A stretch of 64,000 bases of DNA, from sequence record PQ462667.1; one strand, written 5' to 3'. The position numbers and the translations under genes were made by a program. Positions within the stretch are counted from its first letter, which is position 1; each line of letters starts with the position of its first letter. Source of the DNA: Escherichia phage HMD-P3. The notes beneath the pieces are model-generated. The model was not told where the DNA came from. It ran no database searches and saw nothing but the letters and a program-made list of their open reading frames with translations. Below, one piece after another: positions 1-64,000 of this stretch.

Positions 1-1
1 C

Positions 2-223
2 GTCGTTTTTGATAGCTTTTACAGCTTTCGCCGCTTTTGGTTTTGCTGGTTTATTTGCTTCTAACCAATCACAAATCGCGGTCGAGTGTTTCGTTGTATC
101 GTAGACCGCTTTTGATATATCGTCGCAGACTTCCAGCTTAGTAGCGCGCAGACGTTTACCGTAGAAATTAAAATCAGCGGCCAGCTTCAGGATAACGGTT
201 TGTTTTTCTGCGGAAAAAATCAT
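2..223 (-). CDS. hypothetical protein, partial (ORF runs off the window start)
   Basis: Minus-strand ORF with ATG at 221-223 and no stop down to position 2; upstream GGAG-type leader (ccctttaatggagtttta) shared with the next three genes. Confidence 0.4.
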   Translation of the reverse strand, partial: MIFSAEKQTVILKLAADFNFYGKRLRATKLEVCDDISKAVYDTTKHSTAICDWLEANKPAKPKAAKAVKAIKND

Positions 224-319
224 GATAATAAAACTCCATTAAAGGGATTAAAAAACGTTTGTTATTGGCAATATTGCCAAATATAACGCCTCGAATAATA
301 GGCGTTATAATTTGCAACA

Positions 320-532
320 TTAATTTAAAGGCATCAGGCTAGAACTAACACCACAAACAACGGCGGCAATAAAACAAATCAGACCTAAACGCTTTGCCAG
401 CCTAGATTTACGTTTAAAATAATACGAATCTAAATCATTTTGAAAATATGCGAACAATAGCGAGGCCGCCATAATAAATAAGCCTAGAATCAATGATTCA
501 GTAGGATAAAAGATCATTTTTAAAAACTCCAA
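320..532 (-). CDS. small membrane protein (two hydrophobic segments)
   Basis: 70-aa ORF with hydrophobic stretches; same conserved GGAG leader upstream. Confidence 0.5.
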   Translation of the reverse strand: MEFLKMIFYPTESLILGLFIMAASLLFAYFQNDLDSYYFKRKSRLAKRLGLICFIAAVVCGVSSSLMPLN

Positions 533-575
533 TTAAAGGGAAATTATAGTGGGGAATAATCCCCACTAGTTAAAT

Positions 576-983
576 TTATTCACCTGCGGCCTGTTTTACC
601 TCATCGGCAACGCCTAACAACTGCGCCACGGCGTCCAGCGTTTCCAGCTTCGCGCTTTCAAGGCTTGCCAGATCATCGGCGTCCTTGATAATGCCGGAAT
701 CGATAGCGTGCTTTGCAATTACTCGTACATAGTGAGCTTTACGGATTGAGCTGCCGCCGCCTACTTTGCGTGGCTTGTCGCTTTTTTGATATGCTTTCGC
801 GCTGGTCAATTTCGAACGAACTGACACGGGAGAAGTCGCGCCAACTGCTTTCGCGATCTCTTTCAGGCCGTCGCTATTTGCGAATTCTAAACCGTTTTCG
901 TTGATTAACTGCTGATACATGGTAACAGCCTGCTGAGTGTTTTCTTCGTTCCAGGAAAATTTTGCGGTTTTTGCGTTGGTCAT
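576..983 (-). CDS. hypothetical protein
   Basis: 135-aa ORF; conserved leader ttaattggagtttatacc directly upstream of the ATG. Confidence 0.55.
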   Translation of the reverse strand: MTNAKTAKFSWNEENTQQAVTMYQQLINENGLEFANSDGLKEIAKAVGATSPVSVRSKLTSAKAYQKSDKPRKVGGGSSIRKAHYVRVIAKHAIDSGIIKDADDLASLESAKLETLDAVAQLLGVADEVKQAAGE

Positions 984-1084
984 GGTATAAACTCCAATTA
1001 ATTTAATTTAAGGGATTAAATGATTAACATAATGTTAATCGTTATATGCCCCGAACTACTGGGGCATATAAAGTTAACACTAAT

Positions 1085-1336
1085 TTATAATACAGCTTCC
1101 CATTTTTCGTTGCGTTGAACAACCTTTACAACGTCGCCAGACTTTACGCGAACGTTATAAATCGGCTTGCCGTTGTTACTGCGCTCATTTTCAGCGTATA
1201 CCGCGTCAATTGTATCGAACGGCATGAGCGCCGCGCCTTTAATACGTTCGGCTTTTCCGGTTAATTCGTCCGTTTTAGTAACGAAAGGAATAAAAACGGA
1301 TTGACCAATTTTAGGCGCGGTAATAACGTTTTTCAT
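1085..1336 (-). CDS. hypothetical protein
   Basis: 83-aa ORF; same leader motif upstream. Confidence 0.5.
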   Translation of the reverse strand: MKNVITAPKIGQSVFIPFVTKTDELTGKAERIKGAALMPFDTIDAVYAENERSNNGKPIYNVRVKSGDVVKVVQRNEKWEAVL

Positions 1337-1370
1337 GGTATAAACTCCAAGTTATTTGTGGATTGTTCCG

Positions 1371-1400
1371 CATTATCTGCTAGAAAATACTAGCAGATAA
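1371..1400. promoter_or_regulatory. perfect 12-bp inverted repeat with 6-nt spacer (operator-like palindrome)
   Basis: attatctgctag-aaaata-ctagcagataat, about 35 nt upstream of the 1085..1336 start; no T-run, so not a typical terminator. Confidence 0.4.
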
Positions 1401-2159
1401 TAAGAAAAAATCCGCTCGCCATTATAAAATCAATTTAAGGAACTCCACGCGGGCCGCTATATCCCAGTTAGGGGGCGGGGCACATTATGGTAAGTACCGA
1501 CCGTCAAATTGTATCAAGTTATCGCTCTTATCGAACTGGGCACATCTTAAAGCCTATCGGCTAGATTGTCAAATAGTTTTTTCGTTTTCTTTTAAGTTAG
1601 GATTTTCCCAACTGAATAACATTTCGCAAAATATTTTCCCATCTTTATGATGGTACGCTATTTCGCTTCCGTGGTTCGCGCAAAAACTGATCACCGCTTC
1701 AGCTTGTTCTACCGTGATATTGTTAGCCGTTTCTTTGATTTTCATATCGTCGATTCCTTATAATGAATAAGTTTACCGCCGATAGGCTTTAAGATATACC
1801 CAATTTTTTTAAAGAGCGCAGCGGTAAACTTCCCGCCGTGTAGTTCGTCATTGCCGCCCTACGAGATAAATAATAACAAACAACGAAAAAGGCGCAACCT
1901 TATATTTGTAAAGAAATGTAAAGACAAACACCACCGGACACCGTGCGGCGACCTGGGCGCGGCGCGTTAAAATTAAAAGAAACGGGCGCGCGAATACCAC
2001 AAAATAGGGCAGATAAGCAAGTAATTTTTTCATTTATATTTGCTTTGCCCTACTTGACAAAATCTAAAAAGCTCGTGGCAGCGATAAACGGCCTATCCCT
2101 TTATGATTGGATGGCCAAAAACTTTATTGCGTTCTAGGGCGTTTTAGGCGCATTCTAGC

Positions 2160-2640
2160 CTTGTTGATAACTTATCCCCAAAAGCAAAAATGAAATTTTC
2201 CTATTTATCCACTTGACTTTTATTTTCCAGTGGATAACTACTTATTTTATAAAATTAATTAATTGACTTTTATTTGTTAGTATGCATCGGAAAGATAGCA
2301 GACTAATAATTGCTGGGATGATAATCATGCTGGTGGATTGTAACGGCTTAAACTATTAGCAGACTATTAATCACGGAAAATCTCATTAGCCAACTAACTA
2401 TTTCATGATATATAATATACTTATAAATTAATGAGAAATAATAACTATAAGAAATCATCACCAATATAATAACTATAAGAAATCATCACCATTATAATAA
2501 TAACGATAAGAAACTATCGGCCTAAGTGAGAACCACTATCATTTAAGTTATCCACAACGTTATCCACAGCACAAAATAATTTGACACGATAGGCGGCGAT
2601 ATGAGGGCTTTTACACAGACTTATCCACAGGTTATCCTAC
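2160..2640. promoter_or_regulatory. cluster of DnaA-box-like 9-mers
   Basis: Three perfect TTATCCACA at about 2548, 2560 and 2621 plus 1-mismatch variants near 2163, 2173, 2205 and 2231; region is ORF-free. Confidence 0.55.
2438..2517. repeat. iteron-like tandem direct repeat (28-bp period, about 2.8 copies)
   Basis: ataataactataagaaatcatcacca at about 2438 and 2466, degenerate third copy about 2494-2517. Confidence 0.6.
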
Positions 2641-2922
2641 TGTATAAATATACAGGGTAAAAAGGCAGTGTTAACGACTGCAATCAATTTTAAGCGGCCT
2701 AAAACGCTTTCTAACGAGCTAAACGATGCGGGGTAATATTAAAGTAAAGCCGCGACACGGCGCCCTGGTGGCTTCGCCGTGTTTTGCTCGTTATTACACC
2801 GCTGCGCGGTTATCATAAAATTAGGCGTTAGGCAAGGAAAATAAAAAGGTAAATTAATCTTTGCCTATGCTAGAAAATTACCGTTATCATTCACTCACCA
2901 ATTAACGAGGGAGGCCGAACAA

Positions 2923-3900
2923 ATGAGGCTTTATAAACCTGATAATGCCACCGTTTTAAAAGGTGCGCTGCGTAACCTGCTGGATGGTAGCAGAACAACC
3001 AGCATTAAGCACTTTGTTAACAAGGCCGAAGATATTCACCAAAATTTTTTTGATGATTTCGACGCCTATGATATGAGTAGTTTTTTGCAACTATATAAGC
3101 AAGGGGCAACGCTTGTTTTATATAATCGGGATAATCACCTGCTCACTAGTCGGGGGCCGGATACTGATTTCATAATCGTAAAAGGCAACACAGTAAAAGC
3201 CTATGATACTGGGGCGGGCTTAGAAGTTTTCACAATAGTAAACTATGAGGCTAATGATAATGATCTTTATGACGTAGAAAATTTTCTTGATTCATTTTGG
3301 CGTTATTTATCAGTTGGCTGGAATCGGTCAATTGGTGACGGGTATCGTCTGGCGGCTGTAATGGCCTTTGATGATGATGGCAATTTTTTGCTACCGTCGG
3401 AAATATACCCCTACATATATGATGGAGATATAGAAAGCGCGGGCTTTTCTTTCTGGAAGGAGAAAGATCAGCCCATTGACAACACGGAAAAACATGCTGT
3501 AAATTCTAGCACTCAAACTACTGAAAACAAAGGAAAAAATGCCATGACCAAGATCTCTAATATCGTTGCCGCCAATAAGTCTGCCGTTGTAAACGCTGCA
3601 AAACTGGAAGCGGGTAAAATTGCACTAACTCAAATCACGAAAGTAGCGGCTAAAAAAGCACCGTTCATGATCAAAGGTTATATCGATACGCCGATTGGTC
3701 GTGTAGTGATCGCTAACCTGCTGAGTGTAGCGGTTGACCAGTACGCCCCGAGTAACCAGAAAGCGAAAGCGGTAGCGGGGGCGGCTATGGAAGCGGCAAT
3801 GTTAGAAATGGTGCAAAGTTTTAACATCGCTGAGATGATCGATGAAATGGTAAAAGGTATCGATATTTCTACTTTTACCGTTAACACCGAAAACGAGTAA
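2923..3900 (+). CDS. hypothetical protein (325 aa)
   Basis: Long ORF with strong SD (gagggagg) 7 nt upstream; followed by a hairpin and T-run. Confidence 0.7.
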   Translation: MRLYKPDNATVLKGALRNLLDGSRTTSIKHFVNKAEDIHQNFFDDFDAYDMSSFLQLYKQGATLVLYNRDNHLLTSRGPDTDFIIVKGNTVKAYDTGAGLEVFTIVNYEANDNDLYDVENFLDSFWRYLSVGWNRSIGDGYRLAAVMAFDDDGNFLLPSEIYPYIYDGDIESAGFSFWKEKDQPIDNTEKHAVNSSTQTTENKGKNAMTKISNIVAANKSAVVNAAKLEAGKIALTQITKVAAKKAPFMIKGYIDTPIGRVVIANLLSVAVDQYAPSNQKAKAVAGAAMEAAMLEMVQSFNIAEMIDEMVKGIDISTFTVNTENE

Positions 3901-3928
3901 TAACTAGCCTATTGTAAAGTTTTGTAAA

Positions 3929-3954
3929 GGTCGCCTTTTATGGTGGCCTTTTTT
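3929..3954 (+). terminator. rho-independent terminator candidate
   Basis: ggtcgcc-ttttat-ggtggcc stem (with G-U pairs) followed by tttttt; a TATAAT hexamer follows at about 3957. Confidence 0.5.
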
Positions 3955-4018
3955 GCTATAATGCCTTTACACCGTTTGAGGACGGTTGAAAATTTTCCCA
4001 AAAATTTGGAGGCTTAAA

Positions 4019-4249
4019 ATGGTTGCTTTTTCTTCTTCTGACGCTCTTTTCACTGGTAAAGGCTGGGTATCAAATCGCTGGATTATTCAAGAAATGGTGC
4101 AAGAATACGGCATCGCTAAAACTTATAATACCATTCAGGCGCTTTATGATAATGATCAAATCGATCAGCAAACGGCGGGCTTTTTACTGGATACCCTGAA
4201 GGCGGAACACTGTACCAAAAAACAAGCCGCTAAAATTGTTTTAATGTAA
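4019..4249 (+). CDS. hypothetical protein (start moved to the ATG behind GGAGG)
   Basis: In-frame ATG at 4019 preceded by ggaggcttaaa; the track start at 3986 is a TTG without an RBS. Confidence 0.55.
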   Translation: MVAFSSSDALFTGKGWVSNRWIIQEMVQEYGIAKTYNTIQALYDNDQIDQQTAGFLLDTLKAEHCTKKQAAKIVLM

Positions 4250-4297
4250 TTAATAACGGGGCGTTACTTTCGCCCCACTAACTAGGGAGTATTACAA

Positions 4298-4480
4298 ATG
4301 ATTATTTTTCGGGCTATTCTGGCGGGTATCTTGGGCGCTATTTTGACCCTTTTCGCCACCGCTTATGGTATTCAAGATTCTTATTGTGGTTTGGTAAACA
4401 CAAAACCTATGGTTATTATTGGCGCGGGCGTCGCTGTATTTTCTTATCTGCTGGGCTGCATGACTAGTAAAGGAGAATAA
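4298..4480 (+). CDS. small membrane protein
   Basis: 60 aa, two hydrophobic segments; RBS ctagggag. Confidence 0.55.
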   Translation: MIIFRAILAGILGAILTLFATAYGIQDSYCGLVNTKPMVIIGAGVAVFSYLLGCMTSKGE

Positions 4481-4482
4481 AA

Positions 4483-4695
4483 ATGATCCGCAACGTTTCT
4501 CTTGCACGTTCGAAAGGCTTTAAGCTGGTGGACGCTAACACGTTCGAGCGTCCAGATTGTAAAATCGAATATGTAGCACGTAATAAAAATGCCTTTCGTG
4601 TTACCGAGAAAAAATTTGATAAGCGCGGCAACGTGATCATTGAAACGGTTAGGCACTTTGCCACCTTTTACGCTGCGTTTCGTGGGGTACTATGA
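4483..4695 (+). CDS. hypothetical protein
   Basis: RBS aaaggagaa; tightly packed with neighbours. Confidence 0.55.
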   Translation: MIRNVSLARSKGFKLVDANTFERPDCKIEYVARNKNAFRVTEKKFDKRGNVIIETVRHFATFYAAFRGVL

Positions 4696-4823
4696 AAAGC
4701 GTTATTGTTGTTCTCCTTGCAATGGCTGGCGGTTTTATCGCCACCTTATTTAAGAATGATCCCATTTCGTTGGGTATCTTTATGCTTTTATCTGGATACC
4801 TGATCGGGAGGATATGCAAATGA
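4692..4823 (+). CDS. small membrane protein (43 aa, below the ORF-track cutoff)
   Basis: ATGA overlap with the upstream stop; hydrophobic product MKSVIVVLLAMAGGFIATLF; hand translation. Confidence 0.4.
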   Translation: MKSVIVVLLAMAGGFIATLFKNDPISLGIFMLLSGYLIGRICK

Positions 4824-5164
4824 TCATTTACGAGGGCAATCGTTTTGTTGCTAATTGCCGCCCGGCATTGTTAGCAAACTATTTGAACCAGCTTTCGCCA
4901 GCTTATAAGGGCGTTATTAATATTTACGAGGGAAAGGCGCATTATAAAATCAATGCGGTCGTTGCCCGTGAACTAGCGTTTCAATTTTTAACCTTTGCAT
5001 CTTGCGACGTTCAGGTTATGGGTGAGGCATTAATTGCAGAAAATGAGGATGATTTTATTAATATTTTTCGCAAGGTATGCACCGAGCGCCTGATAATGAA
5101 AGGCGCATATATTCAATCCACGGCTGATAGTATTGAAACAGCGTTTCGAAAGGTGGCGCAATGA
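4814..5164 (+). CDS. hypothetical protein
   Basis: 116-aa ORF; gggagg RBS. Confidence 0.55.
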   Translation: MQMIIYEGNRFVANCRPALLANYLNQLSPAYKGVINIYEGKAHYKINAVVARELAFQFLTFASCDVQVMGEALIAENEDDFINIFRKVCTERLIMKGAYIQSTADSIETAFRKVAQ

Positions 5165-5376
5165 ATGAAATTACTTGGAATATGTTGCTGAAGGTTAAAC
5201 GGGTAAAATTAACACAGGATTTATGGGGAGTAGGTAAAACAGGGGATGTATTCACTGTGTTTAAAGACGCTCATCATAGGTTTATAAGAAGGAATAACAA
5301 TACCGGTACAGCGTTTTATTTAATTGATTTAATCAAATTACACGGTGAGGATATTTTCAAACTAGAATATGAGTAA
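5161..5376 (+). CDS. hypothetical protein
   Basis: ATGA start/stop overlap with the upstream gene. Confidence 0.5.
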   Translation: MNEITWNMLLKVKRVKLTQDLWGVGKTGDVFTVFKDAHHRFIRRNNNTGTAFYLIDLIKLHGEDIFKLEYE

Positions 5377-5431
5377 CTATATAATTTTGGCGTATTGCAA
5401 TGAGATAGCCAACTAATAACGGGGCGTTATT

Positions 5432-5626
5432 ATGAGCAATAAAATTATTGTAACCAAAACCAGTACAATGGTTGATATTTTTTACGTGCCCGATACGCCG
5501 GAAAACCGACAAGCGGTTGAGCGTGGGGAATATGATAAAGTGATTTATGATCACGATGGTTATTATCAGTATTTAGTGGATTCCTACGGGGAGGAGGAAA
5601 AAATCACGCATCGACTACCAGACTAA
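5432..5626 (+). CDS. hypothetical protein
   Basis: 64-aa ORF preceded by the taataacggggcg element also seen at about 4250. Confidence 0.5.
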   Translation: MSNKIIVTKTSTMVDIFYVPDTPENRQAVERGEYDKVIYDHDGYYQYLVDSYGEEEKITHRLPD

Positions 5627-5665
5627 TAATCATGGGGCGCAACTATCTGGGAGTGCCCCCAATTT

Positions 5666-5690
5666 TCAAATGAGAATGATTCTCATTTGA
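5666..5690. repeat. perfect 25-bp palindrome tcaaatgagaatgattctcatttga
   Basis: Read directly; founding copy of the AAATGAGAAT repeat family. Confidence 0.8.
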
Positions 5691-5889
5691 CCGCGCCCGC
5701 TATGGTTAGCCTGCTAATGGTTAGGGTGTTACGTGTCGCCTTGTGTGATCGTTAGCGTGCTAACTAATTTTCAAGCCTCCTCCAATTTTGCCCTTGTTTT
5801 AGTATCCCCACCAAAATTAAACGCGTTAGAATGCGATCTAGGACGTTTTAGCGGTATATTAGAACTATTCACTGCGTAGGAATACTGTA

Positions 5890-5995
5890 TATTTATCCAG
5901 TAGGATAAGCTGTGGATAAGTCTGTTGATAACGCTTCAAAATGGCTAGAATTTTGTCAAGTCAAATCGTGCTGTTGATAAGTCTGGGGATAACTT
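5890..5995. promoter_or_regulatory. second DnaA-box cluster
   Basis: tgtggataa (perfect, reverse orientation) at about 5921, plus ttatccag, tgttgataa (twice) and ggggataac. Confidence 0.5.
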
Positions 5996-6017
5996 AAATA
6001 ACAGTGTTTCTCACTTC

Positions 6018-6180
6018 CGTTCTTAAATGCGAATCATTATCATTCGCATTCCACTTTTTAAATGAGAATCATTCCACTTTCTAAATGAGATTGATTCTCG
6101 TTTCACTTTCTAAATGCGAATTATTATCATTCTCATTCCGCTTTTTAAATGAGAATGATTCTTATTATCATTCGTATTTA
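6018..6180. repeat. about 6 direct or partly palindromic copies of the ctttttaaatgagaatcatt family
   Basis: Copies at about 6023, 6051, 6073, 6098, 6125 and 6143; ORF-free. Confidence 0.7.
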
Positions 6181-6206
6181 GCGCAGGGCAATTGCCCTGC
6201 GCTTTT
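6181..6206. terminator. GC-rich perfect hairpin (gcgcagggc-aatt-gccctgcgc) followed by TTTT
   Basis: 22-bp palindrome then a T-run; could terminate transcripts from either direction. Confidence 0.55.
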
Positions 6207-6943
6207 GTGCAAATCCGACATTGCTCCACGGGTGTTACGTGCGGGCATGTATGTGCAAATCCGACAATTTTTGGCAGTGTGCAAATCTGACCCGAAAAAT
6301 TTTTATAGTGTGCAAATCCGACAATGAATTTTCCTAAAAACTCCAGCAATCCGATGCTGCGCATCAATCCTGTGGAATTAACTAGAATATGTGCAAATCC
6401 GACATGGGTTTATTTGTGCGAATCCGACAAGATTTTTATGACTTCGATGAGAGGGTGTGTGATTGTGTGAGTTTAGGGAGAAGATGAGAGAGTGAGAGAA
6501 AATTAGGGGAACTACGGAAGGGGCGCATGTTTGGTGCAGGGCACCAGATTTGCGGGGATTTTGGGGAAGAGTTGAGAAGATTTGAGTTAATTTGAGATTA
6601 GTGGAGATAAAGTAAAATTTTATTAGCAAAATGGGGCAAAATAACTTGACAAGTGAAAATTTCTGTGGCTCTAAAAACTCAGGCAATCATGGGCCTTCGG
6701 CCCGAAATAATGCTGCTATTTTCAGGAGATTATGTGTTCCTAAAAACTTAGGTAATTGTGCAAATCCGACCATAAATTTCTAGAAACACAATGTGCAAAT
6801 CCGACAGTAATTTCTGGAAATGTGTTTTCAAAAAATGTCTCCTAGAAATAACCGCCCTCCCCATAACCGCCCTGTATAGGAAAACCGGCCTAGGATATTT
6901 ATAGTAGATGAAAAACTGCCCTAGAACATGTGCAAATCCGATT
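6206..6943 (+). repeat. nine same-orientation copies of the 15-mer TGTGCAAATCCGACA
   Basis: Copies at about 6206, 6252, 6278, 6309, 6390, 6415, 6757, 6792 and 6929 (four with one or two substitutions); irregular spacing. Confidence 0.8.
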
Positions 6944-7351
6944 TAAAGTTCAGTGTAAACCCTAGAGTTAGTGTTCAACTATTCCTAGAAACTTAGGAGT
7001 CTAGAAGAAAGTGTTGTGCCATCCTAGCAGATGAGCGGCAACAGGTGTATCATCTTAAACACAGATATTGCCTTTAAATATTTTTTAGTTATTTAAAAGT
7101 AAATATACCCCCATTTCATGAGAGTTAGCCCCTCTAGGCGCGTGCGATTTGATACATCCTCCTAAGTCTCGGTGTGGAAGAACAATTGACGAGAACCTGC
7201 GAGCAGAACCGTCATCAAGTGTTTTCCTACGAGGAATGATGTAAATCTACGGCCTAGAGGTAAAAACAAGTTGATGTTTTTAATCTATGAGATTATTATA
7301 ACACATTATTCTCACGAATGTCAAGCAGATTTCGTTATTTTTAAATTTTCG

Positions 7352-8189
7352 TCATGAGTTTGGAGTTGGGTAAACTTTTATACAACCTTGACTTAATAGA
7401 TACTCTTCTGCCTCTACAGCTTTAATGTTGAATATCTCTTTTGCTCCATCGAATTTATAATGGTTAGCAAATTTATTTTCGAAAAATTTATGTGCTTGAT
7501 GTTCTATTCTGTAAGCGAGTTCTTTCGATCCTTTTAATGATACGGCGACCACCGAGATCTACACCTGAGGAAACACTCTTTCCCTACACGACGCTCTTCC
7601 GATCTTGATGTTCTATTCTGTAAGCGAGTTCTTTCGATCCTTTCTTATATTGGTAGATACCAAATACTTCCATATCTTCGAAACCCGGCACACGCAATTT
7701 ATCATACTCTAGATTCTTAAACCTTTGATGTGGCTCTCTAGAGACTCCAATCTTTGTCTTTAATTTTTTCCTAGACTGATCTTTATTAGAGAAGATATAG
7801 AGATATGTGGGAAATTGAACATCTTCATCTACTTCTGGCTTCTCGACAGGTGTATTAAGGTTGCTTTCTCTAGCACACTGTAAACAGCCGTGCCCATCTA
7901 GGTGGGATCTAGCAGTTTGCATAAAGTATCCTTTATGCTTATAGCACCATATCTCTACTAACTGATTGGCTGTCTTATAATTAACTTTTTCATACCCATA
8001 TTCTTCTTTCTGGACTTTTAAAGCTTTCCTAATAAAGATAAGGTTTAAGGCCTCTTGTTGGAAGTCAGGGTGAAGTTGCCTAATCTTCGTTATATTAGTA
8101 GAGCCATTTGACTTCAAAAAGTTTTTAAGAGGAAACCTCCGGGCTTCCTCTCGTAGCTTTTTATTAATTTCAGTACGTAAATCATCCAT
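7352..8189 (-). CDS. HNH-like (Cys/His-rich) homing-endonuclease-family protein, reading frame broken by the adapter artefact
   Basis: Track ORFs 7352..7552 and 7584..8189 share the duplicated peptide KGSKELAYRIEHQ; paralog of 10216..10659; motif CYKHKGYF...TARSHLDGHGCLQC. Confidence 0.6.
7536..7605 (+). other. Illumina P5/TruSeq adapter with 8-nt index CTGAGGAA (sequencing artefact)
   Basis: Exact AATGATACGGCGACCACCGAGATCTACAC-CTGAGGAA-ACACTCTTTCCCTACACGACGCTCTTCCGATCT; flanked by a direct duplication of about 40 bp (7494-7535 and 7606-7645). Confidence 0.95.
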
Positions 8190-8907
8190 CTTTATTAACC
8201 TTCAGAATAACCCCTTTTGACGCCATGAAAAGGAATGTTGCTAGGTAAGATGACTCGGAATTTAGCGCAGAATAATCTACACTTCCCCTAGGTCTAGTTT
8301 CTTGTTTAGTGTCAAGAATTGTTGATATATCAAACTTAACAGACTTAGCAACTTTTCTAGCTTGTTCAGGATCACGTAAAACTTCAAAGTGAGCAGCATC
8401 TAGAATAGGGTTAGATGTTGTTGAGTCATCAACTATACTTAGATGAACCTGCGCAAGTGTAGATACGATTCCTAGCTTTAATTCAGATAGAGAAGAATAA
8501 GGTGGTTCTACTTTCTTTGTAAGCCTAGGGAGATGATCGTATTTACATTGCTTTTGAGGAATCATCAAAATGTTAGGATAACATTCTAGACATGACTTTG
8601 CATTTCCTTCTTTAAAATACGGTAGTTCTTTATCTGCAAAGACGTGGAATGAGTCTGCTGAAAATCCTTTAATAGTAGGATCAACAGTTTGAATCAGACG
8701 ACGTAAACTAATATAAGAAGGTGCTAGAGTAACTTCTCCTGCATCTTTATTATATTTAGGTTGTCCACTAGCATTAATATATGCAGGATAAAACTCTGCA
8801 CAAAATGCTACTGCATGTGCCTCTAACTCATTAAGCTGAGAAACACATTTCCCATTACAAGCTCTAGCTAACTTAATAATCTCTGCTAAATTCTTTTTAA
8901 TACTCAT
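8182..8907 (-). CDS. hypothetical protein (241 aa)
   Basis: Long AT-rich ORF, start/stop overlap with neighbours. Confidence 0.6.
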   Translation of the reverse strand: MSIKKNLAEIIKLARACNGKCVSQLNELEAHAVAFCAEFYPAYINASGQPKYNKDAGEVTLAPSYISLRRLIQTVDPTIKGFSADSFHVFADKELPYFKEGNAKSCLECYPNILMIPQKQCKYDHLPRLTKKVEPPYSSLSELKLGIVSTLAQVHLSIVDDSTTSNPILDAAHFEVLRDPEQARKVAKSVKFDISTILDTKQETRPRGSVDYSALNSESSYLATFLFMASKGVILKVNKDG

Positions 8908-9527
8908 TAACTACCTCTCTTGTCCTCATTAATAGCAGCTCCCAACGCCTCCATAATAGCATCCTCTAAACTTCCATGTTTACTAGGATTATTAAAATGA
9001 ATAGTACAAACAGAACTCCTAGAAACTCCAGCATCCGCAGGTGCTACGCTTCGCATATCAGATTCAAAAGCTTCTTGAGTATGTTTTAACTGCACAGAAG
9101 GGCCGTAATCTTCCGCAAATTTATATGACTGCGTACTACTTACCACACCCCCACAAGGAACATTGTGCATATCTGACATTAATCTTTTATCGGAGTTATT
9201 CAGCATTGAGATTGTCCCTGACTGCCACGGATCTCTAATAGTCACTGGAGTACTAGGGCGGTTCACCTCAGTCTTCACAAGTTTGTACCCTGCATCGATT
9301 AATGCGTTAATTAGATTATCAGCCGGGATGCGAGCCTTGCCAAAAATCTCACGAGCGTTGTTGAGCCTGCCTTCAAAACCTTTACATGCTCTAATATTAG
9401 TGTGTGCAAAGGTTAGCTTCATAGATTTGAATTGTACAGTAGCAGTTAAATCTTTAAAGCTATAATCCCATGTATTCAGTTCATGGTCTGGTACTACTTG
9501 AATAGGTTGTTGTACATTAAAAGTCAT
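8907..9527 (-). CDS. hypothetical protein (206 aa)
   Basis: Long ORF, translationally coupled to neighbours. Confidence 0.6.
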   Translation of the reverse strand: MTFNVQQPIQVVPDHELNTWDYSFKDLTATVQFKSMKLTFAHTNIRACKGFEGRLNNAREIFGKARIPADNLINALIDAGYKLVKTEVNRPSTPVTIRDPWQSGTISMLNNSDKRLMSDMHNVPCGGVVSSTQSYKFAEDYGPSVQLKHTQEAFESDMRSVAPADAGVSRSSVCTIHFNNPSKHGSLEDAIMEALGAAINEDKRGS

Positions 9528-9712
9528 TATTTATTCTCCAGTTTGTCTAACAGTTTATGGGCTGCGATGTTATATTGTTTAAGTTCACGATTAAGGATTT
9601 GGTTCTCACTCTTTAGCTCTAGATTCTTATTATTAAGAATACTGCAGATTAGTAGAAGTGCTAGTATTAGTAACAGAGAACCTACGAGCATTAAAAGAAA
9701 AAGAGTTTCCAT
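9527..9712 (-). CDS. small membrane protein with coiled-coil tail
   Basis: N-terminal hydrophobic helix LLMLVGSLLLILALLLI. Confidence 0.5.
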   Translation of the reverse strand: METLFLLMLVGSLLLILALLLICSILNNKNLELKSENQILNRELKQYNIAAHKLLDKLENK

Positions 9713-9957
9713 TATTTAACTCCCATGTAACGTTTGAGATACACAATGAAGTCTTCTGCTGTATGCGCTGTGCTACCTTGAGATACGAATAGCTTGAGAG
9801 CTTCACGTTGTAGTTTTAGACCCGCTACCTCACCACGTAATTTTACTAGATCTTCTGCTAGTTCTCTAGCTCTACGCATAATAGCAAAAGATACAAGTAC
9901 TACGATGAATAACATAACTACTAAAATAATTGCTATGATTTCCATATTAACATCCAA
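9712..9957 (-). CDS. small membrane protein
   Basis: Hydrophobic helix IIAIILVVMLFIVVLV. Confidence 0.5.
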   Translation of the reverse strand: MDVNMEIIAIILVVMLFIVVLVSFAIMRRARELAEDLVKLRGEVAGLKLQREALKLFVSQGSTAHTAEDFIVYLKRYMGVK

Positions 9958-10223
9958 CTTTTATCACACATTTGGGCATGCTCTATCAATTCATTCATTG
10001 ATATACTGGCATCATAAATACTCTCTAGTATATCCCTTCTGTCAAATTCGTCAACCAAATATTCTACGTTATTTATTACTACTTTATACAGATCTGGGAC
10101 TAGTGAGCATGTATTTGGTATTGGGCGACTGCTTAAGTCTATTTCATTATAGCCCCACGTTGTTTTAAATAGTTTGTTACTAAGTGCTGCTAATGGATTT
10201 GACCATATAATATAGCTACTCAC
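9933..10223 (-). CDS. hypothetical protein
   Basis: 96-aa ORF. Confidence 0.45.
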   Translation of the reverse strand: MSSYIIWSNPLAALSNKLFKTTWGYNEIDLSSRPIPNTCSLVPDLYKVVINNVEYLVDEFDRRDILESIYDASISMNELIEHAQMCDKSWMLIWKS

Positions 10224-10659
10224 TATTTATCTCCATTCTTAACTTTGAAAACTTATTATACCAAACTATATGATTATCGTCAATTACAAATTTATGATAA
10301 CATGCTGGCACGGTGTAGGTTCCATAATCCGTGACACGCTGCACAACCTTGTGTGCACACAGTCGACAACCATGCCCTTCTAAATGAGATCTAGCAGTTT
10401 GCCAGTAATAACCATCATGGTCCTGGCAATAGATCTCGACTTGCTGTTGCATTGTTTTATAATTTACACGCTCATACCCAAAGAAAGCTCCATGAGCTGC
10501 AATAGCTTTCTTGATAAATATAAGATTTAGTGCTTCTTGCTGAAAGTCGGGATGTAGCTGCTTAATCTTAGTTCTATTAATAGATCCATCTGATTTGATA
10601 AACCTATTTATTGGGAAGTTGTTAGCTTCCTCGATTAGTAATTCATTTACTTTTTCTCT
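10216..10659 (-). CDS. HNH-like homing-endonuclease-family protein (paralog of 7352..8189)
   Basis: Shared block NxxKIxQLHPDFQQEALNLIFI...QTARSHLxGHGC; start moved to the internal Met (MREKVNELL) to avoid overlap with 10664..10888. Confidence 0.6.
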   Translation of the reverse strand, partial: REKVNELLIEEANNFPINRFIKSDGSINRTKIKQLHPDFQQEALNLIFIKKAIAAHGAFFGYERVNYKTMQQQVEIYCQDHDGYYWQTARSHLEGHGCRLCAHKVVQRVTDYGTYTVPACYHKFVIDDNHIVWYNKFSKLRMEINSE

Positions 10660-10663
10660 CATA

Positions 10664-10888
10664 TTAGATATTCTCACACCTAAGATAGAAACATTCGTAA
10701 GCATCACCAGTAAACTCTTTATCTTGTAGTATACACTTAGCCTGGTCTTCTGGTACTCCAGCATCTAATAATTGTTGTTTACTTGGCTTTTCAGCGAATA
10801 CCTTTACAAAATATTCACCATCCTGATTGTATTCATTTATATCTCTAGTGAGGACATATACTTGCATTTGAAGTTCCTTGAAACACAA
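10664..10888 (-). CDS. hypothetical protein
   Basis: 74-aa ORF. Confidence 0.45.
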   Translation of the reverse strand: MCFKELQMQVYVLTRDINEYNQDGEYFVKVFAEKPSKQQLLDAGVPEDQAKCILQDKEFTGDAYECFYLRCENI

Positions 10889-10921
10889 AAGGCCAGAACA
10901 ATTAAGTCCTGGCCTCTAGAA

Positions 10922-11293
10922 TTAATGAAGTTGTTTACCACTTCTTAACATAGTGGCCGTTTCCATAAGATTTAACGTTGTATCACGCTTTTTGATTTGT
11001 TTGTCGAGTTCATCGGTACGTTTGCCAATGTAAGCGTTAATAGCCATATTCATAGCTGAGGCGAGATCTTCTTTGGTTATCTCTTCATCATCTAAAGCTA
11101 ATTTAGCCAAAGAATCGAAAGTACTAGAAAGTCCTATAAGGTCAGAAGCTTCCCCAGCCAAAATAGGGTTAACATTATCTATTGTTACTTCTAGCATGGA
11201 GTTAACAATATCTTCTCCGTCTACTAGACCAGATTCAATATTACTCTCCCATTCCTTCATCTGCTCCAGCAATGGATTTTTCTTTTCTGTCAT
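10922..11293 (-). CDS. hypothetical acidic protein
   Basis: Start moved to the Met preceded by aggaaacc. Confidence 0.5.
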   Translation of the reverse strand: MTEKKNPLLEQMKEWESNIESGLVDGEDIVNSMLEVTIDNVNPILAGEASDLIGLSSTFDSLAKLALDDEEITKEDLASAMNMAINAYIGKRTDELDKQIKKRDTTLNLMETATMLRSGKQLH

Positions 11294-11702
11294 GGTAGAG
11301 GTTTCCTGTGTCAGTTGGTAAGAAGGACGATTGAGCTTTAGGCGGATGTTGTTTAGCAATCCAGTTAAGAATCAGCACACGACTAGGAACAATATCAGTG
11401 TTGTACCAGAAATCATGAACCCATTGACGAGCATCCTCAAACTTACCAAATTTATACGCTTTCTTAAACAATTTAAATCCAAAACAATCCGGTGTAAAGT
11501 CTACTTCACGATACTGAATTACTTTAGAACCAGTTAGGTCTTGGATCGCTGCATTAATTTCTGTATGAGAGAATTTTGTTTCGTGAAACTTATTAAAGAA
11601 TCGGTAGTTGAAGCGTCCGTTCGTTTCGACAAATAACTGGATAAAGAGATCGTTAAATTGGTTATCAAACCAGTAATTCTGTAGTTGTTGTAGTGCTGTC
11701 AT
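11241..11702 (-). CDS. hypothetical protein
   Basis: 153-aa ORF. Confidence 0.55.
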   Translation of the reverse strand: MTALQQLQNYWFDNQFNDLFIQLFVETNGRFNYRFFNKFHETKFSHTEINAAIQDLTGSKVIQYREVDFTPDCFGFKLFKKAYKFGKFEDARQWVHDFWYNTDIVPSRVLILNWIAKQHPPKAQSSFLPTDTGNLYHDRKEKSIAGADEGMGE

Positions 11703-11899
11703 TTACGAACTCCGTTAATTGCCATAATGATGCCTTCATACATAAAAGGAAGTAGTTCAGAAGTGTAGAAGATATTTTCCGTTATTCCTAGATGTCGAAA
11801 AAGTATATTAAATAATGTTGTTAGAAATACAATCTGAGGCAGTAATACAAAATACTCAGTTACAATCTTTGGTGCCTGATAAACAAGACGTTTTATCAT
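11699..11899 (-). CDS. small membrane protein
   Basis: Hydrophobic segment. Confidence 0.45.
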   Translation of the reverse strand: MIKRLVYQAPKIVTEYFVLLPQIVFLTTLFNILFRHLGITENIFYTSELLPFMYEGIIMAINGVRK

Positions 11900-11998
11900 T
11901 GTTTTTAAGTCTCCTTATTACTTTGGCCTGCTCCACAATAATAAAAACTGCAAGCACTAATAGTGCTATTAGCCCCGCAGTAATTGGTACTAAATCAA

Positions 11999-12325
11999 TC
12001 ATGGGAGACGCCATACGTAATTAGCTGTCTGTAGGATCTTAGGTGTGTCATTATGATACATTACTACAGACTTTGGTGAATAGCTATCAGCTAGTTCTTT
12101 ACGAATCATTTCACACTCTTCACCAGTATCAATATTTTTAACTATCACTTTCATATTAAGCGGTGTTAATACAGAAAGTGGTTTCCAGGAGTCCTCAATC
12201 TCAATTCCTACCTTTTTCTCGATTAACATGAGAACTTCTAATGTATCATCTGGAATACTAATATTATTATTCACAAACTGTAATATCTCATGTAAGGTAT
12301 TTAATTCATTAAAATTAAGCTTCAT
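11999..12325 (-). CDS. hypothetical protein
   Basis: 108-aa ORF. Confidence 0.5.
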   Translation of the reverse strand: MKLNFNELNTLHEILQFVNNNISIPDDTLEVLMLIEKKVGIEIEDSWKPLSVLTPLNMKVIVKNIDTGEECEMIRKELADSYSPKSVVMYHNDTPKILQTANYVWRLP

Positions 12326-12560
12326 CTTTAAGAATATCCTCTACCATATCACAAGACTGTTGCAATTCATTCGCAATTCGTTTAATATCGGTTTTTGTTA
12401 CTTTACCAACTAACATCACCAGTAGCATAGAAAAGATAATAAGTGGAACTGGAATAACAAATAAAGCTACCTTAACAACATTCTTTGGCGTCCATGTGTG
12501 GTATTTAGTAACCAGTACACCAACCACAATTAGATAAAACGCTAGAATAAACATCATCAT
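12315..12560 (-). CDS. small membrane protein
   Basis: Two hydrophobic helices. Confidence 0.5.
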   Translation of the reverse strand: MMMFILAFYLIVVGVLVTKYHTWTPKNVVKVALFVIPVPLIIFSMLLVMLVGKVTKTDIKRIANELQQSCDMVEDILKDEA

Positions 12561-12838
12561 TTTTTAATCTCCGTAATTATCTGTGCACGCATTACTTTAT
12601 TAGGTAATTTTGTATTCCCAGCTATTGCTTCAATATTGTTTAGTTTTTCTTTTAGAATATCTGAGCGTCTTTGTGCTAGTTCAATATCTTGTTCTTGTTC
12701 TATTAAGCGGCAGTGAAGTCCACTATTAGTAGTAAGCATACTCTCTATATTTTTTCGTATGCTTACAATACCAATAATCCCACCTATAGCTACTAGTGTC
12801 ATAAGCACTAGCAATCCAATGAGAATTTCAGTTAACAT
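12557..12838 (-). CDS. small membrane/coiled-coil protein
   Basis: N-terminal transmembrane helix, then coiled coil. Confidence 0.5.
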   Translation of the reverse strand: MLTEILIGLLVLMTLVAIGGIIGIVSIRKNIESMLTTNSGLHCRLIEQEQDIELAQRRSDILKEKLNNIEAIAGNTKLPNKVMRAQIITEIKK

Positions 12839-13001
12839 TAAATACCTCTACATTTTTCGTTATCCGGGACTAATTTACACATTTCTACATTTAACTCGTG
12901 GAGAGATTTGTCTACCTCAGTTAATCGCATGTTAAGAGCAACCATATTATATATTAATACTCCTATAAGGAATGACAGTATTGAAATTGATACTCTTTCC
13001 A

Positions 13002-13271
13002 TTATTTCTTACCTTTCAGTTGCTTAACTTCACGCTCAAAAGATGCTGCACGACGTTCAGCAGTCGCCTGATGTTCTTTCGCAAAACGTGCTTCCTGTTT
13101 TGCAAGGTTGAACGCCATAGCATTCTTATTCAGGGAATCATACATCTTTTTCATTGCCGGAATAGACATCTTCATGAGCTGGCCTTCAAAACCCTGCATG
13201 TCGAGGAGAATTGCCAGAACGTTAGCCATTTCGATTTTTGTCATGTTTTCCATTAGAATTTCCTCTCTCAT
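13002..13271 (-). CDS. hypothetical protein
   Basis: 89-aa ORF directly downstream of a T5-type early promoter/leader. Confidence 0.55.
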   Translation of the reverse strand: MREEILMENMTKIEMANVLAILLDMQGFEGQLMKMSIPAMKKMYDSLNKNAMAFNLAKQEARFAKEHQATAERRAASFEREVKQLKGKK

Positions 13272-13285
13272 TAATTTATGAACTT

Positions 13286-13314
13286 ATTATACAGAATTTT
13301 AAGGCTTAAAGCAA
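13286..13314 (-). promoter_or_regulatory. T5-type early promoter (TTGCTT-N17-TATAAT) with conserved leader
   Basis: Minus-strand reading: ttgctttaagccttaaaattctgtataat, then aagttcataaattaatgagagagga-ATG. Confidence 0.6.
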
Positions 13315-13331
13315 CTGAATTTTTTAATTAC

Positions 13332-13763
13332 TTACCAATCGTTAACAACGCCGGAGAACTCAGAAGCAAAAACTTTTTCAAATTTCTCTGCAATTTCAGG
13401 ATGATCTTTGCAGATCAGCTCAATACAGGCTTCTGGAGTCATCCCTTCATCTTCAGGATCACCATAGTATTTATCCCAAAGATCATCAGGAATGATATGC
13501 TCCGCCAAATCTTGGAAAGAGATTAACTGATAACGTTCTGCCTCCTCAGCGATAAGAATTTCGCACAGATCTTTATCTATATCGCTACGATAATCCGCAA
13601 TTAATAGGGCATTGCAAGCATGACATTCCCAGACCATCAAACGTTCAGAGATAGGGTTAGACTTATCCTGAACGTAAGACTGGAACAAGGTTCGGAAAGT
13701 TGCCTTAACTTGTTCAAACTTATCTGCTGCTGCGAAAACTAGAGCTTTATCAACTTTGTTCAT
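13332..13763 (-). CDS. hypothetical acidic protein
   Basis: 143-aa ORF with promoter/leader module upstream. Confidence 0.55.
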   Translation of the reverse strand: MNKVDKALVFAAADKFEQVKATFRTLFQSYVQDKSNPISERLMVWECHACNALLIADYRSDIDKDLCEILIAEEAERYQLISFQDLAEHIIPDDLWDKYYGDPEDEGMTPEACIELICKDHPEIAEKFEKVFASEFSGVVNDW

Positions 13764-13930
13764 TTTGATTCCTTCTCATCAATTTATAAAGTAATTATAC
13801 AGAAACTTAAGCATTTTAGCAAATAAAACTTTTAATTAAAATGCCTAATCCCGTGCCAATAGCAATACAAATGATTATAAGTATTGCTATCGCTTGTATG
13901 ATTCGTTTAATAATAGCCTCAGCTATATAC

Positions 13931-14521
13931 TTAGACATTTATATCACCACGTAATACAGCAGCTACATCTTCCCCTATTTGTAATACTTCGCCGGTAGTA
14001 CAATTAACTACTCTATCATAGCTAGTAAACTTACCAGACACAATATCCTCTAGTGGAACTGGAGTTTTACTCATTTCAAATGAGACATTAATATAACGTG
14101 GGTCACGTAAAGAAATAGTATGTACATGTCCGTGAATATTTAGTTTACCACGAAGTTCATTGGGGTGCAAAGGGCAGTGAGATAACCAAAACTTTTTGCC
14201 ACCTCCAGTCTGTTTACCTAGAGCCTGAATATCATCATAAACTTCCACTAAGTCCCTAATACTCAGTCCTTGACGCTCCGCATCATGATTACCCATAATC
14301 AGTTGATTAGGAACATTGTGGATAACCGACTTTAATTTGGCCAAGCCTTCACGACCTACTGCAATATCTCCTAGCAAAATAAGTTTTGTTCGCTTACCAA
14401 TATTCTTGGACAAAGTATCTAAAATATACTCATCGTGTTCTTTCATGTTCTTAAACCACGGACGGAAACGTAACGCTCCAGGGTGATCTAGGTGCAAGTC
14501 TGACCAGAATTTAACTTTCAT
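13931..14521 (-). CDS. calcineurin-like metallophosphoesterase
   Basis: Motifs SDLHLDH, GDIAVG, GNHD, GHVH. Confidence 0.7.
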   Translation of the reverse strand: MKVKFWSDLHLDHPGALRFRPWFKNMKEHDEYILDTLSKNIGKRTKLILLGDIAVGREGLAKLKSVIHNVPNQLIMGNHDAERQGLSIRDLVEVYDDIQALGKQTGGGKKFWLSHCPLHPNELRGKLNIHGHVHTISLRDPRYINVSFEMSKTPVPLEDIVSGKFTSYDRVVNCTTGEVLQIGEDVAAVLRGDINV

Positions 14522-14837
14522 TACTCTTTTCCTTATTCTGTATTAAACTATCAGCCCAAGAGGTTAACACTTTGGTTTTAAACTCCTCTGGAGTCTCTCC
14601 TTCCTTAAGGTCTACCTCATTAAGGTAGGTAGTAAGCCTTGTTTCTATCTCTATTTCAGCAGGAGAATTAAAACAAAAATTGACTGCTATTCCAGAATAT
14701 ATTACTCCGGTATCTCCTTTGACGAAAGCATTAACTAATGCCCTCCAACGAAGGGCATCAATACGCATTGCTCGTAATTCTTCTTGTACTTCTTTCATTC
14801 TATCATTCATTAAAGAATCCTCTGTACACCGCAGCAA
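14511..14837 (-). CDS. hypothetical protein
   Basis: 108-aa ORF. Confidence 0.5.
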   Translation of the reverse strand: MLRCTEDSLMNDRMKEVQEELRAMRIDALRWRALVNAFVKGDTGVIYSGIAVNFCFNSPAEIEIETRLTTYLNEVDLKEGETPEEFKTKVLTSWADSLIQNKEKSNES

Positions 14838-15685
14838 TTATTTTTATCTGTGGTAAATGTGGTGATTTTGCCCGTTTCATCATTAACTTGCGCAACCGTC
14901 AACTGCCCGTTGAAAACACCGCCAGTATCAAGATAAACACGGTTTTTATAAAGAAGTGGGTAAGGAACCCCAGTGTGTCCGTGGAACACAAAATCTACCC
15001 CCTTAACTTCTGGCACTTCTACCATGTATTTTTCTTTAAATCCTGCATAACGCTGGAAATATGGGTGTTCCTCACCATTTTTGGACAAGTAGAAGCCTAT
15101 TTCTTGGATTACATCTCGATCCCATAAATATGGTTCAACATGGTATCCCGTATGGTCATGTGGGTCTTCCTTAGCTGCTTCTACTTGCGCAATAAGATTA
15201 TCCCATACTGGGGTTTCTACTTCATTACCGCATTCTTTGTACGTAAAAGGTACACCACCATGAACAACACCAAATTTCTTACCACGATGTCTAACAGTTA
15301 GGAATACTGGCATTTTTTCAGCCATATCTTCGGCAATATTTTTAATGGTGTCTGCATCTAGTTCATTCATAGCCCACATACCACCATTATACATCCAATT
15401 AGCCCAATCTCCCACAATCATAAATTGGTCATGATTACCCCGGACACTGATAAAGCGTGGATTATATAGGAATTTGGCTAAAACTTGTAAGTTTTGTGTA
15501 CCTCGGTCAATTAAGTCACCAACACATACTACGCAATCTTTTTTGCTATTATACCCCGCTAATTTCAGCGCATCTTCTAGCAAATCGTTGCATCCATGAA
15601 TATCACCAACGAAAAACAAGTTGGCCTCATCCGGCACTACTAGAGTTTTATGTACATTGAATTCTTTTTTCATAATTATTCCCAA
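14810..15685 (-). CDS. serine/threonine protein phosphatase (PPP family, lambda-phosphatase-like)
   Basis: Motifs GDIHG, GDLIDRG, GNHD. Confidence 0.8.
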   Translation of the reverse strand: MGIIMKKEFNVHKTLVVPDEANLFFVGDIHGCNDLLEDALKLAGYNSKKDCVVCVGDLIDRGTQNLQVLAKFLYNPRFISVRGNHDQFMIVGDWANWMYNGGMWAMNELDADTIKNIAEDMAEKMPVFLTVRHRGKKFGVVHGGVPFTYKECGNEVETPVWDNLIAQVEAAKEDPHDHTGYHVEPYLWDRDVIQEIGFYLSKNGEEHPYFQRYAGFKEKYMVEVPEVKGVDFVFHGHTGVPYPLLYKNRVYLDTGGVFNGQLTVAQVNDETGKITTFTTDKNNCCGVQRIL

Positions 15686-15921
15686 ATAACAGTTAAAATA
15701 GTTGTGCCATAATCATTAGATAGTTGGAGAGTATAACCCTCTTTATAGAGGGCTTTTATAGCTTCATAACTAATTTCATCACGATTAAACTGTACAAAAG
15801 AGCCTCCAATCTCCACAGAAGAAACTATTCTCTTTTTAACATACTTATATGGTTTCTTTCTGCTATTAATAAGTGCAGCTCTATTTATCCTGGCTAAACG
15901 TTTTGCTTGTTCCGCTAACAT
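15676..15921 (-). CDS. hypothetical protein
   Basis: 81-aa ORF. Confidence 0.45.
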   Translation of the reverse strand: MLAEQAKRLARINRAALINSRKKPYKYVKKRIVSSVEIGGSFVQFNRDEISYEAIKALYKEGYTLQLSNDYGTTILTVIWE

Positions 15922-16018
15922 TTAATCCTCCAATCAATTTATATAAGTATTATACCAAAATTTTTAGCAAAAAGCAAGTAAAATAAAAGCCTGATCAGCT
16001 AAGATCAGGCTTTGTTTA

Positions 16019-16309
16019 TTAGTCCTCTGGATTATCATCCAGGAAATTTTTAATAGCTTCGTGCATAGTTTCTTTACGAAGCTGACGTCCAATCAGAATA
16101 TGATTAGCTTCTACTCGACCATTAGGTAAGCGATCCGCCAGAACTACTACAGGAACTTGGCGCACACCAAATTTCTGCATTAATTCTGTATTATCAGTCT
16201 CTTTATGGATTTCCAAATTATAGTCACTGACTACTTTATCAAATACTGGCTCAAACATTTTGCAAGGATTGCAAGTGGAACCTTTCAATAGATATACTAA
16301 TTTACTCAT
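16019..16309 (-). CDS. thioredoxin/glutaredoxin-fold redoxin-like protein
   Basis: CxxC motif (CNPC) near the N-terminus, size about 10 kDa. Confidence 0.5.
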   Translation of the reverse strand: MSKLVYLLKGSTCNPCKMFEPVFDKVVSDYNLEIHKETDNTELMQKFGVRQVPVVVLADRLPNGRVEANHILIGRQLRKETMHEAIKNFLDDNPED

Positions 16310-16733
16310 AGTTATTAATGGCCTCTAAGAAGTTTCTCATAGTTTTTACGGTTGCGGTGCTTAGATCAAGATTTACACCCAAACACTCGGTTAATGCCTC
16401 CTGATAAGGAGCCTTCAATCTGCCTTCTGGGACTTCTACCTTTTTATACTCTTTATTTTTGACCTTTTTAATCATAGTCTCTAGTACAAGAAGCGGTAAT
16501 TTAGCACCTTCAATATCAGTACCCAAAAGTTCAGTTAAAATTTTATTAAGATCAAGACGAGTTAACTTTTTGCCCTTAGACATAGATGCACCTACCTTTG
16601 TATCAATAGATTTTTCCGCTTTCTTTTCGAGCTTTTTGTACTCAGGAGAGTCATGATCACGGAGTGCAATGTTTAGCTCGTAATGTGGTATACGAAAATG
16701 TTCCGCCATTTGAGTATAGAAACGATCAGACAT
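16302..16733 (-). CDS. hypothetical protein
   Basis: 143-aa ORF. Confidence 0.5.
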   Translation of the reverse strand: MSDRFYTQMAEHFRIPHYELNIALRDHDSPEYKKLEKKAEKSIDTKVGASMSKGKKLTRLDLNKILTELLGTDIEGAKLPLLVLETMIKKVKNKEYKKVEVPEGRLKAPYQEALTECLGVNLDLSTATVKTMRNFLEAINNYE

Positions 16734-16808
16734 AATATATACCTCTCTTAACTAATTTATGTATATATTATATAATAACTAGGGCTAAAAGTCAACTACT
16801 TTTTTATC

Positions 16809-17225
16809 TTAATCTACTACATGTATAAATCTTTTCCTAACTAGATACATAGTTATTGGGTAAATTGAGTACATAAGTATCGGGGAGAAAAGGGTGAAAT
16901 ACGCTGTAACTCCCCCAGCTAACATCAAAGGTATTAATGCTAGAGTAAGGGCCATAAGAATCATGCCGAATGAAACAGCCAAAGCTATGGATACTGGATT
17001 CTCTAGTTCCATCCATAGCCAACAGTACTTCGTATCTCCATGGCAATTGTATTTACAAACGCCGAATGAACCCATAATTATATACTCTAGTCCTTGAATA
17101 ATCTTTATTAATAAGTTATTTCTGGTAACTAGTGCAATGATAGTAAAGATTATCAGTGCAACGAATACTACTAGACTTATTTTCCAGATACCTAGCAGCA
17201 TCATAGTGAATAGTTCTGCAAACAT
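16809..17225 (-). CDS. integral membrane protein
   Basis: Four hydrophobic segments. Confidence 0.5.
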   Translation of the reverse strand: MFAELFTMMLLGIWKISLVVFVALIIFTIIALVTRNNLLIKIIQGLEYIIMGSFGVCKYNCHGDTKYCWLWMELENPVSIALAVSFGMILMALTLALIPLMLAGGVTAYFTLFSPILMYSIYPITMYLVRKRFIHVVD

Positions 17226-17304
17226 GGCTTTCTCCTATCTTTAGAAAATTATTAAAGCCCCCTTTTGCCTAAAAAGGCGGGAATATTCCCGCCTCAGTTA
17301 TTAA

Positions 17305-17718
17305 TTAAACTAGTTCTACATGACCGCCATCATAGGTACCACGTTTTATTTCGTCGTGATAGTCTCCCGAAGCATTCCAATCAGCACCAAAACGAAGTTT
17401 AATACCTAGTTCTTTACCTGCTTGTTCAAAAGCCTTTTTAACTGCCCAAAATGCTTCTAAGTCGTTCCAATCAATCTTGCCATTAATGTATGGAGCAAAA
17501 TCAAGAGCATCCCCAGTAATATGCTTGCTTTTACTAGGATCTTTTAAAAATGAAGTACCATTAGCAATATTCTGGGCACTTTGTGCTACTGTACGAATAC
17601 CTTGTACGATCGTAAAATCATATGGAGATAATTCTAAAGCTCTACGAGCTACTTTTTGTAACTCTGGCTTAACAGTAGCTAACTGTTTTTCGCTATTTTT
17701 ACCAAATTTAAAACTCAT
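17305..17718 (-). CDS. lys: endolysin, L-alanyl-D-glutamate peptidase (M15 zinc peptidase, T5 Lys-like)
   Basis: 137 aa; M15 H...D...H signature (HITGDALD...GGHVE); agrees with my recollection of the T5 endolysin. Confidence 0.85.
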   Translation of the reverse strand: MSFKFGKNSEKQLATVKPELQKVARRALELSPYDFTIVQGIRTVAQSAQNIANGTSFLKDPSKSKHITGDALDFAPYINGKIDWNDLEAFWAVKKAFEQAGKELGIKLRFGADWNASGDYHDEIKRGTYDGGHVELV

Positions 17719-18371
17719 ATTGATCTACCTAAAGATCTCTGTTGTGGGGAACAGAGCTTTGTTAAGTACTCGTTAAATTTCTCAGAATCGGCTGCATCTA
17801 CAGGATTATCTTTCCAAGCAATACCAATATATCCAGCATAGATATTGTTTAGATTGAAATACGGACAAGTGTATATGTAATTAAAAGTAACGTTCTTAAA
17901 CGCAGGTATATTTAACCCCATGTATTTATTTACTTTTACACTTAAGTCCGAGGCGTAGTTAAAGCCGTCTAAGTGTCGTCTATATAGCTCAGACGTTTTA
18001 TTTACTGCTTTATCGGCCAAGTCAGCCCTATCTAATTGCGCATTGCTTTCCCATGCAATAATGTTAGAATAATCATTAACGGCTTCGGGTTTATACTTGA
18101 CAACAAAAACAGCATCCGCACCCGTTTGGGAAAAAAGAACCATGCTCTTTTCTCTAGCTACGTTAGGAAAATTACTTATCCTTTGAGTTTGAACATCCTG
18201 TAGAACCGCAGACGTGGAGAAAGTCTTTAAGAATGACATCACCTCACTAGTATTACTAACAAATAAGAAAATAATGACAGCAACTAAGATAGTTAGCAGA
18301 CGTTTAAGAAGCGATGCTGGATCTTTCGCTTCTTGGAGCAGTACCGTTAATAATTGTAAGAACTTTTCCAA
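17715..18371 (-). CDS. putative holin
   Basis: Immediately upstream of and overlapping the endolysin; transmembrane helix ILVAVIIFLFV. Confidence 0.5.
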   Translation of the reverse strand: MEKFLQLLTVLLQEAKDPASLLKRLLTILVAVIIFLFVSNTSEVMSFLKTFSTSAVLQDVQTQRISNFPNVAREKSMVLFSQTGADAVFVVKYKPEAVNDYSNIIAWESNAQLDRADLADKAVNKTSELYRRHLDGFNYASDLSVKVNKYMGLNIPAFKNVTFNYIYTCPYFNLNNIYAGYIGIAWKDNPVDAADSEKFNEYLTKLCSPQQRSLGRSI

Positions 18372-18527
18372 TTGTAACCTCCTCTAACCAGTACCATTAT
18401 ACTAATTTTGGAGGAAAATTACAATGTGTTTTTAAAGATCACTTCTGGAGCATAAAATTTTGTCGTTGTCAAGAAGAATTTTAGATAAAAGAAAAGCCAG
18501 GGTCGTTAAACCCTGGCTTAAAACTAC

Positions 18528-19127
18528 TTACTCTTTGTTGTGCTCCTCGAATTGAGGTAACTGGGCTTTATTATATTGCTCAGATCGATATTTTGCCAAG
18601 ATTTCAATACGCTTATGGATTTCTTTGCTATCTAGATAGATATTTTTATTGTCTTTTACCATCTCGTCGATTTCGTCTATTGAGAAGAACGGATAGTAGA
18701 CATCTAGCATCATATCTTCTACGAACTTGTTGTAAGATTCATAGGCTTTCTTGATTTCTTGACCCTTCTCACAGAATCCGCCAGAGAACGTGTGTCCCAT
18801 TAGCGTAGCATGTGGATGTACTACCCACCCATGGCAGGATAGGAAAATTGTGCAGTAAGCAGAAGCACTAGGACCAACCAGATGCCCTATAACTGTTCCA
18901 CGGCAATTAGCAATTAAGTTAGATAACTGTGCAGCAGTATCAACATAACCACCCGGGCCATTAATCATCAGATTAATTTCGTCATCCTCATGTGCCTGCA
19001 TAAGTACCATTGATAAATCACGGTATTCATCCGGCGGGCCTAATTCTTCATCAAAGAAAAAGGTATACTCGTTAGATTGGCGAATGGAGTGAAACAGGTT
19101 AGTCTTTTCTTCTTTTTTATTAGTCAT
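18528..19127 (-). CDS. ClpP-like serine protease
   Basis: NGPGG motif and GPSAS serine-containing segment resembling ClpP. Confidence 0.5.
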   Translation of the reverse strand: MTNKKEEKTNLFHSIRQSNEYTFFFDEELGPPDEYRDLSMVLMQAHEDDEINLMINGPGGYVDTAAQLSNLIANCRGTVIGHLVGPSASAYCTIFLSCHGWVVHPHATLMGHTFSGGFCEKGQEIKKAYESYNKFVEDMMLDVYYPFFSIDEIDEMVKDNKNIYLDSKEIHKRIEILAKYRSEQYNKAQLPQFEEHNKE

Positions 19128-19139
19128 AGCGATCCTTGA

Positions 19140-19892
19140 TTATCCAACTAGTGGTTCTAGCTCTAAGTCACAGAAGTTATAAACTTCTAGTTTAAGATTA
19201 TTGATACCATCGAATTTATTAACTAATTCGTGAGTAATATATTTTGCAGGAATACCACTTTCAGATGGATGATCTGATTTAATAGTGAACTTCTGCTCAG
19301 CGGGTACTACATTTACTATCAAAGAATCCATATCTAAATGGTTTGTTTCTCTGAGTAACTCTCCTTCGTTGGGGAATCTAACATCTGTTATTACGGCGAC
19401 GTCTGGGTCGTCTTTAGCGATGGATTGCTCCAGAATTATGAGCCAAATGCGTTCATGCACCAGCTGCCTTCCTAGCTCTGTCCCTACGAGCTGTAACATT
19501 TTTCTCGGAGAAATAAATAAACTATAAAGTCCGTCTTCTTTATTCTCTGAGATAAGTTGTTGAGGATTAAGGTATTTTTCCTCAAAAATAGGCCAAACGT
19601 ACGAGAAGTCTTCAAACTTATCGATACCGTACTTAAACCACACATCTCTGGCTCGCTCCAATTGAGATTGTGTGACCGTAAACCATTGGTCAATCTCTTT
19701 TCCCCTGCGCTCTCCTAGAAACTCTGGAGTTACACCGAGGATTACGGATGCAAGTTCATAAACGGGCTTAGCAAAACTATAACGACGGGATAAACACGTT
19801 GGATACGTGTCATTACACCAATCGATAATTAATTTTGCAACGGTATCTTTTCCCGAACCAGCTTCACCATGTAAACCGACTAATACTGACAT
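19140..19892 (-). CDS. dnk: deoxynucleoside monophosphate kinase
   Basis: Walker A GEAGSGKDT at the N-terminus; 250 aa as for T5 dNMP kinase. Confidence 0.75.
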   Translation of the reverse strand: MSVLVGLHGEAGSGKDTVAKLIIDWCNDTYPTCLSRRYSFAKPVYELASVILGVTPEFLGERRGKEIDQWFTVTQSQLERARDVWFKYGIDKFEDFSYVWPIFEEKYLNPQQLISENKEDGLYSLFISPRKMLQLVGTELGRQLVHERIWLIILEQSIAKDDPDVAVITDVRFPNEGELLRETNHLDMDSLIVNVVPAEQKFTIKSDHPSESGIPAKYITHELVNKFDGINNLKLEVYNFCDLELEPLVG

Positions 19893-20245
19893 TAATCTTT
19901 CCTATTGTTAATTGGTGGATAATATACTAAACAACGTTTTTCTTGCAAATCCTGACGATAGAAGCAAACCATACCTGTCAGTCGTGAAATATATGAATAT
20001 TCTGCCTCACGGCATTTTGCCAACATATTCCAATCTTTATATGGTACAACAACTACTACGCCATCTTCTCCATTTGTAGCTAATTTCTTTTCAAACTTAA
20101 AGTCAAAGCTACAAGGTTGGAGTCCTTTAGGCCAATCTACATGAGCTGTTGGTAACTCATGTGAGGGTTCTGGCTTTATTTCTTGCGCACAGCCTGTGAT
20201 TGTGATTGCGGCTGCGAGCAGTATTCCACACTTCCAGAAAGACAT
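19892..20245 (-). CDS. putative o-spanin (outer-membrane lipoprotein, Rz1-like)
   Basis: Signal peptide with lipobox ITGC; 5' end overlaps the 3' end of the upstream gene by 70 nt. Confidence 0.5.
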   Translation of the reverse strand: MSFWKCGILLAAAITITGCAQEIKPEPSHELPTAHVDWPKGLQPCSFDFKFEKKLATNGEDGVVVVVPYKDWNMLAKCREAEYSYISRLTGMVCFYRQDLQEKRCLVYYPPINNRKD

Positions 20246-20619
20246 GCTAATCTCTCCTCAAATTCTTTACTCTGCTTTTTAGCATTTAATGTTACCAATC
20301 CAGGCTTTGCAGCTATAATGTCTTGACGACTAAGTGCTTTATCAAGCTGACTAATCTTTTTGTCTAGATCTGCTTGCGAAATATTATTCATTGTGAAATA
20401 CTGATTCATTCTAGTCTCACGAAGTTCGCTTTCAGCTTTCACTTTATTAAGTGAAGTCTCTAGAGAAGAAATCTTTTTAGTAGCTACCGCAAGATCTCCC
20501 GCCAAAGTCTCCACTTTATTTACTAAGTGATAAGCACCGAATCCGATGCCTATCGCTAGACCTGCTCCCAGGATATACCACTTACCTTTCCATAGAGAAC
20601 CGATAAAGTTTTTTATCAT
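20176..20619 (-). CDS. putative i-spanin (Rz-like)
   Basis: N-terminal transmembrane helix YILGAGLAIGIGFGAY, then coiled coil. Confidence 0.5.
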   Translation of the reverse strand: MIKNFIGSLWKGKWYILGAGLAIGIGFGAYHLVNKVETLAGDLAVATKKISSLETSLNKVKAESELRETRMNQYFTMNNISQADLDKKISQLDKALSRQDIIAAKPGLVTLNAKKQSKEFEERLACLSGSVEYCSQPQSQSQAVRKK

Positions 20620-21296
20620 CTTTTCATATTCCTGAATGACGTAACCGTATCAAATCCATGTGCTGCTAGACGGTCTTTATCTGATACAGTAATCATATCA
20701 GGCTCGCCCGTCCCTAACACGCCCCAGATATATTGCTCGATCATCTGGTGCAAACGGTATAAGTTACTTTCAATTTCCTGCCACGGAATACCTGATAGGT
20801 GTAGACGCGGATTAGTTATAATCTTGAAGTATTTATTGCTATCTTTATCATTTGGAACTAATGAATCTAGAACTGCTAGCGGTACTCTTAGCTCAGATAA
20901 GGCTTCTTTAGCTTTCGGGGTAACTTCTTCTTGCCACGATAAGATCGACTCTTTTGGCTTCCCTCTGTTTATGTCTAGCAAAGAAAACCCTGTTGACCAT
21001 CCCTTCTCATCTAAAATTTCTAACGCCTTGTCCAGGCTGAAGGTTTTTACTTGGGTATCCAGTACATCAATGTGGTATAACCAGTAAATCTCCCCAGCTA
21101 GGAAGAAAGGCAAAATTTTAAAGTAGCCAATCTTCCCCTCAATACGAGCAATCCTACGTTCTTGCATGATCATATAGTTGCCCTCATCTGGGGCTTTTAT
21201 TGTTAGCTCTTCAGTTTTACGTTCCCAAACACGATCTGCGTCAAATAAACTGTTCTGCAAATCATACACATCTACGAATTTAGAGATGATTCTCAT
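20616..21296 (-). CDS. hypothetical protein (226 aa)
   Basis: Long ORF. Confidence 0.55.
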   Translation of the reverse strand: MRIISKFVDVYDLQNSLFDADRVWERKTEELTIKAPDEGNYMIMQERRIARIEGKIGYFKILPFFLAGEIYWLYHIDVLDTQVKTFSLDKALEILDEKGWSTGFSLLDINRGKPKESILSWQEEVTPKAKEALSELRVPLAVLDSLVPNDKDSNKYFKIITNPRLHLSGIPWQEIESNLYRLHQMIEQYIWGVLGTGEPDMITVSDKDRLAAHGFDTVTSFRNMKR

Positions 21297-21450
21297 ATTT
21301 AATCCTCTTGCCTCAATCTATGAGTATATTATACAAAAGTTTGGGCATCTAAGCAACTAAAATTTTATTATAAAAATAGCCCAGTCGCAAAAGTGCAGGC
21401 TGGGCTTTGTCATTATTTGCTTTTGCTAGTAAGTTGATTTAGCATCAATC

Positions 21451-21831
21451 TTATGTAATATTAGTTTCTCTAGCTTTGTGTAGTACCCCTGCATTTCTCC
21501 ACAATTTGATGTCAGCAACTGTTTCTTTATAAGGAGCTATGGTAAAACCTAGTGGGCCAGCACCAAATAATCCTAAGAATCCTATTGCACGCATGTAGAA
21601 TAAACATTCTTCGCCTGTCATTTCTTCAACTGCTTTTCTTTGTTTTTCGTTTTCAAACCCGTGCTCCTTGTTGTCTATACGAAGGTGTTTAATGAACCAT
21701 TCAGCAGAATATTCATCTAAGTGTCTAAGTATAGCTATTGCATATCCAGCGCCAATTAAAAACCAAGCGGTAACAAGAATTAGTACTATAGTCATATAAT
21801 CTCCAGTTAAGGTCAGCGACCAACTCACCAC
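21451..21831 (-). CDS. membrane protein
   Basis: Hydrophobic segments. Confidence 0.5.
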   Translation of the reverse strand: MVSWSLTLTGDYMTIVLILVTAWFLIGAGYAIAILRHLDEYSAEWFIKHLRIDNKEHGFENEKQRKAVEEMTGEECLFYMRAIGFLGLFGAGPLGFTIAPYKETVADIKLWRNAGVLHKARETNIT

Positions 21832-21906
21832 TTACCGCACTAAGGGGGCACGACTCCCTTATCCGTAACAGTTGCAGGTGACGCAACTCGGTCCTACGCG
21901 AGTTCT

Positions 21907-22191
21907 TTAGGTATTCTGCATTTCAGCTTTAAATTTTTTCATATTACGAGTCTTTCTATAAAAGAAAAACACAGATGTTGGGCCTAGAAGAATATCCACA
22001 ATAAATATCATAGATCTAGCACATCTGAGTAATGTTTTATCATCAAGAGGAGGCAGATCTAACGGTCGAGTTTTATGTATAACGTATAATATTACATCTT
22101 TATTCTTAGAAACATACAGATCATCAACCAAGCTGTAAATAGCTACTATAGATCCAATGACGAACCAAAGAGCAAATGGAGAGATAATCAT
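21907..22191 (-). CDS. small membrane protein
   Basis: Hydrophobic N-terminus. Confidence 0.45.
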   Translation of the reverse strand: MIISPFALWFVIGSIVAIYSLVDDLYVSKNKDVILYVIHKTRPLDLPPLDDKTLLRCARSMIFIVDILLGPTSVFFFYRKTRNMKKFKAEMQNT

Positions 22192-22484
22192 TTCAGATCC
22201 TTTTCATTAATTAGAATATTAGTAAACAGTGGAGTAACTCCTAGACTCATAGTAGGTCCAAACGTATTCATGGCTACCCACAATTGCATAGTGATCATCC
22301 CATCTTTAATCTCTGGATCTTTATATTCTTCGATACGTTTTTTGGCAAAGGCAACTACATCTGGAGTACTACCGTTCTTTACAACATGATCATGCCAAAA
22401 CTGAGCGTTTTCACTCCGTAGGAATGTTAAAACATCCTTAGTTGCTGGAATCTGCACTGTGCTATTGATGTTTAGTCTTTTCAC
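22188..22484 (-). CDS. hypothetical protein
   Basis: 98-aa ORF. Confidence 0.45.
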   Translation of the reverse strand: MKRLNINSTVQIPATKDVLTFLRSENAQFWHDHVVKNGSTPDVVAFAKKRIEEYKDPEIKDGMITMQLWVAMNTFGPTMSLGVTPLFTNILINEKDLK

Positions 22485-22881
22485 GTTCTTCTCTCCGACG
22501 TTTGCGTTCTTTCATCATATGAGCTGCTACAACTTCATGGTAGTAGTCATTAATGTTACCTTCTGGTAAGAAATGCTTAATAGTCTCTAACTGACAAATA
22601 ACTCGATGAAGATGGTTATTTGGTAGACATAATTTTATACCTGCAACAAATCCAGAGAAGCCTGGAATACTGAACATGGGTTGGGCTTCTGCTCTACCTT
22701 CAGAGTTGATATTAAGCTCAATTGAGATACCCATTTTCATACTATAAAGCTGGCAATATTCTCCATTACCAGACCTTGACCAAACAGTGAAATCCTCATC
22801 AATTTGATCTTGAATTTCCGTAATTGCAAATTTAATTCTAGGGTCTAAATTATTCATCTTCACCTTCAAAGTCGCAATCAT
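22462..22881 (-). CDS. hypothetical protein
   Basis: 139-aa ORF. Confidence 0.5.
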   Translation of the reverse strand: MIATLKVKMNNLDPRIKFAITEIQDQIDEDFTVWSRSGNGEYCQLYSMKMGISIELNINSEGRAEAQPMFSIPGFSGFVAGIKLCLPNNHLHRVICQLETIKHFLPEGNINDYYHEVVAAHMMKERKRRREEREKTKHQ

Positions 22882-23155
22882 AACGACAAGTAAAAGAACT
22901 GGAGCTATTAGTACGTTGAGTGGTTATTTCACCACGTTTGCTAATAGTAACGGCTGGAGTAGAGAAGTTTTTATTAGTATAGATCTCTACTTTACCATTA
23001 CGTTCCTTAACATCACGAACTTTACCATACTCGGTAATAATGCCGTTCTGTTGGACTTTAACATTACCATTTTTCATAGAAACTTTGGTAGATGCCAGAG
23101 AACCGAAACTAACTGTGGAGATCATCAGTGCAATAATAAACTTATTCATCTTCAT
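22850..23155 (-). CDS. secreted/periplasmic protein (signal peptide)
   Basis: Start moved to MKMNKFIIALMISTVSFGSLAS. Confidence 0.5.
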   Translation of the reverse strand: MKMNKFIIALMISTVSFGSLASTKVSMKNGNVKVQQNGIITEYGKVRDVKERNGKVEIYTNKNFSTPAVTISKRGEITTQRTNSSSSFTCRYDCDFEGEDE

Positions 23156-23423
23156 CCTCCCCACTACAATCACGACATACATCATAATCGTTGAAAGAAC
23201 GTTCGTGAGCTTCACACCACCAAGAACAAGAATCGCAGAGAAACATTTCGGTTTTCTCTAGTGCTTGGCCTAAAAGATCATCAGCTTCCTCAGCAGTAAT
23301 CTTCAATCCGCACACATCTGCCACACGTTCTTTAATTAAACGACCTGCTTCGTGGTAAGACATACAGGTTCCCGCAACATCATGTTCAAGAACATGAACA
23401 GCACAGTCTAGACGAGTTTTCAT
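23142..23423 (-). CDS. Cys-rich zinc-finger-like protein
   Basis: CDSCSWWC...CRDCSGED; promoter/leader module upstream. Confidence 0.5.
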   Translation of the reverse strand: MKTRLDCAVHVLEHDVAGTCMSYHEAGRLIKERVADVCGLKITAEEADDLLGQALEKTEMFLCDSCSWWCEAHERSFNDYDVCRDCSGEDEDE

Positions 23424-23499
23424 TTCAAACCTCTCTCATCAATTTATAAACATATTATAGCAAGAAAAGAGAGGTTTAGCAAATGAATTATTTCAGAAT

Positions 23500-23847
23500 T
23501 TAGTCATAGCACCACCATAATCCACGCTTACGCATGTCATGATCGCGATTATAATCATAATTTTCTGGATCTTTCATCACGCGGTGGAGTTCTTGACGAT
23601 TCCCTTGACGAACCATTTTATTAGAATGCCACTTAACATTCTTACTAATAGAATTCCAGTTATAACCATCCTTTTTCTCATTACGAATGGTTGCTTCCTT
23701 CATTTCCTGTTCTACATCATCCCAGGATTTAGCATAAATAACACGAATCCAGTAGCCATTTTCTTTGAGGAAAGAATATTCTTGAGAGAAGTGTTCTTTA
23801 GACTTCCACCACTGATCACCAGATTGTCTACGATAAGTACGGCTCAT
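23500..23847 (-). CDS. hypothetical basic protein
   Basis: 115-aa ORF. Confidence 0.5.
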   Translation of the reverse strand: MSRTYRRQSGDQWWKSKEHFSQEYSFLKENGYWIRVIYAKSWDDVEQEMKEATIRNEKKDGYNWNSISKNVKWHSNKMVRQGNRQELHRVMKDPENYDYNRDHDMRKRGLWWCYD

Positions 23848-23968
23848 ATTACCTCCATTAAGTCTTTTAAATTAACCTAATGTGGGTGAATTTTATTATA
23901 CATAAACTATTTTCCTGTATACAGAAAAACCCCAGACTACTTATTCAATAGCTGGGGTTTGTTATTAA

Positions 23969-24283
23969 TTACAGATCGGGGCGTTCATCTTCGAAACAGC
24001 CTGAGCTAATTCCTTCTCCGAATCCTACAAAGCCATCAAATTCATCATTTGAGATGCCCATAATCATTGCTTCCATTTTCCTAATCTCCGAGATTTTCAT
24101 GCCTGCTTTACTATTCTTATAGTACTTGCGAGGGTTCCCACACATCCAACAAGAACAGATGCAAGGAGTAGTAGTGATAATACCTAACCGCTTAGGGCTT
24201 TCTTCATGTGGAAAGACTGTCCAGTACTTCTTGCGGTTGTTCTTCACACGTTGCCGGTGATGACGTCTTAATGCTCGATCCAC
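23969..24283 (-). CDS. Cys-rich protein
   Basis: CICSCWMCG cluster. Confidence 0.45.
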   Translation of the reverse strand: MDRALRRHHRQRVKNNRKKYWTVFPHEESPKRLGIITTTPCICSCWMCGNPRKYYKNSKAGMKISEIRKMEAMIMGISNDEFDGFVGFGEGISSGCFEDERPDL

Positions 24284-24364
24284 ACATTTCTCCTAAAACT
24301 TGGGAGATAAACGGAGTTTGCTCGACTACCTTGCGTAGCTGGGAGAAATCGTATCCAAACCCCA

Positions 24365-24733
24365 TTACATCGCCTGAGTAAATGTACGACTAATAACGTC
24401 GTTCTGTTGTTCACGAGTCAGTGCATTAAATCGAACAGCGTAGCCAGAGACACGGATGGTCAACTGAGGATATTTTTCAGGATGTTTCTGCGCATCCAAA
24501 AGCTGATCACGGCTTAACACATTGACATTTAGGTGCTGACCACCTTCGATTTGAGGGGCGACTTCCACTTTGACTTCACGGAAGGCTTCGGGATCGAATT
24601 GTGGTGTGATACCTTCTAGATCTTCAACTAGAACTTTCTGTTTAAGTTCACCATTGTCGGAGTATAGCTGAATAATCTGATTTTCATGAACAAGGTTAAT
24701 TACGCCAGATTTAAGATTTTGATATGCTTTCAT
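24365..24733 (-). CDS. grcA: autonomous glycyl-radical cofactor (GrcA/YfiD-like)
   Basis: C-terminal [29 protein letters not shown], near-identical to the E. coli YfiD glycyl-radical motif. Confidence 0.85.
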
Positions 24734-24756
24734 TAGATCTCCCCGATGTTAGAATT

Positions 24757-24832
24757 TGGTAGTTAGTAGTGGATTTGAACCACTGTAGTCGCTCCGTATG
24801 AAGGAGGTGCATAACCACTCTGCCAACTAACT
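24757..24832 (-). tRNA. tRNA, anticodon CAT (Met or Ile2)
   Basis: Hand fold: acceptor agttagt/actaact, T-loop ttcaaat, anticodon loop ttCATac, encoded CCA. Confidence 0.6.
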
Positions 24833-24928
24833 ATTATGTTTTATTAGGCTAAGTAAGTATTCTTTATACTCTCTAGTCCAATTAGCTTTTTTAAACTTTC
24901 CTGGACGCATAGTCTTAATTCCTAAATT

Positions 24929-25005
24929 TGGTACTCCGGGAGGGATTTAAACCCCCGATCTCTCGGTTATCAGCCGAGTGCTTTAGATCGCTAAGCTACC
25001 GAAGC
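24929..25005 (-). tRNA. tRNA-Ile (GAT)
   Basis: Anticodon arm ctcgg-ctGATaa-ccgag; T-arm and CCA present. Confidence 0.7.
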
Positions 25006-25006
25006 A

Positions 25007-25234
25007 TTAACATTTCACAGCAGAACGTTTGCCATTTCTAGGTGCACCTGGAAGTCGTGCACGTTCTGCCATTCTTCGCTTAATCTTTGAGATATTTTCT
25101 AGTGTTTGTTCTTCAGGCTTAATACCTGAAACACTACACCACTGATTACCATCCCATGCGGTAATGATCATAACACCATTACCCATAATCTTTTCTGTGA
25201 AAGTAATTCTCATTATAGCAACTCGTCTAAGCAA
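25007..25234 (-). CDS. hypothetical protein
   Basis: 75-aa ORF. Confidence 0.45.
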   Translation of the reverse strand: MLRRVAIMRITFTEKIMGNGVMIITAWDGNQWCSVSGIKPEEQTLENISKIKRRMAERARLPGAPRNGKRSAVKC

Positions 25235-25506
25235 GAGGTATATTTAAGTTTACCATCTTTATCTACTTTGATTTCGACTTCCGCTCGTGGTACTTGACGA
25301 ACTACACCATGAATCATCTTATAGCGAATGCCTTTAGCTGGTTCACGATCTTTTGGAAATACTTGCTTAACCGTTACTACTTTATACCCTTCACGCGGTG
25401 TTAACACTACTACTTGATCACCTTCTTTGATCTTCCAAGAGCTAGGAAATTCATAGGTATAGCGTTGACCACCAGTTTGGAACACAACAGAAAGATAACG
25501 TTTCAT
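25213..25506 (-). CDS. hypothetical protein
   Basis: 97-aa ORF with promoter/leader module upstream. Confidence 0.5.
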   Translation of the reverse strand: MKRYLSVVFQTGGQRYTYEFPSSWKIKEGDQVVVLTPREGYKVVTVKQVFPKDREPAKGIRYKMIHGVVRQVPRAEVEIKVDKDGKLKYTSCLDELL

Positions 25507-25573
25507 TTGGTTTCCCTCTCATTAATTTATATAAATATTATAACAATAAATAAGAGAGAAAGCAAATGAATTT

Positions 25574-25741
25574 TTAATAAAGTTTAGTCACTTCATAAAC
25601 TATACTACGAGATTCTTTATTACGTTGTATTAAATTAGCATATGCTTCTTCAGCTTCATTTTTAGTATTAAAGTCTATAACGTGAGAGGTATTAGCTCTG
25701 TTTGATTGGCTATACCAGATAACTACTAGGAGTTTAAACAT
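25574..25741 (-). CDS. hypothetical small protein
   Basis: Start moved to an internal Met to avoid overlap with the tRNA 3' end. Confidence 0.35.
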   Translation of the reverse strand: MFKLLVVIWYSQSNRANTSHVIDFNTKNEAEEAYANLIQRNKESRSIVYEVTKLY

Positions 25742-25755
25742 ACTAATCCTTAAAT

Positions 25756-25842
25756 TGGTGCTGGGCACAGGATTCGAACCTGCAACGGGATTACTCCTCC
25801 TGATTACAAATCAGGTGCATTCAACCATTCTGCCAACCCAGC
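25756..25842 (-). tRNA. tRNA with long variable arm, anticodon ambiguous (loop UUUGUAA)
   Basis: Acceptor gctgggt/gcccagc, T-arm gcagg-ttcgaat-cctgt, 15-nt variable arm; UGU by standard numbering, GUA if shifted. Confidence 0.6.
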
Positions 25843-26007
25843 AGAACCCGTTATTTCAACGGGATTTCTTTTTCAATAACAGAAGACTTATCAGTCATAA
25901 CTGTCATTGCCATTTGTTGTAGAAATTCAAAGGTGAAGGCTACACGTTCTTCACCAATCTCTACTTCTACACGTTTCTTTTGTTTATCGATCTTAACTTT
26001 TAGGTTA

Positions 26008-26229
26008 TCAGCCATCTTCTGGTTCTCGTTGCTGCACTACTTCTAGCCAGTCTGGTAGAAGAAACTTTGTACGAAATTCTTCGTAAGTTTCTTTGGGATA
26101 AAAGCTAAAACCTCCTTTCTCGTCATTCAGGATAACAGAGCCGTCAGTCTGTTCGTATGCTCGGTATGTTTCTCCAATAACAATAACTCGTTTATCGGTA
26201 CTTTTATTACGAAATTCAAAAACGTGCAT
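26008..26229 (-). CDS. hypothetical protein
   Basis: 73-aa ORF. Confidence 0.45.
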   Translation of the reverse strand: MHVFEFRNKSTDKRVIVIGETYRAYEQTDGSVILNDEKGGFSFYPKETYEEFRTKFLLPDWLEVVQQREPEDG

Positions 26230-26246
26230 AATGTTTCCTTAAAAAT

Positions 26247-26321
26247 TGGTGCGGGATACGAGAGTCGAACTCGTGTCTACTGGTTGGAAGCCAGTTATTC
26301 TAGCCACTGAACTAATCACGC
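26247..26321 (-). tRNA. tRNA-Gly (TCC)
   Basis: Anticodon arm actgg-ctTCCaa-ccagt; T-arm acgag-ttcgact-ctcgt; CCA. Confidence 0.65.
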
Positions 26322-26327
26322 GTAAAT

Positions 26328-26402
26328 TGGCAGGAAAGTAGGGATTCGAACCCTAACTAAGAGATTCAAAATCTCCAGTGCTAACCATTACACTACTTTC
26401 CA
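26328..26402 (-). tRNA. tRNA-Gln (TTG)
   Basis: Anticodon loop ttTTGaa; 3' end ...GCCA as in E. coli tRNA-Gln. Confidence 0.6.
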
Positions 26403-26408
26403 ATTGTT

Positions 26409-26484
26409 TGGCTGGGATGCCACGGATCGAACGTGGAACCTTCGATGTCAGAAATCGACGATCTGCCAATTGATCTACACCCCA
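26409..26484 (-). tRNA. tRNA-Gln (CTG)
   Basis: Acceptor tggggtg, anticodon arm tcgat-ttCTGac-atcga, T-arm ccacg-ttcgatc-cgtgg, 3' AGCCA. Confidence 0.65.
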
Positions 26485-26500
26485 ATAATTTCATCTCATT

Positions 26501-26695
26501 CTACGGAAAAATTGTTGTTGGCTCAGATTCTTCCAAACGTTTGCCTTCATGATCTACTCGAATAACTCCGCATCCTTCGCAAATCACAACAGCACCGTAG
26601 CCTTCTTTAACTTCTGCTTCTGTAATCAAACCAGAAAGATCACCAGTATCTTTACCCCACATATCAATGGAGCATTGTTTGCAGAAATCAGCCAT
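26501..26695 (-). CDS. zinc-ribbon protein
   Basis: CKQC...CEGC. Confidence 0.45.
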   Translation of the reverse strand: MADFCKQCSIDMWGKDTGDLSGLITEAEVKEGYGAVVICEGCGVIRVDHEGKRLEESEPTTIFP

Positions 26696-26720
26696 ATTTT
26701 ATTTCCTATTTAAGTTAATT

Positions 26721-26797
26721 TGGGGTGGCTAGTGGAATTCGAATCCACATAGGCCTGATTCACAATCAGGATCATTAACCAATTATGATATAGCCAC
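26721..26797 (-). tRNA. tRNA-His (GTG)
   Basis: Anticodon arm cctga-ttGTGaa-tcagg; discriminator C. Confidence 0.65.
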
Positions 26798-27165
26798 AAT
26801 TGAAAACTCGCAGGGTTAGCGAAACCTCCCTCAATTAGCATGTTCTAGAATACTAATCAAGTTATCTCCTATTGCACGCAGCTCAAGACGAGTACGAATT
26901 TTCAATTGTGGCGGCTCTCCGAAACTCTTCTACTCTAGCCTTAGCAGCTTACTCCCGAACGCATGTCGGGGAAGTCTTACTAAGAGCATCAAATAGCACC
27001 GTTACACTTTGAGCCATAGATATATCAAGAAGTAGAAGGACTTGAACCTTCACGAGATAGACCATTTATCTCAGCCGCTTTATGAGGTATGTTGTAGGGA
27101 GTGGATGTTCCCTATAAACCTTTTAGGCAGCCCCGTCTACCGATTCCGGCATACTTCAAGAACTT

Positions 27166-27348
27166 TTATAAACCAGCAGAAGCCTCATTTAAAGCATCAA
27201 CAATAGCCTGTTGTTGCGTCCATCCTCTACCAGTAGAATTAACATGTGGAAGATATACTTCCCAATAACCGTCCTCTAGTAAGGTTATTTGTGCACTAAA
27301 CTCTGTGCCATCAGTTAGTGTAACCTTCACAGTTTTTGTTAAAGACAT
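27166..27348 (-). CDS. hypothetical protein
   Basis: 60-aa ORF. Confidence 0.4.
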   Translation of the reverse strand: MSLTKTVKVTLTDGTEFSAQITLLEDGYWEVYLPHVNSTGRGWTQQQAIVDALNEASAGL

Positions 27349-27364
27349 ATATTATCCTATAAGT

Positions 27365-27454
27365 TGGCAGAAGATAATGGAGTCGAACCATCACCGTATC
27401 GCTACAGCGGGCTGGTTTTCAAGACCAGTTACGTACCACTACGTCCTATCTTCT
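27365..27454 (-). tRNA. tRNA-Ser (TGA)
   Basis: Long variable arm; anticodon arm ctggt-ctTGAaa-accag; discriminator G. Confidence 0.7.
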
Positions 27455-27467
27455 AGTATTTATTGTA

Positions 27468-27815
27468 CTAATAGTCACTCGTACTAGTGAAGTTTTCTAC
27501 TTTTCCACAAATTTTACAAGTCCTACGATGGTAGTAGGTAATTTTTACTTTAGACCAGCCATCGTGATCATTACCTAGGTTTTCTGTTACTCCCCAAGTA
27601 TGAGAACACTCATTTTCAATTTGCTTAGTAAGAGCGTTATAGCGAGTATAAAACTCCTCCTGAGCAATAGCAAATTCTTTCTGTAGTTTATCACGAGCAA
27701 TAATAGCACGTTCCAGATATGTTAAATCAGGCATTCCAGCTTTTTCAGCAGCATCTATAATCTTATCTTCATCTAAAGATGCTAAAAACTCTAGAGCTTT
27801 ATCTTTTGCTAGCAT
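27468..27815 (-). CDS. zinc-finger-containing protein
   Basis: CSHTWG...CKICGKV. Confidence 0.5.
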   Translation of the reverse strand: MLAKDKALEFLASLDEDKIIDAAEKAGMPDLTYLERAIIARDKLQKEFAIAQEEFYTRYNALTKQIENECSHTWGVTENLGNDHDGWSKVKITYYHRRTCKICGKVENFTSTSDY

Positions 27816-27834
27816 TATTATTACCTCAAATGTT

Positions 27835-27925
27835 TGGCGGAAGAGGAGAGATTTGAACTCTCAAGCCGTTTTACCAGTCAGCCACTTTCCAAGCGGTTTT
27901 CGTCGCCAATTCGATTTGCTCTTCC
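27835..27925 (-). tRNA. tRNA-Ser (GGA)
   Basis: Long variable arm; anticodon loop ttGGAaa; 3' GCCA. Confidence 0.6.
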
Positions 27926-28037
27926 AATAATAAGATGATGCCTCTATCACGCCAGGCAGTTACGCCTCGCTGGGATTCGAACCCATTAAAACAGCTCAAC
28001 CGAGATAGTAGGTTTAATTTACTCTGACCATCAAATT

Positions 28038-28120
28038 TGGTGCTTGCGGAGGGACTCGAACCCACACGAATTAACACGAACTCCTAAGGATCGCGCGTCT
28101 ACCAATTACGCCACGCAAGC
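28038..28120 (-). tRNA. tRNA-Leu (TAG)
   Basis: 5' gcttgcgtggcgtaattggtagac resembles E. coli tRNA-Leu; anticodon loop ctTAGga. Confidence 0.6.
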
Positions 28121-28606
28121 AATTATTTCTTCAAGTGGAGCATGAACCCACTCATTATTTCTAGATGAAAAAGAACTTAGGATTTCTTTTTCTTTGAGTT
28201 CATAATTATCTACTAGTTTATAATACTCTAATACATAGTCCCGAAAAGGGGAGTATGTTTGATAGGTATTTAATCTAGTCTCAGCATCTTTGGCTGCTCC
28301 TACTTTAAACCAGCCTGGAAAAGCTGGATTAGATATTATATAAATATATCCCAGCTTATTATTTATATTATTGATATAACAGTAAAGCTGTACTACTCTT
28401 AGGGATCTTTGATAGCTATGCTCTAGTCTCTTTTGGTATGTATTTGACTTCTTATCCTTACTAGGATTGGCCTTTCTAACTATATACCCATTATACCATA
28501 GAGCTATTTGCATGTAATTACTAGCGGTTACGTCTAGTTTGTTATTGTGGAGGAATATTTCTAACTCATTTAAGTTATCTTTTCTCCCATTTTTAGCTAT
28601 CTTCAT
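28106..28606 (-). CDS. T5orf172/GIY-YIG-like domain protein (homing-endonuclease-like)
   Basis: GYIYIISNPAFPGWFKVGAA...YQTYSPFRDY; paralog of 31392..31937. Confidence 0.65.
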   Translation of the reverse strand: MKIAKNGRKDNLNELEIFLHNNKLDVTASNYMQIALWYNGYIVRKANPSKDKKSNTYQKRLEHSYQRSLRVVQLYCYINNINNKLGYIYIISNPAFPGWFKVGAAKDAETRLNTYQTYSPFRDYVLEYYKLVDNYELKEKEILSSFSSRNNEWVHAPLEEIIACVA

Positions 28607-28624
28607 ACTACATACCCTTTAATT

Positions 28625-28700
28625 TGGTGGACAGTAGGAGAGTCGAACTCCTCACTCCTGAGTGCAAGTCAGGTATTTTCCCCAGATAAACTAACCGCCC
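28625..28700 (-). tRNA. tRNA-Ala (TGC)
   Basis: G3-U70 pair in the acceptor stem; anticodon arm cctga-ctTGCac-tcagg. Confidence 0.7.
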
Positions 28701-28985
28701 AAACTCTTTAGTTTACTAAGGCTATTAGCTCGGCGTAACTACAGCACCTTCGCTTCAAGCGGAAGGAACCGCGTCATCTCGCAAACCCGATACACTATTC
28801 AGTTGCCGCTGAATCTAGTGGACTAATCTAGAACTTCTCCCGAATCATAGGGATCGTGCTTTTTGGCAGCCAGTCCTAGGTCGAGCTAATACCTTAGTGA
28901 ACTATGATGAGGATTTCTCCTCATCAATTTATATAAATATTATAACAAGAAATTAAGCATCAAGCAACTGCATTTTTCTTGAAAT

Positions 28986-29064
28986 TGGTGGGTCGCCTGG
29001 GACTCGAACCCAGAACCTTCCGATTAAAAGTCGGATGCTACTAAACCTATTGAGCTAGCAACCC
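28986..29064 (-). tRNA. tRNA-Lys (TTT)
   Basis: Anticodon arm tccga-ctTTTaa-tcgga; T-arm ctggg-ttcgagt-cccag. Confidence 0.7.
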
Positions 29065-29073
29065 AAAATAACT

Positions 29074-29151
29074 TGGTAGCGGGTTCCAGTACTGCCCTGG
29101 ACTTACTTAGCTTATGAGACTAAGAAGAACTCTATGCCTCCCACCCGCAAT
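29074..29151 (-). tRNA. tRNA-like element, anticodon CAT, with non-canonical T-loop (GGCAGUA) and unpaired 1:72
   Basis: Anticodon arm ttagt-ctCATaa-gctaa, D-stem gagg/cttc, T-stem tccag/ctgga, CCA encoded. Confidence 0.35.
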
Positions 29152-29155
29152 TGTT

Positions 29156-29231
29156 TGGTCAGTGCGGCAGGACTCGAACCTGCGACCCGAAGCATCCAAG
29201 GCTCCCACGCTACCAACTGCGCTACGCACTG
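29156..29231 (-). tRNA. tRNA-Pro (TGG)
   Basis: 76 nt; anticodon loop ctTGGat; T-arm gcagg-ttcgagt-cctgc. Confidence 0.7.
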
Positions 29232-29240
29232 TTAATTCTT

Positions 29241-29438
29241 TTATTGTGGAGGAATATTAATAATTCGTCCATCTACACAATAAACGGTACTAGGAATCGT
29301 ACTATATATGTAGAAATTCTTTATATTACTCTCTCCGCCACAGAAATTTTTAGCAAATTCATACTCTTTATTAATGGTTGAGTCAAATTTAAAACAACCA
29401 GTAAGTAGGAATACAGATAGTAATAAAACTTTCTTCAT
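29241..29438 (-). CDS. small lipoprotein
   Basis: MKKVLLLSVFLLTGC (signal peptide with lipobox). Confidence 0.5.
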   Translation of the reverse strand: MKKVLLLSVFLLTGCFKFDSTINKEYEFAKNFCGGESNIKNFYIYSTIPSTVYCVDGRIINIPPQ

Positions 29439-29891
29439 TTAGCTTTCCTTCTCTTCACTTTATAAGATATATTATACAGAGAATTAAGCAGAATAGCAAA
29501 TGAATTTTTAATAAATTTACTTATTGTGTAGGCCACCTGGAGGCTACCAACCCCACGGCTGACAAAGAAGTTTGCGAGACCTCTCTTAAATGCCAGAATA
29601 GACCCGCCGATCTATCGGAACCTACATAATAAGTAAACTTTATAGTGTCATTCTAGACAGGACTCGAACCTGTTATCACTTGTGCGGACTTACGAGAACC
29701 ATTCTTTCACTCGAATCGAACGAGCTTCTGCCCTCGCCAAGCTGGTTTCCCCATCAACCACGCTAGAATGTTTGATTATTTTCAGTGCAAGAGTCCGAGT
29801 CTTGGACACGACCGCTTCGCAAGTACATAGGCAGCTTATCATGAGTCAGCACTTCCGAATTGCTAGCCCCGTGTTCTGCACTGAAATTTTG

Positions 29892-30239
29892 TTAATTTAA
29901 CAGTAAAGTACGATCTACTTCACCATTAATTGTTCGGCATTCTTCTGGGATCTCTGGTGTAGCCTTATATTCCCACCACTCAGAACCGTCATATTCACCA
30001 CGTTCTAACCAAGTTCCGTCAGTAAACCATACATTACCATAAAGCAATTGCCCACCATAACCAGAATCATATTTAAAGTCTAGATTATTTAGAAAATCTT
30101 CAATATCTTTTTCTGTATAACCTACGGGCAATACCCAAACTTCTTTGTCCCCATAATAACCGAATTCTATCTTAATACACTTAACTTCAGAATTAGTATT
30201 CTTTAGGGCAAGTAACAACTCTTCTTTAGCATTAATCAT
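29892..30239 (-). CDS. hypothetical protein
   Basis: 115-aa ORF. Confidence 0.5.
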   Translation of the reverse strand: MINAKEELLLALKNTNSEVKCIKIEFGYYGDKEVWVLPVGYTEKDIEDFLNNLDFKYDSGYGGQLLYGNVWFTDGTWLERGEYDGSEWWEYKATPEIPEECRTINGEVDRTLLLN

Positions 30240-30265
30240 AGCATATTTCTCGTGCTAGTTTAATT

Positions 30266-30342
30266 TGGCGCGACCGATGGGATTTGAACCCACATTCCCT
30301 CCCGTGACAGGGGAGTACCATTACCAAGCCAGCCCCGGTCGC
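30266..30342 (-). tRNA. tRNA-Asp (GTC)
   Basis: Anticodon loop ctGTCac; discriminator G. Confidence 0.7.
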
Positions 30343-30351
30343 ATAATTCAT

Positions 30352-30537
30352 TTACTCAGCTTTGAGTTTTTCAATAGCTGCATTAAGTTCCTTAAGAAAC
30401 TCTTTCCGTACATTAAGCTCTCGAATACTCATTAAAAGATCAGCCTTTCGAGCTTCAATATCTTTTTGTCGGCACTTAATGTTATTAGCTGTGTTATCAC
30501 GATGAACTTCTAACTGTGCAATTACATTCTTGGACAT
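30352..30537 (-). CDS. small coiled-coil protein
   Basis: 61-aa ORF. Confidence 0.4.
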   Translation of the reverse strand: MSKNVIAQLEVHRDNTANNIKCRQKDIEARKADLLMSIRELNVRKEFLKELNAAIEKLKAE

Positions 30538-30639
30538 GCTTGTTTCCTCAGTTATTAATGAAAATGGTATCTGTGGCTGAATTCGATGTCAGCAATGATA
30601 GCTGGTTGGCTACCGGCTTACTTAACTCTACACAGAATT

Positions 30640-30722
30640 TGGCGGGCCGTGTAGGATTCGAACCTACGTTGTCTTTCGACACGGATTAACAATCCGCCAC
30701 CAAACCGCTTGGCTAACGACCC
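30640..30722 (-). tRNA. tRNA, anticodon GTT (Asn?) with unusually long variable region
   Basis: Anticodon arm gcgga-ttGTTaa-tccgt; T-arm gtagg-ttcgaat-cctac; 83 nt. Confidence 0.5.
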
Positions 30723-30730
30723 TAAAAATT

Positions 30731-30806
30731 TGGACGACCGCATGAGATTTGAACTCACATAAAAAGGATTTGCAATCCTTCGCCTAAGCCATTCAGCCAA
30801 CGGTCG
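30731..30806 (-). tRNA. tRNA-Cys (GCA)
   Basis: Anticodon arm aagga-ttGCAaa-tcctt; discriminator U as in tRNA-Cys. Confidence 0.7.
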
Positions 30807-30875
30807 ATTTATCTTGTTCTGCCATGTTGCTTCTCCAGTTCAATTTATGTAATTATTATACAGAACTTTTGTAAA

Positions 30876-31163
30876 CTAAGCAACTACATTTTTTAAGAAT
30901 TTGATGCCTTTCTTTTTCTTCTTATATTTCCACGTTAAGGGATTCTGTCGATTATGAACGCTTGAGATCTTCGTCTCATCAAAGTTCTTCAATATCATGT
31001 AATCACAAGATAGTTGTTCTAGTGGAATGTGATCACCGTCAAAAGCATATACATAAGGCTGTTGACTAGCACGATAATGATAGACTTTGTTAATTCTACG
31101 TTTCAGCGACTTATCCGCGCAGTAAATAAAGAAATTTTCAGGATGCATCAGCAGCTCCTTCAA
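30876..31163 (-). CDS. hypothetical protein
   Basis: 95-aa ORF. Confidence 0.45.
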   Translation of the reverse strand: MKELLMHPENFFIYCADKSLKRRINKVYHYRASQQPYVYAFDGDHIPLEQLSCDYMILKNFDETKISSVHNRQNPLTWKYKKKKKGIKFLKNVVA

Positions 31164-31165
31164 AT

Positions 31166-31240
31166 TGGTGCACCCTGTTCGTATCGAACGAACCTCTCAA
31201 GCTCTTCAGGCAAGCGCTAATCCATCTCAGCTAAAGGTGC
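31166..31240 (-). tRNA. tRNA, probable Phe (GAA)
   Basis: Acceptor, D-stem and T-arm (gttcg-ttcgata-cgaac) are good; anticodon stem has two mismatches in my reading. Confidence 0.5.
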
Positions 31241-31246
31241 AAATTT

Positions 31247-31322
31247 TGGCAAACCTACTAGGACTCGAACCTAGACCGTACGGTTTTGGAGACCGACATG
31301 CTGTCCAGTAACACTCTAGGAA
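31247..31322 (-). tRNA. tRNA, probable Trp (CCA)
   Basis: Anticodon loop ctCCAaa and T-arm ctagg-ttcgagt-cctag are good; acceptor pairing poor in my reading. Confidence 0.4.
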
Positions 31323-31331
31323 TGCAGAAAT

Positions 31332-31406
31332 TGGTACACCCACGGAGAATTGAACTCCGATTCTCAGATTGAAATCCTGATGTCCTAACCATTAGACGAT
31401 AGGTGC
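31332..31406 (-). tRNA. tRNA-Glu (TTC)
   Basis: D-arm tcgtctaatggttaggaca resembles E. coli tRNA-Glu; anticodon loop atTTCaa. Confidence 0.6.
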
Positions 31407-31937
31407 ATTAACTATTTCTTTATTAACTTTCTGTACTAAATGTTCCAAGCCAGAAAGTTTATTAATTTGTTCAAATATTTTATTTAGTTTTCTCTGAGGC
31501 AACTTAACCCATTCATGGTCCCTATCTTGATAGAGGCTATGGACAAACTTTTCGCCTTCCTTTCTATCAAACCAGAAAGACCAGTGTAGCATTGTATAGT
31601 CCCTAAAAGGGCTATATGTTTGATAGTTTGCTAAGCGTTTCTTTGGGTTAGCTGACATACCAATCTTAAAATAATTGGGCCAGGCCTTATTTGCTATAAA
31701 ATATATGAAGCCTTCTTTTATGGGAAGTTTATTTTCTTGCTTAAATTTAATTAAGGATAAGCACAATAGTTTAACATTATATCTAAGATCTCCTAAGGAG
31801 ACTTTCTTAGCCTTTGTATTACTTAACTCTAAGTAAACTTTCGAGCATTCAACTATTAAATCTGGAGTTATATCAAACTCCTTAGTTTTTGTTATTATCT
31901 GTCTTTTTTGAAGCTCATTTATTAACTTATTGTGCAT
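31392..31937 (-). CDS. T5orf172/GIY-YIG-like domain protein (homing-endonuclease-like)
   Basis: GFIYFIANKAWPNYFKIGMS...YQTYSPFRDY; paralog of 28106..28606. Confidence 0.65.
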   Translation of the reverse strand: MHNKLINELQKRQIITKTKEFDITPDLIVECSKVYLELSNTKAKKVSLGDLRYNVKLLCLSLIKFKQENKLPIKEGFIYFIANKAWPNYFKIGMSANPKKRLANYQTYSPFRDYTMLHWSFWFDRKEGEKFVHSLYQDRDHEWVKLPQRKLNKIFEQINKLSGLEHLVQKVNKEIVNAPIV

Positions 31938-31955
31938 ATTACTTCCTTAGTAATT

Positions 31956-32036
31956 TGGTGGGGGATGGAGGACTCGAACCTCCGCGTGATATACCCGGTC
32001 TACAGCCAGGCGCCGTCGCCACTGAGCCAATCCCCC
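31956..32036 (-). tRNA. tRNA-Tyr (GTA)
   Basis: Acceptor gggggat; anticodon arm cctgg-ctGTAga-ccggg; long variable arm. Confidence 0.65.
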
Positions 32037-32225
32037 ATATTTGAATGAAAAGTAAGTCGGTTAAACTCAAGGTGGAATATTTCAGGATTTCCTGACTTTA
32101 CCCCTAAAGGCAACTCGCCTAATTACTTCTCATTCAGATATGTTTCCAAATTAGATAAATATTATATCAAGTTTTATAGTATTGGGCAAGTCAAATTTTA
32201 AAGAACTTGCCCAATGCTGTATTAG

Positions 32226-32501
32226 TTAGTCGAACTTAGGAGTGACAGTTAAGGAGAACGGAAGTTCAAAAACTTCTTCGCCCTCATCACTAACAGTGAT
32301 TACACGACCTTTAAGTTCAGACATTGAAATATCAATATCAGCTTTTGCATCTGGAGCCATGCCAGCTTCAACACATTTAGCTTTAATTTCCGGCAGAAGT
32401 TCTACATCGTAGAAATAAAGCCATTCAATCTCACCTTCCCAGCCTTCCCAGGATTTACAGATTGCACTTTCAATACCAGCTGCTATAACACGATTTTGCA
32501 T
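32226..32501 (-). CDS. hypothetical protein
   Basis: 91-aa ORF with promoter/leader module upstream. Confidence 0.5.
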   Translation of the reverse strand: MQNRVIAAGIESAICKSWEGWEGEIEWLYFYDVELLPEIKAKCVEAGMAPDAKADIDISMSELKGRVITVSDEGEEVFELPFSLTVTPKFD

Positions 32502-32591
32502 TCGTTAACTCCTTCATCAATTTATACAACTATTATACCAGAAATTTAAAGCAAAAGGCAAGTACATTTTTAAAAATTCTGTTTGGAGGAG

Positions 32592-32798
32592 CTAAACTCC
32601 AGATTCTTCAGCCAAGTCTAGACTAATAAGAGATATAGCCATAATTGCCGCTCCATGTTCTTTTTCTCCAGTCTCTTTAGCTAGAGTTATAATGTCAAGA
32701 AATTGCTTATGAAAATCTGCAACCTCTTGAGTTATACCTGCCTCAGCAATCATGCCTTTAAGCATGAAACGTTGTGCTGTAATTTCAGGATTAGCCAT
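32592..32798 (-). CDS. hypothetical protein
   Basis: 68-aa ORF. Confidence 0.4.
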   Translation of the reverse strand: MANPEITAQRFMLKGMIAEAGITQEVADFHKQFLDIITLAKETGEKEHGAAIMAISLISLDLAEESGV

Positions 32799-32973
32799 GT
32801 TGTTTCTCCAGTTTCATCTTTAATAATCTACAAATAAAATCAATGTCTTCATCCGTGCCTAGATCTCTGTCTTCAAGAGTTGCCTTGAAGTTTTTAGTCA
32901 ATTCCATGAGGATAACTTCCCTAGAACGACGTGTTGGCGGAGGTGGATGTCTATACATCTTATTTCCTTAATT

Positions 32974-33050
32974 TGGTAGGGGTGGTGGGATTCGAACCCA
33001 CAAAACCTGAATTTTAAGTCCAGTACCTATGCCAATTCGATTACACCCCC
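32974..33050 (-). tRNA. tRNA, anticodon TAA (Leu-UAA-like) with short variable arm
   Basis: Anticodon arm ctgga-ctTAAaa-ttcag; T-arm gtggg-ttcgaat-cccac; 77 nt. Confidence 0.5.
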
Positions 33051-33151
33051 ATGTAATCAGTTTATTAGTTGATACATATTATAGCCTAGTGAAAATCCTA
33101 CTACTAGTCCTACAAACCAACCAATATAATAATCTTTTAGTTTCACAGGTA

Positions 33152-33337
33152 TTATCCTCGTTCAATATCTAGGGAAATACCGCAGTTAGGATTAATACCT
33201 GTACCCTTGCAATTTGGGCAAACCCAGATATTGCAAAAAGTATCTCCTGCTTCTGCATCAGAACTTTCACCAATTCCCCTACACTCAGGGCAGGCACATT
33301 CTTCTAGCTCTTGCTTGAGTTCTTGAAACTTAGACAT
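33152..33337 (-). CDS. zinc-ribbon protein
   Basis: CPECRG...CPNCKG. Confidence 0.45.
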   Translation of the reverse strand: MSKFQELKQELEECACPECRGIGESSDAEAGDTFCNIWVCPNCKGTGINPNCGISLDIERG

Positions 33338-33346
33338 AAAGTCTCC

Positions 33347-33535
33347 TTAGTCAATTACTTTTGAGGCTTCAAGGTAGTCGATATAGTGTACGTTTTCTAC
33401 CGTAATCATATAATCAGCCACTTTATCCATAGCTTGGGCTTCAGAGGTAGCTCTGGCTAACCTATATCCTTTTTTATATTCATCCGGGTATTCTCTATCT
33501 TGAATAAACACAACATAAACTATATATAGATCCAT
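33347..33535 (-). CDS. hypothetical protein
   Basis: 62-aa ORF. Confidence 0.4.
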   Translation of the reverse strand: MDLYIVYVVFIQDREYPDEYKKGYRLARATSEAQAMDKVADYMITVENVHYIDYLEASKVID

Positions 33536-33553
33536 TTGTGACCTCTATTTAAT

Positions 33554-33631
33554 TGGTGGCTCCCCGAGGATTCGAACCTACGTACCTTCCGGTTATGAGC
33601 CGGGTGCTCATACCATATGAGCTTGAGAACC
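33554..33631 (-). tRNA. tRNA, anticodon CAT (Met or Ile2)
   Basis: Acceptor ggttctc/gggagcc (G-U pairs), D-stem gctc/gagc, anticodon loop ctCATaa. Confidence 0.55.
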
Positions 33632-33637
33632 AAAATC

Positions 33638-33726
33638 TGGCGGAAGAAGTGGGAATCGAACCCACAAGGCTATATTTCAAACCGACAGATTAGCAATCTG
33701 CTGCAATACCGTTATGCTATTCTTCC
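33638..33726 (-). tRNA. tRNA-Ser (GCT)
   Basis: Long variable arm; anticodon arm gcaga-ttGCTaa-tctgt; T-arm gtggg-ttcgatt-cccac. Confidence 0.65.
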
Positions 33727-33747
33727 GAATTTATAAGATATATTATA

Positions 33748-34317
33748 TTAGAAATTTAGCTTCATAGCAAGAAAATTTTTCAAGTTTTCGGTAGACATCT
33801 CATCCACATCTACAGGAGAAACAAATCCATTTAATTGTCTAGCAAACTTTTCACCAGCAGGATCGTTGTCCCCAACAGCTACTAATTTGAAAGGTAATAA
33901 TTTCAGTTGCTTTAATAACGCTTTTCCTGGAGAAGAACCCAGCATTGCCAGGGCTGGATAACCAGCATTATGTAATGCAACTGCCTTAAATACAGATTCA
34001 GCAATCAATACTACTTTTTCATCTCCATTGAGAGTTTCTAGTCCCCATACACACTGTGTAGTGGAGTAGGTAAAATATTTAGCCTCAAAGGGGCACTTAC
34101 CATGCCCTTTTGGAGCAGAAGGATTATACGTCTGATAGCCCCGCAACATCCCAGAGAAGTCATACAATGGGACTGTTAGCCACCCTTCCGGGCTTAACCA
34201 GCAATGATATTTATCTGTATCAAATCCTCTAGATAAGAGGTGCTGTGTTAGCTCATCAACATTCATATTTGGTTCCTCTCTCAAATTTATAGATATATTA
34301 TACAGAGAATTTAGCAT
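33748..34317 (-). CDS. Toprim-domain-like protein (189 aa)
   Basis: VVLIAESVFKA ... LVAVGDNDPAGEKFA matches the Toprim E...DxD layout; call by motif only. Confidence 0.45.
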   Translation of the reverse strand: MLNSLYNISINLREEPNMNVDELTQHLLSRGFDTDKYHCWLSPEGWLTVPLYDFSGMLRGYQTYNPSAPKGHGKCPFEAKYFTYSTTQCVWGLETLNGDEKVVLIAESVFKAVALHNAGYPALAMLGSSPGKALLKQLKLLPFKLVAVGDNDPAGEKFARQLNGFVSPVDVDEMSTENLKNFLAMKLNF

Positions 34318-34441
34318 TCAAGCAATCAAATTTTTTAACTTTTTAGAGGAAAATCATAGGGCACTTAAGGGTAGCAGATAAGTGGTGAGGACCAAAATTT
34401 GTGACTCCACTAAAAATCCGGGGGCAATTTTTAAAGACCCC

Positions 34442-34470
34442 TTGACATTTTTGTTGGGGTAGTGTAAAGT
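34442..34470 (+). promoter_or_regulatory. sigma70-like promoter (TTGACA-N17-TAAAGT) for the plus-strand island
   Basis: Read directly upstream of 34533; differs from the TTGCTT/TATAAT early module. Confidence 0.45.
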
Positions 34471-34532
34471 ATATGTTATGGATGAGTGATCAAAGAGACA
34501 CACATTTTCTATATACTAGGAGGTGTCAAAAA

Positions 34533-35525
34533 ATGACAGAAGAAGTAGCTAAGAGTCCTGAGACCGTCGCTAGCGTTGCAGCAGAACTGCACCGTCACGA
34601 GGAATCAGATAAGAAAAAGTGGGAGAAGGTCAGAGCCTACGAAGAAAAACATCGTGAACACGATGAAGATGATGAAGAAGATGACGATGATGAACATTGT
34701 CATAAATATGGAAAACATAAAATGCAAGAACCAGTAAACGTATTCACTAGTGGCTTCCCTGGCCTAATGGGCGGTTACCCAGCAAACGCAGGTGCTTTTG
34801 GTGGTGAAGGTATGGGTCTATTCGGAGCTATCCTAATCGGTGCTCTATTAACAGGCGGATTCGGTGGTTTCGGTGGATTCGGTGGACGTGGTGTAGTTGG
34901 TGATGGTAGCGCAGTTGATGCAGTGCTTCAGAATCAAGATACCGCTAGTATTCTAGCAGCTATTAACACTACTCGTACAGAAGCTAATCAGGGTACTGGA
35001 GCTGTTTTAAGCGCAGTTAATAATGGTTTTAGCCAGACATCCCAAAACCAGAGCCGTGATACTCAGTCTGTACTAACTACGATCTATGGTACGGGTGCTA
35101 ATCTGTCTAATCAAATCTGCCAGGAAACTCGCAACGTTATTCAGGGTCAGTTCGATCTTTCTCGCCAGATTGATCAATCTTTCGCAGCTAACCAGATAGC
35201 TCGTGCACAAGATAAGTTTGATTCTGCACAGATCGCTTTCCAGCAGACTTTACAAACTAATAACCAGTTTGCAGCTGTTCAGGCTCAGATGTGTGCTAAC
35301 CAGAACTCTCTGGAACGTCAGATCGCTGAATGTTGCTGTGAACTTCAGACTGCGATCGCTGGTGTAACTACTGCACGTATCCAGGACGAGTTAGACGCAT
35401 GTCGCCTACGTGAAGCAATCGCTGCGGGTAGTGGTGCTAACGGTCAGGTAATTAATCAAATCGCTTTAAGTCTTGGTGCTATCACTCAGACTCTGGCTGG
35501 TCTGCAGGCTAAACTGCCGGCTTAA
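34533..35525 (+). CDS. acidic N-terminus / glycine-zipper hydrophobic segment / Q,N,S,T-rich protein
   Basis: Start moved to the ATG behind taggaggtg; DEDDEEDDDDEH tract, GMGLFGAILIGALLTGGFGGFGGFGG, long polar low-complexity tail, CCCE; E. coli-like codon usage. Confidence 0.65.
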   Translation: MTEEVAKSPETVASVAAELHRHEESDKKKWEKVRAYEEKHREHDEDDEEDDDDEHCHKYGKHKMQEPVNVFTSGFPGLMGGYPANAGAFGGEGMGLFGAILIGALLTGGFGGFGGFGGRGVVGDGSAVDAVLQNQDTASILAAINTTRTEANQGTGAVLSAVNNGFSQTSQNQSRDTQSVLTTIYGTGANLSNQICQETRNVIQGQFDLSRQIDQSFAANQIARAQDKFDSAQIAFQQTLQTNNQFAAVQAQMCANQNSLERQIAECCCELQTAIAGVTTARIQDELDACRLREAIAAGSGANGQVINQIALSLGAITQTLAGLQAKLPA

Positions 35526-35546
35526 TATTAAGGGGAGGAGCCCATT

Positions 35547-35963
35547 ATGAGTAAATATGGTTTTGTAAATAACGGACTTAATCAAAGTATGGGCTCCCAG
35601 CAGCCCATTCCAGGTCTGGATAACCCCTACTTACAACAGTTGCAACAGCGTTTAGCAGAAGCGCAACAGATGCAGCAACAACTCCAGCAAAATCCTAGAA
35701 GTGTGAGTCCTATACAAATGATGCAGCAAATGAGCGGGCAGTCGCAAATGCCTCAACAAATGCAGCAACAGATGCCGCAGCAGCAAGTTCAGCAACAAAC
35801 CCAACAACCGCAGGTTTCTGCGGAAGGACAGGCAGTACTAGCCCTTTTCGAAGACTTCGCAAAGACAGAGGATGGGAAGCAGCTTGTATCACTTATGGGT
35901 AAGTTTAATAGCTTCTGCCAAAGCCAAATTGCAAAAGCTCAAAATAGCGGTGATAACTCCTAA
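35547..35963 (+). CDS. glutamine-rich protein
   Basis: Q-rich runs (QQLQQRLAEAQQMQQQLQQ, MPQQMQQQMPQQQVQQQTQQPQ); RBS aaggggagga. Confidence 0.6.
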   Translation: MSKYGFVNNGLNQSMGSQQPIPGLDNPYLQQLQQRLAEAQQMQQQLQQNPRSVSPIQMMQQMSGQSQMPQQMQQQMPQQQVQQQTQQPQVSAEGQAVLALFEDFAKTEDGKQLVSLMGKFNSFCQSQIAKAQNSGDNS

Positions 35964-35972
35964 GGAGGAATT

Positions 35973-36167
35973 ATGTGTTGCAGAAAATCTGTTTCGTGCT
36001 GCCCAATGCCTGTAGCACGTTGTTGCTCTCCAGCAATGTTTACGCAAATACCGGCGTTCAATCCGTTTGCCTTTAAGCCTACTCTTATCCTGCCCCCTAG
36101 AGTAGATTTTCAGTCAAGATTGGCCTCCCGTATGGGTGGTTGCTGTACACCGAGAGTGTGGTTCTAA
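35973..36167 (+). CDS. Cys-rich small protein
   Basis: MCCRKSVSCCPMPVARCC...GGCC; RBS aaggagga. Confidence 0.5.
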   Translation: MCCRKSVSCCPMPVARCCSPAMFTQIPAFNPFAFKPTLILPPRVDFQSRLASRMGGCCTPRVWF

Positions 36168-36180
36168 ACCAAAAAACAAA

Positions 36181-36213
36181 AGCCCCTGCCGAAAGGTAAG
36201 GGGCTTTTTCTTT
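36181..36213 (+). terminator. rho-independent terminator
   Basis: gcccct-gccgaaaggta-aggggc followed by ttttt. Confidence 0.65.
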
Positions 36214-36217
36214 TGCC

Positions 36218-36259
36218 TTAAATACAGAAAAGCCCGCGCTCTCAGAGGAAACGCGGGCT
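36218..36259 (-). terminator. rho-independent terminator (convergent)
   Basis: agcccgcg-ctctcagaggaaa-cgcgggct with a T-run on the minus strand (plus aaatacagaaa). Confidence 0.6.
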
Positions 36260-36283
36260 TGGTTAGAAGATTACGTGTAACTA

Positions 36284-37231
36284 TTACTTGTTACGCATAT
36301 CCATGATCATTTGACCATCGTAGCCAGTACCTACCACAGTCTGAGGCACACCACCTTGATACTTCTGAGCACGAATCATTTCAACTTCCAGTTGCTTCCA
36401 GCGAATCATCTCAGGAGTAATGGTACGTTGCAATGCGGCGTTAGCTTCAGCTTCTTTTTTAGCTGCGTACAGTTTAGCATCTGCGTCACGTTCATTAGCA
36501 ATAGCTTGGTTGTTGCGAGCTTCACGATCTGCTTCTGCTTGTTTAACTTTTTGCTGTGCTTCCTGTTCAACGCGGGCAAGTTCAGCTTTCGCAGCGTTAA
36601 CTTGCTCTTCACGAACTTTGGTATTCTGTACCTGTTCCATGATTACCGGTGGCAAAGTAATATCCTGAAGAAACACCTGCTTAACTGTGTAACCATATGG
36701 GCGTGCATACTCTTCAACTTCCTGTTGAATTGCAGTTTGCAATTGAGCCTGAATTTTAGCATCAAACAAATCTTGTGCTTTAGGTACAGACTTACCAAAC
36801 TCACGAATAGTAGACAGTAATTTTTCAGTTACATATTTGTCTAATGCTTGATCCTGGGTACCTGCATTAATACGGTTAATCGGTGCCTTAGAACCATCAA
36901 ACTGCAACATAACAGTCAGGTCAACAGTGGATTTAAACTTATCCTGACTAGGAACCTGAAGTTTATCTAATTTTAGAGCAATATCTTTAGTACTAAAAGT
37001 ATCGAAAGAAGCAAAAGGATTTACAATATGAAAGCCGGGTAATACTGGGCTAGGGTCAACTTTACCCAGGAAAGTCTGGGTTTTAACAGTACCGTCTTGG
37101 ACAACAGTATAAGAGTTAAGAGCCAGAACTAAACCTACCAAACCAACTGCAGCACCAATACCCCAACGTTTGATATTACGCATTAATTTTTGCTCATAAG
37201 TCAGTTCTTTAGTGTTTTTAGTAGCAAACAT
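36284..37231 (-). CDS. SPFH/band-7 (prohibitin/HflC-like) membrane protein
   Basis: N-terminal transmembrane helix WGIGAAVGLVGLVLAL, central domain, C-terminal Ala/Glu/Gln-rich coiled coil. Confidence 0.55.
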   Translation of the reverse strand: MFATKNTKELTYEQKLMRNIKRWGIGAAVGLVGLVLALNSYTVVQDGTVKTQTFLGKVDPSPVLPGFHIVNPFASFDTFSTKDIALKLDKLQVPSQDKFKSTVDLTVMLQFDGSKAPINRINAGTQDQALDKYVTEKLLSTIREFGKSVPKAQDLFDAKIQAQLQTAIQQEVEEYARPYGYTVKQVFLQDITLPPVIMEQVQNTKVREEQVNAAKAELARVEQEAQQKVKQAEADREARNNQAIANERDADAKLYAAKKEAEANAALQRTITPEMIRWKQLEVEMIRAQKYQGGVPQTVVGTGYDGQMIMDMRNK

Positions 37232-37265
37232 ATATTTCCTTTGTTTTAGTTACAGTTAATAAAAT

Positions 37266-37340
37266 TGGCCGAGGTGACAGGATTCGAACCTGCATAAAGG
37301 AATTTAGAAGACTCCTGCCTCTCCCTTAGACTACACCTCG
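37266..37340 (-). tRNA. tRNA-Arg (TCT)
   Basis: Perfect acceptor cgaggtg/cacctcg; anticodon arm ggagt-ctTCTaa-attcc. Confidence 0.6.
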
Positions 37341-37844
37341 TTTAAGTATTTTTAAGAACTCTCGTAAAAACTCTTAAAAATACAGACGATACCGGGAGAG
37401 TCATAAGTCTCACTCATTAAGTATTTCAAGACAAAATACGGTAACGTCTACTATTTTCCAGTTTAAGTCAGGGTGACTTAGTGGTTATGTCCTGCGGTAT
37501 ATTGAGGACTCGGTTAGGCTCGGGGTCATGACTTCCCGCCTTTTGCTGCTACTCAACAGGAGTTATCGCGAATTACCTGTGCTATTGTGCACCATTAGTG
37601 ACATCTCTCATGCCAGCATTTCCCACTTTGTGGATAGCTTGAAAAACTACTCCGATATGGAGAAAGAACTTCACTATCCTAGAATACCTTCTAAAGTTCT
37701 TCTTTAGCCTGGACATAGTTAAATCGTAATAAAACTATTCAGCAGACTGGTTGGTTAGTCTGGAACCAACTACCGCGTGGTTTAGGCAGTGCGCAACTAA
37801 CCTCGGAAGCTTTTACTTTAAAAGCATCAGTTATCCAGTTCTTA

Positions 37845-37920
37845 CCGACCATAGGATTCGAACCTACATCTTCCACCAGTTACGGCTTGATAATACCAAT
37901 TATACTAGGACGGCAGTGTT
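37845..37920 (-). tRNA. tRNA-like element, no encoded CCA, anticodon not resolved
   Basis: T-arm gtagg-ttcgaat-cctat and 6/7-bp acceptor found; anticodon arm not convincingly foldable by hand. Confidence 0.3.
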
Positions 37921-38174
37921 ACTACATAAGTGATTTCCACACCCCACTATTTATAAATTAGAGAAGAGTTTAGGGGAGAGGTTTCAGACGCCTCATTTTA
38001 CACGTTCTAGCCACTAACCGGGATTGCCGCCCCCTGTGTACTAGTTTTACAACTAACCCACCGACTCTATTCAATGCGCTTCGGTTGGGATTATGCATTC
38101 AGCGTAATCGGCTCGCTGTTCCCTAATTTATGAATATATTATACAGAATTTAAAGGCATTTAGCAAATAAATTT

Positions 38175-38618
38175 TTAATTAAATTCGCCAGCAATCTGAG
38201 CAGCAGTACCACCATCATAACGCCCAGGAAATTCTTCCTTAATCGCTTTCATCAGCATACCTTTTGTAATTCCAGGGTTTAGCTTAACTAATTCTGCAAA
38301 GTATTTACGAATCTCAGTATCAGATAACTGAGGAGGCAGATACTCCTGCAACCACTTATTTAGAATGTATTCATACTGAGCAGACTGCAAGCTATAGCTA
38401 TCAAGATCTTGACCATGAAGTTTAGCTTTCATCTGGTTAATGCTTTTTAGTTGAGCTTTGAGATAAGACACAAATTGTTCAGAAGTGATGAAATCTTTAT
38501 CAATACGCTGAAGATCCCCGATTATGGTCTGATAACTTTTAGCGACTTCTTTATCAGAACCATTAAACTTAGAATCCTGCAAAGCTCTACGCAAAACATC
38601 TAAAATATTCTCTTCCAT
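38175..38618 (-). CDS. hypothetical protein
   Basis: 147-aa ORF. Confidence 0.55.
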   Translation of the reverse strand: MEENILDVLRRALQDSKFNGSDKEVAKSYQTIIGDLQRIDKDFITSEQFVSYLKAQLKSINQMKAKLHGQDLDSYSLQSAQYEYILNKWLQEYLPPQLSDTEIRKYFAELVKLNPGITKGMLMKAIKEEFPGRYDGGTAAQIAGEFN

Positions 38619-38788
38619 TATTTCATTCCTAGCGCTTGGTTAAAAGATTGTTCTGTCATAACTGCTGAGACTTTGGCGAAATCAAACTTTTTAGGGTTCG
38701 TAGTGATTTCAGCAACGTTAGAAGTTTTAACAGTTTTCGTAGTACGAATACCGCGAGTGTTAACACCAATAATTACAACTGATTTCAT
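38618..38788 (-). CDS. small protein (56 aa, below the ORF-track cutoff)
   Basis: Hand translation MKSVVIIGVNTRGIRTTK...; TAATG overlap with the downstream gene; promoter/leader module upstream. Confidence 0.4.
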   Translation of the reverse strand: MKSVVIIGVNTRGIRTTKTVKTSNVAEITTNPKKFDFAKVSAVMTEQSFNQALGMK

Positions 38789-38856
38789 ACTTCGCTTCCT
38801 CTCATTAATTTATGGAAGTATTATACGGAAATTTAAGTAGTTAAGCAAGTAAATTT

Positions 38857-39324
38857 TTAAGTTTTAGTGACAACAGGTTTATAGAATGTATGTCCCTTAA
38901 TTTTAGTTGTTTTCTTAAATTTCTTTGTCCAGTAAGGTTTATCTTTACCACTATGGAAGTATAGTGCTCCATGTGTAGGATCTTGTGGTAAATCAACGTA
39001 GTATATCACTCTAGCTAAATTCTTAGCGGTTTGCCAAGCCTCATCAGTTTTATCAACTTTTGGTCTCTTAGATACCCAAGAGAACTGGTTAGACTGATAT
39101 ACTACTTTACAGTAGGAATCTGGGAATTTACCGGAGTTTACACGGTTTTTAGTAACATGTGCAATCGCCGTCATTCCCTTTATGCCCTCACCACGACTTT
39201 CGAAATAGATATTTTTAGCAATGCAATCTATTTCTTTTGCATCGTGCGATGCCTGACTACTAAAGCTGAAGGTAAGGGCAGCTACTAAAAGCAAAGCTGC
39301 CTTCATTCTTTTTACTCCTGCCAA
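38857..39324 (-). CDS. secreted cell-wall hydrolase (SleB/CwlJ Hydrolase_2-like)
   Basis: Signal peptide; NIYFESRGEGIKGMTAIAHVTKNRV ... QFSW. Confidence 0.65.
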   Translation of the reverse strand: MAGVKRMKAALLLVAALTFSFSSQASHDAKEIDCIAKNIYFESRGEGIKGMTAIAHVTKNRVNSGKFPDSYCKVVYQSNQFSWVSKRPKVDKTDEAWQTAKNLARVIYYVDLPQDPTHGALYFHSGKDKPYWTKKFKKTTKIKGHTFYKPVVTKT

Positions 39325-39629
39325 TCATATTCAACACGATTGGGATTTTCTTTATACCCTAAGTCAAGCAAATCATTACGCATATTTTGCTTAGCTACTG
39401 GGTTCGAGGTTACTAGTACCACTTTCTTTGGTCTCTGCCCAAATTCTAATAGTAAACGAAGAATTTGATAACCTTCCATACCATCTACAGCCAAGTCATT
39501 ATCCATATAAACGAAATGGCCTGTGGTATCAGTTTTATTCAGAAACTCTACAGCGGCTTCTGGGGTTCGAATGATAATGTCCATTCCGTGAAGATTACGC
39601 ACATCATCAATCAAAATATGAAAAGTCAT
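39312..39629 (-). CDS. hypothetical protein
   Basis: 105-aa ORF with promoter/leader module upstream. Confidence 0.5.
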   Translation of the reverse strand: MTFHILIDDVRNLHGMDIIIRTPEAAVEFLNKTDTTGHFVYMDNDLAVDGMEGYQILRLLLEFGQRPKKVVLVTSNPVAKQNMRNDLLDLGYKENPNRVEYDWQE

Positions 39630-40071
39630 AATAGCCTCGTTTCATCAATTTAAAAATATATTATACATATAATTTAGTAGATTAGCAAATACATTTTTAA
39701 ATTGTGAAACTAGTAAACCGATAAACAGCCTAGAGGCGCCACAGGCCATACCTTATGAGCCATGTACCTTTGATCTAGGGTTTTAATCATCAACGAATAC
39801 TTTGCATCTTTTAGCTTTAGAAGTTTAGAAGTTTGAGTTCTTTAAACTTTTCAGCTTTCATACTTAAATGTTGATCTTTGAAGTTGTGTCGGTAATATCA
39901 ACGACGCTTTGTTTTTACGTGTCAGCTTAAAAGGCTGGTGTAATAAACATAATCTCCAATAGATTATACTTTATAGTATGGTCAGCGGTCCTATTTAACC
40001 TCGTATTTCAACCGCTGCTGCGAGGTAAGATGCTTGGGCTTTCGTCTACCGATTTACTAGCTTTTAAATTA

Positions 40072-40710
40072 TTACTCTACTTCAATGAAGGTAGAGGCGT
40101 TAGACTCGGACAGAACAAAGTCAACATTTGTTGCAAAGTCCTGATATTCCTCGTCATGCTGCTTAATCAGCTTTTCCAGTTCCAGCGGATCAATCAAGAA
40201 TGGAGTATTCTTGAGTTCCAGCAGGTTGAGCTGCATTTTAACTTCATCTTCGGAAGTTTTCTTATCGCGAGTAGCCATGCTATCCTGCAAACGCTCATAT
40301 TTAGCATCAAACTGTGCTTTCTGCGTATTAAACTTAACCGTAGCGGCATGGAACTGCTTACGCATGTTAGCAAGCAGTTGAGCTTTAAGTTCCATAGAAC
40401 GCTTAGCTTCAATTGCTTCCGCAACAGTCATCTTACGAGAGCCAATCTCAACGATTGTTTCTGCATTGCTCTTAATCAGAGCAGATTTGATACTATCACG
40501 CTTAGACATCATATCCAGCAGAGACTGGAAATCAGTCTTAATACGAGTAGACAGATCGGCTACTTCGATTGCAGCGCCAACTACAACCTGGTTTTTATCC
40601 TTACCTTCACCAACAGCGATCAGAAGCTGCTGTTCAGTAGCTTTACGGATTTTAGCTTCCAGAGATTTGATAGTTGCCAGAGCACGAGTTTTAGAAATAC
40701 GAGTAGTCAT
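40072..40710 (-). CDS. hypothetical coiled-coil protein
   Basis: 212-aa ORF. Confidence 0.55.
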   Translation of the reverse strand: MTTRISKTRALATIKSLEAKIRKATEQQLLIAVGEGKDKNQVVVGAAIEVADLSTRIKTDFQSLLDMMSKRDSIKSALIKSNAETIVEIGSRKMTVAEAIEAKRSMELKAQLLANMRKQFHAATVKFNTQKAQFDAKYERLQDSMATRDKKTSEDEVKMQLNLLELKNTPFLIDPLELEKLIKQHDEEYQDFATNVDFVLSESNASTFIEVE

Positions 40711-40763
40711 TATTTGCTTCCTTATATGAAGTTTGAGATTTGAATTTGTTTGAATTTGGTCTA

Positions 40764-40946
40764 TTACAGACCAATTGCCAGCAGAGTGCGCAGAACAGTA
40801 TCGTTACTGTTATCAATTTTAGGATTAGCACGATTTAGTAGATTAAAGATTTTCTGGATACCTGATTGACGTTCAGCCATACGACGGATACCCAGATTAC
40901 GAGTAGCTTTCTTACCATTTTTACGAACATTTTTAGATACTGGCAT
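40764..40946 (-). CDS. small basic protein
   Basis: 60-aa ORF with promoter/leader module upstream. Confidence 0.45.
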   Translation of the reverse strand: MPVSKNVRKNGKKATRNLGIRRMAERQSGIQKIFNLLNRANPKIDNSNDTVLRTLLAIGL

Positions 40947-41016
40947 ATTTGTTTTCCTTTTATTGTTTTCTCAAATTTATGAATATATTATACAGAATTT
41001 TGGAGCCGGAAGCAAA

Positions 41017-41718
41017 TCAAATTTTCATTTTTTCGATCATAGCTGCAACACAATAGCTCTCAACTAAGGCATCAAATGCAGGATCATGCTTAACCGGATA
41101 AATCCCATAACGAATAGTGTCCATCTTCTCCATTTTAGCTATTGCCCAGCTAATACCTTCGGTCTCTAGAGCTTTATAACTGTATCCAGCTTGCATCCAG
41201 AGATTACGAAGAGATCGAACATTGCCCAAATTCCAGAATTTCCACGGAACTACTTCTTCATTGGTTCCAGCATGGAACGTGTTTGCAGAGTAGATAGTCA
41301 TATCAAACTCTGGGCCATTGCCATAATACAAAGCATTTTCGCCTAGAGCCAACTCCATAATATTTTTAGCCATAGAGAAGGCAGCATAGTTTGAGCCAAG
41401 TTTATTAGTGCAATGATGTTTACCATTTTGGAAGGCAATCAGTTTTGGATTACGCTCGTTCATAGCTTCCATAATGTGGATAGCAGACGGGCTATTTTTA
41501 GCTTGATCCATCCAGAATGCTAGAGTAGATGCTGTAACTTTGGCACCAGAATTAAGTTGATCTTGCACATCCAAAGTAACAAATACTAGATCAGGGTCTT
41601 TATCAATCCCATGCATAGCTACAAAAGCGAAAGAAGGCATTGCGATATGAGTAGTACCACAATCTCCTGGAGTTCCTAGAGATTCAATATCTAGCATACC
41701 AAATGGTTTTACTTTCAT
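41017..41718 (-). CDS. putative DEDD-family 3'-5' exonuclease
   Basis: N-terminal MLDIESLG (Exo I D-x-E). Confidence 0.45.
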   Translation of the reverse strand: MKVKPFGMLDIESLGTPGDCGTTHIAMPSFAFVAMHGIDKDPDLVFVTLDVQDQLNSGAKVTASTLAFWMDQAKNSPSAIHIMEAMNERNPKLIAFQNGKHHCTNKLGSNYAAFSMAKNIMELALGENALYYGNGPEFDMTIYSANTFHAGTNEEVVPWKFWNLGNVRSLRNLWMQAGYSYKALETEGISWAIAKMEKMDTIRYGIYPVKHDPAFDALVESYCVAAMIEKMKI

Positions 41719-41746
41719 AAGTTATCCTTTATTGTGTAGAAAACTA

Positions 41747-41968
41747 TTAAAGAGCTGTCTCTTTAATAGACTCCCACTTCTTGGGGTCTTTAAAACCAGG
41801 GAGCATATCCTCACTGACATCCCAGTTCTCCTCCATATAGAGGTCATCTAAGTCTAACTCACCCACTGCTAAATCCATTACCTCATGACTAGAAAGTCGT
41901 GTATAATCCCTAGCGGACTTATGAGTGCTAGCACGGTTAAAATCATTCTTTGCTACAAAATTACGCAT
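41747..41968 (-). CDS. hypothetical acidic protein
   Basis: 73-aa ORF. Confidence 0.45.
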   Translation of the reverse strand: MRNFVAKNDFNRASTHKSARDYTRLSSHEVMDLAVGELDLDDLYMEENWDVSEDMLPGFKDPKKWESIKETAL

Positions 41969-42009
41969 AGTTTCTCCGATTAAGAGGGGCTTTCGCCCCT
42001 ATTTATCTA

Positions 42010-42525
42010 TTACTTCGCTTTACGCTTGCGAGCTGGTTTAGCAGATTTACGAGCAGAATCACCCGTGAACTTAATGCCTACACCGTAACACAGAGCACGA
42101 ACATTATCTTTACTATACTCTACACCAAAGATATTTGGCTTAACAGAACCAAACTGTCCACGAGTATCACGCAATACATCTGCTGTTGGTTTACGCTTCT
42201 GGTTAACTGCCTTCTCATAGTCTTTCATAGACATACCATTACGAGAGAACAATTCAGCCCCAGCGTTGAAGCTCAGGGAAACTGGGACAGATTTGTGGCC
42301 GTAATTTTCTACATACATAACCATTTTGTAGGATTTACGGGTGGCATTTTTAGCTTTAGGCTTCTGACGAATCGGAGCCGGATTATTCAGTGCTTGCGCA
42401 GCCTGAGCATCGGTAGGATGCTTACGCAGGTGACGTTCCAGACGAGCTTTGCGATTAGCCTCAGTCTTCGGGAAAGTTTTAACTGCCGGAGCTGCTTGAG
42501 TTTTTGCGTTTTTCTGCTTAGCCAT
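42010..42525 (-). CDS. basic, Lys/Arg-rich putative nucleic-acid-binding protein
   Basis: Basic N- and C-termini. Confidence 0.5.
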   Translation of the reverse strand: MAKQKNAKTQAAPAVKTFPKTEANRKARLERHLRKHPTDAQAAQALNNPAPIRQKPKAKNATRKSYKMVMYVENYGHKSVPVSLSFNAGAELFSRNGMSMKDYEKAVNQKRKPTADVLRDTRGQFGSVKPNIFGVEYSKDNVRALCYGVGIKFTGDSARKSAKPARKRKAK

Positions 42526-42608
42526 TATTTGTTTTCCTTTTTGTTTATCAATTTATGAAGTATATTATACGAGAATTTGAAGCGTTTAGCAAATGAATTT
42601 TTTAAAAA

Positions 42609-42887
42609 TTATCTACCAACCATCTTAGCTTGTTCGGCATCTGAGACATATTGATACGCCCCTTTATTATACGCTGGAGCAGTACACATTTTCTTACGCT
42701 CAATCTCTTCTTGAGCTTTTCTTTCGCGTTCAGCTAACTCTTCGTCCAGATAAACTAAACGTTGCTCTGGAGGAGGTGGAAGACGTGTTTCTGGCTCACC
42801 AATATTAGCCTTTCTTATTTGACGAGGTGATTGTGCACGTTTTCTCAATGGCTTAAATCCTAATGAATTTGAGTTATAAATCCGCAT
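42609..42887 (-). CDS. hypothetical protein
   Basis: 92-aa ORF. Confidence 0.45.
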   Translation of the reverse strand: MRIYNSNSLGFKPLRKRAQSPRQIRKANIGEPETRLPPPPEQRLVYLDEELAERERKAQEEIERKKMCTAPAYNKGAYQYVSDAEQAKMVGR

Positions 42888-42963
42888 AAAGCCCTCCTCA
42901 CTTTCAATATGAATATTATACTAAATTAGAGGGCTTTAAGCAAGTGAATTTTTAATTTATTTA

Positions 42964-43440
42964 TTACATCTCAGCCATTTCAGCTTCAGTAATAACTGTA
43001 TTACACAATGCATCTACAGCTTCATTACCACTAATACCAGAATGTCCTTTGACCTTAATAAAGGTAGGGTTAGTGTTATGAAAGTTGATATACTGCTGTG
43101 TTAATTTAAATGCTTCCTGCCAAAGTTCTAGATTAAGAGGAACTTCACCATCTGCTTTCTTCCATCCTTTCCTTTGCCAAGAAAACATCCAACTTTCCAT
43201 GCCATTTTTGCAATAAGCAGAGTCAGTATAGATAGCAATTGGTCTATTATCTTTTTTAACAGACCAACGTAGAGCTTCTACAATAGCTGTGAGTTCCATC
43301 TCATTATTTGTAGTTTTAGGATTATAACCAGATTTAGAACCTAAACGATCGTCGTTATCATCATAGACAATAAAACCCCAAGCACCTGGACCTGGATTAG
43401 ACTTACAAGCACCATCTGTGTAAATGTGGAAAACGCTCAC
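42964..43440 (-). CDS. rnh: ribonuclease H
   Basis: IYTDGAC...TNNEMEL...YTDS...GHSG RNase HI motifs. Confidence 0.85.
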   Translation of the reverse strand: MSVFHIYTDGACKSNPGPGAWGFIVYDDNDDRLGSKSGYNPKTTNNEMELTAIVEALRWSVKKDNRPIAIYTDSAYCKNGMESWMFSWQRKGWKKADGEVPLNLELWQEAFKLTQQYINFHNTNPTFIKVKGHSGISGNEAVDALCNTVITEAEMAEM

Positions 43441-43985
43441 TTATTAAGTTCCTCTACTGGTGGGTAATAGTTGGTATAGAAATCTTCTATAACTGCTTCG
43501 CTACCATGAAGTGTTTTTCTTAGTTCATTAGCCTTTATGACCGCACTTTCTAGATCTAAGTAGTCAAAAACACCCCCGTAAATATTTTTACCATTATTAT
43601 CAATTACCTGTACTTGCCATTTCTGTAGTTGTTTGTTCCAGTGTACACCTAGATATCCAGATTTACTCGATGCGGTACAATTTCTATTATTAGACTGGCT
43701 TGTAGCTTCTCTTAGATTTATCCACCTATTATCTGACCTAATTCTATTTTTGTGGTCTATTAAATCAGGTATTGATCCTGTCATGTATAGAAAGGCTAAC
43801 CTATGTGCTAAATAATCTATTTTATCTATCTTAATAGTTATATAGCCATCTTTTCTTAGGTATCCAGCGGGCGAACCTGCTTTTCCTCCCCTACCACGAC
43901 TCACCTTATTAGTAAATATACCAGTATCTGGATCATAGATTAGTATTTCTTTTAATCTTTCTTGGCTAGGTAGCTTTTTACTCAT
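43437..43985 (-). CDS. HNH homing endonuclease
   Basis: YLAHRLAF...DHKNRIRSDNRWINLR...QSNNRN. Confidence 0.65.
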   Translation of the reverse strand: MSKKLPSQERLKEILIYDPDTGIFTNKVSRGRGGKAGSPAGYLRKDGYITIKIDKIDYLAHRLAFLYMTGSIPDLIDHKNRIRSDNRWINLREATSQSNNRNCTASSKSGYLGVHWNKQLQKWQVQVIDNNGKNIYGGVFDYLDLESAVIKANELRKTLHGSEAVIEDFYTNYYPPVEELNK

Positions 43986-44361
43986 CTAACCATCCTATGT
44001 CTATACTAAGTAGTGCTTTTATTCCTGTAATACCTGTACCATAAGTATTATATCGAATAGCACTTCTGCTCTTTACTTCAAGTATATTTTCATGCTCTGT
44101 ATTTTCTAGAATTTCTGTAGATATACCTAAATATCCTAATTGATCTTCCTCGTCCCAACCCATATCTTCTAGAAGATTTAGACGTAACTCTACCTTCTCA
44201 TCTCCATTTCCTACAGAGTAGTGGTCTTCTAAAGTCCTGAATTTAGAAGTGATAGAATCTAGTATTAATAATACCTGTTCCTTAGTAATAGTTTCTTTAT
44301 CACCCTGTAAGTAATTGGAGTAATTCAGAAGGGCTTGTTCTAATTCAATTTCTTTACTCAT
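43978..44361 (-). CDS. hypothetical acidic protein
   Basis: 127-aa ORF. Confidence 0.5.
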   Translation of the reverse strand: MSKEIELEQALLNYSNYLQGDKETITKEQVLLILDSITSKFRTLEDHYSVGNGDEKVELRLNLLEDMGWDEEDQLGYLGISTEILENTEHENILEVKSRSAIRYNTYGTGITGIKALLSIDIGWLDE

Positions 44362-44374
44362 TTTATTATCCTTT

Positions 44375-44434
44375 TGTACTTATTGAGTATATTATATTTG
44401 AAATTGTACTCAATAAGCGAGTACAATTTCAAAT
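44375..44434. promoter_or_regulatory. nested inverted repeats overlapping a promoter -10 region
   Basis: 16-bp perfect IR atttgaaattgtactc / gagtacaatttcaaat (about 44395-44434) plus 11-bp IR cttattgagta / tactcaataag (about 44379-44417); terminator-like hairpin agccccgaagggct at about 44441. Confidence 0.5.
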
Positions 44435-44460
44435 ATAATAGCCCCGAAGGGCTACTTAAG

Positions 44461-45300
44461 TTAAGAGGACATCTTAGCTTTAAGAGCTGGATGTGGATCA
44501 TATCCTTCCAGCTTGAAAGACCAGGCCGCAGTATTATTCTCTAATAAATCATAAAGATCTACAAATTCTGGCATTACTAGAGCTGGCAAAGGACGTGGTT
44601 TACGTTTCAATTGCTCCTCTACTTGCCCTATATGATCACTATAAATATGTGTATCTCCACCACTAAAGATGAGATAACGAGGTTTTAATCCAGTCAGTTT
44701 TGCTAGGATATGTGTTAGTAAAGCATAACTAGCAATATTGAAAGGTAGACCTAGAAAACAGTCTACAGAACGTTGTGTCCATTTAAGATCTAAGTATCCA
44801 TCATTACTTACGTAACATTGGAAACCATAGTGACACGGTGGTAATGCCATCTTATCCAGTTCAGCTACGTTCCATGCAGATACTAGGTGTCTACGACCAT
44901 GTGGATTATTCTTGAGACCCTCAATGAGTTCTAGGATCTGATCTCGTCCACCAAAGTTGCGCCATTGTTTACCATATACTGGCCCCAGATTACCTCTGTC
45001 ATAACCCATGCTTATGGCTTGGTCTTCATAATTTGGAGTCCAGATAGTCCACTGTCCTTCGTCACGCCCAAATGTGAATACTCGTAGATCATGGAGATTT
45101 GTAGATCCAGATAAAAACCATAGGAGTTCTCCAACTACCGATTTCCAAGCTAGACGTTTAGTGGTTACAGCTGGAAATCCTTCACGTAGATCGAACTTAG
45201 CATAGGAATCGAAAATCGAAACTGTGCCTGTCCCCGTACGATCGTTACGTGGTTCACCTAGTAAAATTACATCTGTTAGAATTTTTAAATATTGTTGCAT
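44461..45300 (-). CDS. thyA: thymidylate synthase
   Basis: PCH active-site cysteine; DCFLGLPFNIASYALL. Confidence 0.9.
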   Translation of the reverse strand: MQQYLKILTDVILLGEPRNDRTGTGTVSIFDSYAKFDLREGFPAVTTKRLAWKSVVGELLWFLSGSTNLHDLRVFTFGRDEGQWTIWTPNYEDQAISMGYDRGNLGPVYGKQWRNFGGRDQILELIEGLKNNPHGRRHLVSAWNVAELDKMALPPCHYGFQCYVSNDGYLDLKWTQRSVDCFLGLPFNIASYALLTHILAKLTGLKPRYLIFSGGDTHIYSDHIGQVEEQLKRKPRPLPALVMPEFVDLYDLLENNTAAWSFKLEGYDPHPALKAKMSS

Positions 45301-45833
45301 TAATAAGTAACCAATTCCTGTACAAATCGCAGGCTGTTATCACTGTTTGCGCCAGTTGCGTAAACTAAACGAGTAGATTCATAGTTGTAATCTAGAATCG
45401 TATTATCCAGATGTACATCTGCCTCTAGTTTTTGATTACTAAAGATTGTGGATACGAAAGCACTTTCAATATGACCATGAATATACATTTCGTACAGTAA
45501 TGTTGCGCCACCTAAAACCACTGTCTGTTGATCTTTTAAGAATGTAGGTAATGTATCCCCAATCTTAGAAATTGGAGTGTAAATACCATGTTTAATATCA
45601 TCAGGCAGAGGACGATCCGCACGAATAAAGAGGTCAGATTCTCCAATCATACGTTGCCGAACAACTTCTGGAAGTGCTAAATAAGTACCCGCACCAATGA
45701 TGATGTTATCTGGGTTCAACACGTCCAGTTGAGAGTAGAAAGCATCTAGTTCTTCTTTGAAGGAACCCCATGGAAGTTTACCTCGGAGGCCGAACTCCCC
45801 ATTCGGCCCAACTGCATATAATGCCGTTATCAT
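45300..45833 (-). CDS. frd: dihydrofolate reductase
   Basis: AVGPNGEFGLRGKLPW N-terminal motif; ATGA overlap with thyA. Confidence 0.75.
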   Translation of the reverse strand: MITALYAVGPNGEFGLRGKLPWGSFKEELDAFYSQLDVLNPDNIIIGAGTYLALPEVVRQRMIGESDLFIRADRPLPDDIKHGIYTPISKIGDTLPTFLKDQQTVVLGGATLLYEMYIHGHIESAFVSTIFSNQKLEADVHLDNTILDYNYESTRLVYATGANSDNSLRFVQELVTY

Positions 45834-46975
45834 AAGAAATCTCCAAATTCATTGCCCAGATCTTTCAGAGTATCAGTAGAGGTCTCAGTTACCTGACCTA
45901 CACGGTATGCTGCACCAATCTGGATTTCTTGTGGAGCAGGCTGTAGAGAAGTAGTATCCAACCAGTTCATGATCCACGGAATAGGGTTTTTGGTAATTAC
46001 TGGTAAGTGACTAGGCCATTCTACACCAATGTGCATAAATGCGTTACGTCCCACAAAGTACAAATACTCTTCTAGAAGTTCTGCGTTCAAACCAATCAGG
46101 CTACGACCTTTGAAAATGAAATGACCCCATTCAATTTCAGTTTTCAGAGTTTTCAGGAGCTGTGCTGGTGCTTTAGCCACTGCTTCATCTACCAGATCTT
46201 TGTCAAATTGCTGAAACATAATCTGGATGATTGCTTTGGACATCTGAGTATGCAGAGCTTCATCTTTAGCGATTAATTGCAGATTTTTAGCAATACCTTG
46301 CAGAATATCGTTCTCTGCTAATGCAAAGGTACATGCAAAGGATGCGTAAAACTGCATTGCTTCCAGACCATAGATCGCAAAGTAAGCGTCTAATAGTTTA
46401 GCCTGAGTTTCACGTTTAACTTCAGGGAACTCAGTTTCTGGGTATGTATTGTCGCCACGATGATCGCGTACTGCGATGAAATACTGACCTAACTGGTACA
46501 GTTCATCGAATAGTTCAACAGAATCAGCGATGCGTGCGAATGCTTCTTGGTTTTTGGTTACAGAATCAATAAATTCTGCTGGATCAGTTAACACATTACG
46601 AATAATATTGCTATAAGCACGACTATGCAGATCTTCAAAATAGCTCCACTGCTTGAGCATACCTTCCAATTCTGGACGACTTACAAGCGGCATAATAGCT
46701 GCTTCAGGAGCACGACTGATAAAGGAGTCGGTTTGGGTTTGCCATGCTAAGTTCAGGAGTGTAATTTCCTGAATTTCACGCGGAAGGTTAGGCCATTGTT
46801 TCTTATCTGCTTCCAGACTGATTTCAGTTTCAGTCCAAAATTGAGAGCGTTGCAGTAGTGCCAGACGTTCTAGTTCTGGATGTGCTACACGTACGTAATC
46901 TGCGATACCGAGAGAATCTCCCAGGAAAAGGTCAGCGTTAGTATGATCCCAATTCAGGTTTAGTAAAGTAGTCAT
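45830..46975 (-). CDS. nrdB: ribonucleotide reductase class Ia small subunit
   Basis: Di-iron ligand pattern (...EALH...), 381 aa. Confidence 0.85.
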   Translation of the reverse strand: MTTLLNLNWDHTNADLFLGDSLGIADYVRVAHPELERLALLQRSQFWTETEISLEADKKQWPNLPREIQEITLLNLAWQTQTDSFISRAPEAAIMPLVSRPELEGMLKQWSYFEDLHSRAYSNIIRNVLTDPAEFIDSVTKNQEAFARIADSVELFDELYQLGQYFIAVRDHRGDNTYPETEFPEVKRETQAKLLDAYFAIYGLEAMQFYASFACTFALAENDILQGIAKNLQLIAKDEALHTQMSKAIIQIMFQQFDKDLVDEAVAKAPAQLLKTLKTEIEWGHFIFKGRSLIGLNAELLEEYLYFVGRNAFMHIGVEWPSHLPVITKNPIPWIMNWLDTTSLQPAPQEIQIGAAYRVGQVTETSTDTLKDLGNEFGDFL

Positions 46976-47006
46976 TGATTTTCCTCTTTCTCACTATTTC
47001 AGGAAT

Positions 47007-47035
47007 ATTATAGCAAATCTGGTAGAGATTAGCAA
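47007..47035 (-). promoter_or_regulatory. T5-type promoter (TTGCTA-N17-TATAAT) for nrdB
   Basis: Minus-strand reading: ttgctaatctctaccagatttgctataat. Confidence 0.55.
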
Positions 47036-47045
47036 GTAAAATTTC

Positions 47046-47075
47046 AAAGAAAAAGGAGACCCGAAGATCTCCTTG
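47046..47075. terminator. hairpin with flanking A- and T-runs between nrdA and nrdB
   Basis: aaaaaggagacccgaagatctccttgttttt. Confidence 0.5.
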
Positions 47076-47081
47076 TTTTTA

Positions 47082-49412
47082 TTAAATAGTACAACCACCG
47101 GATGCACAACCGGCTGCTTCTTCTCCAGCACCTCCACCATTTGCGGTATTGAAGTTAGCATAATACCAAGTTTTCCACCCATACTTAACAGCAGTCATGA
47201 AATCACGAACTACTACTGGGCCAGGAATGATTTCATTCTCAAACTTGGTGTAGTCATAGTACATATTCGTACTGATAGACTGACTGAAGAATTTCTGCAT
47301 AGTTGCTACCCATTTGATCCACTCGATACGATCTACATCATAAGCCAGTTTATAGCTCATTAACGTTTCCCAATCGGTTGCGCCTGGAGCAATTGCAATT
47401 ACTTTATTTACTGCACTACCTTTAATAGATACAATCTTACGGGGTGGTTCGATAGAGTTAGTAACACCTAACAGAACAGAAGAACTTTCCCCTGGCATCT
47501 GAGCAGTCAGAACAGAGTTACGCATACCATATTTCAGAATATCTGCACGCAGAGACTCCCAATCCATTTCTAGACCTACGGATACCAGTTCATCAACAGT
47601 TTTCTTGTACGTGTCGATTACCAGAATTCCTTTAGATGGTTTAGTACGATCAAACCACTCACATGCACCCTGTTCTTTAGCTAGGCGTACAGAGGCTTTA
47701 TGCAGGAAGTAAGACAGTTTTTCAGCTTCACGGTGAATCCAGTTACGGGCTTCAATACCTTCATAAGCCAGACCTTCTGCCGCCATTGCACCTGCTGCGT
47801 TCATCAGGCCAATACCAACATTACGACGTTTCTTAGCCGTATATTCCATAGTTGGGAACGGATAATCCTGAATTTCAATAATTGTATCAACGAATTTCAG
47901 GAGGATGTAGCAAGTTTTTTCCCACTCAGCCAAAGATTCCATGCGCCCAAGTACAACACCACCTAAGTTACACAGAGATACTTCACCAATATCCTCCGGC
48001 TTCATTTGATCAAGCTGCTCTTTTGTCTTGTACAGCTCTGTAATGTGATGGAACGGGCGTGTAGGCTGAGTAATTTCAACACAAAGGTTTGTCATACGGA
48101 TCGGATCAAGGAAGTTACCGTGACGATTAGATTCCCCGATGTGATGAGCATACATACGTCCTGTTTCCATTCGGATACGTAGCCAAGTATCTAGGATTTC
48201 TTTTGCAGAGACTTTAGGAGCTGCTGGAACTGTTTTTCCTTCGTGGTCGATCTTTGTAAGAGATGCCACACGTTTCTCCGCTGCCACGTAGATTTCTTCA
48301 AATTTAGCCTCGTCATCACTATAAAACGCTTCATGAACTTCTGGAGCATAGAAGTATGACATTAGCGTAATATCTTCGTTTTTCAGATAACGTTTTAACA
48401 AAAGATTGTTGAAGCTCAGAGAGTAATCCATCTTATCGATTTTATTCTCATCTGTAGCACGTTGTTGCTTAACCTGCATCAATTGAATGATTTCAGGGTC
48501 GAAGTATGGATAAGACACTGTAGCAGAACCACCACGAGTTTGCTGAGTATTGGCCTTTACTGAGCGGTCAATGTGTCGATAATATGGCAGTTTTCCGGAA
48601 TGCGGGAATGCCCCATTTCGCACCGGATCAGCAATTGATCGGCTTTCAAGATGATACCCGATTCCCGCTCTGGCTGCGACCATTTTGAAGACGATGTGCT
48701 CGGCGGTGTCGATTGAATCCAACGTGTCAGTGGAATCCACGAGGCAGCAACTAGCAAATCCACGGTCACTAGAGCGCAGACCAACCAGTGGCGGCGTAGG
48801 AACGTTAATTTTGTGGAGCGACATTGCGTTGTAGAGGTCGATTGCATCTAGAATTGTCCAGTTAGGTTGAGATAGCATCGCCATTGCCATACCCATGTAG
48901 GCAAACTGCGGAGTTTCATAAATTTCACCAGTGGCTATGTTACGGCGGGAATACTTATCAAAGAACTGCTTCAGCCCACCACTAGTAAAAAGACGGTCAC
49001 GATCATGGTCGATAACCTGATTCAGAGCTTCAAATTGCTCATCGGTAATCCATGCACTCATGTCTTCCCATGCACCTACGCTAACCATATGGTCATGGAA
49101 GAAACGCAGAGAAGGCGGTTCGAAGGAATCATAAAGGCGTTTACGCATTTGCGCAAGACGTAATTCCTTTGCTGGCACATCATATGCTGGATTATCTTTG
49201 ATAAGACTTTCAGCAGCTTTAATTAATGCATCCATCAGAGTGTCGGAATCTACAACCCCTTTAGGCAGAGTTTTTTGAGCAGCCATAGTAATGGCTGACC
49301 AACTTACATCAACTGTTTTGCAACCATACTCTGCCCAACCATTGATTTTTTCAGGAGCAAAGTCTTCTACAGTACCGTCACGTTTAATTACTTTTTCAAT
49401 GCGATGGCTCAT
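47082..49412 (-). CDS. nrdA: ribonucleotide reductase class Ia large subunit
   Basis: Start moved to MSHRIEKVIKRDG (ATP-cone, RBS aaaggaaag); active-site region NLCVEI...; 776 aa. Confidence 0.9.
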   Translation of the reverse strand: MSHRIEKVIKRDGTVEDFAPEKINGWAEYGCKTVDVSWSAITMAAQKTLPKGVVDSDTLMDALIKAAESLIKDNPAYDVPAKELRLAQMRKRLYDSFEPPSLRFFHDHMVSVGAWEDMSAWITDEQFEALNQVIDHDRDRLFTSGGLKQFFDKYSRRNIATGEIYETPQFAYMGMAMAMLSQPNWTILDAIDLYNAMSLHKINVPTPPLVGLRSSDRGFASCCLVDSTDTLDSIDTAEHIVFKMVAARAGIGYHLESRSIADPVRNGAFPHSGKLPYYRHIDRSVKANTQQTRGGSATVSYPYFDPEIIQLMQVKQQRATDENKIDKMDYSLSFNNLLLKRYLKNEDITLMSYFYAPEVHEAFYSDDEAKFEEIYVAAEKRVASLTKIDHEGKTVPAAPKVSAKEILDTWLRIRMETGRMYAHHIGESNRHGNFLDPIRMTNLCVEITQPTRPFHHITELYKTKEQLDQMKPEDIGEVSLCNLGGVVLGRMESLAEWEKTCYILLKFVDTIIEIQDYPFPTMEYTAKKRRNVGIGLMNAAGAMAAEGLAYEGIEARNWIHREAEKLSYFLHKASVRLAKEQGACEWFDRTKPSKGILVIDTYKKTVDELVSVGLEMDWESLRADILKYGMRNSVLTAQMPGESSSVLLGVTNSIEPPRKIVSIKGSAVNKVIAIAPGATDWETLMSYKLAYDVDRIEWIKWVATMQKFFSQSISTNMYYDYTKFENEIIPGPVVVRDFMTAVKYGWKTWYYANFNTANGGGAGEEAAGCASGGCTI

Positions 49413-49562
49413 TTGGCTTTCCTTTTTATAGTTATCAGGATTTAAGGAATATTCTACTTTATTATCGGTCATTAGGCAAATAAAATTTTCTGATAGAAAA
49501 GGCCCGAGTATTTTCATACCCAGGCCCTATATATTACCAGTCTAGCTTTTTAGCTTATTCAA

Positions 49563-49847
49563 TTACTTTAGCTCTCTAGCTACTTCTTTTAATAGAATAT
49601 CTATGGAGGTGCTCAGCTCGTTATAATTGAATGGTTTATTTGGATTTGAGGTTACAATTTTCCACGCTAGGGTTGTCTTAGGACTTTCTTCCCCTTCCTT
49701 ACGTGTAATCATATTAGCAGCACTCAGTGAAGTACGATGTATTTTAGTTTTACGGCTCAGATGAACGACGTTTCCCATATTACACCTTCCCCATGTCTTT
49801 AAAAATATCATAGAATGCTTTAGACTCAACAGAACGAACGTTATCAA
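49563..49847 (-). CDS. hypothetical protein
   Basis: 94-aa ORF. Confidence 0.45.
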   Translation of the reverse strand: MITFVLLSLKHSMIFLKTWGRCNMGNVVHLSRKTKIHRTSLSAANMITRKEGEESPKTTLAWKIVTSNPNKPFNYNELSTSIDILLKEVARELK

Positions 49848-50541
49848 TCAATTCGATCATTGAGAATGGGGCATTTTCGTATTTCTCATAGACTTCCATA
49901 AGGAGCGCTAGACCTGAGTCACCTTTAATGTCTTTCTGAGCTATATCTCCGCAGATAATTAAACGGCAGTCTTGCCCTACACGAGTTAGGAGACAAATCA
50001 TTGCCTCAACGGAAATATTCTGAGCTTCATCGACAATTACATAGGAGTTGTTGAAAGTTCTGCCACGAGCATGTTCGATAGCCAAAAATTTAATTTTCTG
50101 ACGTTCGACATATCCTTTATATGCATGATCGCCGATGGCCCATTTCATACCATCAGCTATTGGCTCCAACCAAGGCTCTAGCTTTTCCGCTAGATCACCA
50201 GGAAGCATACCAAGAGACTTACCTAGAGGTTCATTAGGACGTACGAGGATCACTTGCTCAATATCTGAGTGAATGTCTACGAGTTCCTGAGCTGCAAGAA
50301 CGGACGGAATAAAGGTTTTACCAGTACCTGGCTCACCTATACCTACAGTCACTGTGTTGTTCTTGATCATATTGATATATGATTTTTGCTCGCGGTTTTT
50401 ACCTACTAGGGATTTAGCAACTGGGTTAGCGTAATCAGTAGAAAAATCAGCCTGAATTACGTTATTCTCATATTTGTTGCCACGCTTTCTTGAACCATTG
50501 CGGTTCTCTCTTTTTTGACGTGCTTTTCCCATAAATAACAC
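49780..50541 (-). CDS. phoH: PhoH-like ATPase
   Basis: Walker A GEPGTGKTF; PhoH-like size and layout. Confidence 0.8.
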   Translation of the reverse strand: MLFMGKARQKRENRNGSRKRGNKYENNVIQADFSTDYANPVAKSLVGKNREQKSYINMIKNNTVTVGIGEPGTGKTFIPSVLAAQELVDIHSDIEQVILVRPNEPLGKSLGMLPGDLAEKLEPWLEPIADGMKWAIGDHAYKGYVERQKIKFLAIEHARGRTFNNSYVIVDEAQNISVEAMICLLTRVGQDCRLIICGDIAQKDIKGDSGLALLMEVYEKYENAPFSMIELIDNVRSVESKAFYDIFKDMGKV

Positions 50542-50605
50542 TCCTATAGTGTACTTCGCTAACAGAGGATCAACAAAAAGATCTTGTTTATCAACTTACA
50601 AATAT

Positions 50606-50634
50606 ATTATACCAATATATACAGTAAAAAGCAA
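50606..50634 (-). promoter_or_regulatory. T5-type promoter (TTGCTT-N17-TATAAT) for phoH
   Basis: Minus-strand reading: ttgctttttactgtatatattggtataat. Confidence 0.55.
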
Positions 50635-50826
50635 CTACAATTTTAAATAAGCCTATGATATTGCATTTAAATAAAAAATTTGCTTGCTTTTAACGTGAGA
50701 TGTGTGATACTAGATAATCATTTTATATCGCGTGCACGAGTGCGTGATTATACAATTTTTAATAGAGATTGGCAAATAAAATTTTTTGACTCAGATCATG
50801 TTACAGAACTTTATAGTAAAATATTG

Positions 50827-50855
50827 TTGACATCCGCCCTCGAATGAGTTATAAT
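50827..50855 (+). promoter_or_regulatory. consensus sigma70 promoter (TTGACA-N17-TATAAT) for nrdD
   Basis: ttgacatccgccctcgaatgagttataat, 30 nt upstream of the ATG. Confidence 0.7.
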
Positions 50856-50884
50856 AGTAGTCTTAGTTAGAGAAGGAGAGTATA

Positions 50885-52759
50885 ATGAATCGCAATGAAG
50901 AACTAAAGTATAAAGAAATGCAGGCGTTAATTAGAAACTGCAAAGAGATTATCGAAGGGTCAGCAGATGAAGAGCTGCTGTTTAATAATGCTAATAAACC
51001 CTCAGAACGTTTCCCTACACAAAGGGATATGCTTGCAGGTGAATTGAGTAAGTATCTGATTCTAGAAGAAATGCCAATTCAGATTCGAAATGCTCATATG
51101 ATTGGGGATATTCATTTCCATGATGCTGATTATGCTGCATTAGGCATGACTAACTGTTGTCTGGTAGCTCTGGAAGATATGCTGAAGAATGGTATGAAGG
51201 TTGGTAATGCTGAAATTAGCACTCCAAACTCTATCACTACTGCGGCGGCTATTACTGCTCAGATTATCACTCAGGTTAGCTCTCATCAGTATGGTGGTAC
51301 TTCTGTAGATCGCCTTGATGAAGTATTAGCCCCTTATGTTCGTAAATCCTATGACAAAAATCATGCGTTTGCAAAACGTTGGACTAAGGATGAAGCCAAA
51401 GCATCAGTAATGGCTACGGAGATGACTGAAAAGGAAGTCTATGATGCCTGTCAGGGTCTAGAGTATGAAATCAATACGATGTTCAACTCTAACGGTCAGA
51501 GTCCATTTATTACCTTTGGTTTTGGTCTAGGAACTTCTTGGGAAGCACGTCTAGTACAGAAAGCAATACTGAAAGTACGCATGGATGGTTTAGGTATCAA
51601 TAAACGTACAGCTATCTTCCCGAAACTGGTATTTGTACTTCGTGATGGAGTAAATATGAAACCAGGAGATGTTAATTATGACATCAAGAAGTTAGCTATG
51701 AAATGTACTGCTGAACGTATGTATCCAGACTATATCAGCTATGATAAGGTTGTGGAAGTTACTGGGGACTACAAAGTTTCTATGGGTTGTCGTTCATTCC
51801 TAGCTGCTACAGAAGATGGTGAAACTGCCGGTCGTAATAACTTAGGTGTTGTTTCTGTAAACTTGCCTAGAATTGCTATCGAAGCTGAAGGAAATATTGA
51901 CCTATTCTTTGATTTGCTTGAGCTACGTGTAGATACAGCGTTAAAAGCGTTGGAGTGGAGAGTTGATCGCTTAAAATACATTCAAGCTAAAGCTGCACCC
52001 ATCCTGTATATGTCAGGAGCCTTTGGACTGCGCTTGGAGCCTGATGAATATGTATTCGATCATTTCTATAACCGTGCTTCTGTATCTCTAGGGTATATTG
52101 GTTGCCATGAAATGCTACAGTTTATGTTTGGCAAAGATGTAGACACAATGTCCGAGACCTGCATCAAGTTTGTTCAGCGTGTATTGCAGTACATGCGGGA
52201 TAGAGTCGATCAGAAGAAGGAAGAAACTAAATTAGGTTATAGCCTGTATGCTACACCATCAGAATCCCTATGTGACCGTTTTTGTCGTCTAGACCGTGAA
52301 TATTTCCCAGAGCATGAAGATATTCTGTCCAAAGGATACTACACTAACTCGCACCACCTTGATGTAGAACGTAAAGTTGCTCCCAATGTGAAATTTGATT
52401 ATGAATCTAACTTTACTCCGATTGCTTCTGGTGGGTGCATTTCCTATGTAGAACTACCGGATATGAAACGATTCCCAGATGCACTGGAATGGGTTATTAA
52501 TTATGCTGCTAGTAAGGTTCATTACTTCGGTATTAATACCCCAGTGGATTCTTGTGGTAAATGTGGATTCTTAGGTGAAACAATAGCATCCGAAGATGGA
52601 TTTAAGTGCCCTATCTGTGGTAATCATGACCCCGAAACTCTTGAAGTAACTCGTCGAGTTTGTGGGTATCTTGGAAATCCGGGTGCTCGTCCATTTAACC
52701 CCGGCAAACAGCACGAGGTGATGGGCAGAGTGAAGCATCAGGATATTCGAGCTAAGTAA
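50885..52759 (+). CDS. nrdD: anaerobic ribonucleoside-triphosphate reductase (class III)
   Basis: C-terminal glycyl-radical motif RVCGYLG and Zn ribbon CGKCGF...CPICG. Confidence 0.9.
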   Translation: MNRNEELKYKEMQALIRNCKEIIEGSADEELLFNNANKPSERFPTQRDMLAGELSKYLILEEMPIQIRNAHMIGDIHFHDADYAALGMTNCCLVALEDMLKNGMKVGNAEISTPNSITTAAAITAQIITQVSSHQYGGTSVDRLDEVLAPYVRKSYDKNHAFAKRWTKDEAKASVMATEMTEKEVYDACQGLEYEINTMFNSNGQSPFITFGFGLGTSWEARLVQKAILKVRMDGLGINKRTAIFPKLVFVLRDGVNMKPGDVNYDIKKLAMKCTAERMYPDYISYDKVVEVTGDYKVSMGCRSFLAATEDGETAGRNNLGVVSVNLPRIAIEAEGNIDLFFDLLELRVDTALKALEWRVDRLKYIQAKAAPILYMSGAFGLRLEPDEYVFDHFYNRASVSLGYIGCHEMLQFMFGKDVDTMSETCIKFVQRVLQYMRDRVDQKKEETKLGYSLYATPSESLCDRFCRLDREYFPEHEDILSKGYYTNSHHLDVERKVAPNVKFDYESNFTPIASGGCISYVELPDMKRFPDALEWVINYAASKVHYFGINTPVDSCGKCGFLGETIASEDGFKCPICGNHDPETLEVTRRVCGYLGNPGARPFNPGKQHEVMGRVKHQDIRAK

Positions 52760-52801
52760 GCTAATCAGCCGGGTTGCTAGTCGACCTGGCTTTTATTTTA
52801 T

Positions 52802-52830
52802 TTGCTTTCAGCCAAAAATTTATATATAAT
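52802..52830 (+). promoter_or_regulatory. T5-type promoter (TTGCTT-N17-TATAAT) with conserved leader
   Basis: tttgctttcagccaaaaatttatatataat, then agatttataaatttgagaggag-ATG. Confidence 0.6.
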
Positions 52831-52858
52831 AGATTTATAAATTTGAGAGGAGAAAGAT

Positions 52859-53239
52859 ATGGAATTAAAGCCCTATATAGTTGAATCTACATGTGGTAGT
52901 TTCCATCTGGGTGTGGATAATATTGCTGAGGCTGTCTTTGCTGCTACAGGTGATTACTCGCATATAGAGGGTGTTGCATACCCTACCATTATTGGCGATT
53001 GGGTGGGAACAAATCTAGATGTATCGCCTTATAACCCATATTGCTTGTTTGATGAAGACAGAGATGAAGTAAAATGTAATCTTGAATTTGTGTATAATAG
53101 AGTGTTAAAAGTGTACCAACGTAGCCCCAATGGGTACGAAGATATTACTTGGAGTATTAAACAGTATCTTAAAGATATATACTCTAGTTTTTCTGACGAA
53201 GACCTAGAAACAGTTGCAGTGGAGTTTAATAATGACTAA
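52859..53239 (+). CDS. hypothetical acidic protein
   Basis: 126-aa ORF behind the promoter/leader module. Confidence 0.55.
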   Translation: MELKPYIVESTCGSFHLGVDNIAEAVFAATGDYSHIEGVAYPTIIGDWVGTNLDVSPYNPYCLFDEDRDEVKCNLEFVYNRVLKVYQRSPNGYEDITWSIKQYLKDIYSSFSDEDLETVAVEFNND

Positions 53240-53438
53240 GAATGTGAAACACCTTAAATATCGCTTAATTTACAACGGACGTATGGAAACAGAAGATCTG
53301 GCCCAGTTAGCTATTAATTCTAATGAGGTTACAGTACGCGCGCTGGCAATTGAAAAGTTGCGTGCCTCTTATGAAAATCGTGTTATGGAACTAGAGGAGA
53401 AACTTTATGGCATTCTCGAAGCCGATGCTACCAGATAA
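53214..53438 (+). CDS. hypothetical protein
   Basis: 74-aa ORF. Confidence 0.45.
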   Translation: MQWSLIMTKNVKHLKYRLIYNGRMETEDLAQLAINSNEVTVRALAIEKLRASYENRVMELEEKLYGILEADATR

Positions 53439-53628
53439 GGGTTTAAACGCCGCTTTGGAAAACGCATTAATGCAGCGCTGGGAAACTGGCTATAAGGATG
53501 GTGTTGAATCCTGCGCTACTATGCTAGAAGTTATTGCTAATACCTTAATGGAGAAAGGCAATAAAGAATTAGCTGAGCTATTAGACAGTATTGGGCAAAA
53601 CTTCAGAGAACAGGTGAAAAATGCGTAG
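53407..53628 (+). CDS. hypothetical protein
   Basis: 73-aa ORF. Confidence 0.45.
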   Translation: MAFSKPMLPDKGLNAALENALMQRWETGYKDGVESCATMLEVIANTLMEKGNKELAELLDSIGQNFREQVKNA

Positions 53629-54436
53629 ATTAATTATTATTAGTGGTGCAGGTTTGAGTGTTGAAAGTGGTGTACGAGCTTTTCGTACTGATACTGCTAG
53701 CGGTAAAGCATTGTGGGATGATTATGATCTAGAAGAAGTATGTAATATTCATGCCTTTCGCGGTAATTTTTATCATAAAACCCATATGTTTTACAACAAG
53801 CGTCGTGAAGAACTAAAAACTGTTGAACCCAATCTTGCGCATTTGCGTATTGGTGAATGGTATAAACAATATCCAGGTCAAATAGTAAACTTGACTACCA
53901 ATGTTGATGACCTTATTGAGCGTGCTGGCGTTCCACATAGTGACATTCTGCACATTCACGGATATTTAAAAGAGGTTGTTGTAGCTGATAACTACAATAG
54001 TAGCAATAAACGGATTATTGATGTAGGATACAATTCTATTGATCCAGATGATTATAAATGGGTTAAACCTAATGTAATCTTCTTTGGAGAGCATGCTCCA
54101 GCATATGCGGAGATGTACAATGTTTTTGATGGTATTACCAGTCAAGATATGATCATTGTGGTTGGTTGCTCCAACCAAGTAATTAACTTCTACTGGGAAT
54201 TATTTCCTGTTCTTAATTTGACTGCTGCTAAGCTAATGGTTGTTAACTACTATGATAGTGCCCTAGCGGTGGAACCGGGCTATCAAGGTATGACTCGTAG
54301 TGAGATGTATCAACTGGAAGAACGTGGTATCCCTTACTGGAGTAAAGGTGCGGTAGATGCTTTCAGTGATCCTGATTTTATTGCTCGTGTAGAAGCTCAT
54401 TTAGGGGGTAGACCTTATGTATCAGGAACTAAGTAA
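53621..54436 (+). CDS. Sir2-family NAD-dependent deacylase-like protein
   Basis: IISGAGLSVESGVRAFR (sirtuin Rossmann motif), NVDDL, IFFGE. Confidence 0.7.
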   Translation: MRRLIIISGAGLSVESGVRAFRTDTASGKALWDDYDLEEVCNIHAFRGNFYHKTHMFYNKRREELKTVEPNLAHLRIGEWYKQYPGQIVNLTTNVDDLIERAGVPHSDILHIHGYLKEVVVADNYNSSNKRIIDVGYNSIDPDDYKWVKPNVIFFGEHAPAYAEMYNVFDGITSQDMIIVVGCSNQVINFYWELFPVLNLTAAKLMVVNYYDSALAVEPGYQGMTRSEMYQLEERGIPYWSKGAVDAFSDPDFIARVEAHLGGRPYVSGTK

Positions 54437-54929
54437 TACTCCAATTATTTTTCTAGACATTGATGGGGTGCTCAATTCGAGCATCTCCCACCATCATGCA
54501 CCTGATAATGAAAAGATTTTCTTTGGAAGTGACTGGGTTTTCAAACCGCTTCTCAAGGCTTTTCAGGACTTTATTCGTCCTTCTCCAATAATGATTGTTG
54601 GAGTATCATCTTGGTTCTCTGTCAGAAATGAGATGGAGAACGTTCAGATTATGACCGGATTAGGTCTTATCGATCGCTTTCTTGGTACAACGGATTTTAC
54701 TGGTGGTGGATTATCTAGGGGTAATTCTGTTCTTCGTTTCGTCGAAAAGCATAAGCTCAAACATTGGTGTGTACTTGATGATGCGGGTGCTATGATGTAT
54801 CAGTATCCAACGGTTATAGTCAACGGTAGAACTGGGATAAATCTTCAAGATTTAAAAGCTGTTAGCTATATGCTAGAATTTAGCCCAGATCTTGAAATGT
54901 GTAAATCCTTACAACAATTTAAGGTGTAA
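54417..54929 (+). CDS. HAD-superfamily phosphatase-like protein
   Basis: N-terminal IIFLDIDGVLN (HAD motif I). Confidence 0.5.
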   Translation: MYQELSNTPIIFLDIDGVLNSSISHHHAPDNEKIFFGSDWVFKPLLKAFQDFIRPSPIMIVGVSSWFSVRNEMENVQIMTGLGLIDRFLGTTDFTGGGLSRGNSVLRFVEKHKLKHWCVLDDAGAMMYQYPTVIVNGRTGINLQDLKAVSYMLEFSPDLEMCKSLQQFKV

Positions 54930-54931
54930 AT

Positions 54932-55360
54932 ATGTTCAATAATGTATTCTCTAAAGAAGCTAACCCAATTTTGGTTAACTTTTGGCGTACTCTCCCGGCT
55001 AGCCTGTATAATGAGGCTATTAACTCCTTGAAAATATGGTGTGAGAATAACGAAATCTCTTTTGCTTTTAAAGATGATGTTGATGAGGCCCCTTGTATTG
55101 GTTTAAGTGTGCAGGTAGAGGAGGGTCTTGAAGAGATTGTCGGCTGGAAAGAGTTAGATGAAATGGGCTTAGTTTTTGCGTTAAACTATAAGCTGTTTAT
55201 GCCTGCTAAGCATCGCCTCGTTGTTAACTATAAAACTAGTGAATCTCCTGGTTTTCAGGTTAATGAACGTTATGGTTGGTCTTACTCACCGGAAGAAGTA
55301 AATGAGGGGATTCAGAAACTTCGACGTTTCGGGTATATAATCCCAGGTTTAACTGCTTAA
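54932..55360 (+). CDS. hypothetical protein, paralog A
   Basis: Shares PCIG...W.EL...GL..ALN and C-terminal G(Y/I)..PGL(T/S) with 55370..55759. Confidence 0.55.
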   Translation: MFNNVFSKEANPILVNFWRTLPASLYNEAINSLKIWCENNEISFAFKDDVDEAPCIGLSVQVEEGLEEIVGWKELDEMGLVFALNYKLFMPAKHRLVVNYKTSESPGFQVNERYGWSYSPEEVNEGIQKLRRFGYIIPGLTA

Positions 55361-55369
55361 GGAGGCAGA

Positions 55370-55759
55370 ATGGAACAAGTATATTGGCGTCAGATTGACC
55401 CTAGTTTGGTGAAACGTGCGGAGAAGCTGCTACAACGTTGGTTGGGGGTAAGACAAGCCTCCTTTACTTTTCCGGAACAGCAAATAGATGACCCCTGCAT
55501 TGGTGTTTTCCTGTCTGGATATGCCGGGGAATGGGAATTGGATTGGAATGAATTGTCTGCTATGGGCTTGATTGTTGCCCTAAACTTCTCTATATTCCAT
55601 CCACGTGGTTTGGCCATATGTCGTGTGCCGGATGATGGTTGTTCGCCCCATCTTTTACAGGTGGAAGATGATATTTGGGAGTACACTCCAGATATTCTCA
55701 AAGAAGCTAAAGAACAATTAAACCGTGTTGGGATCTATGTTCCGGGGTTAAGTGACTAA
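55370..55759 (+). CDS. hypothetical protein, paralog B
   Basis: Tandem paralog of 54932..55360. Confidence 0.55.
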   Translation: MEQVYWRQIDPSLVKRAEKLLQRWLGVRQASFTFPEQQIDDPCIGVFLSGYAGEWELDWNELSAMGLIVALNFSIFHPRGLAICRVPDDGCSPHLLQVEDDIWEYTPDILKEAKEQLNRVGIYVPGLSD

Positions 55760-55785
55760 TGATTTTTATTAGCTGAACTCTGATT

Positions 55786-55812
55786 ACCGAGTCATTTTGG
55801 CTCGGTTTTCTC
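55786..55812 (+). terminator. rho-independent terminator
   Basis: ccgag-tcattttgg-ctcgg followed by ttttc. Confidence 0.6.
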
Positions 55813-55853
55813 TATGCTCAAGGACACTGATAGCACCTTTGGGAAAATTTTAC

Positions 55854-55882
55854 TTGCAGGATGCCCAAAATCTTGATATAAT
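55854..55882 (+). promoter_or_regulatory. T5-type promoter (TTGCAG-N17-TATAAT) heading a 650-nt leader
   Basis: ttgcaggatgcccaaaatcttgatataat. Confidence 0.5.
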
Positions 55883-56515
55883 ATTTATATTGAATTGAGA
55901 GACATTAGTAAAAATTGATTTTGCTAATTTTTCTTGTTTACAATCCGCGATACGGAACAGTTAGGCTGCCCCATTAAGGGTTGTTTTAACTGTTACGTGT
56001 TAGTTTTTAAACAAATAATTAATAGAATACTTAGCGATCTACATCCCGTAGGAACCCTGGTAAGGCCTCGAAGCAACCTAGTGTGAGGTGGTTGTGAAGT
56101 GAGACGGGAAGAGTGAAAAACTCTGAGAAGTGATGACGTAAGGTATACTGCATCTAGTATGAGCTAGTATATGAAGCATTAGGTGAGCAAATCTGGCTTA
56201 GCGGCCATCCTCAAGGATTTGTGCGGTATAGTGAAGCGGCAGTGTAGCGTGAAAGGGGAAGTTGCCACCCCCCTTCAGTATTTGCGATTAATTGTTGAGA
56301 AATTGACAGTAACAGTTGTTCTATTCTTTCTGAATAGTCCTAAAGAAAACTTATTTCATTTCCAACACAGGAGTATTGTTGTGTTCTCAATCCTACAAGG
56401 TCATGCAGGATTTCATCGCGATTTAGCCACAGGCAATTGGCGGGAAGTTAAAGCAGAAAACTATCTTTTTGCTAAAAGATTTTCCTCAAAGCATCCTGAA
56501 GGTAAACCAGCTTCA

Positions 56516-59170
56516 ATGCCCTTCAAGTTTGATGTAATTGATGAAGTTGATCCTCAAACCCTAGTAGAAATGCTCCCTCTTATGAGACGTTTAACGTCTG
56601 ACCCTCATATCGTTGCGGTACGAGGTCGATGTCTTGCACCTAAAAATAATGTGCGACGTAAGAAGGGCAACTTTAATGTATCTAACCCAAGTCATATAAT
56701 TGCAATGGACGTGGATGGTATTGTAGATACAGGTGGTTGTAACAAGTTTGATCTTGTTGGCATGGCTCGACATATTATTAGAATGTTAAATAGTATTAGT
56801 GAGGATATGTTTCCTCTTGATGCAGGGTTTATCGCTCATGCATCGTCTTCGGCTGGGCTAAAACCAGGTATCCGAATGCACTTAATACTAGAATCTAATG
56901 TTAAAGTAACTCAGGGTCAAATCAAATTCTTATTTACATCTATCAACGAAAGTAGTAGACAAAAGTATGGCTTTGATATTGCCGACTTAGCTTATTACTC
57001 TTCCGTACAGCTCCATTATTTTGCAGATCCGTTATTTACTGATGGTATAGTAGATCCGTTTAAAGCGGAGGGTGCTTCACGTCTGGTATTTGTTAAGGGT
57101 TCTAAGGTAAACTTACCCAATAATCTGGTTGATTATGAAACAACTAGAGGTGAGTTTAAAGAGGAGTTTTACTCTTTACTCGACCAAATTAAGGGTAAAA
57201 AAGCTGCCTCTGATAAAGTAGAGGAAACTATCAGCGAACTAGAAGAAGCTGAGGATGGAGTGTACCTACGTATCATACCTAAACTCTATCACAGAGCTTT
57301 AGAGGATGGTGTTGATTTTGCGTGGCTAGAAAAAGAAATCCGTCCAGCCTTATCAGAATATATTGCAACTAAAGATAATAGTCGTAATATTCAAGATTAC
57401 TTTAATAACGGTCGTAAACAGGCTCTGAAAGCGTTTGTTAATAATTCTAAACGCGATATACCTGATGTTTTAAAAGGTATTCCACTTAAAAAGCTAGAAA
57501 CTAATTCTTTAGAAACTGATAACTTCTTGAAATTAAATACTGTACCACCAGAAGGTTATATGACTTTTGTAAAAGCAAGTCTAGGTACAGGTAAAACTAC
57601 GGCGGTTGTGCGTTGGTTAGATTCAGGAGTTATTAAGGGTAATTTCTTAGCAATTACCAATACTCGAGCACTGGTATCTTCAAATGCTAAGAAATTTAGT
57701 GCAGGACAATATGATAAGTCTGTAGATATGCTTAATTTTAAGCGTGGCGCTATTGACCGTATGTCCACAACTATTCACTCTTTGCATAAGTTCAAGAGTT
57801 TTATTGGTCAAATCGATGCAATCTTTATCGATGAATGTGATGCTGTAATGAATGACCTATTATTCGCCCCGGTTGTTAAACAACGTCGTGAATGTATTCA
57901 GGTTCTTCGGGATATTCTTGCAACTGCAAAAATCATTATATTATCTGATGGGGATATTAGTGCTGAAACAATTGAAGCATATGGTTCTTTGATTGAGTTT
58001 GATAAACCGGTTGCATTTTATAATCACCACCGTAAGATGCTGTCAAAAGCTCATGCTTATGAATTCCCTGATGAATCCAGTATTTGGGTTGCACTTCAGA
58101 CTTCTCTAGAGATGGGTGAGAAGTCTATCCTAGTATCTGACTGTGGTCCAGATGAACTGAATGAGAAGGGTATGGCATTGCGTCGTAATACGGGTGCGTT
58201 AGTTAAGGAAATCCACTCAAACTCTACGTCTGATGTAGATATTCGACGTATTCTGGATTACACAACTAATGAGCTAATTGACCAACAAATTGATTGCTTA
58301 TTATGTAGTCCATCCGTAACGAGTGGTGTTGACTTTAACTATTTTGATAACGTATTCGTTATCACTAGAACCTCAAACCAAGCGCCAAACATGCGTTTTC
58401 AAGCAATCAGGCGCGACCGTGGCGCTCAGAACATTTATTATTTTATTGATAAATCTACGAGTGGATTCTCCGCAGGTTCTGAACAATATAACATTGATGA
58501 AGGTTGGCTGGAGTTAGCACAGCAATTATACGCACGTCGTAGGGAGCTGGAATCTAGGAACTATACTAGTACTTTACGTTATTACTTGCTTGATCAGGGT
58601 GCAACTATTGATATTTTCAGTGAAAGCTGGGGAACTATCGAAGGTGCAGGAAAAGAGTATACGGAAGAGCGAATCAAAGCTATTTTGTATTCAACTCCTG
58701 ATTATTGTGCTCCACGCCATGCAGATGCGTATGAGGCTAAACTACTTCTTGTTCGCTATTATCATCTTGAGTCTATTAAAGATGTAACAGTTGAGCACGT
58801 TGAACAATATATCAAGGATAAACCGAATGATCGAGCTGCATTCTTCCATAAGATGCACGAGATGTTCTGGGAAGATATTAAGAAGTGTTCAAATGTCACT
58901 ATCAAACCATTCATAGAAGCTCTGAAAGGTAAGAAGAAAGATTTCTTCCTTAAAACAGGTCAGAGTGCTAACCCAAAATATGCAAGAATGTATCTTGGTA
59001 TGATGGGTATTGGTAAGGATATGAACACTGAAAATATTGTAGACTGGTACAGAACCTATTGTAAAATCGAGTGTATGCCAATCCCGTATAAGTTTATGAC
59101 TGATGAGGAGAAACATATGCATGATGAAGCAATGGCAGAGCTAGGTGCTAGAAATGACAGTGAAGAATAA
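56516..59170 (+). CDS. large P-loop NTPase / helicase-like protein (putative replication initiator)
   Basis: Walker A ASLGTGKTT and Walker B IFIDECD; start moved to MPFKF because the first 111 codons of the track ORF lie in a C-poor leader; the true start is uncertain. Confidence 0.65.
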   Translation: MPFKFDVIDEVDPQTLVEMLPLMRRLTSDPHIVAVRGRCLAPKNNVRRKKGNFNVSNPSHIIAMDVDGIVDTGGCNKFDLVGMARHIIRMLNSISEDMFPLDAGFIAHASSSAGLKPGIRMHLILESNVKVTQGQIKFLFTSINESSRQKYGFDIADLAYYSSVQLHYFADPLFTDGIVDPFKAEGASRLVFVKGSKVNLPNNLVDYETTRGEFKEEFYSLLDQIKGKKAASDKVEETISELEEAEDGVYLRIIPKLYHRALEDGVDFAWLEKEIRPALSEYIATKDNSRNIQDYFNNGRKQALKAFVNNSKRDIPDVLKGIPLKKLETNSLETDNFLKLNTVPPEGYMTFVKASLGTGKTTAVVRWLDSGVIKGNFLAITNTRALVSSNAKKFSAGQYDKSVDMLNFKRGAIDRMSTTIHSLHKFKSFIGQIDAIFIDECDAVMNDLLFAPVVKQRRECIQVLRDILATAKIIILSDGDISAETIEAYGSLIEFDKPVAFYNHHRKMLSKAHAYEFPDESSIWVALQTSLEMGEKSILVSDCGPDELNEKGMALRRNTGALVKEIHSNSTSDVDIRRILDYTTNELIDQQIDCLLCSPSVTSGVDFNYFDNVFVITRTSNQAPNMRFQAIRRDRGAQNIYYFIDKSTSGFSAGSEQYNIDEGWLELAQQLYARRRELESRNYTSTLRYYLLDQGATIDIFSESWGTIEGAGKEYTEERIKAILYSTPDYCAPRHADAYEAKLLLVRYYHLESIKDVTVEHVEQYIKDKPNDRAAFFHKMHEMFWEDIKKCSNVTIKPFIEALKGKKKDFFLKTGQSANPKYARMYLGMMGIGKDMNTENIVDWYRTYCKIECMPIPYKFMTDEEKHMHDEAMAELGARNDSEE

Positions 59171-59387
59171 AAAATGGGAAACAAGGAAGTTCCCAGTAAA
59201 AGAACGTAAAGTTCCTGTTTACGACACTTCGGAAAAGCTATGTAGGGTGGTACCGCATAGATTAGTTGGCATCCCTAACATATCCGAGTGGTTACTTAAA
59301 CAACGGAAAACAAACGTGTCTCTTCGCATCGGCTTTGAGTTAGATAAAGTCTATGCTGAACTTGCTTCTTTGCTCAAGGAATCGTAA
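59145..59387 (+). CDS. hypothetical protein
   Basis: 80-aa ORF. Confidence 0.4.
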   Translation: MLEMTVKNKKWETRKFPVKERKVPVYDTSEKLCRVVPHRLVGIPNISEWLLKQRKTNVSLRIGFELDKVYAELASLLKES

Positions 59388-59395
59388 AAATTTAT

Positions 59396-59424
59396 TTGCT
59401 TTCAGGAAAATTTTTCTGTATAAT
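59396..59424 (+). promoter_or_regulatory. T5-type promoter (TTGCTT-N17-TATAAT) with conserved leader
   Basis: ttgctttcaggaaaatttttctgtataat, then agatttataaatttgagagaggag. Confidence 0.6.
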
Positions 59425-59455
59425 AGATTTATAAATTTGAGAGAGGAGTTTAAAT

Positions 59456-60160
59456 ATGGCTGGTTCTCGTAGAAAGAAACACATTCATGAAATCCCGGAT
59501 GAAGTCTTTAAAAAGGTTATAGAGCATCTGGAGAACGGTGGTACTAAGAAAGCAGCATGTGAAATGCTCGGCGTATCGTCCAATCCAACTATGGAAAGGA
59601 TGATTGAAGAATGGCAAGACCGCCAGATCCAAGTTGCCGAAATGAAGAAAAAGAAACGTGGCACACTTATTGAAGGCATCGAGTTAGCTAACGTTATTGA
59701 GCAGTATTTATCTGGTGATTCTTTTGAAGAAATTGCCGATCGTAATTATCGCTCTGTAGCAATGGTTAAATCTGTTCTGGAACGATACGGTGCTCTACTT
59801 CGTTTGAATGATATTGTAGATCCATTGAATCCTCCGATTATTCCTGATGATGCTGTAGCAGAAGAATTTGCAGTTGGTGAACTTGTTTGGGTTCCTGGAT
59901 ACCAGTGTATCGGTGAAATCAAAAAAGCAATGGATAATCCTGTTGGTTGCTACCGTGTATGGCTTCTATCAGAAGGCAAACAACAGAACGTCCATTATAT
60001 GAATTACGAGCTGGCTTCTGTTAAACATCTGGAAAAGTTAGGGGTAGACGTAAAATCTCTGGGGTATAAATGGACTCGTGAAGAAATTATTACGTTGATT
60101 AACGAAGCTGTTAAGGCTGCCCTGAAACTTGATAAAGAAAAAGGAAAACGCCGTGAGTAA
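59456..60160 (+). CDS. putative DNA-binding protein (helix-turn-helix-like N-terminus)
   Basis: GGTKKAACEMLGVSSNPTMERMI resembles an HTH. Confidence 0.5.
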   Translation: MAGSRRKKHIHEIPDEVFKKVIEHLENGGTKKAACEMLGVSSNPTMERMIEEWQDRQIQVAEMKKKKRGTLIEGIELANVIEQYLSGDSFEEIADRNYRSVAMVKSVLERYGALLRLNDIVDPLNPPIIPDDAVAEEFAVGELVWVPGYQCIGEIKKAMDNPVGCYRVWLLSEGKQQNVHYMNYELASVKHLEKLGVDVKSLGYKWTREEIITLINEAVKAALKLDKEKGKRRE

Positions 60161-60383
60161 ACTAACAGATTTGCTTAAAGATGGAGATGTAAAATATCTC
60201 CAGCGTGATAGTTGGGAAAATAATAAATACTTTACAGTGGTTTTAGAATTTAACGTAGGGCAGGGTACAGTGACCGAACATGTGTGGGAGAACGGTATGG
60301 AATCCCCACTTATCCGTCAAGTAAACCTTACCCTAGACGAGGCTCTGGCCGACGATTGGGAGATCATTGAGCTAGATGTGTAG
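60129..60383 (+). CDS. hypothetical protein
   Basis: 84-aa ORF. Confidence 0.45.
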   Translation: MIKKKENAVSKLTDLLKDGDVKYLQRDSWENNKYFTVVLEFNVGQGTVTEHVWENGMESPLIRQVNLTLDEALADDWEIIELDV

Positions 60384-60489
60384 CAATTACAGAAAAATTT
60401 CAGTTGCTTAATCCTATAATTCTTGATATAATATTCTCATAGTTTGAAAGAACTATTCTGTTTAATTCTTAATTAAGGAAATATAAAAT

Positions 60490-60900
60490 ATGACTACTCC
60501 AACTCAGTGGACTGATGAACTGTTCGAAAAAATGTCTTCCGAATACGTTGCTCGTATGGAGCAATTCCCAGAGGATGAACGTCCGGGTGTTAGCATGGAA
60601 ATTGTTAGCGAAATTGCCCAGGAAAATGGTGTAACTCCGAACGGTTTTCGTATGAAGCTGACTAAAGCAGGTTTGTATATCAAGAAAGCTGCTGGCTCTG
60701 CTTCTAAATCTAGCGCATCTACTGGAGAAAAAGCTTCTGGTGGTTCTCGTACTTCCAAAGCCCAGGCGCATGCAGATCTTCGTTCAGCGTTCTCTGATGC
60801 TGGCCTAGCACCAGATTTTCTGGATGATGCAATTATCGACAAACTGACCGGTAAAGCGGCTGCTCATCTGGCAGAAGCAATCCGAGCTATCACTAAGTAA
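60490..60900 (+). CDS. hypothetical protein
   Basis: 136-aa ORF; promoter ttgctt...tataat at about 60404-60432; E. coli-like codon usage. Confidence 0.55.
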   Translation: MTTPTQWTDELFEKMSSEYVARMEQFPEDERPGVSMEIVSEIAQENGVTPNGFRMKLTKAGLYIKKAAGSASKSSASTGEKASGGSRTSKAQAHADLRSAFSDAGLAPDFLDDAIIDKLTGKAAAHLAEAIRAITK

Positions 60901-60936
60901 TTTTTAGATAAATCCACCAACAAAAGGAACACAGTT

Positions 60937-61233
60937 ATGACCAAAGCTGAAATTATCGCACAATGTGAAAAATTTGGTGAGTTTTATCTTCATTACGAGA
61001 AACTTCGTCAGAAAGGAACCACGTACCTTCAGGGTACGATGGAATTTGATCCAGCCCAAGATAAATATCTGGCTGAGCGTATTAAACGTGAACGTATTCG
61101 TAAAGCGAAAGATGATGAAATCCTTGTCTTCTCTCGTACTAATGATAGCTTCCGTTTTATTCCTGTCGAGAAAGTCCGTCGTGTGACTAGCCTCCAATCA
61201 GAGTTAGATCGTGCTTCTCCAGTAGGCCGATAA
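60937..61233 (+). CDS. hypothetical protein
   Basis: 98-aa ORF; RBS aaaaggaaca. Confidence 0.5.
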   Translation: MTKAEIIAQCEKFGEFYLHYEKLRQKGTTYLQGTMEFDPAQDKYLAERIKRERIRKAKDDEILVFSRTNDSFRFIPVEKVRRVTSLQSELDRASPVGR

Positions 61234-61243
61234 GAAACCAATT

Positions 61244-61266
61244 AGCCCCTATATGGGGCTTTTTGT
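61244..61266 (+). terminator. rho-independent terminator
   Basis: agcccc-tatat-ggggct followed by ttttt. Confidence 0.65.
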
Positions 61267-61283
61267 GTATTTGGGATATGTAA

Positions 61284-61592
61284 ATGAGCGAACAGGTAAA
61301 TCAAAACTATGAAGGACACGTTGATGACCAGTCCATCATACTTTGGGAGAAGGAGGGAGAACAAGTAAGATTAACAGTATCTGAATTTCGTGGGAATCTA
61401 TACATGGGTATTCGTTACTGGCTTCTTGATATTAATGATGAATGGTTTCCAACGAAATCTGGCTTCTCTTTTCCTTACACCCTAGAAACAACATCACAGC
61501 TTTTCTATGCGTTTACACAGATTCTTAGCGAATCTGAGGTTTTACATGAAGTACAGAAACGAGCTGAAGAACTCAAAGCCAAGAATGCCTAG
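61284..61592 (+). CDS. hypothetical protein
   Basis: 102-aa ORF; terminator hairpin gccaagaa-tgcctag-ttcttggc-ttttt overlaps the stop. Confidence 0.5.
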   Translation: MSEQVNQNYEGHVDDQSIILWEKEGEQVRLTVSEFRGNLYMGIRYWLLDINDEWFPTKSGFSFPYTLETTSQLFYAFTQILSESEVLHEVQKRAEELKAKNA

Positions 61593-61619
61593 TTCTTGGC
61601 TTTTTCTTTATAAATGTAT

Positions 61620-61648
61620 TTGCTTTCAACTCAGTTTTGTTATATAAT
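61620..61648 (+). promoter_or_regulatory. T5-type promoter (TTGCTT-N17-TATAAT) with conserved leader
   Basis: ttgctttcaactcagttttgttatataat, then atttatataaattgatgagaggatc. Confidence 0.6.
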
Positions 61649-61659
61649 ATTTATATAAA

Positions 61660-61866
61660 TTGATGAGAGGATCAATTATGAACATAACACTTCCAAAAAT
61701 TCAAGCAAAGTTAAACCTAGTATCAACTGCTAGAAATAACTATCTAGATAACTTTGGTGGAATCAACGATAAAGCGTACAAAGATGCGTGGTTGAAAGAA
61801 GCGCAAGAGTTAGCCGATCTCACTACTCAGTATAGTAAAGAACTACAGGTAGAAATGAATGACTAA
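61660..61866 (+). CDS. hypothetical protein
   Basis: 68-aa ORF behind the promoter/leader module. Confidence 0.5.
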   Translation: MMRGSIMNITLPKIQAKLNLVSTARNNYLDNFGGINDKAYKDAWLKEAQELADLTTQYSKELQVEMND

Positions 61867-62830
61867 TGTAAAAGACTTTATTAAACGTTGTCAAGAAGCA
61901 TATTACCAGGGAATGTCTTTAATCTCTGACGAAGAATATGATCGTCTGATTAAAAGATTTCCGTTAGAAGAAGAGATCGGGCCTAAGGGTGATATTCCAC
62001 ATCTGTATCGTATGTATTCTTTACAGAAAGTTTATTATAATCGTGGAGATAAACCTCCGTTTAACCCATTAGGTCAGGTAGAAACTGATAAGTTAGATGG
62101 TTGTGCGATTTCTCTGTTATATATTAATGGCGAATTTGTTCAAGCACTAACTCGTGGTAATGGTATTCTAGGGAACGATGTCACAAGCAACGTAAGATTG
62201 CTGAACATTCCTAAAAAGATTTCCCAAAAAGTACCTACTCAAATCACTGGTGAAGTTCTAATTACAAAAGAAGTAGAAAATAAACGTAACTTTGCCTCTG
62301 GTGCTATTAACCTCAAAGATAGTGATGATTTCGTACAGCGTATCGGAGAAGGTGGTTTAATCTTCGTTGCATACGGTATCCAGTGTTCTGGTGAATCTGT
62401 AGGTATTACAGAAACGTATTTAAAAGATATGCTTTGGCTAGAGAATGAGAACTTCTTAACAGTTGTTAATGTGCGTTCCTTCTTTAAGTGGATTCCAACG
62501 GATGGTAAAGTTGTTCGTATTAATGACAACAACAAATTCTTCCGAGAAGGCTGGACTAATAAATTTCCTCGTGGAGCATTCGCTATTAAAGAGGATGAAG
62601 AAGGTGAGATTACTACTCTTACTAAAGTTGAATGGCAGGTAGGGGCTTCTGGTAAAGTAACTCCAGTTGGTTATTTCGAACCGGTAATTATTGATGATGC
62701 TACAATTGTTAAGGCGACTCTTAATAACGTTGATTATATTAACTCTCTCGATCTAGAGATCGGTTGCCAGATTCGAGTAATTCGTGCTGGTGGTGTAATC
62801 CCGTGCATAGTAGAGCGAGTATACGATTAA
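61859..62830 (+). CDS. ligA: NAD-dependent DNA ligase, adenylation-domain subunit
   Basis: KxDG adenylation motif in ETDKLDGCAISLLY. Confidence 0.8.
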   Translation: MTNVKDFIKRCQEAYYQGMSLISDEEYDRLIKRFPLEEEIGPKGDIPHLYRMYSLQKVYYNRGDKPPFNPLGQVETDKLDGCAISLLYINGEFVQALTRGNGILGNDVTSNVRLLNIPKKISQKVPTQITGEVLITKEVENKRNFASGAINLKDSDDFVQRIGEGGLIFVAYGIQCSGESVGITETYLKDMLWLENENFLTVVNVRSFFKWIPTDGKVVRINDNNKFFREGWTNKFPRGAFAIKEDEEGEITTLTKVEWQVGASGKVTPVGYFEPVIIDDATIVKATLNNVDYINSLDLEIGCQIRVIRAGGVIPCIVERVYD

Positions 62831-62973
62831 TACATAACCCTTTGCTACCCATCTACCATATCGGAATTATAAAGTGGTTATTGACATTTTCGCCGCTTAG
62901 GTATATACTATTATCATTCAGTTGAGGGATAGAAAGTTATGGCGAGGGTAAGCAAAGTTAGTTAAAATTGTAG

Positions 62974-63002
62974 TTGCTAAATGCTTAAATACTTGCTATA
63001 AT
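62974..63002 (+). promoter_or_regulatory. T5-type promoter (TTGCTA-N17-TATAAT) for ligB
   Basis: ttgctaaatgcttaaatacttgctataat, then atttatataaattgataaggaag; a second TTGACA-N17-TATACT lies at about 62880-62908. Confidence 0.55.
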
Positions 63003-63029
63003 ATTTATATAAATTGATAAGGAAGAAAT

Positions 63030-63812
63030 TTGATGAAAATCGAAATTCCAATACAATGTCCCTCTTGTGGTTCTAAGCTAGATCTTGTCAACGGACAATT
63101 ATTCTGTCGGAATAAGTCCAACTGTCCAGCGCAATCAAGTAAGTTAATTGAGAACTTCTGTACAAAAATGAAGTTAAAGGGCTTTGGCCCAAAAACTATT
63201 GAGAAGCTGGAGCTGACGAAGATTTCAGAACTATTCTACCTAACCGAAGAAGATTTGGTTAGAGCCGTGGGTAGCAAGGTTGCCGCTAAATTAATTAGCG
63301 AATTAAATACTAAAGTTCGCGGAGACATTGACTTTGGTTCAGTTCTCGGTTCTTTAGGAATCCCTCTAATTGGAGAGGTTGCAGCAAAGAAATTATCCCA
63401 AAATTGCACTAGCTTCCACGATGTGAAGGCTGACGGCAAGGCTGGAGAAAACTATAAAACCTGGCTAAATTCCCCACAAGGCAAGGATGTTATTGAATTA
63501 CCGTGGAAATTCTCAACTGGTATCAGAGGTGCAAAAGCTAATATTATCATTACAGATGAATTAGTTGCCCAGCCAAACGGAATCGCGGTATGTATTACCG
63601 GATCTTTGCAAGATTTTGCAAATCGAACGGATGCAACAAACTATTTAGAAAGTCTAGGATATACGGTTAAGAAATCCGTTACCAAAGACGTCAAATACCT
63701 AATCTGTGAGGATGAATCAAAACGTTCTTCCTCATCTTATAAGAAAGCCGAAACGAATGGGATAGAAATCCTGTCGATTAAAGAACTATTGGAGAAAAAT
63801 AATAATGTCTAA
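63030..63812 (+). CDS. ligB: NAD-dependent DNA ligase, C-terminal subunit (Zn finger / HhH / BRCT-like)
   Basis: CPSCGSKL...C...C zinc finger at the N-terminus; separate ORF from ligA. Confidence 0.75.
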   Translation: MMKIEIPIQCPSCGSKLDLVNGQLFCRNKSNCPAQSSKLIENFCTKMKLKGFGPKTIEKLELTKISELFYLTEEDLVRAVGSKVAAKLISELNTKVRGDIDFGSVLGSLGIPLIGEVAAKKLSQNCTSFHDVKADGKAGENYKTWLNSPQGKDVIELPWKFSTGIRGAKANIIITDELVAQPNGIAVCITGSLQDFANRTDATNYLESLGYTVKKSVTKDVKYLICEDESKRSSSSYKKAETNGIEILSIKELLEKNNNV

Positions 63813-64000
63813 ACTGAACTGGAACGTAGAAGGTGTAACCGAGTCTCTGAAAGCAAAAGCCACTGCTCTGGGTGTTGCTGTAATCTCTCAAGAACAAGTA
63901 GCTGCTATCGCTGCTGAACTGGCTGCTGAAACTGGCAAAGACGTTACAGCTCGCTCTGTCGGCTCTAAACTGCGTAAAGAAGGTTTTGAAGTACAGAAAG
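63806..64000 (+). CDS. hypothetical protein, partial (runs off the window end)
   Basis: ATG overlapping the ligB stop (aataATGtctaa); open to the window end; E. coli-like codon usage. Confidence 0.5.

What the first reader, a model, noticed from the sequence alone, without database searches (positions are those of the whole stretch)
24365..24733. Phage GrcA/YfiD-like glycyl-radical spare part alongside nrdD, with no NrdG activase visible
ORF 24365..24733 ends in the near-exact GrcA/YfiD glycyl-radical motif ([13 protein letters not shown]). The window also encodes class III anaerobic RNR NrdD (50885..52759, RVCGYLG). None of the ORFs in the window shows the CxxxCxxC radical-SAM signature expected for NrdG. 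The phage may therefore rely on host activases and carries both a glycyl-radical enzyme and a repair module for oxygen-damaged glycyl-radical enzymes.
Basis: partly seen in the sequence, partly recalled or inferred. Interest (0 to 1): 0.6.

Follow-up and report, generated by a model that had tools for sequence, protein, structure and literature searches.

The report
T5-type phage GrcA spare part
This T5-like phage carries a small, intact copy of the "spare part" protein that repairs oxygen-damaged pyruvate formate-lyase, plus an anaerobic ribonucleotide reductase but no activating enzyme of its own; both facts are real but already known for T4 and T5-type phages.

Summary
On the minus strand, 24733->24365 encodes a 122-aa protein whose C-terminal 61 residues are 80% identical to E. 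coli PflB 700-760 and 74% to GrcA/YfiD. NrdD at 50885-52759 is genuine. No radical-SAM activase exists in the window or in the rest of the closest relative's genome.

The window is a T5-like phage (Demerecviridae, Tequintavirus). The exact protein is on 269 public contigs, and about 435 T5-like phage records carry it intact. It is under purifying selection (dN/dS 0.015-0.16).

The kind is already known:
- The T4 homologue Y06I was shown in 2001 to be activated by E. coli PFL-activase and to rescue oxygen-cleaved PFL.
- Dwivedi et al. 2013 reported that many phages carry nrdD plus nrdAB without nrdG, and discussed the RNR region of T5, SPC35 and EPS7.

One correction: the spare part is PFL-type. 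It fits the host's PflB, not the phage's NrdD.

One addition: phage grcA co-occurs with nrdD in every lineage checked. It sits inside the class III RNR gene cluster in three unrelated lineages (nrdD-nrdG-grcA, nrdD-grcA, and nrdD..grcA..nrdG). This suggests the phage keeps host PFL alive to supply formate, the reductant of this type of NrdD. That link is inferred, not shown.

The parts
24365..24733 (-). grcA-like gene (122 aa): T5-type autonomous glycyl-radical cofactor. Residues ~56-122 are the PFL-type glycyl-radical domain; residues 1-55 are a diverged N-terminal half.
   Evidence: ORF and translation. Pfam Gly_radical 3.7e-18. phrog_1209 matched full length at 8e-48. 80% identity to PflB 700-760 and 74% to GrcA 54-127. 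PDB 6OWR 1.4e-30. dN/dS 0.015-0.16.
24416..24454 (-). Glycyl-radical motif [13 protein letters not shown] (residues 94-106); the radical glycine G97 is the codon at 24443-24445.
   Evidence: Sequence read directly. These columns are invariant in the alignment with E. coli GrcA, PflB and T4-type Vs.6.
24739..24744 (-). Shine-Dalgarno sequence GGGGAG, 5 nt upstream of the ATG.
   Evidence: Sequence read directly.
24757..24832 (-). tRNA-Met, the last gene of the 22-tRNA cluster, immediately upstream. grcA is probably co-transcribed with it; no promoter-like site above chance lies between them.
   Evidence: ARAGORN; promoter and terminator scan at chance level.
50885..52759 (+). nrdD: class III anaerobic ribonucleotide reductase (624 aa). 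It has no ATP-cone. It carries a Zn ribbon (CGKCG...CPICG) and the glycyl-radical motif RRVCGYLG (G594, nt 52664-52666). No nrdG follows it.
   Evidence: Pfam NRDD 2.7e-172. NCBIfam NF006732 844 bits. 54% identity to E. coli NrdD from its residue ~113 onward. Alignment with E. coli and T4-type NrdD. The downstream ORFs have no Pfam family and only unknown-function PHROGs.
47082..50541 (-). Context genes: nrdA (47082-49517) and phoH (49780-50541), divergent from nrdD. This is the nrdBA-phoH-nrdD layout typical of T5, SPC35 and EPS7.
   Evidence: ORFs. Pfam PhoH 3.3e-61. S124 annotation. Dwivedi 2013.

Best explanation
The gene encodes the T5-type version of the phage/bacterial 'spare part' protein GrcA (YfiD in E. 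coli, Y06I/Vs.6 in T4).

Proposed mechanism:
1. The gene lies at the end of the tRNA cluster and is expressed from there.
2. When oxygen cleaves the host's pyruvate formate-lyase (PflB) at Gly734, the phage protein's structured C-terminal half (residues ~56-122) docks into the damaged enzyme. This half is a near copy of PflB 693-759.
3. The host's own activase PflA then installs a new glycyl radical on G97, and PFL activity returns.

The phage encodes no activase, so both this protein and the phage's NrdD must be activated by host enzymes: PflA for GrcA and NrdG for NrdD.

Likely benefit: T5 shuts down host gene expression, so the host cannot renew its own GrcA. The phage copy keeps fermentative acetyl-CoA/ATP and formate production going during microaerobic infection. 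Formate is also the reductant used by E. coli/T4-type NrdD, so the two phage genes would form one anaerobic dNTP-supply module.

Shown here: gene integrity, domain identity, purifying selection, absence of an activase, and synteny of grcA with nrdD/nrdG in other phages.
Shown by others for the T4 homologue: activation by PFL-AE and rescue of cleaved PFL.
Inferred: that the T5-type protein does the same, that host NrdG activates T5 NrdD, and the formate coupling.
For: Identity and integrity of the gene:
- The C-terminal 61 aa are 80% identical to PflB 700-760 and 74% to GrcA. The RVSGYAV loop is invariant.
- The protein is homologous over its full length (52.7%, including the MKAYQ start) to T4-type Vs.6. 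It falls in one phage family, phrog_1209.
- T4 Y06I is activated by PFL-AE and restores oxygen-cleaved PFL (Wagner 2001, as summarised in PMC8683613).
- YfiD 61-127 has the fold of PFL 693-759. YfiD 1-60 is disordered and aids binding rather than catalysis, which explains why the N-terminal half can diverge.
- Purifying selection: dN/dS 0.015-0.16. About 435 T5-like records carry it full length at >=80% identity. The exact sequence is on 269 contigs.

No activase:
- A 5-sequence NrdG HMM, which still finds E. coli PflA at 1.5e-15, scored at best E=0.07 against 960 six-frame segments of the window plus the rest of the S124 genome. PflA phmmer scored at best 0.22.
- tblastn scored at best E=5.4.
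- No activase is annotated in S124.
- Dwivedi 2013 reports that many phages have only nrdD plus nrdAB.

Link to NrdD:
- grcA and nrdD co-occur in Markadamsvirinae, Priunavirus, Ermolyevavirinae, Tevenvirinae and Grimontviridae.
- grcA is inside the RNR cluster in a 235-kb T4-like contig (nrdD-nrdG-grcA).
- The same holds in RaK2-like jumbo phages (nrdD-x-x-grcA-x-nrdG).
- The same holds in Aeromonas phage BUCT695 (nrdD-grcA, 10 nt apart).
- Formate is the reductant of the studied class III RNRs and the product of PFL (PMC4390871).
- The window NrdD shares the M-G-C, bottom-Cys and Asn active-site columns with the E. coli and T4-type enzymes.
Against: - No experiment exists on the T5-type protein.
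- Its N-terminal half, the part that in YfiD promotes binding to cleaved PFL, is the most diverged of all phage versions. The NCBIfam GrcA equivalog matches only residues 50-122 and scores 121 bits, below the 170-bit cutoff.
- The activase screen for the unseen part of the genome used a relative (S124), not this phage's own sequence.
- The formate coupling rests on gene neighbourhood and genome co-occurrence in a handful of lineages. In T5-like phages themselves, grcA and nrdD are 26 kb apart.
- One metagenomic grcA clade (L094-L099) shows no NrdD motif within 10 kb.
- Many nrdD/nrdG phages lack grcA: 2282 records hold NrdG against 1585 with GrcA.
Confidence: 0.72

Rival explanations
1. The GrcA-like protein serves the phage's own class III RNR directly. 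It would act as a spare glycyl-radical domain for oxygen-cleaved NrdD, or as a substrate or radical store for NrdG, rather than serving PFL.
For: grcA lies inside or next to nrdD/nrdG clusters in three unrelated phage lineages, in BUCT695 in the slot nrdG usually occupies. PMC8683613 notes that spare parts for other glycyl-radical enzymes are conceivable.
Against: The structured half is 80% identical to PflB and has no detectable similarity to the phage NrdD C-terminus beyond G-Y (blastp found nothing at E<=10). NrdD's radical domain includes a Zn ribbon that GrcA lacks. The T4 homologue works with PFL and PFL-AE.
Confidence: 0.05
2. The protein is a decoy or inhibitor. It would soak up host PflA, or occupy PFL without restoring activity, to redirect pyruvate or SAM metabolism for the phage.
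For: The N-terminal half, which in YfiD supports productive binding to cleaved PFL, is strongly diverged in the T5 type. The GrcA equivalog score is below its cutoff.
Against: All residues of the radical loop and the C-terminal helix are conserved under strong purifying selection. That is what a functional catalytic module needs, not a decoy. Truncated YfiD lacking residues 1-60 still gives full catalytic activity. T4 Y06I restores PFL activity.
Confidence: 0.08
3. The phage does have its own activase, unrecognised: either the small Cys-rich ORF next to grcA (24283-23969, CICSCWMC) or a gene in the unseen part of this genome.
For: The ORF directly downstream of grcA carries the only CxxxCxxC in any real ORF of the whole genome. 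The Vibrio-infecting Demerecviridae phage KIT04 does encode NrdG.
Against: That ORF is only 104 aa, has no Pfam or radical-SAM match, and occurs only in T5-like phages. The first Cys of its triad is not invariant, and the conserved pattern RRHHR...TPCxCSCxMCxxPRK looks like a small basic Zn-binding protein. No homologue lies next to T4-type vs.6. The HMM and motif screens of the rest of the S124 genome were negative.
Confidence: 0.03
4. The ORF is a decaying fragment of a captured pflB/grcA gene with no function.
For: It lies in the variable tRNA region, where neighbouring small ORFs come and go. Relatives have 250-394 bp more sequence between grcA and the tRNAs.
Against: dN/dS is 0.015-0.16. 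The gene is full length in about 435 T5-like and about 1000 T4-like records. It has a strong Shine-Dalgarno sequence. It is conserved across four Demerecviridae/Straboviridae groups.
Confidence: 0.02

Closest known systems
Bacteriophage T4 Y06I (gene vs.6), autonomous glycyl radical cofactor (Wagner et al. 2001, BBRC 285:456)
   Same: Both are phage-encoded and about 120 aa. The T4-type Vs.6 of RB14 is 52.7% identical over the full length, including the MKAYQ N-terminus, and belongs to the same PHROG (phrog_1209). The radical loop [10 protein letters not shown] is identical. No pflA is found in the phage. That Y06I and vs.6 are the same gene rests on my own knowledge plus the fact that T4-like genomes hold a single GrcA-like ORF.
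   Different: The T4-type C-terminal 60 residues are identical to E. coli GrcA. The T5-type mixes PflB-like (LLDA, TQAM) and GrcA-like (KHPEKYP) residues, and its N-terminal half is more diverged. T4 also carries its own nrdG; T5-like phages do not.
E. coli GrcA/YfiD (PDB 6OWR), spare part for oxygen-cleaved pyruvate formate-lyase
   Same: Same size class. 74% identity over residues 51-122 against 54-127. It matches the structured half that has the fold of PFL 693-759.
   Different: Residues 1-50 do not match the bacterial GrcA model. TIGR04365 scores 121 bits against a cutoff of 170, whereas E. coli GrcA scores 234. The gene is encoded by a virulent phage within a tRNA cluster.
Orphan nrdD in T5, SPC35 and EPS7-type phages (Dwivedi et al. 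2013, PMC3653736)
   Same: The same nrdBA-phoH-nrdD layout. The paper states that many phages contain only nrdD along with nrdAB.
   Different: Nothing material; this window is another genome of that group. As far as the passages I read show, that paper does not discuss grcA.
Phage class III RNR operons nrdD-nrdG (T4, ICP1, phage 65)
   Same: The NrdD here is 51-54% identical to T4-type and E. coli NrdD, with the same active-site and Zn-ribbon columns.
   Different: The activase partner is missing here. In phage-65-like, RaK2-like and BUCT695 genomes, grcA is part of the cluster. Here it is 26 kb away.

Membership tests
Autonomous glycyl radical cofactor (GrcA/YfiD/Y06I spare-part proteins) | Small stand-alone protein (~80-130 aa) consisting essentially of a C-terminal glycyl-radical domain | tested here: met
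   122 aa. Pfam Gly_radical is the only domain, at residues 62-103, 3.7e-18.
Autonomous glycyl radical cofactor (GrcA/YfiD/Y06I spare-part proteins) | PFL-type radical loop RVSGYAV and close identity to PflB residues ~693-759, the part lost after oxygen cleavage | tested here: met
   [10 protein letters not shown] is invariant. 80% identity to PflB 700-760.
Autonomous glycyl radical cofactor (GrcA/YfiD/Y06I spare-part proteins) | Scores above the curated cutoff of the NCBIfam equivalog TIGR04365 (spare_glycyl) | tested here: not met
   121 bits against a cutoff of 170; only residues 50-122 match. The T4-type Vs.6, whose T4 member was experimentally validated, also fails (155.7 bits), so the model is tuned to bacterial GrcA.
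Autonomous glycyl radical cofactor (GrcA/YfiD/Y06I spare-part proteins) | Glycyl radical installed by PFL-activating enzyme, and restoration of activity to oxygen-cleaved PFL | not testable with these tools
   Shown for E. coli YfiD and T4 Y06I only (PMC8683613).
Phage GrcA family (phrog_1209 / T4 Vs.6-like) | Full-length match to the phage family profile, including the N-terminal half | tested here: met
   phrog_1209 at 8e-48, residues 1-122 against profile positions 1-121. tblastn matches T4-like vs.6 full length at 52.7%.
Class III ribonucleotide reductase system (NrdD + NrdG) | NrdD catalytic subunit with C-terminal glycyl-radical motif and Zn ribbon | tested here: met
   NF006732 844 bits against 657; TIGR02487 589 against 326; RRVCGYLG and four Zn-ribbon Cys aligned.
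Class III ribonucleotide reductase system (NrdD + NrdG) | Cognate radical-SAM activase NrdG (GCxxxCxGCxN) encoded with it | tested here: not met
   None in the window or in the rest of the S124 genome: HMM best E=0.07, and no motif in a plausible ORF. The system is incomplete in the phage and must borrow host NrdG.
Formate-dependent NrdD (E. coli/T4 type) | Active-site columns shared with the formate-using enzymes: Met-Gly-Cys (E. coli M382/C384), bottom-face Cys, Asn | tested here: inconclusive
   M300-G301-C302, C91 and N318/N319 are invariant with E. coli and T4-type NrdD. I could not read the paper that defines the subtype markers (Wei 2014 is not held), so the assignment rests on similarity to the two formate-using enzymes.

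The most novel reading that the evidence does not exclude
Phage grcA is a working part of the phage's anaerobic dNTP module rather than a stray host-metabolism gene. Phages repair host PFL specifically to keep formate flowing to their formate-dependent NrdD. This would explain why grcA travels with nrdD in every lineage checked and sits inside nrdD/nrdG operons in three of them. The extreme version, that GrcA is handled by NrdG or docks onto NrdD itself, is not excluded, but I put it at about 0.05.
Probability: 0.4. Interest if true: 0.5.

Novelty: already known. Interest (0 to 1): 0.25.

Why it matters
It gives a tidy example of a virulent phage carrying only the consumable parts of two oxygen-sensitive radical enzymes while borrowing the host's activases. 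If the formate coupling holds, it would explain a 25-year-old oddity: why T4 and T5 bother to repair a host fermentation enzyme. It would also matter for phage performance in the low-oxygen gut, where these Salmonella and E. coli phages are used therapeutically. As it stands, the finding adds no new kind of gene or system.

Tried and rejected
1. NrdD tail as a marker of host-NrdG dependence. The 42-residue glycyl-radical tail of the window NrdD is 71% identical to E. coli's, against 52% for the rest of the protein, and T4-type is only 50%. More phages showed no separation. Without nrdG: PSTCR5 67%, BUCT695 64%. With nrdG: KIT04 69%, phage-65-like 62%, RaK2-like 55%. Dropped.

2. The Cys-rich ORF downstream of grcA as a mini-activase. 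Rejected.

3. A second CxxxCxxC hit at 35752-35630. It is a start-less segment antisense to a Gln-rich ORF, so an artefact.

4. A radical-SAM ORF two genes upstream of grcA in metagenomic locus L095. It is QueE-like, not a glycyl-radical activase.

5. Promoter and terminator scan around grcA. Counts were at chance level.

6. Literature. No paper in the searchable library treats T5-type GrcA or links phage grcA with nrdD. Wei et al. 2014 is not held.

7. Large-scale co-occurrence of grcA and nrdD. This could not be computed. Search outputs list at most 60 records, and most fetched loci were not exported to the Python sandbox. Motif searches across loci were used instead.

8. Structure prediction was not run. 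74-80% identity to solved structures already fixes the fold of the C-terminal half.

Full report
**What the window is**

DNA searches place the window in the T5-like phages (Demerecviridae, Markadamsvirinae, Tequintavirus/Epseptimavirus).
- The grcA region matches 442 phage records at 80-99% identity.
- The nrdD region matches 454 records.
- The first 25 kb is 96.5% identical to Salmonella phage vB_SenS_S124. Window position 1 corresponds to position 2848 of phage SPC35, inside the left terminal repeat.
- The window holds 22 tRNA genes on the minus strand, nrdA, phoH and nrdD.

**The observation**

The ORF is on the minus strand, from ATG at 24733 to the stop at 24367-24365, and encodes 122 aa. 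The plus-strand reading is full of stops.
- A GGGGAG Shine-Dalgarno sequence lies 5 nt upstream. The gene follows tRNA-Met by 23 nt.
- Its only Pfam domain is Gly_radical, at 3.7e-18.
- The last 61 residues are 80% identical to E. coli PflB 700-760. Residues 51-122 are 74% identical to E. coli GrcA 54-127. The best solved-structure match is YfiD, PDB 6OWR, at 1.4e-30.
- NrdD at 50885-52759 is genuine: Pfam NRDD 2.7e-172, NCBIfam NF006732 844 bits, and 54% identity to E. coli NrdD without the N-terminal ATP-cone.

**Is it a live gene?**

Yes.
- tblastn finds GrcA-like ORFs in 1585 phage records, 1418 of them covering at least 80% of the query. About 435 of the records are T5-like at >=80% identity.
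- The exact protein is on 269 public contigs. It is named variously 'acetyltransferase-like protein', 'pyruvate formate-lyase', '2-ketobutyrate formate-lyase' and 'autonomous glycyl radical cofactor'.
- Pairwise dN/dS against slur09 and PHZ191 is 0.015-0.16.

**No activase**

In the window, the only CxxxCxxC-type motifs fall in spurious frames or in one small ORF. Together with the window, this covers a complete T5-like genome.
- A 5-sequence NrdG profile (E. coli, T4-type, Felix-O1-type, ICP1, Fusobacterium phage) still detects E. coli PflA at 1.5e-15.
- Against all 960 six-frame segments of at least 40 aa, that profile scored at best E=0.07. PflA phmmer scored at best 0.22, and tblastn at best 5.4.
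- S124's annotation lists no activase.
- NrdG is common in other phages, at 2282 records. None of 60 rows sampled evenly down the ranking is an enterobacterial T5-like phage.
- Dwivedi et al. 2013 state that many phages contain only nrdD together with nrdAB. [quoted passage not shown]
- The lack is lineage-specific. Vibrio phage KIT04 (Demerecviridae, Ermolyevavirinae) has GrcA, NrdD, NrdAB and NrdG. Providencia phage PSTCR5 (Priunavirus) has the T5 layout: in the region read, nothing downstream of nrdD is annotated as nrdG.

**The only real-ORF CxxxCxxC**

It lies in the 104-aa ORF directly downstream of grcA (24283-23969, CICSCWMC). This is not an activase.
- It has no Pfam match.
- Its family is confined to T5-like phages (T5.055/ORF053).
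- The conserved pattern is RAxRRHHRxR...TPCxCSCxMCxxPRK, and the first Cys of the triad is not invariant.
- No homologue lies next to T4-type vs.6.

The other motif hit (35752-35630) is a start-less antisense artefact.

**What the protein works like**

Wagner et al. 2001, as summarised by Andorfer et al. 2021, showed that E. coli YfiD and T4 Y06I are activated by PFL-activating enzyme and restore activity to oxygen-cleaved PFL.
- YfiD residues 61-127 have the fold of PFL 693-759.
- YfiD residues 1-60 are disordered. They help binding and radical installation but are not needed for catalysis.

The window protein matches T4-type Vs.6 over its full length (52.7%, shared MKAYQ start) and matches phrog_1209 end to end. 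Its structured half is PFL-like. It has no detectable similarity to the phage's own NrdD tail. The target is therefore host PFL, not NrdD.

By NCBI's bacterial GrcA equivalog it falls below the cutoff, at 121 against 170 bits, matching only residues 50-122. The T4-type protein also falls below, at 155.7 bits. The phage proteins form their own subfamily.

**Added observation: grcA travels with class III RNR genes**

Every grcA-positive phage lineage I opened also has nrdD:
- T4-like phages.
- Markadamsvirinae (this window).
- Priunavirus.
- Ermolyevavirinae.
- Grimontviridae.

In three unrelated lineages, grcA is inside the RNR cluster:
- A 235,229-bp T4-like contig has nrdB-nrdD-nrdG-grcA with overlapping or 2-nt junctions.
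- RaK2-like jumbo phages have nrdD, two ORFs, grcA, one ORF, nrdG.
- Aeromonas phage BUCT695 has grcA 10 nt after nrdD.

Motif scans across the 99 fetched loci recovered nearly all known NrdD and NrdG controls. The Gly-radical motif missed only the RaK2-like NrdDs, the second NrdD motif missed KIT04's, and the NrdG motif missed two NrdGs that ORF reading or tblastn had identified. Together the scans found the adjacent cases among 79 IMG/VR loci.

Formate, the product of PFL, is the reductant of the studied class III RNRs, and this metabolic connection is noted in PMC4390871. The window NrdD shares the active-site columns of the formate-using E. coli and T4-type enzymes.

The simplest reading is that phage GrcA protects the formate (and acetyl-CoA/ATP) supply on which phage NrdD depends. 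This is inference. I found no paper making the link. In T5-like genomes the two genes are 26 kb apart.

**Why a phage copy at all**

From established T5 and T4 biology (my own knowledge, not tested here), these phages shut off host gene expression and degrade host DNA. A consumable protein such as GrcA cannot then be renewed by the host, whereas pre-existing catalytic activases (PflA, NrdG) can be reused.

**Verdict**

The sequence observation is confirmed.

The feature is already known in kind and is annotated in public records. The added value is modest:
- A whole-genome negative for activases.
- The correction of the target to host PFL.
- The grcA-nrdD(G) synteny, which suggests a formate-coupled anaerobic dNTP module.

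Noticed in passing
window 23969-24283 (-): A 104-aa ORF lies directly downstream of grcA (T5.055/ORF053 family, found only in T5-like phages, no Pfam). It has a very basic N-terminus and an invariant TPCxCSCxMCxxPRK cysteine cluster, and is probably a small Zn-binding nucleic-acid-binding protein. It holds the only CxxxCxxC in a real ORF of the genome.
   Followed up: yes
window 24204-24365 (-): A 53-aa ORF has an ATG that overlaps the grcA stop codon (TAATG). Its first ~26 residues match the N-terminal extension of the 121-aa homologue of the Cys-rich ORF in Yersinia phage phiR2-01 (P0075). In this window the two parts are in different frames, so either a lineage-specific frameshift occurred or these are two separate small genes.
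   Followed up: partly
window 24733-24757, versus L001 5121-5315 (slur09) and S124 18584-18778: Relatives carry an extra 195-nt ORF (250-394 bp more DNA) between tRNA-Met and grcA. It is absent here, so grcA directly abuts the tRNA. The tRNA region is an indel hotspot.
   Followed up: partly
window 53621-54929 (+): Downstream of nrdD lie a Sir2-family protein (271 aa, Pfam SIR2 2.3e-24) and a HAD_SAK_2 domain protein (170 aa, 7.6e-20). This looks like an NAD/RNA-repair pair, and its role in T5-like phages was not examined.
   Followed up: no
L052 7026-11197; L080 6497-10351; L020 17757-20234: grcA is embedded in class III RNR gene clusters of RaK2-like jumbo phages, a 235-kb phage-65-like contig and Aeromonas phage BUCT695. 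The RaK2-like NrdD has RVSGYLS instead of RVCGYLG at the radical site.
   Followed up: yes
L019 11974-12456 (-) (Vibrio phage KIT04): A Vibrio-infecting member of the Demerecviridae keeps nrdG next to nrdAB and nrdD, whereas the enterobacterial T5-like and Providencia members lack it. The activase was therefore lost, or never gained, in a lineage-specific way.
   Followed up: partly
L095 8387-9220 (+): In a metagenomic grcA clade (L094-L099, ~50% identity to the window protein), a QueE-like radical-SAM gene lies two genes upstream of grcA. The matches to QueE models are weak and well below their cutoffs.
   Followed up: partly
window 35547-35963 (+): A glutamine-rich 138-aa ORF (long QQ/MQQ runs). 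Its antisense strand gives a spurious 41-aa segment with many cysteines.
   Followed up: partly
L018 595-1116 (-) (Providencia phage PSTCR5): The GrcA-like protein of this Priunavirus is 173 aa. It has a longer, unrelated N-terminal extension ahead of the same glycyl-radical domain.
   Followed up: no

What the first reader, a model, noticed from the sequence alone, without database searches (positions are those of the whole stretch)
25756..25842. Type II tRNA whose anticodon loop reads UUUGUAA
Clean acceptor, T-arm and a 15-nt variable arm (classes Leu, Ser, Tyr), but with a perfect 5-bp anticodon stem the 7-nt loop is tttgtaa. Canonical numbering gives anticodon UGU (Thr), which never has a long variable arm. 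A one-position shift gives GUA (Tyr), although a separate tRNA-Tyr exists at 31956-32036. Either an unusual decoding tRNA or an identity-switched gene.
Basis: partly seen in the sequence, partly recalled or inferred. Interest (0 to 1): 0.45.

Follow-up and report, generated by a model that had tools for sequence, protein, structure and literature searches.

The report
Threonine tRNA with a long arm
This is a working threonine tRNA of a T5-like phage, built on the long-armed body normally seen only in serine, leucine and tyrosine tRNAs; others have already shown that this exact molecule helps phages escape a bacterial tRNA-cutting defence, and its unusual body may be part of the reason.

Summary
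Window 25842->25756 (minus strand) encodes an 87-nt tRNA with a 7-bp acceptor stem, a 3-bp D stem, a 5-bp anticodon stem, the loop UUUGUAA and a 15-nt variable arm.

It is not a shifted tRNA-Tyr or an odd decoder. It belongs to a conserved family of class II tRNA-Thr(UGU). I found members in about 99 T5-like phage records, in Aeromonas T4-like phages, in a metagenomic phage contig and in Acetobacteraceae chromosomes. Across 10 variants the cloverleaf, the variable-arm stem and the 15:48 pair all covary. G1-C72, C2-G71, U33 and the anticodon UGU never change.

Every listed bacterial ThrRS determinant is present. Key Ser and Tyr determinants are missing. The body is a mosaic: Ser-like D arm and variable arm, Thr-like acceptor and anticodon arms.

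The gene is long annotated as tRNA-Thr. Phage Bas33 carries an identical copy, and a 2026 preprint reports that it strongly counteracts P2 OLD. It nevertheless keeps the host-like cleavage motifs of OLD and of PARIS AriB.

No paper I found mentions the long arm. Whether it shields the tRNA from these nucleases is an untested inference. The window's tRNA-Asn(GUU) also carries an extra arm.

The parts
25756..25842 (-). Class II tRNA-Thr(UGU) gene, 87 nt, with the CCA end encoded
   Evidence: ARAGORN calls Thr(tgt). Rfam tRNA scores 58.9 bits. The gene is identical to the tRNA-Thr annotated in AJ604531 and in Bas33/HildyBeyeler.
25836..25842 (-). Acceptor stem, 5' strand GCUGGGU. It pairs with 25760-25766 (GCCCAGC) to give G1-C72, C2-G71, U3-A70, G4-C69, G5-C68, G6-C67 and U7.G66
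   Evidence: Sequence. G1-C72 and C2-G71 are invariant in 10 homologues, and 4 of the 7 pairs covary. These pairs match the bacterial Thr identity set in Table 1 of PMC9976931.
25817..25833 (-). D arm: 3-bp stem GCA/UGC and 11-nt loop GAAUGGUUGAA (A14, A15, G18G19)
   Evidence: 16 of 17 positions are identical to the D arm of phage tRNA-Ser(UGA) genes. Of 110 viral tRNAs carrying this D-arm motif, 73 are Ser(tga).
25799..25815 (-). Anticodon arm: stem CCUGA/UCAGG and loop UUUGUAA. The anticodon UGU is at 25806-25808
   Evidence: 14 of 17 positions match E. coli thrU and 15 of 17 match 76-nt phage tRNA-Thr(UGU) genes. The arm retains U36AAUC|A41 (AriB site) and CUG at 28-30 with CAG at 40-42 (P2 OLD motif).
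25784..25798 (-). Variable arm AGGAGUAAUCCCGUU: 3-bp stem GGA/UCC (25795-25797 with 25788-25790), GUAA tetraloop, then 3 unpaired bases and U48
   Evidence: ARAGORN drawing and ViennaRNA hairpin. All 3 stem pairs covary across lineages (GGA/UCC, UGG/CCA, GAC/GUC, CC/GG), always closing a GNRA-type tetraloop. The A15-U48 pair changes to G15-C48 in other lineages.
25767..25783 (-). T arm GCAGG UUCGAAU CCUGU, with G49.U65
   Evidence: The T loop is invariant and 2 stem pairs covary.
25759..25759 (-). Discriminator base A73
   Evidence: Invariant in all homologues.
25574..25741 (-). Small ORF (55 aa, MFKLLVV...) that sits with the class II tRNA in the cassette replacing T5's 75-nt tRNA-Thr. Function unknown; its link to the tRNA is positional only
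   Evidence: Matches phrog_15108, unknown function. Also annotated next to the tRNA in AJ604531 and in Bas33.

Best explanation
This is a functional phage tRNA-Thr(UGU) that reads ACA (and ACG by wobble). It differs from ordinary tRNA-Thr in having a class II body: a 3-bp D stem, an 11-nt Ser-type D loop, and a short variable arm (3-bp stem plus a GUAA tetraloop).

Charging (inferred, not shown): host ThrRS should charge it through G1-C72, C2-G71, G4-C69, G5-C68, G35 and U36. A73, C2-G71 and the short variable stem should keep SerRS away. G35 should keep TyrRS away.

Origin: T5-like phages carry this gene as one of two alternative cassettes at the same locus; T5 itself has a 75-nt type I tRNA-Thr there. 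The gene belongs to an older class II tRNA-Thr lineage that also occurs in Acetobacteraceae chromosomes and in Aeromonas phages.

Role: it supplies ACA decoding during infection, in particular when OLD-family Toprim nucleases (P2 OLD, PARIS AriB) destroy the host tRNA-Thr(UGU). Rescue by the identical Bas33 tRNA is reported in the literature. The idea that the class II body, rather than the anticodon stem, makes it nuclease-resistant is my inference.
For: Structure:
- ARAGORN, Rfam and covariation all support the cloverleaf.

Identity:
- All bacterial Thr determinants are present. The Ser determinants G73 and G2-C71 are absent, and C2-G71 is listed as an anti-determinant for SerRS. The Tyr determinants G34 and U35 are absent.
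- G1-C72, C2-G71 and UGU are invariant in 10 variants from four lineages.

Genomic context:
- The locus is syntenic with T5's tRNA-Thr(UGU) and has homologous flanks.
- It is the only tRNA-Thr in the window.
- ACA makes up 23% of Thr codons in the window's long ORFs.

Experimental evidence:
- GenBank AJ604531 notes that the CUA-anticodon derivative is an effective amber suppressor, so the body is expressed, processed and used by ribosomes.
- Bas33 is HildyBeyeler, and its sole tRNA-Thr is 87/87 identical to this one.
- Plasmid-borne Bas33 tRNA-Thr(UGU) gave strong counter-defence against P2 OLD. T5's gave only partial rescue and E. coli's gave none.
- Bas33 needs only added tRNA-Lys(UUU) to escape PARIS, although PARIS also cleaves host tRNA-Thr(UGU).

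Bacterial copies:
- They sit in conserved housekeeping synteny next to ribF, cytochrome b561 and moeA.
Against: - No aminoacylation data exist for this tRNA.
- Home-made isotype profiles score its body higher as Ser (33.9 to 44.8 bits) than as type I Thr (29.7 bits; 19.0 with the anticodon masked).
- It has A73 and an A15-U48 pair, two of the E. coli LeuRS determinants.
- Effective amber suppression after replacing the Thr anticodon shows that some synthetase can charge the body without G35 and U36. T5's type I tRNA-Thr did not behave this way.
- The rescue experiments used overexpression and did not identify the inserted amino acid.
- The anticodon stem keeps both the AriB site and the OLD CNG pseudo-palindrome, with a full 5-bp stem. 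By the published rules this predicts sensitivity, not resistance.
Confidence: 0.82

Rival explanations
1. The long variable arm and Ser-type D arm are a neutral inheritance from an old class II tRNA-Thr lineage. Any nuclease resistance then comes from small anticodon-arm differences (C27-G43 instead of A27-U43; U32 instead of C32) or simply from dosage. This rivals only the inferred 'shield' step, not the tRNA-Thr assignment.
For: - The same architecture exists in Acetobacteraceae chromosomal genes in a housekeeping context, where no phage arms race is needed to explain it.
- Many ordinary 76-nt phage tRNA-Thr(UGU) genes also keep host-like stems.
- The class II relatives in PX29 and L024 do have altered stems.
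Against: - The C27-G43 pair strengthens the stem, whereas published resistance needs a shortened stem together with an altered CNG motif.
- The identical Bas33 tRNA rescues better than T5's stem-mutated type I tRNA.
- AriB is reported to need contacts outside the anticodon arm, including D-loop U16-U17.
- A second AriB target isoacceptor, Asn(GUU), independently carries an inserted arm while keeping the host stem.
Confidence: 0.5
2. It is a mistranslating class II tRNA: LeuRS, SerRS or TyrRS charges the body irrespective of the anticodon, so ACA is read as Leu, Ser or Tyr. Nematode nev-tRNAs and bacterial allo-tRNAs work this way.
For: - The body is class II and has A73 plus A15-U48, both LeuRS determinants.
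- Profile scoring places the body closest to Ser.
- The CUA-anticodon derivative is an effective suppressor, so charging can proceed without the Thr anticodon.
- nev-tRNAs all carry A73 and are leucylated.
Against: - The complete Thr acceptor and anticodon determinant set is present and invariant.
- C2-G71 is an anti-determinant for SerRS and G73 is missing.
- The variable stem has only 3 bp, against 5 to 7 bp in the Ser relatives.
- The D loop lacks the A20a listed among the essential Leu D-loop elements.
- It is the phage's only ACA reader, and bacteria carry it in core chromosomal contexts.
- It functionally replaces tRNA-Thr(UGU) in OLD rescue.
Confidence: 0.07
3. It acts mainly as a decoy or competitive inhibitor of tRNA nucleases, because it displays the host cleavage motifs, and not as a translational adaptor.
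For: - It retains U36AAUC|A41 and the CUG/CAG motifs.
- The PARIS authors raise competition by overexpressed viral tRNAs as a possibility.
Against: - The CCA end is encoded and the identity elements are intact and conserved.
- The suppressor derivative works in translation.
- For the type I phage tRNA-Thr genes tested, the host tRNA was still degraded, so rescue worked by replacement and not by inhibition.
- Bacterial homologues sit in housekeeping contexts.
Confidence: 0.05
4. It is a tRNA-Tyr read in a shifted register (G34 U35 A36 taken from UUUGUAA), or otherwise an unconventional decoder.
For: GUA does occur one position downstream in the loop, and bacterial tRNA-Tyr is class II with A73.
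Against: - The loop has exactly 7 nt on a 5-bp stem, with U33 and A37 invariant.
- Homologues have CUUGUAA, identical to E. coli thrU.
- The same UUUGUAA loop occurs in ordinary 76-nt tRNA-Thr(UGU) genes.
- C2-G71 and the anticodon arm are Thr-like.
- A bona fide tRNA-Tyr is present at 31956-32036.
- The tRNA substitutes for tRNA-Thr(UGU) in rescue assays.
Confidence: 0.02

Closest known systems
Canonical bacterial and phage tRNA-Thr(UGU) (E. coli thrU; the 75-nt T5 tRNA-Thr at the syntenic locus)
   Same: - Same anticodon, with U33 and A37A38.
- Anticodon stem CUGA/UCAG as in thrU.
- G1-C72, C2-G71 and A73.
- Same genomic slot as in T5.
- Same role as an ACA reader and OLD/PARIS counter-defence tRNA.
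   Different: - It has a 15-nt variable arm instead of 5 nt.
- It has a 3-bp D stem with an 11-nt Ser-type D loop.
- Unlike T5's version (GUUGC/GCAUC), it keeps the host-like nuclease motifs in the anticodon stem.
Bacterial and phage class II tRNAs, especially phage tRNA-Ser(UGA)
   Same: - The D arm is 16/17 identical.
- A variable stem-loop is present.
- The Ser determinants C11-G24, C72, R4-Y69 and G30-C40 are retained.
- The UGU anticodon is one substitution away from UGA.
   Different: - It has C2-G71 and A73 where Ser has G2-C71 and G73.
- The variable stem is 3 bp against 5 to 7 bp.
- The acceptor and anticodon arms are Thr-like.
Non-canonical V-arm tRNAs: nematode nev-tRNAs (PMC3333845) and bacterial allo-tRNAs (PMC5389517)
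   Same: These are also class II bodies carrying an anticodon that is not Leu, Ser or Tyr.
   Different: - Those keep the Leu or Ser identity of the body (A73 with Leu elements; G73/U73 with a long arm), so they mistranslate.
- allo-tRNAs also have 8/4 or 9/3 acceptor/T geometry.
- Here the geometry is the standard 7/5 and the acceptor-stem identity elements agree with the anticodon.
Phage anti-defence tRNAs (T5 tRNA-Lys/Thr/Asn against PARIS AriB; phage tRNA-Thr(UGU) against P2 OLD)
   Same: - It is a phage-encoded copy of the isoacceptor that the nuclease destroys.
- The identical Bas33 tRNA rescues OLD-sensitive phages, and Bas33 needs no extra tRNA-Thr under PARIS.
   Different: The described resistant tRNAs carry substitutions at or near the cleavage site, or a shortened anticodon stem. 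This one has neither, so its resistance, if direct, needs another explanation.

Membership tests
tRNA (Rfam RF00005) | Cloverleaf with 7-bp acceptor stem, 5-bp T stem, UUCGAAU-type T loop, G18G19, U8, A14, U33 and a 7-nt anticodon loop, scoring above the family's gathering score | tested here: met
   58.9 bits against a gathering score of 29. ARAGORN cloverleaf. 99.2% of cells paired and 14 pairs with compensatory changes.
Class II (long variable arm) tRNA | Variable region of at least 10 nt that forms its own stem-loop | tested here: met
   The region is 15 nt, with stem GGA/UCC and loop GUAA. All 3 stem pairs covary across lineages.
Class II (long variable arm) tRNA | 3-bp D stem with an enlarged D loop, as in bacterial Ser, Leu and Tyr tRNAs | tested here: met
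   Stem GCA/UGC with an 11-nt loop, invariant in 10 homologues.
Bacterial tRNA-Thr identity (ThrRS substrate) | Acceptor-stem determinants G1-C72, C2-G71, G4-C69 and G5-C68 | tested here: met
   All four pairs are present. The determinant list comes from PMC9976931 Table 1. Pairs 1-72 and 2-71 are invariant in the family.
Bacterial tRNA-Thr identity (ThrRS substrate) | Anticodon determinants G35 and U36 at canonical loop positions | tested here: met
   Loop U32 U33 U34 G35 U36 A37 A38. Invariant in the family.
Bacterial tRNA-Thr identity (ThrRS substrate) | Actual threonylation by ThrRS | not testable with these tools
   Only indirect evidence exists: the identical Bas33 tRNA replaces host tRNA-Thr(UGU) in OLD rescue. 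For a type I phage tRNA-Thr, rescue required both charging and ACA decoding.
Bacterial tRNA-Tyr | G34 and U35 together with A73 | tested here: not met
   A73 is present, but positions 34 and 35 are U and G.
Bacterial tRNA-Ser | G2-C71 and G73 together with a long variable arm | tested here: not met
   The tRNA has C2-G71 (listed as an anti-determinant for SerRS) and A73. Its variable stem is 3 bp, against 5 to 7 bp in the 73 Ser(UGA) relatives.
Bacterial tRNA-Leu | A73, A15-U48, G18G19 and A20a in the D loop | tested here: inconclusive
   A73, A15-U48 and G18G19 are present. A20a, listed as essential, is absent, since the D loop is GAAUGGUUGAA. The Leu profile score is low, 12 bits. Leucylation itself was not tested.
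Mistranslating V-arm tRNAs (nev-tRNA / allo-tRNA) | Body identity (Leu or Ser) that disagrees with the anticodon; for allo-tRNAs also 8/4 or 9/3 geometry | tested here: not met
   The acceptor identity elements agree with the anticodon, and the geometry is 7/5.
Phage nuclease-evading (anti-defence) tRNA | Phage copy of the targeted isoacceptor that restores infection or translation when the defence is active | tested here: met
   Met through the literature, for the identical sequence: Bas33 tRNA-Thr(UGU) against P2 OLD, with sequence identity shown.
Phage nuclease-evading (anti-defence) tRNA | Substitutions at the cleavage site, or a shortened anticodon stem, that explain the resistance | tested here: not met
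   U36AAUC|A41 and CUG(28-30)/CAG(40-42) are intact, and the stem is a full 5 bp (one search compared).

The most novel reading that the evidence does not exclude
The class II body (an inserted variable arm next to the 3' strand of the anticodon stem, plus a remodelled D loop) would be a second, structural way for phage tRNAs to escape OLD-family Toprim tRNases (P2 OLD, PARIS AriB). It would differ from the published route of mutating the cleavage site.

This would explain three things:
- This tRNA-Thr(UGU) can keep a host-identical, fully paired anticodon stem and still rescue better than T5's stem-mutated version.
- The AriB target isoacceptor Asn(GUU) has independently gained an extra arm in T5-like, Erwinia and Aeromonas phages.
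- Thr, Asn, Trp and Cys tRNAs with long arms and matching identity sets recur in large virulent phages.
Probability: 0.3. Interest if true: 0.75.

Novelty: new variant of a known kind. Interest (0 to 1): 0.5.

Why it matters
Textbook rules restrict long variable arms in bacteria and their phages to the Leu, Ser, Tyr and Sec tRNAs. This family shows a conserved tRNA-Thr, translation-competent in its CUA-anticodon form, with such an arm and a full Thr identity set. Asn, Trp and Cys tRNAs show the same pattern. So ThrRS, and probably AsnRS, must tolerate a class II body.

It also bears on a current open question. Both the 2025 PARIS paper and the 2025 P2 OLD paper say that it is not understood how these nucleases tell target tRNAs from non-targets beyond the anticodon stem. 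This tRNA is a natural test case: it has a host-like target stem on a different body, it already exists on plasmids in at least one laboratory, and it is reported to rescue strongly.

A practical point follows for annotation. Tools that rely on isotype models may flag or drop this gene; many GenBank records leave it unannotated.

Tried and rejected
- Single-sequence folding does not return the cloverleaf. It pairs U32-A38 and U33-A37 into a 7-bp hairpin and rearranges the D and T regions (z = -2.25). I judged it uninformative and used covariation instead.
- A blastn search against 5,426 E. coli genomes found no match even at E = 10, so there is no close host donor.
- The viral scan for TGAATGCA-N5-CTTGTAA returned 34 loci, of which only 2 were tRNAs; the rest were chance matches in coding sequence.
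- The U32 version of that scan found no lineage beyond the T5-like phages and the Aeromonas phages.
- A tblastx script failed because the program is not installed. I replaced it with ORF-based blastp.
- Neither the OLD paper nor the PARIS paper has supplements held as text. I therefore could not check whether the OLD tRNA library contained this tRNA, or whether E. coli class II tRNAs with CNG motifs are cleaved.
- I looked for linkage between the long-armed Thr and the long-armed Asn. Bas32 has a type I Thr together with a long-armed Asn, so the two cassettes are independent.
- I asked whether long-armed Thr genes always keep host-like stems. They do not: the PX29 and L024 stems differ.
- Searches for a paper describing class II tRNA-Thr found none. 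The library lacks most subscription journals, including the 1980s-2000s work of the Ksenzenko and Shlyapnikov groups on T5, BF23 and phage 5, so an earlier description cannot be excluded.

Full report
**What is there**

The window is a T5-like phage (Demerecviridae). Positions 25600-26000 are 100% identical to Salmonella phages HMD-P4 and HMD-7.

The finding lies on the minus strand, running from 25842 to 25756. The 87 nt parse as:

GCUGGGU UG GCA GAAUGGUUGAA UGC A CCUGA UUUGUAA UCAGG AGGAGUAAUCCCGUU GCAGG UUCGAAU CCUGU GCCCAGC A CCA

ARAGORN calls it tRNA-Thr(tgt). It draws a 7-bp acceptor stem, a 3-bp D stem, a 5-bp anticodon stem, a 7-nt loop and a variable arm made of a 3-bp stem (GGA/UCC) closed by GUAA. 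The Rfam tRNA model gives 58.9 bits with an 11-nt insertion in the variable region.

It is one of 22 ARAGORN tRNAs in a minus-strand array and the only tRNA-Thr. Two further hits found only by Rfam are a CAU-anticodon tRNA and a weak tRNA-like element.

**It is a conserved family, not a one-off**

In T5-like phages:
- The identical or nearly identical gene (at least 90% identity) occurs in about 99 phage records. It is usually annotated tRNA-Thr and is often left unannotated.
- T5 itself, and about 310 records, carry instead a 75-nt type I tRNA-Thr(UGU).
- The two loci have homologous flanks up to a few bases from the tRNA.
- In the window, the class II tRNA plus a 168-nt small ORF (25574-25741) replaces T5's tRNA. 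It is a cassette exchange.

In other phages:
- Aeromonas T4-like phages PX29 and Ah1 have an 85-nt version.
- An IMG/VR contig, L024, has an 86-nt version.

In bacteria:
- Eight species (Acetobacteraceae including Roseomonas, and Rhodospirillaceae) have an 83-86-nt version.
- These copies lie in chromosomal housekeeping contexts: moeA in one species, and conserved synteny with ribF, a cytochrome b561 and a short-chain dehydrogenase in four.

Covariation across 10 distinct sequences:
- 99.2% of cells pair, and 14 of 24 pairs show compensatory changes.
- All three variable-stem pairs covary (GGA/UCC, UGG/CCA, GAC/GUC, CC/GG), always closing a GNRA-type tetraloop.
- The tertiary 15:48 pair switches between A-U and G-C.
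- Shuffled and slid controls fall far below these values.
- G1-C72, C2-G71, U33, U34-G35-U36, A37 and A38 never change.

**Which amino acid**

| Synthetase | Determinants (PMC9976931 Table 1 and text) | Status in this tRNA |
|---|---|---|
| ThrRS | G1-C72, C2-G71, G4-C69, G5-C68, G35, U36 | all present |
| SerRS | G73, G2-C71, large variable arm | A73 and C2-G71 instead (C2-G71 is a listed SerRS anti-determinant); variable stem 3 bp against 5 to 7 bp in Ser relatives |
| TyrRS | G34, U35, A73 | only A73 present |
| LeuRS | A73, A15-U48, G18G19, A20a | A20a absent, the rest present; cannot be excluded on sequence alone |

The shifted GUA reading fails for three reasons. The STG2 and L024 homologues have CUUGUAA, identical to E. 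coli thrU. UUUGUAA is also the loop of many ordinary 76-nt phage tRNA-Thr(UGU) genes. The loop register is fixed by a covarying 5-bp stem.

**A mosaic body**

- The D arm matches phage tRNA-Ser(UGA) at 16 of 17 positions. In a scan of viral contigs for this D-arm motif, 73 of 110 tRNAs were Ser(tga), 17 Ser(gct), 8 Thr(tgt), 4 Cys(gca) and 2 Trp(cca).
- The anticodon arm matches E. coli thrU at 14 of 17 positions and type I phage tRNA-Thr at 15 of 17. The acceptor stem begins GCUGG, as tRNA-Thr genes do.
- As a rough stand-in for tRNAscan-SE isotype models, I built profile HMMs from ARAGORN-called phage and E. coli tRNAs:

| Profile | Score (bits) | Score with anticodon masked (bits) |
|---|---|---|
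| Ser, sequences not selected on the D-arm motif | 33.9 | 29.8 |
| Ser, sequences with the same D-arm motif | 44.8 | 41.8 |
| Type I Thr | 29.7 | 19.0 |
| Tyr | 23.4 | 27.3 |
| Leu | 12.0 | 11.7 |

The controls (thrU, tyrU, T5 tRNA-Ser) each scored best with their own class. So the body is Ser-like and the identity elements are Thr-like. 'Identity-switched' is a fair label, but the switch predates this phage.

**Experimental evidence already on record**

- GenBank AJ604531 (Salmonella phage 5) annotates the identical gene. Its note reads: 'codon recognized: ACA; replacement of the anticodon with CUA sequence converts this tRNA into effective amber suppressor'. The T5 record says the opposite for its type I tRNA-Thr. 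The body is therefore made, matured and used on ribosomes. It also shows that some synthetase can charge it without the Thr anticodon.
- From my own knowledge, not checked here: Normanly et al. 1990 found that many CUA-anticodon tRNAs, including the Thr-derived one, insert Lys or Gln. If so, the suppressor result does not define identity.
- BASEL phage Bas33 is HildyBeyeler. Its only tRNA-Thr is 87/87 identical to the window's, and it lacks tRNA-Lys(UUU).
- Under PARIS, T7 needs added tRNA-Lys plus tRNA-Thr to be rescued, whereas Bas33 needs only tRNA-Lys.
- P2 OLD prefers tRNA-Thr(UGU). It cuts after the C of paired CNG motifs at positions 28-30 and 40-42. Resistant phage tRNAs combine an altered CNG motif with a shortened stem.
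- A 2026 preprint expressed tRNA-Thr(UGU) from T4, T5, Bas32, Bas33 and HK446. Bas33's gave strong counter-defence against OLD, T5's only partial rescue, and E. coli's none.
- None of these papers mentions a variable arm. Bas32's tRNA-Thr is the ordinary 75-nt type.

**The unexplained point and the inference**

The window's tRNA has CCUGA/UCAGG. This keeps U36AAUC|A41, CUG(28-30) and CAG(40-42) on a full 5-bp stem, and its 27-43 pair is stronger than thrU's. By the published rules it should be a substrate, yet the identical tRNA rescues well.

The AriB study reports contacts outside the anticodon arm: D-loop U16-U17 matters, and restoring the host cleavage site in T5 tRNA-Lys did not restore cleavage. 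The variable arm emerges three to four nucleotides from the cut site.

I therefore infer that the class II body may itself confer resistance. This has not been tested.

Against the inference:
- Arm swaps between type I tRNAs placed OLD resistance in the anticodon arm.
- Bacterial homologues show that the architecture exists without any obvious arms race.

I put this reading at about 0.3.

**Related observations**

- The window's tRNA-Asn(GUU) at 30640-30722 (83 nt) also has an inserted arm, GUC-GAAA-GAC. It keeps the same anticodon-stem sequence and the U36AAUCC site reported for E. coli tRNA-Asn.
- Bas33, Bas32, an Erwinia phage and PX29 have covarying versions of this long-armed Asn, whereas T5 has a type I Asn.
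- An Erwinia phage has a class II tRNA-Trp(CCA) with A1-U72, G2-C71, G3-C70, G4-C69, A9 and G73.
- Several viral contigs have class II tRNA-Cys(GCA) with U73.
- Long arms on non-canonical isotypes, with identity sets that match the anticodon, therefore recur in large virulent phages.

**Novelty and verdict**

The gene is known and annotated, and the exact molecule has been used experimentally. What appears undescribed, within the searchable literature, is that it is a class II tRNA-Thr belonging to a conserved bacterial and phage family, and that it keeps host-like nuclease motifs. Older subscription-journal work on T5-group tRNAs could not be searched.

The closest precedents are nev-tRNAs and allo-tRNAs. 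They differ because their body identity disagrees with the anticodon, so they mistranslate.

I classify the finding as a new variant of a known kind. It is of moderate interest, with a concrete and cheap experiment available.

Noticed in passing
window 30640-30722 (-): tRNA-Asn(GUU), 83 nt, also carries an inserted variable arm (GUCGAAAGACAAC: stem GUC/GAC with a GAAA loop). Its anticodon stem is GCGGA/UCCGU and keeps the U36AAUCC site reported for E. coli tRNA-Asn; position 32 is U. Bas33 (AUCC-GCAA-GGAU), Bas32, Erwinia phage pEp_SNUABM_01 and Aeromonas phage PX29 have covarying versions, whereas T5 has a type I Asn. Asn(GUU) is a PARIS AriB target.
   Followed up: partly
window 25574-25741 (-): A small ORF (55 aa, with a hydrophobic N-terminus) lies immediately downstream of the class II tRNA-Thr. 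It is part of the cassette that replaces T5's 75-nt tRNA. It matches phrog_15108, of unknown function, and is also present next to the tRNA in AJ604531 and Bas33.
   Followed up: partly
window 28986-29064 (-): tRNA-Lys(UUU) is 79 nt with an enlarged D loop. It reads U36AAUCG41, so the A41 at the AriB cut site is changed to G. T5's tRNA-Lys reads UAAACC, so this is a different solution from T5's.
   Followed up: no
window 33557-33631 (-) and 37843-37914 (-): These are two tRNA hits found by Rfam but missed by ARAGORN. The first has a CAU anticodon and sits where T5 annotates tRNA-Ile2(CAU). The second is a weak tRNA-like element (33.7 bits) upstream of tRNA-Arg, where T5 annotates the stable 'RNAX'.
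   Followed up: partly
L004 292-378 (Erwinia phage pEp_SNUABM_01); L049, L119, L095, L088 (IMG/VR contigs): One is a class II tRNA-Trp(CCA) with A1-U72, G2-C71, G3-C70, G4-C69, A9 and G73, six of the listed bacterial Trp determinants (G5-C68 is absent). The others are class II tRNA-Cys(GCA) genes, all with U73. All use the same Ser-type D arm.
   Followed up: partly
L274, L275, L279, L285, L289, L296, L298, L301 (Acetobacteraceae / Rhodospirillaceae genomes): These genomes carry chromosomal class II tRNA-Thr(UGU) genes (variable arm UGG-GUAA-CCA) in housekeeping synteny with ribF, cytochrome b561 and moeA. I could not check whether they are the only ACA-reading tRNA of these bacteria.
   Followed up: partly
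window 31956-32036 (-): The phage tRNA-Tyr(GUA) is only 81 nt, with a short variable region of about 10 nt and the loop CUGUAGA (G37). T5's tRNA-Tyr is 88 nt. tRNA-Tyr is the target of Retron-Eco7 and Septu.
   Followed up: no
window 25847-25863 (+): A hairpin, CCCGTT-ATTTC-AACGGG followed by a T-run on the plus strand, lies directly upstream of the tRNA inside the end of the preceding minus-strand ORF. It is conserved in T5 and looks like a terminator only on the strand opposite to the genes.
   Followed up: no

What the first reader, a model, noticed from the sequence alone, without database searches (positions are those of the whole stretch)
26798..27165. 370-nt ORF-free segment with degenerate tRNA-like pieces between tRNA-His and the next genes
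Contains a T-arm-like motif (gaagg-acttgaa-ccttc, about 27036-27052) and several hairpins but no foldable acceptor stem. A second remnant at about 27955-28035 has a T-arm (ctggg-attcgaa-ccca) without acceptor partner or CCA. A third at about 29650-29770 has a perfect 7-bp acceptor (attctag/ctagaat) and T-arm but is about 120 nt long. These look like decaying or insertion-bearing tRNA genes, or ncRNAs derived from tRNAs.
Basis: partly seen in the sequence, partly recalled or inferred. Interest (0 to 1): 0.45.

Follow-up and report, generated by a model that had tools for sequence, protein, structure and literature searches.

The report
Known T5 stable RNAs beside tRNA-His
The "empty" 370 bases hold three small structured RNA genes (RNA1, RNA I, RNA III) that are already annotated in phages T5 and BF23, one of them a tRNA look-alike that cannot decode; they are real and conserved, but what they do is still unknown.

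Summary
The window is a T5-like phage (Demerecviridae) with a minus-strand tRNA array. The segment 26798-27165 is not decaying DNA. It matches, base for base, three misc_RNA genes annotated in the T5 RefSeq and the BF23 tRNA-region records:
- RNA1, "tRNA-like stable RNA, unknown function": 27160-27016.
- RNA I: 27015-26909.
- RNA III: 26904-26799, directly abutting tRNA-His.

About 500 phage records carry the segment, and almost none annotate it.

- **RNA1** is a class-II, Leu-like cloverleaf. Its anticodon loop is replaced by a 41-nt covarying extension capped by a nearly invariant loop, ACAUCCAC. It has no CCA.
- **RNA I** is a covarying rod with an acceptor-like stem and an encoded GCCA end.
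- **RNA III** is a slot whose interior differs between phages (33-148 nt, seven versions). It is always closed by a 13-20-bp helix that pairs RNA I's CCA with the 5' end of tRNA-His, probably a processing hairpin.

The third remnant (29646-29770) is the annotated tRNA-like RNA2. The second (27926-28037) is a conserved, unannotated structured element.

A viable T5 deletion removes all three RNAs, so they are accessory. Verdict: real, already known, function open.

The parts
27016..27160 (-). RNA1: tRNA-like stable RNA. It is the homologue of T5 rna1 (30501-30644) and BF23 rna1. The tRNA-like core runs 27158-27027.
   Evidence: BLAST and annotation. Rfam tRNA 27.2 bits. Cloverleaf at minimum free energy. 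Covariation on 23 sequences: 97.5% paired, 14 of 35 pairs compensatory, 0 of 500 shuffles reach this.
27079..27126 (-). Extension that replaces the RNA1 anticodon loop: two internal loops, a 4-bp helix and a 6-bp hairpin.
   Evidence: Helices 4 and 5 hold 5 pairs with compensatory change. The Rfam alignment shows a 45-nt insert in the anticodon loop.
27101..27108 (-). Apical loop ACAUCCAC (with its flanks, GAACAUCCACUC). It is nearly invariant across four phage lineages.
   Evidence: Columns 52-63 of alignment A2 are invariant except for one A-to-G change in T5. The same holds in the metagenome relative L157.
27035..27051 (-). RNA1 T arm, GAAGG-UUCAAGU-CCUUC.
   Evidence: helix 7, 100% paired.
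26909..27015 (-). RNA I: a 107-nt rod-like stable RNA with a 5-bp acceptor-like stem and an encoded 3' GCCA (CCA at 26911-26909).
   Evidence: Annotation. Consensus fold. 98.1% paired against 24-48% in the slid controls, and 8 of 21 pairs compensatory.
26799..26904 (-). RNA III: a 106-nt stable RNA, a three-way junction inside a long closing helix. This window has cargo version A.
   Evidence: Annotation. Fold z-score -2.7 alone and -5.3 with flanks. Seven cargo versions found.
26794..26911 (-). 19-bp closing helix. CCACAAUUGAAAAUUCGUA (26911-26893) pairs with UGCGAGUUUUCAAUUGUGG (26812-26794). It ties RNA I's CCA end to the first four bases of tRNA-His.
   Evidence: The helix is 19-20 bp in six cargo versions and 13 bp in the seventh, with compensatory changes at positions 7, 9, 12, 13 and 15-19.
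26721..26797 (-). tRNA-His (GUG), the downstream neighbour in the same transcript.
27926..28037 (-). Second 'remnant': a conserved structured element between tRNA-Leu(UAG) and tRNA-Ser(GGA). It is not annotated in BF23. The T-like hairpin is at 27985-27971.
   Evidence: Found in 247 phage records. Its hairpins covary with the Klebsiella phage versions. T5 has the hegC gene at this site.
29646..29770 (-). Third 'remnant': RNA2, a tRNA-like stable RNA. It is the homologue of T5 rna2 (32959-33083) and BF23 rna2.
   Evidence: The acceptor stem and T arm covary.

Best explanation
The segment encodes three small non-coding RNAs already named in phages T5 and BF23: RNA1, RNA I and RNA III.

Transcription and release. 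They sit in the phage's minus-strand tRNA operon with no promoter or terminator of their own. They are therefore made as part of a long precursor that also carries tRNA-Ser, small ORFs and tRNA-His, and are cut out by host tRNA-processing nucleases.

RNA1. It is a mimic of a class-II (Leu-type) tRNA, with an acceptor stem, a D arm with GG, a long variable arm and a T arm. The anticodon loop has been replaced by a 41-nt helical extension ending in a nearly invariant 8-nt loop, and no CCA is encoded. It cannot decode. Most likely it is a tRNA-shaped scaffold that presents this loop to a partner, either a protein or an RNA.

RNA I. It is a rod-shaped hairpin whose base imitates an acceptor stem with an encoded GCCA tail. 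That is the kind of end RNase P and the 3' trimming enzymes produce.

RNA III. It is a module of variable content closed by a helix of about 19 bp. The helix joins RNA I's CCA to the 5' end of tRNA-His. It most likely acts as a double-strand processing site (RNase III type) that frees both neighbours, and its excised body survives as a stable RNA.

Biological role. All three are accessory rather than essential.

What is shown and what is inferred:
- Shown here: identity, structures, covariation, and module swapping between phages.
- Taken from annotation: that these RNAs accumulate as stable species.
- Inferred: which nucleases act, and what the RNAs do.
For: Identity
- The window is 90% identical over the whole segment to BF23 3019-3385, where rna1, rnaI and rnaIII are annotated.
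- The T5 RefSeq carries the same three features, described as stable RNAs of unknown function.

Non-coding
- No Pfam or PHROG match for the short ORFs.
- The ORFs are not conserved among homologues.

RNA1 structure
- Cloverleaf at minimum free energy.
- 23 distinct sequences from Tequintavirus, Epseptimavirus, Sugarlandvirus and Pectobacterium phage DU_PP_V: 97.5% of cells paired against 42-51% when partners are slid, 14 of 35 pairs with compensatory change, 0 of 500 shuffles as good.
- Near-invariant apical loop.
- Not a decoder: no CCA, U.U at 1-72, G instead of U33 in most T5/BF23-type sequences (C in two), missed by ARAGORN and below Rfam's threshold.

RNA I
- 98.1% paired, 8 of 21 pairs compensatory.
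- GCCA end in all 27 distinct versions.

RNA III
- Seven unrelated interiors of 33-148 nt, all closed by 13-20 uninterrupted base pairs from CCAC to GUGG.
- z = -5.3 with flanks.
- The ends annotated in T5 and BF23 leave a 2-nt 3' overhang on this helix (with the sequence).

Operon context
- No promoter or terminator inside the segment.
- BF23 promoter P13b maps upstream at about 28925-28975.

Accessory status
- The viable T5 mutant T5-123 lacks 29191-32442, which contains all three genes.
- Only the fragment 31885-32870, which lies outside them, rescued growth on PARIS+ cells; the two other cloned segments of the deletion had no effect (PMC11464382, with the coordinates).

RNase III precedent
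Against: - No experiment could be run or read here that shows the RNA ends, the nucleases, or any partner. The original papers are not in the held library.
- The 2-nt overhang rests on annotated coordinates whose experimental basis I could not check. RNase P at tRNA-His plus RNase E after RNA I would give the same ends.
- The complement of the invariant loop is not enriched in the 64-kb window, so no target within this window is evident.
- RNA III version A is 97-99% identical between phages whose RNA1 differs by 15%. That is more constraint than a mere processing hairpin needs.
- RNA1's D stem never varies, so its tRNA-type D arm is assumed rather than proven.
Confidence: 0.7

Rival explanations
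1. Processing by-products only. The three RNAs are punctuation for the polycistronic transcript: RNase P, RNase III and RNase E entry sites that separate small-ORF mRNAs from tRNAs. They have no function once excised.
For: - They are packed end to end with 0-4 nt spacers between an ORF and tRNA-His.
- RNA III's interior is freely replaceable while its closing helix is kept.
- Deleting them leaves the phage viable.
Against: - A 12-nt stretch in RNA1 stays nearly invariant while the stems around it covary.
- The base of RNA I is sequence-invariant.
- RNA III version A is 97-99% conserved across diverged phages.
- All three are annotated as accumulating stable species.

Each of these points to selection on the mature RNAs.
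Confidence: 0.25
2. Anti-defence decoys. RNA1 and RNA2 are tRNA-shaped baits that occupy or inhibit host enzymes that target tRNAs, such as anticodon nucleases or enzymes that modify the acceptor end. The swappable RNA III cargo would be another fast-changing countermeasure.
For: - They lie among T5 tRNA genes, and at least one of those tRNAs is a proven counter-defence: tRNA-Lys against PARIS (PMC11464382).
- They are accessory.
- The modules reassort between phages and the RNA III slot is hypervariable.
- RNA1 keeps the tRNA body but not the parts needed for decoding.
Against: - No direct evidence.
- Of the three cloned segments of the T5-123 deletion, only 31885-32870, which excludes these RNAs, rescued infection of PARIS+ cells.
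- RNA1 has no 7-nt anticodon loop for an anticodon nuclease to recognise.
- RNA1 itself is slowly evolving, unlike a typical arms-race molecule.
Confidence: 0.17
3. Decaying tRNA pseudogenes.
For: - ARAGORN does not call them.
- Rfam scores RNA1 just below its threshold.
- The relic CUUAAAA loop has been lost in some lineages.
Against: - Compensatory changes keep every stem intact.
- They are present in about 500 genomes.
- T5 and BF23 annotate them as stable RNAs.
Confidence: 0.03
4. RNA1 is a working tRNA-Leu whose 41-nt insert is an intron that is removed to give a decoder.
For: - The tRNA-Leu-type body, and in T5/BF23 an intact CUUAAAA sequence next to the 3' anticodon-stem strand.
- tRNA-Leu(UAA) genes of cyanobacteria carry group I introns (from general knowledge, not tested here).
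Against: - The insert is 41 nt, against more than 200 nt for group I introns, and matches no intron family.
- The would-be anticodon loop is not conserved between lineages.
- No CCA, and a U.U pair at 1-72.
- Enterobacteria have no tRNA splicing endonuclease (from general knowledge).
Confidence: 0.03
5. The segment encodes small proteins, as some GenBank records annotate ('hypothetical protein').
For: A 38-aa ORF starts at the AUG in RNA1's variable-arm loop (26949-27065, minus strand), with a GAG five bases upstream.
Against: - The ORF is 38, 44 or 68 aa, starts elsewhere, or is absent, depending on the phage.
- No family match.
- The substitutions follow base pairing, not codons.
Confidence: 0.02

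Closest known systems
T5 and BF23 stable RNAs rna1, rnaI and rnaIII (misc_RNA features in NC_005859 and NC_042564)
   Same: They are homologous in sequence: 84-85% for RNA1, 91% for RNA I and 98% for RNA III. The order is the same, the lengths match within 1 nt, and all abut tRNA-His.
   Different: The window's RNA1 is a sequence variant. Its extension hairpin is UAGGGA/UCCCUA instead of CUAGGA/UCCUAG, and the relic CUUAAAA loop is lost.
Phage T4 species 1 and species 2 RNAs (rnaC, rnaD)
   Same: These are small stable RNAs of unknown function encoded at the end of a phage tRNA cluster. rnaC also has a T arm next to a terminal stem and a large inserted domain.
   Different: There is no sequence homology beyond 7-13-nt words, and the phage family is different.
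Class-II bacterial tRNA-Leu(UAA)
   Same: The 18-nt D-arm stretch GCCGGAAUCGGUAGACGG is identical. RNA1 also shares the UUCAAGU T loop, the long variable arm and the cloverleaf shape.
   Different: RNA1 has no 7-nt anticodon loop, no A73 and no CCA. It has a U.U pair at 1-72 and a 41-nt extension, and falls below Rfam's tRNA threshold.
Bacterial Y RNA-like tRNA mimics (YrlA)
   Same: The idea is the same: a non-decoding RNA with tRNA-like acceptor, D and T arms joined to a long helix that serves as a protein-binding site. This comparison is from general knowledge.
   Different: Rfam gives no match to any Y RNA family. In YrlA the RNA ends lie in the long helix, whereas in RNA1 they lie in the acceptor stem. 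No Ro-binding motif was looked for.
RNase III processing hairpins between genes of phage and rRNA precursors
   Same: RNA III has a helix of about two turns bracketing a variable interior. Annotated product ends leave a 2-nt 3' overhang, and the helix would release the flanking RNAs.
   Different: Cleavage was not shown. The excised body is itself a conserved stable RNA.

Membership tests
T5/BF23 stable RNAs RNA1, RNA I, RNA III | Sequence homology to the annotated T5 and BF23 genes over their full length | tested here: met
   368 of 368 nt aligned at 90% to BF23 and T5. The units are 85%, 91% and 98% identical.
T5/BF23 stable RNAs RNA1, RNA I, RNA III | Same order and position: after the T5.063-like ORF, directly before tRNA-His | tested here: met
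T5/BF23 stable RNAs RNA1, RNA I, RNA III | Accumulation as discrete stable RNAs in infected cells | not testable with these tools
   Known only from the annotation notes 'stable RNA'.
Canonical tRNA (Rfam RF00005), tested on RNA1 | Score at or above the gathering threshold, or a call by a tRNA finder | tested here: not met
   27.2 bits against a threshold of 29. Not called by ARAGORN.
Canonical tRNA (Rfam RF00005), tested on RNA1 | Acceptor, D, T (and variable) arms in cloverleaf order | tested here: met
   Fold and covariation. The D stem is invariant, so it is uninformative.
Canonical tRNA (Rfam RF00005), tested on RNA1 | 7-nt anticodon loop with U33 | tested here: not met
   48 nt lie between the anticodon-stem strands. 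Position 33 is G in most T5/BF23-type sequences and C in two of them.
Canonical tRNA (Rfam RF00005), tested on RNA1 | 3' CCA end, which is encoded in this phage's other tRNAs that were read | tested here: not met
   The acceptor 3' strand is followed by UUGAUA.
tRNA gene with a group I intron | Intron of about 200 nt or more with a group I core, matching Rfam Intron_gpI | tested here: not met
   The insert is 41 nt and there is no match at E up to 10.
tmRNA | tRNA-like domain plus a tag reading frame | tested here: not met
   ARAGORN finds no tmRNA and Rfam gives no hit.
T4 species 1 and 2 RNAs | Sequence homology to rnaC or rnaD | tested here: not met
   Only 7-13-nt word matches.
RNase III substrate (RNA III closing helix) | Uninterrupted double helix of about two turns | tested here: met
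   19 bp here, and 13-20 bp in all seven cargo versions.
RNase III substrate (RNA III closing helix) | Products with 2-nt 3' overhangs; cleavage dependent on rnc | tested here: inconclusive
   The annotated ends of T5 and BF23 RNA III give a 2-nt 3' overhang. The basis of those ends is unknown and no cleavage assay was possible.
Any other Rfam family (RNA I, RNA III and the RNA III variants of other phages) | Covariance-model match | tested here: not met
   Nothing but tRNA hits.

The most novel reading that the evidence does not exclude
RNA1 and its sibling RNA2 are tRNA-shaped baits or regulators. Their near-invariant loop captures a host or phage factor that handles tRNAs, for example an immune nuclease, a modification enzyme or a ribosome-associated factor. 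The RNA III position is a swap-in slot for a changing repertoire of small effector RNAs. Together these would make the T5 tRNA region an RNA-based host-interaction island.
Probability: 0.17. Interest if true: 0.75.

Novelty: already known. Interest (0 to 1): 0.3.

Why it matters
For this scan, the finding resolves to ordinary annotated genes of the type phage, so it is not a discovery.

It does show a practical gap. About 500 T5-like genomes carry these RNAs, yet nearly all leave them blank or call spurious small ORFs over them.

The function of the RNAs is still listed as unknown in the T5 and BF23 records. The comparative picture built here gives concrete handles for experiments:
- a tRNA mimic with a near-invariant loop;
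- a CCA-ended rod;
- a cargo-swapping slot closed by a helix of about 19 bp;
- free reassortment of the three modules between phages.

This is timely because other genes of the same T5 region have recently turned out to be counter-defence tools.

Tried and rejected
- **Rfam.** Searched at permissive thresholds on the segment, on 26700-30000 and on seven related loci. Only tRNA hits came back, and no family matched RNA I, RNA III or its variants.
- **tmRNA, RNase P RNA, 6S RNA, ribozymes and group I introns.** Considered because of the segment's size, about 370 nt. No support.
- **A target for the invariant loop.** The complement GAGUGGAUGUUC, allowing up to 2 mismatches, gives 4 matches against 3.9 expected, and one of them is the gene itself.
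- **Homology to T4 rnaC and rnaD.** None.
- **Descent of RNA1 from this phage's own class-II tRNAs.** No closer to its Leu tRNAs than to Ser or Tyr. The D arm instead matches bacterial-type tRNA-Leu.
- **Wider relatives of RNA1.** A viral-contig scan and the single metagenome scan returned only T5-like phages, plus one divergent relative, L157.
- **Literature.** Searches for the original T5 stable-RNA papers and for any recent functional work found nothing in the held library.
- **A possible kink-turn at the base of RNA I.** The C stem is followed by an AAA bulge and then G.A pairs, clearest in the Eps7 type. I noticed this by eye only and did not test it.

Full report
**Context.** ARAGORN finds 22 tRNA genes, all on the minus strand, between 24757 and 37340. 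Rfam adds two more, the last ending at 37914. Megablast of 26000-30000 hits 555 phage records. These are T5-like phages of Salmonella, Escherichia and Klebsiella in the family Demerecviridae, and the best match is Salmonella phage HMD-P5 at 97.5%. The finding lies upstream, in the direction of transcription, of tRNA-His (26721-26797). It lies downstream of a 60-aa ORF at 27166-27348.

**What the segment is.** A blastn search with 26798-27165 finds 499 phage records, and 261 of them cover at least 80% of it. Nearly all show no annotation there. A few show "hypothetical protein". The BF23 tRNA-region record shows rna1, rnaI, rnaIII and tRNA-His.

The BF23 record NC_042564 annotates three features in order, all on the minus strand:
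- RNA1, 3380-3237, "tRNA-like RNA with unknown functions".
- RNA I, 3236-3130, "stable RNA with unknown functions".
- RNA III, 3125-3020, with tRNA-His following directly.

The T5 RefSeq NC_005859 has the same three features at 30501-30644, 30394-30500 and 30284-30389. Aligning the window to BF23 places them here:
- RNA1 at 27160-27016.
- RNA I at 27015-26909.
- A 4-nt spacer, CAAU.
- RNA III at 26904-26799.

Identity to BF23 and T5 is about 85% for RNA1, 91% for RNA I and 98% for RNA III. The segment is therefore three known genes, not debris.

**Coding potential.**
- The ORFs of 38-55 aa that overlap the segment have no Pfam or PHROG match.
- The only sense-strand ORF starts at the AUG in RNA1's variable-arm loop. 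Depending on the phage it is 38, 44 or 68 aa, starts elsewhere, or is missing.
- One PHROG (phrog_28521) matches the ORF at 26710-26841. That ORF lies over the tRNA-His gene, so the family is probably a set of miscalled ORFs.

**RNA1.**
- Rfam's tRNA model matches 27158-27027 at 27.2 bits (threshold 29), with a 45-nt insert in the anticodon loop and a long variable arm.
- The minimum-free-energy fold is a cloverleaf.
- I collected 23 distinct sequences from Tequintavirus, Epseptimavirus, Sugarlandvirus and Pectobacterium phage DU_PP_V.
- On a cloverleaf with an extended anticodon arm, 97.5% of cells pair, against 42-51% when partners are slid by 1-3 columns. Fourteen of 35 pairs show compensatory change, and no shuffle out of 500 does as well.
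- The extension consists of an internal loop, a 4-bp helix, a second internal loop and a 6-bp hairpin. Both helices covary.
- The hairpin loop and its closing pairs, GAACAUCCACUC, are invariant except for one A-to-G change in T5. They are also kept in a divergent metagenome relative.

RNA1 is not a decoder:
- It has no 7-nt anticodon loop.
- Position 33 is G in most T5/BF23-type sequences.
- U.U at position 1-72 is conserved.
- The acceptor is followed by UUGAUA rather than CCA.

Its origin is visible:
- The D arm GCCGGAAU(C/U)GGUAGACGG is the D arm of bacterial-type tRNA-Leu genes found in unrelated viral contigs.
- In the T5/BF23 type, the seven bases before the 3' anticodon-stem strand still read CUUAAAA, the tRNA-Leu(UAA) loop.
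- The window's type and the Eps7 type have lost this relic.

**RNA I.**
- The consensus fold of 15 sequences of three types (107, 100 and 101 nt) is a rod. It has a 5-bp terminal stem followed by single-stranded GCCA, internal loops and an apical hairpin.
- 98.1% of cells pair against 24-48% in the slid controls. Eight of 21 pairs are compensatory, with 0 of 500 shuffles as good.
- The middle of the rod is replaced wholesale between types. The base sequences, GGCUCAAAG(U/A)GUAACGGUGC and GAGUUUCGGAGAGCCGCCA, stay fixed.

**RNA III.**
- The stretch between RNA I's CCA and tRNA-His differs in content between phages. It is 33, 68, 111, 122, 126, 138 or 148 nt long, with no similarity between the interiors.
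- In every version the ends pair. CCAC (the last bases of RNA I plus one) through AAUUGA pairs with UCAAUU through GUGG (the first four bases of tRNA-His).
- The helix is 19-20 uninterrupted pairs in five versions, 19 with one mismatch in a sixth, and 13 in the 33-nt version. Compensatory changes occur at nine positions.
- In the window, the fold of 26912-26794 has a z-score of -5.3.
- The annotated T5 and BF23 ends of RNA III (5' UGAAAA..., 3' ...UUUCAAU) leave a 2-nt 3' overhang on this helix. That is what RNase III produces.
- I infer, but cannot show, that the helix is a processing site. It would leave RNA I with four extra bases to trim and tRNA-His at or one base from its 5' end.
- RNase P at tRNA-His plus RNase E after RNA I would give the same ends.

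**Module reassortment.** The three modules recombine freely between phages. For example:
- Eps7-type RNA1 and RNA I with T5-type RNA III (L119).
- Eps7-type RNA1 with T5-type RNA I and a unique RNA III (IrmaTschudi).
- T5-type RNA1 with Eps7-type RNA I (TrudiGerster).
- PRF-SP13 and Sds2 carry an extra module of about 115 nt between RNA1 and RNA I.

**Transcription.** No promoter-like or terminator-like site of note lies inside the segment. The BF23 promoter P13b maps upstream at about 28925-28975.

- T5-123 lacks 29191-32442, which includes rnaIII, rnaI and rna1 by the coordinates.
- Its missing DNA was cloned as three segments. Only fragment 31885-32870, which carries tRNA-Pro, fMet, Lys and Val, rescued growth on PARIS+ cells.
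- The three RNAs lie within the deletion but outside that fragment. They are therefore accessory and do not appear to be the PARIS suppressor.

**The other two remnants.**
- The third remnant (29646-29770) is RNA2 of T5 and BF23, annotated as "tRNA-like stable RNA".
  - Its 8-bp acceptor stem and its T arm covary.
  - It contains a second T-like hairpin, CUCG-UUCGAUU-CGAG, which also covaries.
  - Relatives in phage EH2 and in Klebsiella phages end in NCCA.
  - A 41-nt stretch of it is 90% identical to a spacer between tRNA-Gly and tRNA-Cys in the T4-like Acinetobacter phage 133.
- The second remnant (27926-28037) is not annotated in BF23. T5 has the homing-endonuclease gene hegC at that site.
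  - It is present in 247 records.
  - Its T-like hairpin and the hairpin after it covary with the Klebsiella phage versions.
  - Its fold alone is unremarkable, with z = -0.8.

**Comparison with known systems.**
- The closest analogues outside T5 are the T4 species 1 and 2 RNAs. These are also stable RNAs of unknown function at a tRNA cluster. They share no sequence with the T5 RNAs.
- No Rfam family covers RNA I, RNA III or the variant cargoes.

**Verdict.** What is added here:
- quantitative covariation support for RNA1 and RNA I;
- the near-invariant loop of RNA1;
- the tRNA-Leu(UAA) origin of RNA1;
- the cargo-swapping RNA III slot with its conserved helix;
- the reassortment of modules between phages.

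Function remains open. My split among the functional readings is:
- about 0.25 for by-products of processing only;
- about 0.17 for tRNA-shaped decoys against host defences;
- the remainder for some other partner-binding role of the mature RNAs.

Noticed in passing
window 27835-27925 (-): A tRNA-Ser(GGA) with the acceptor GGAAGAG/CUCUUCC and an encoded GCCA end. It is annotated in BF23 as tRNAS2. ARAGORN misses it, and Rfam sees it only as a weak tRNA-Sec-like hit of 19.7 bits.
   Followed up: partly
window 29073-29155 (-): An initiator-tRNA-like gene. It keeps the acceptor stem, the 1-72 mismatch, the ACCA end and the CUCAUAA anticodon loop of T5/BF23 tRNA-fMet. Its D and T arms are replaced: the T loop reads GGCAGUA instead of UUCGAUU. 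No tRNA finder calls it.
   Followed up: partly
window 29771-29891 (-): An unannotated 120-nt element just upstream of RNA2. It is closed by a stem of about 12 bp (UUUCAGUGCAAGAG / CUCUUGCACUGAAA region), with fold z = -2.5. Its conservation across phage records was not measured separately.
   Followed up: no
window 28718-28892 (-) and 29525-29627 (-): Homologues of two further annotated T5/BF23 stable RNAs of unknown function, RNA 2H and RNA IV. RNA IV folds with a long closing stem, z = -2.0.
   Followed up: no
L138 264-368 (Acinetobacter phage 133, NC_015250 69557-69618): A T4-like phage of another family carries a 41-nt stretch that is 90% identical to the interior of RNA2, between its tRNA-Gly and tRNA-Cys genes. 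Seven Acinetobacter phage records match. This suggests an RNA2-like element shared across phage families.
   Followed up: partly
window 26710-26841 (-): A 43-aa ORF lying over the tRNA-His gene matches phrog_28521 at E = 2e-35. This PHROG is probably a family of ORFs miscalled across a conserved tRNA gene.
   Followed up: no
L125 1640-1755 and L132 (phages PRF-SP13 and Sds2): An extra structured module of about 115 nt is inserted between RNA1 and RNA I in some Epseptimavirus genomes. It has no Rfam match.
   Followed up: no
window 25520-25580, 28925-28975, 29460-29515 (-): Repeated promoter blocks, TTG...N17...TATAAT followed by TATTTATATAAATT. They correspond to BF23 promoters P11, P13b and P13a. 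The simple consensus scan finds only the P13a one.
   Followed up: no
window 33557-33631 (-) and 37843-37914 (-): Two tRNA hits above Rfam's threshold (40.3 and 33.7 bits) that ARAGORN does not report.
   Followed up: no
window 26798 (-), position -1 of tRNA-His: The base before G1 of tRNA-His is U, not the G(-1) that E. coli tRNA-His carries (the latter from general knowledge). This U pairs inside the RNA III closing helix. T5 and BF23 annotate tRNA-His as 78 nt, which may include it.
   Followed up: no
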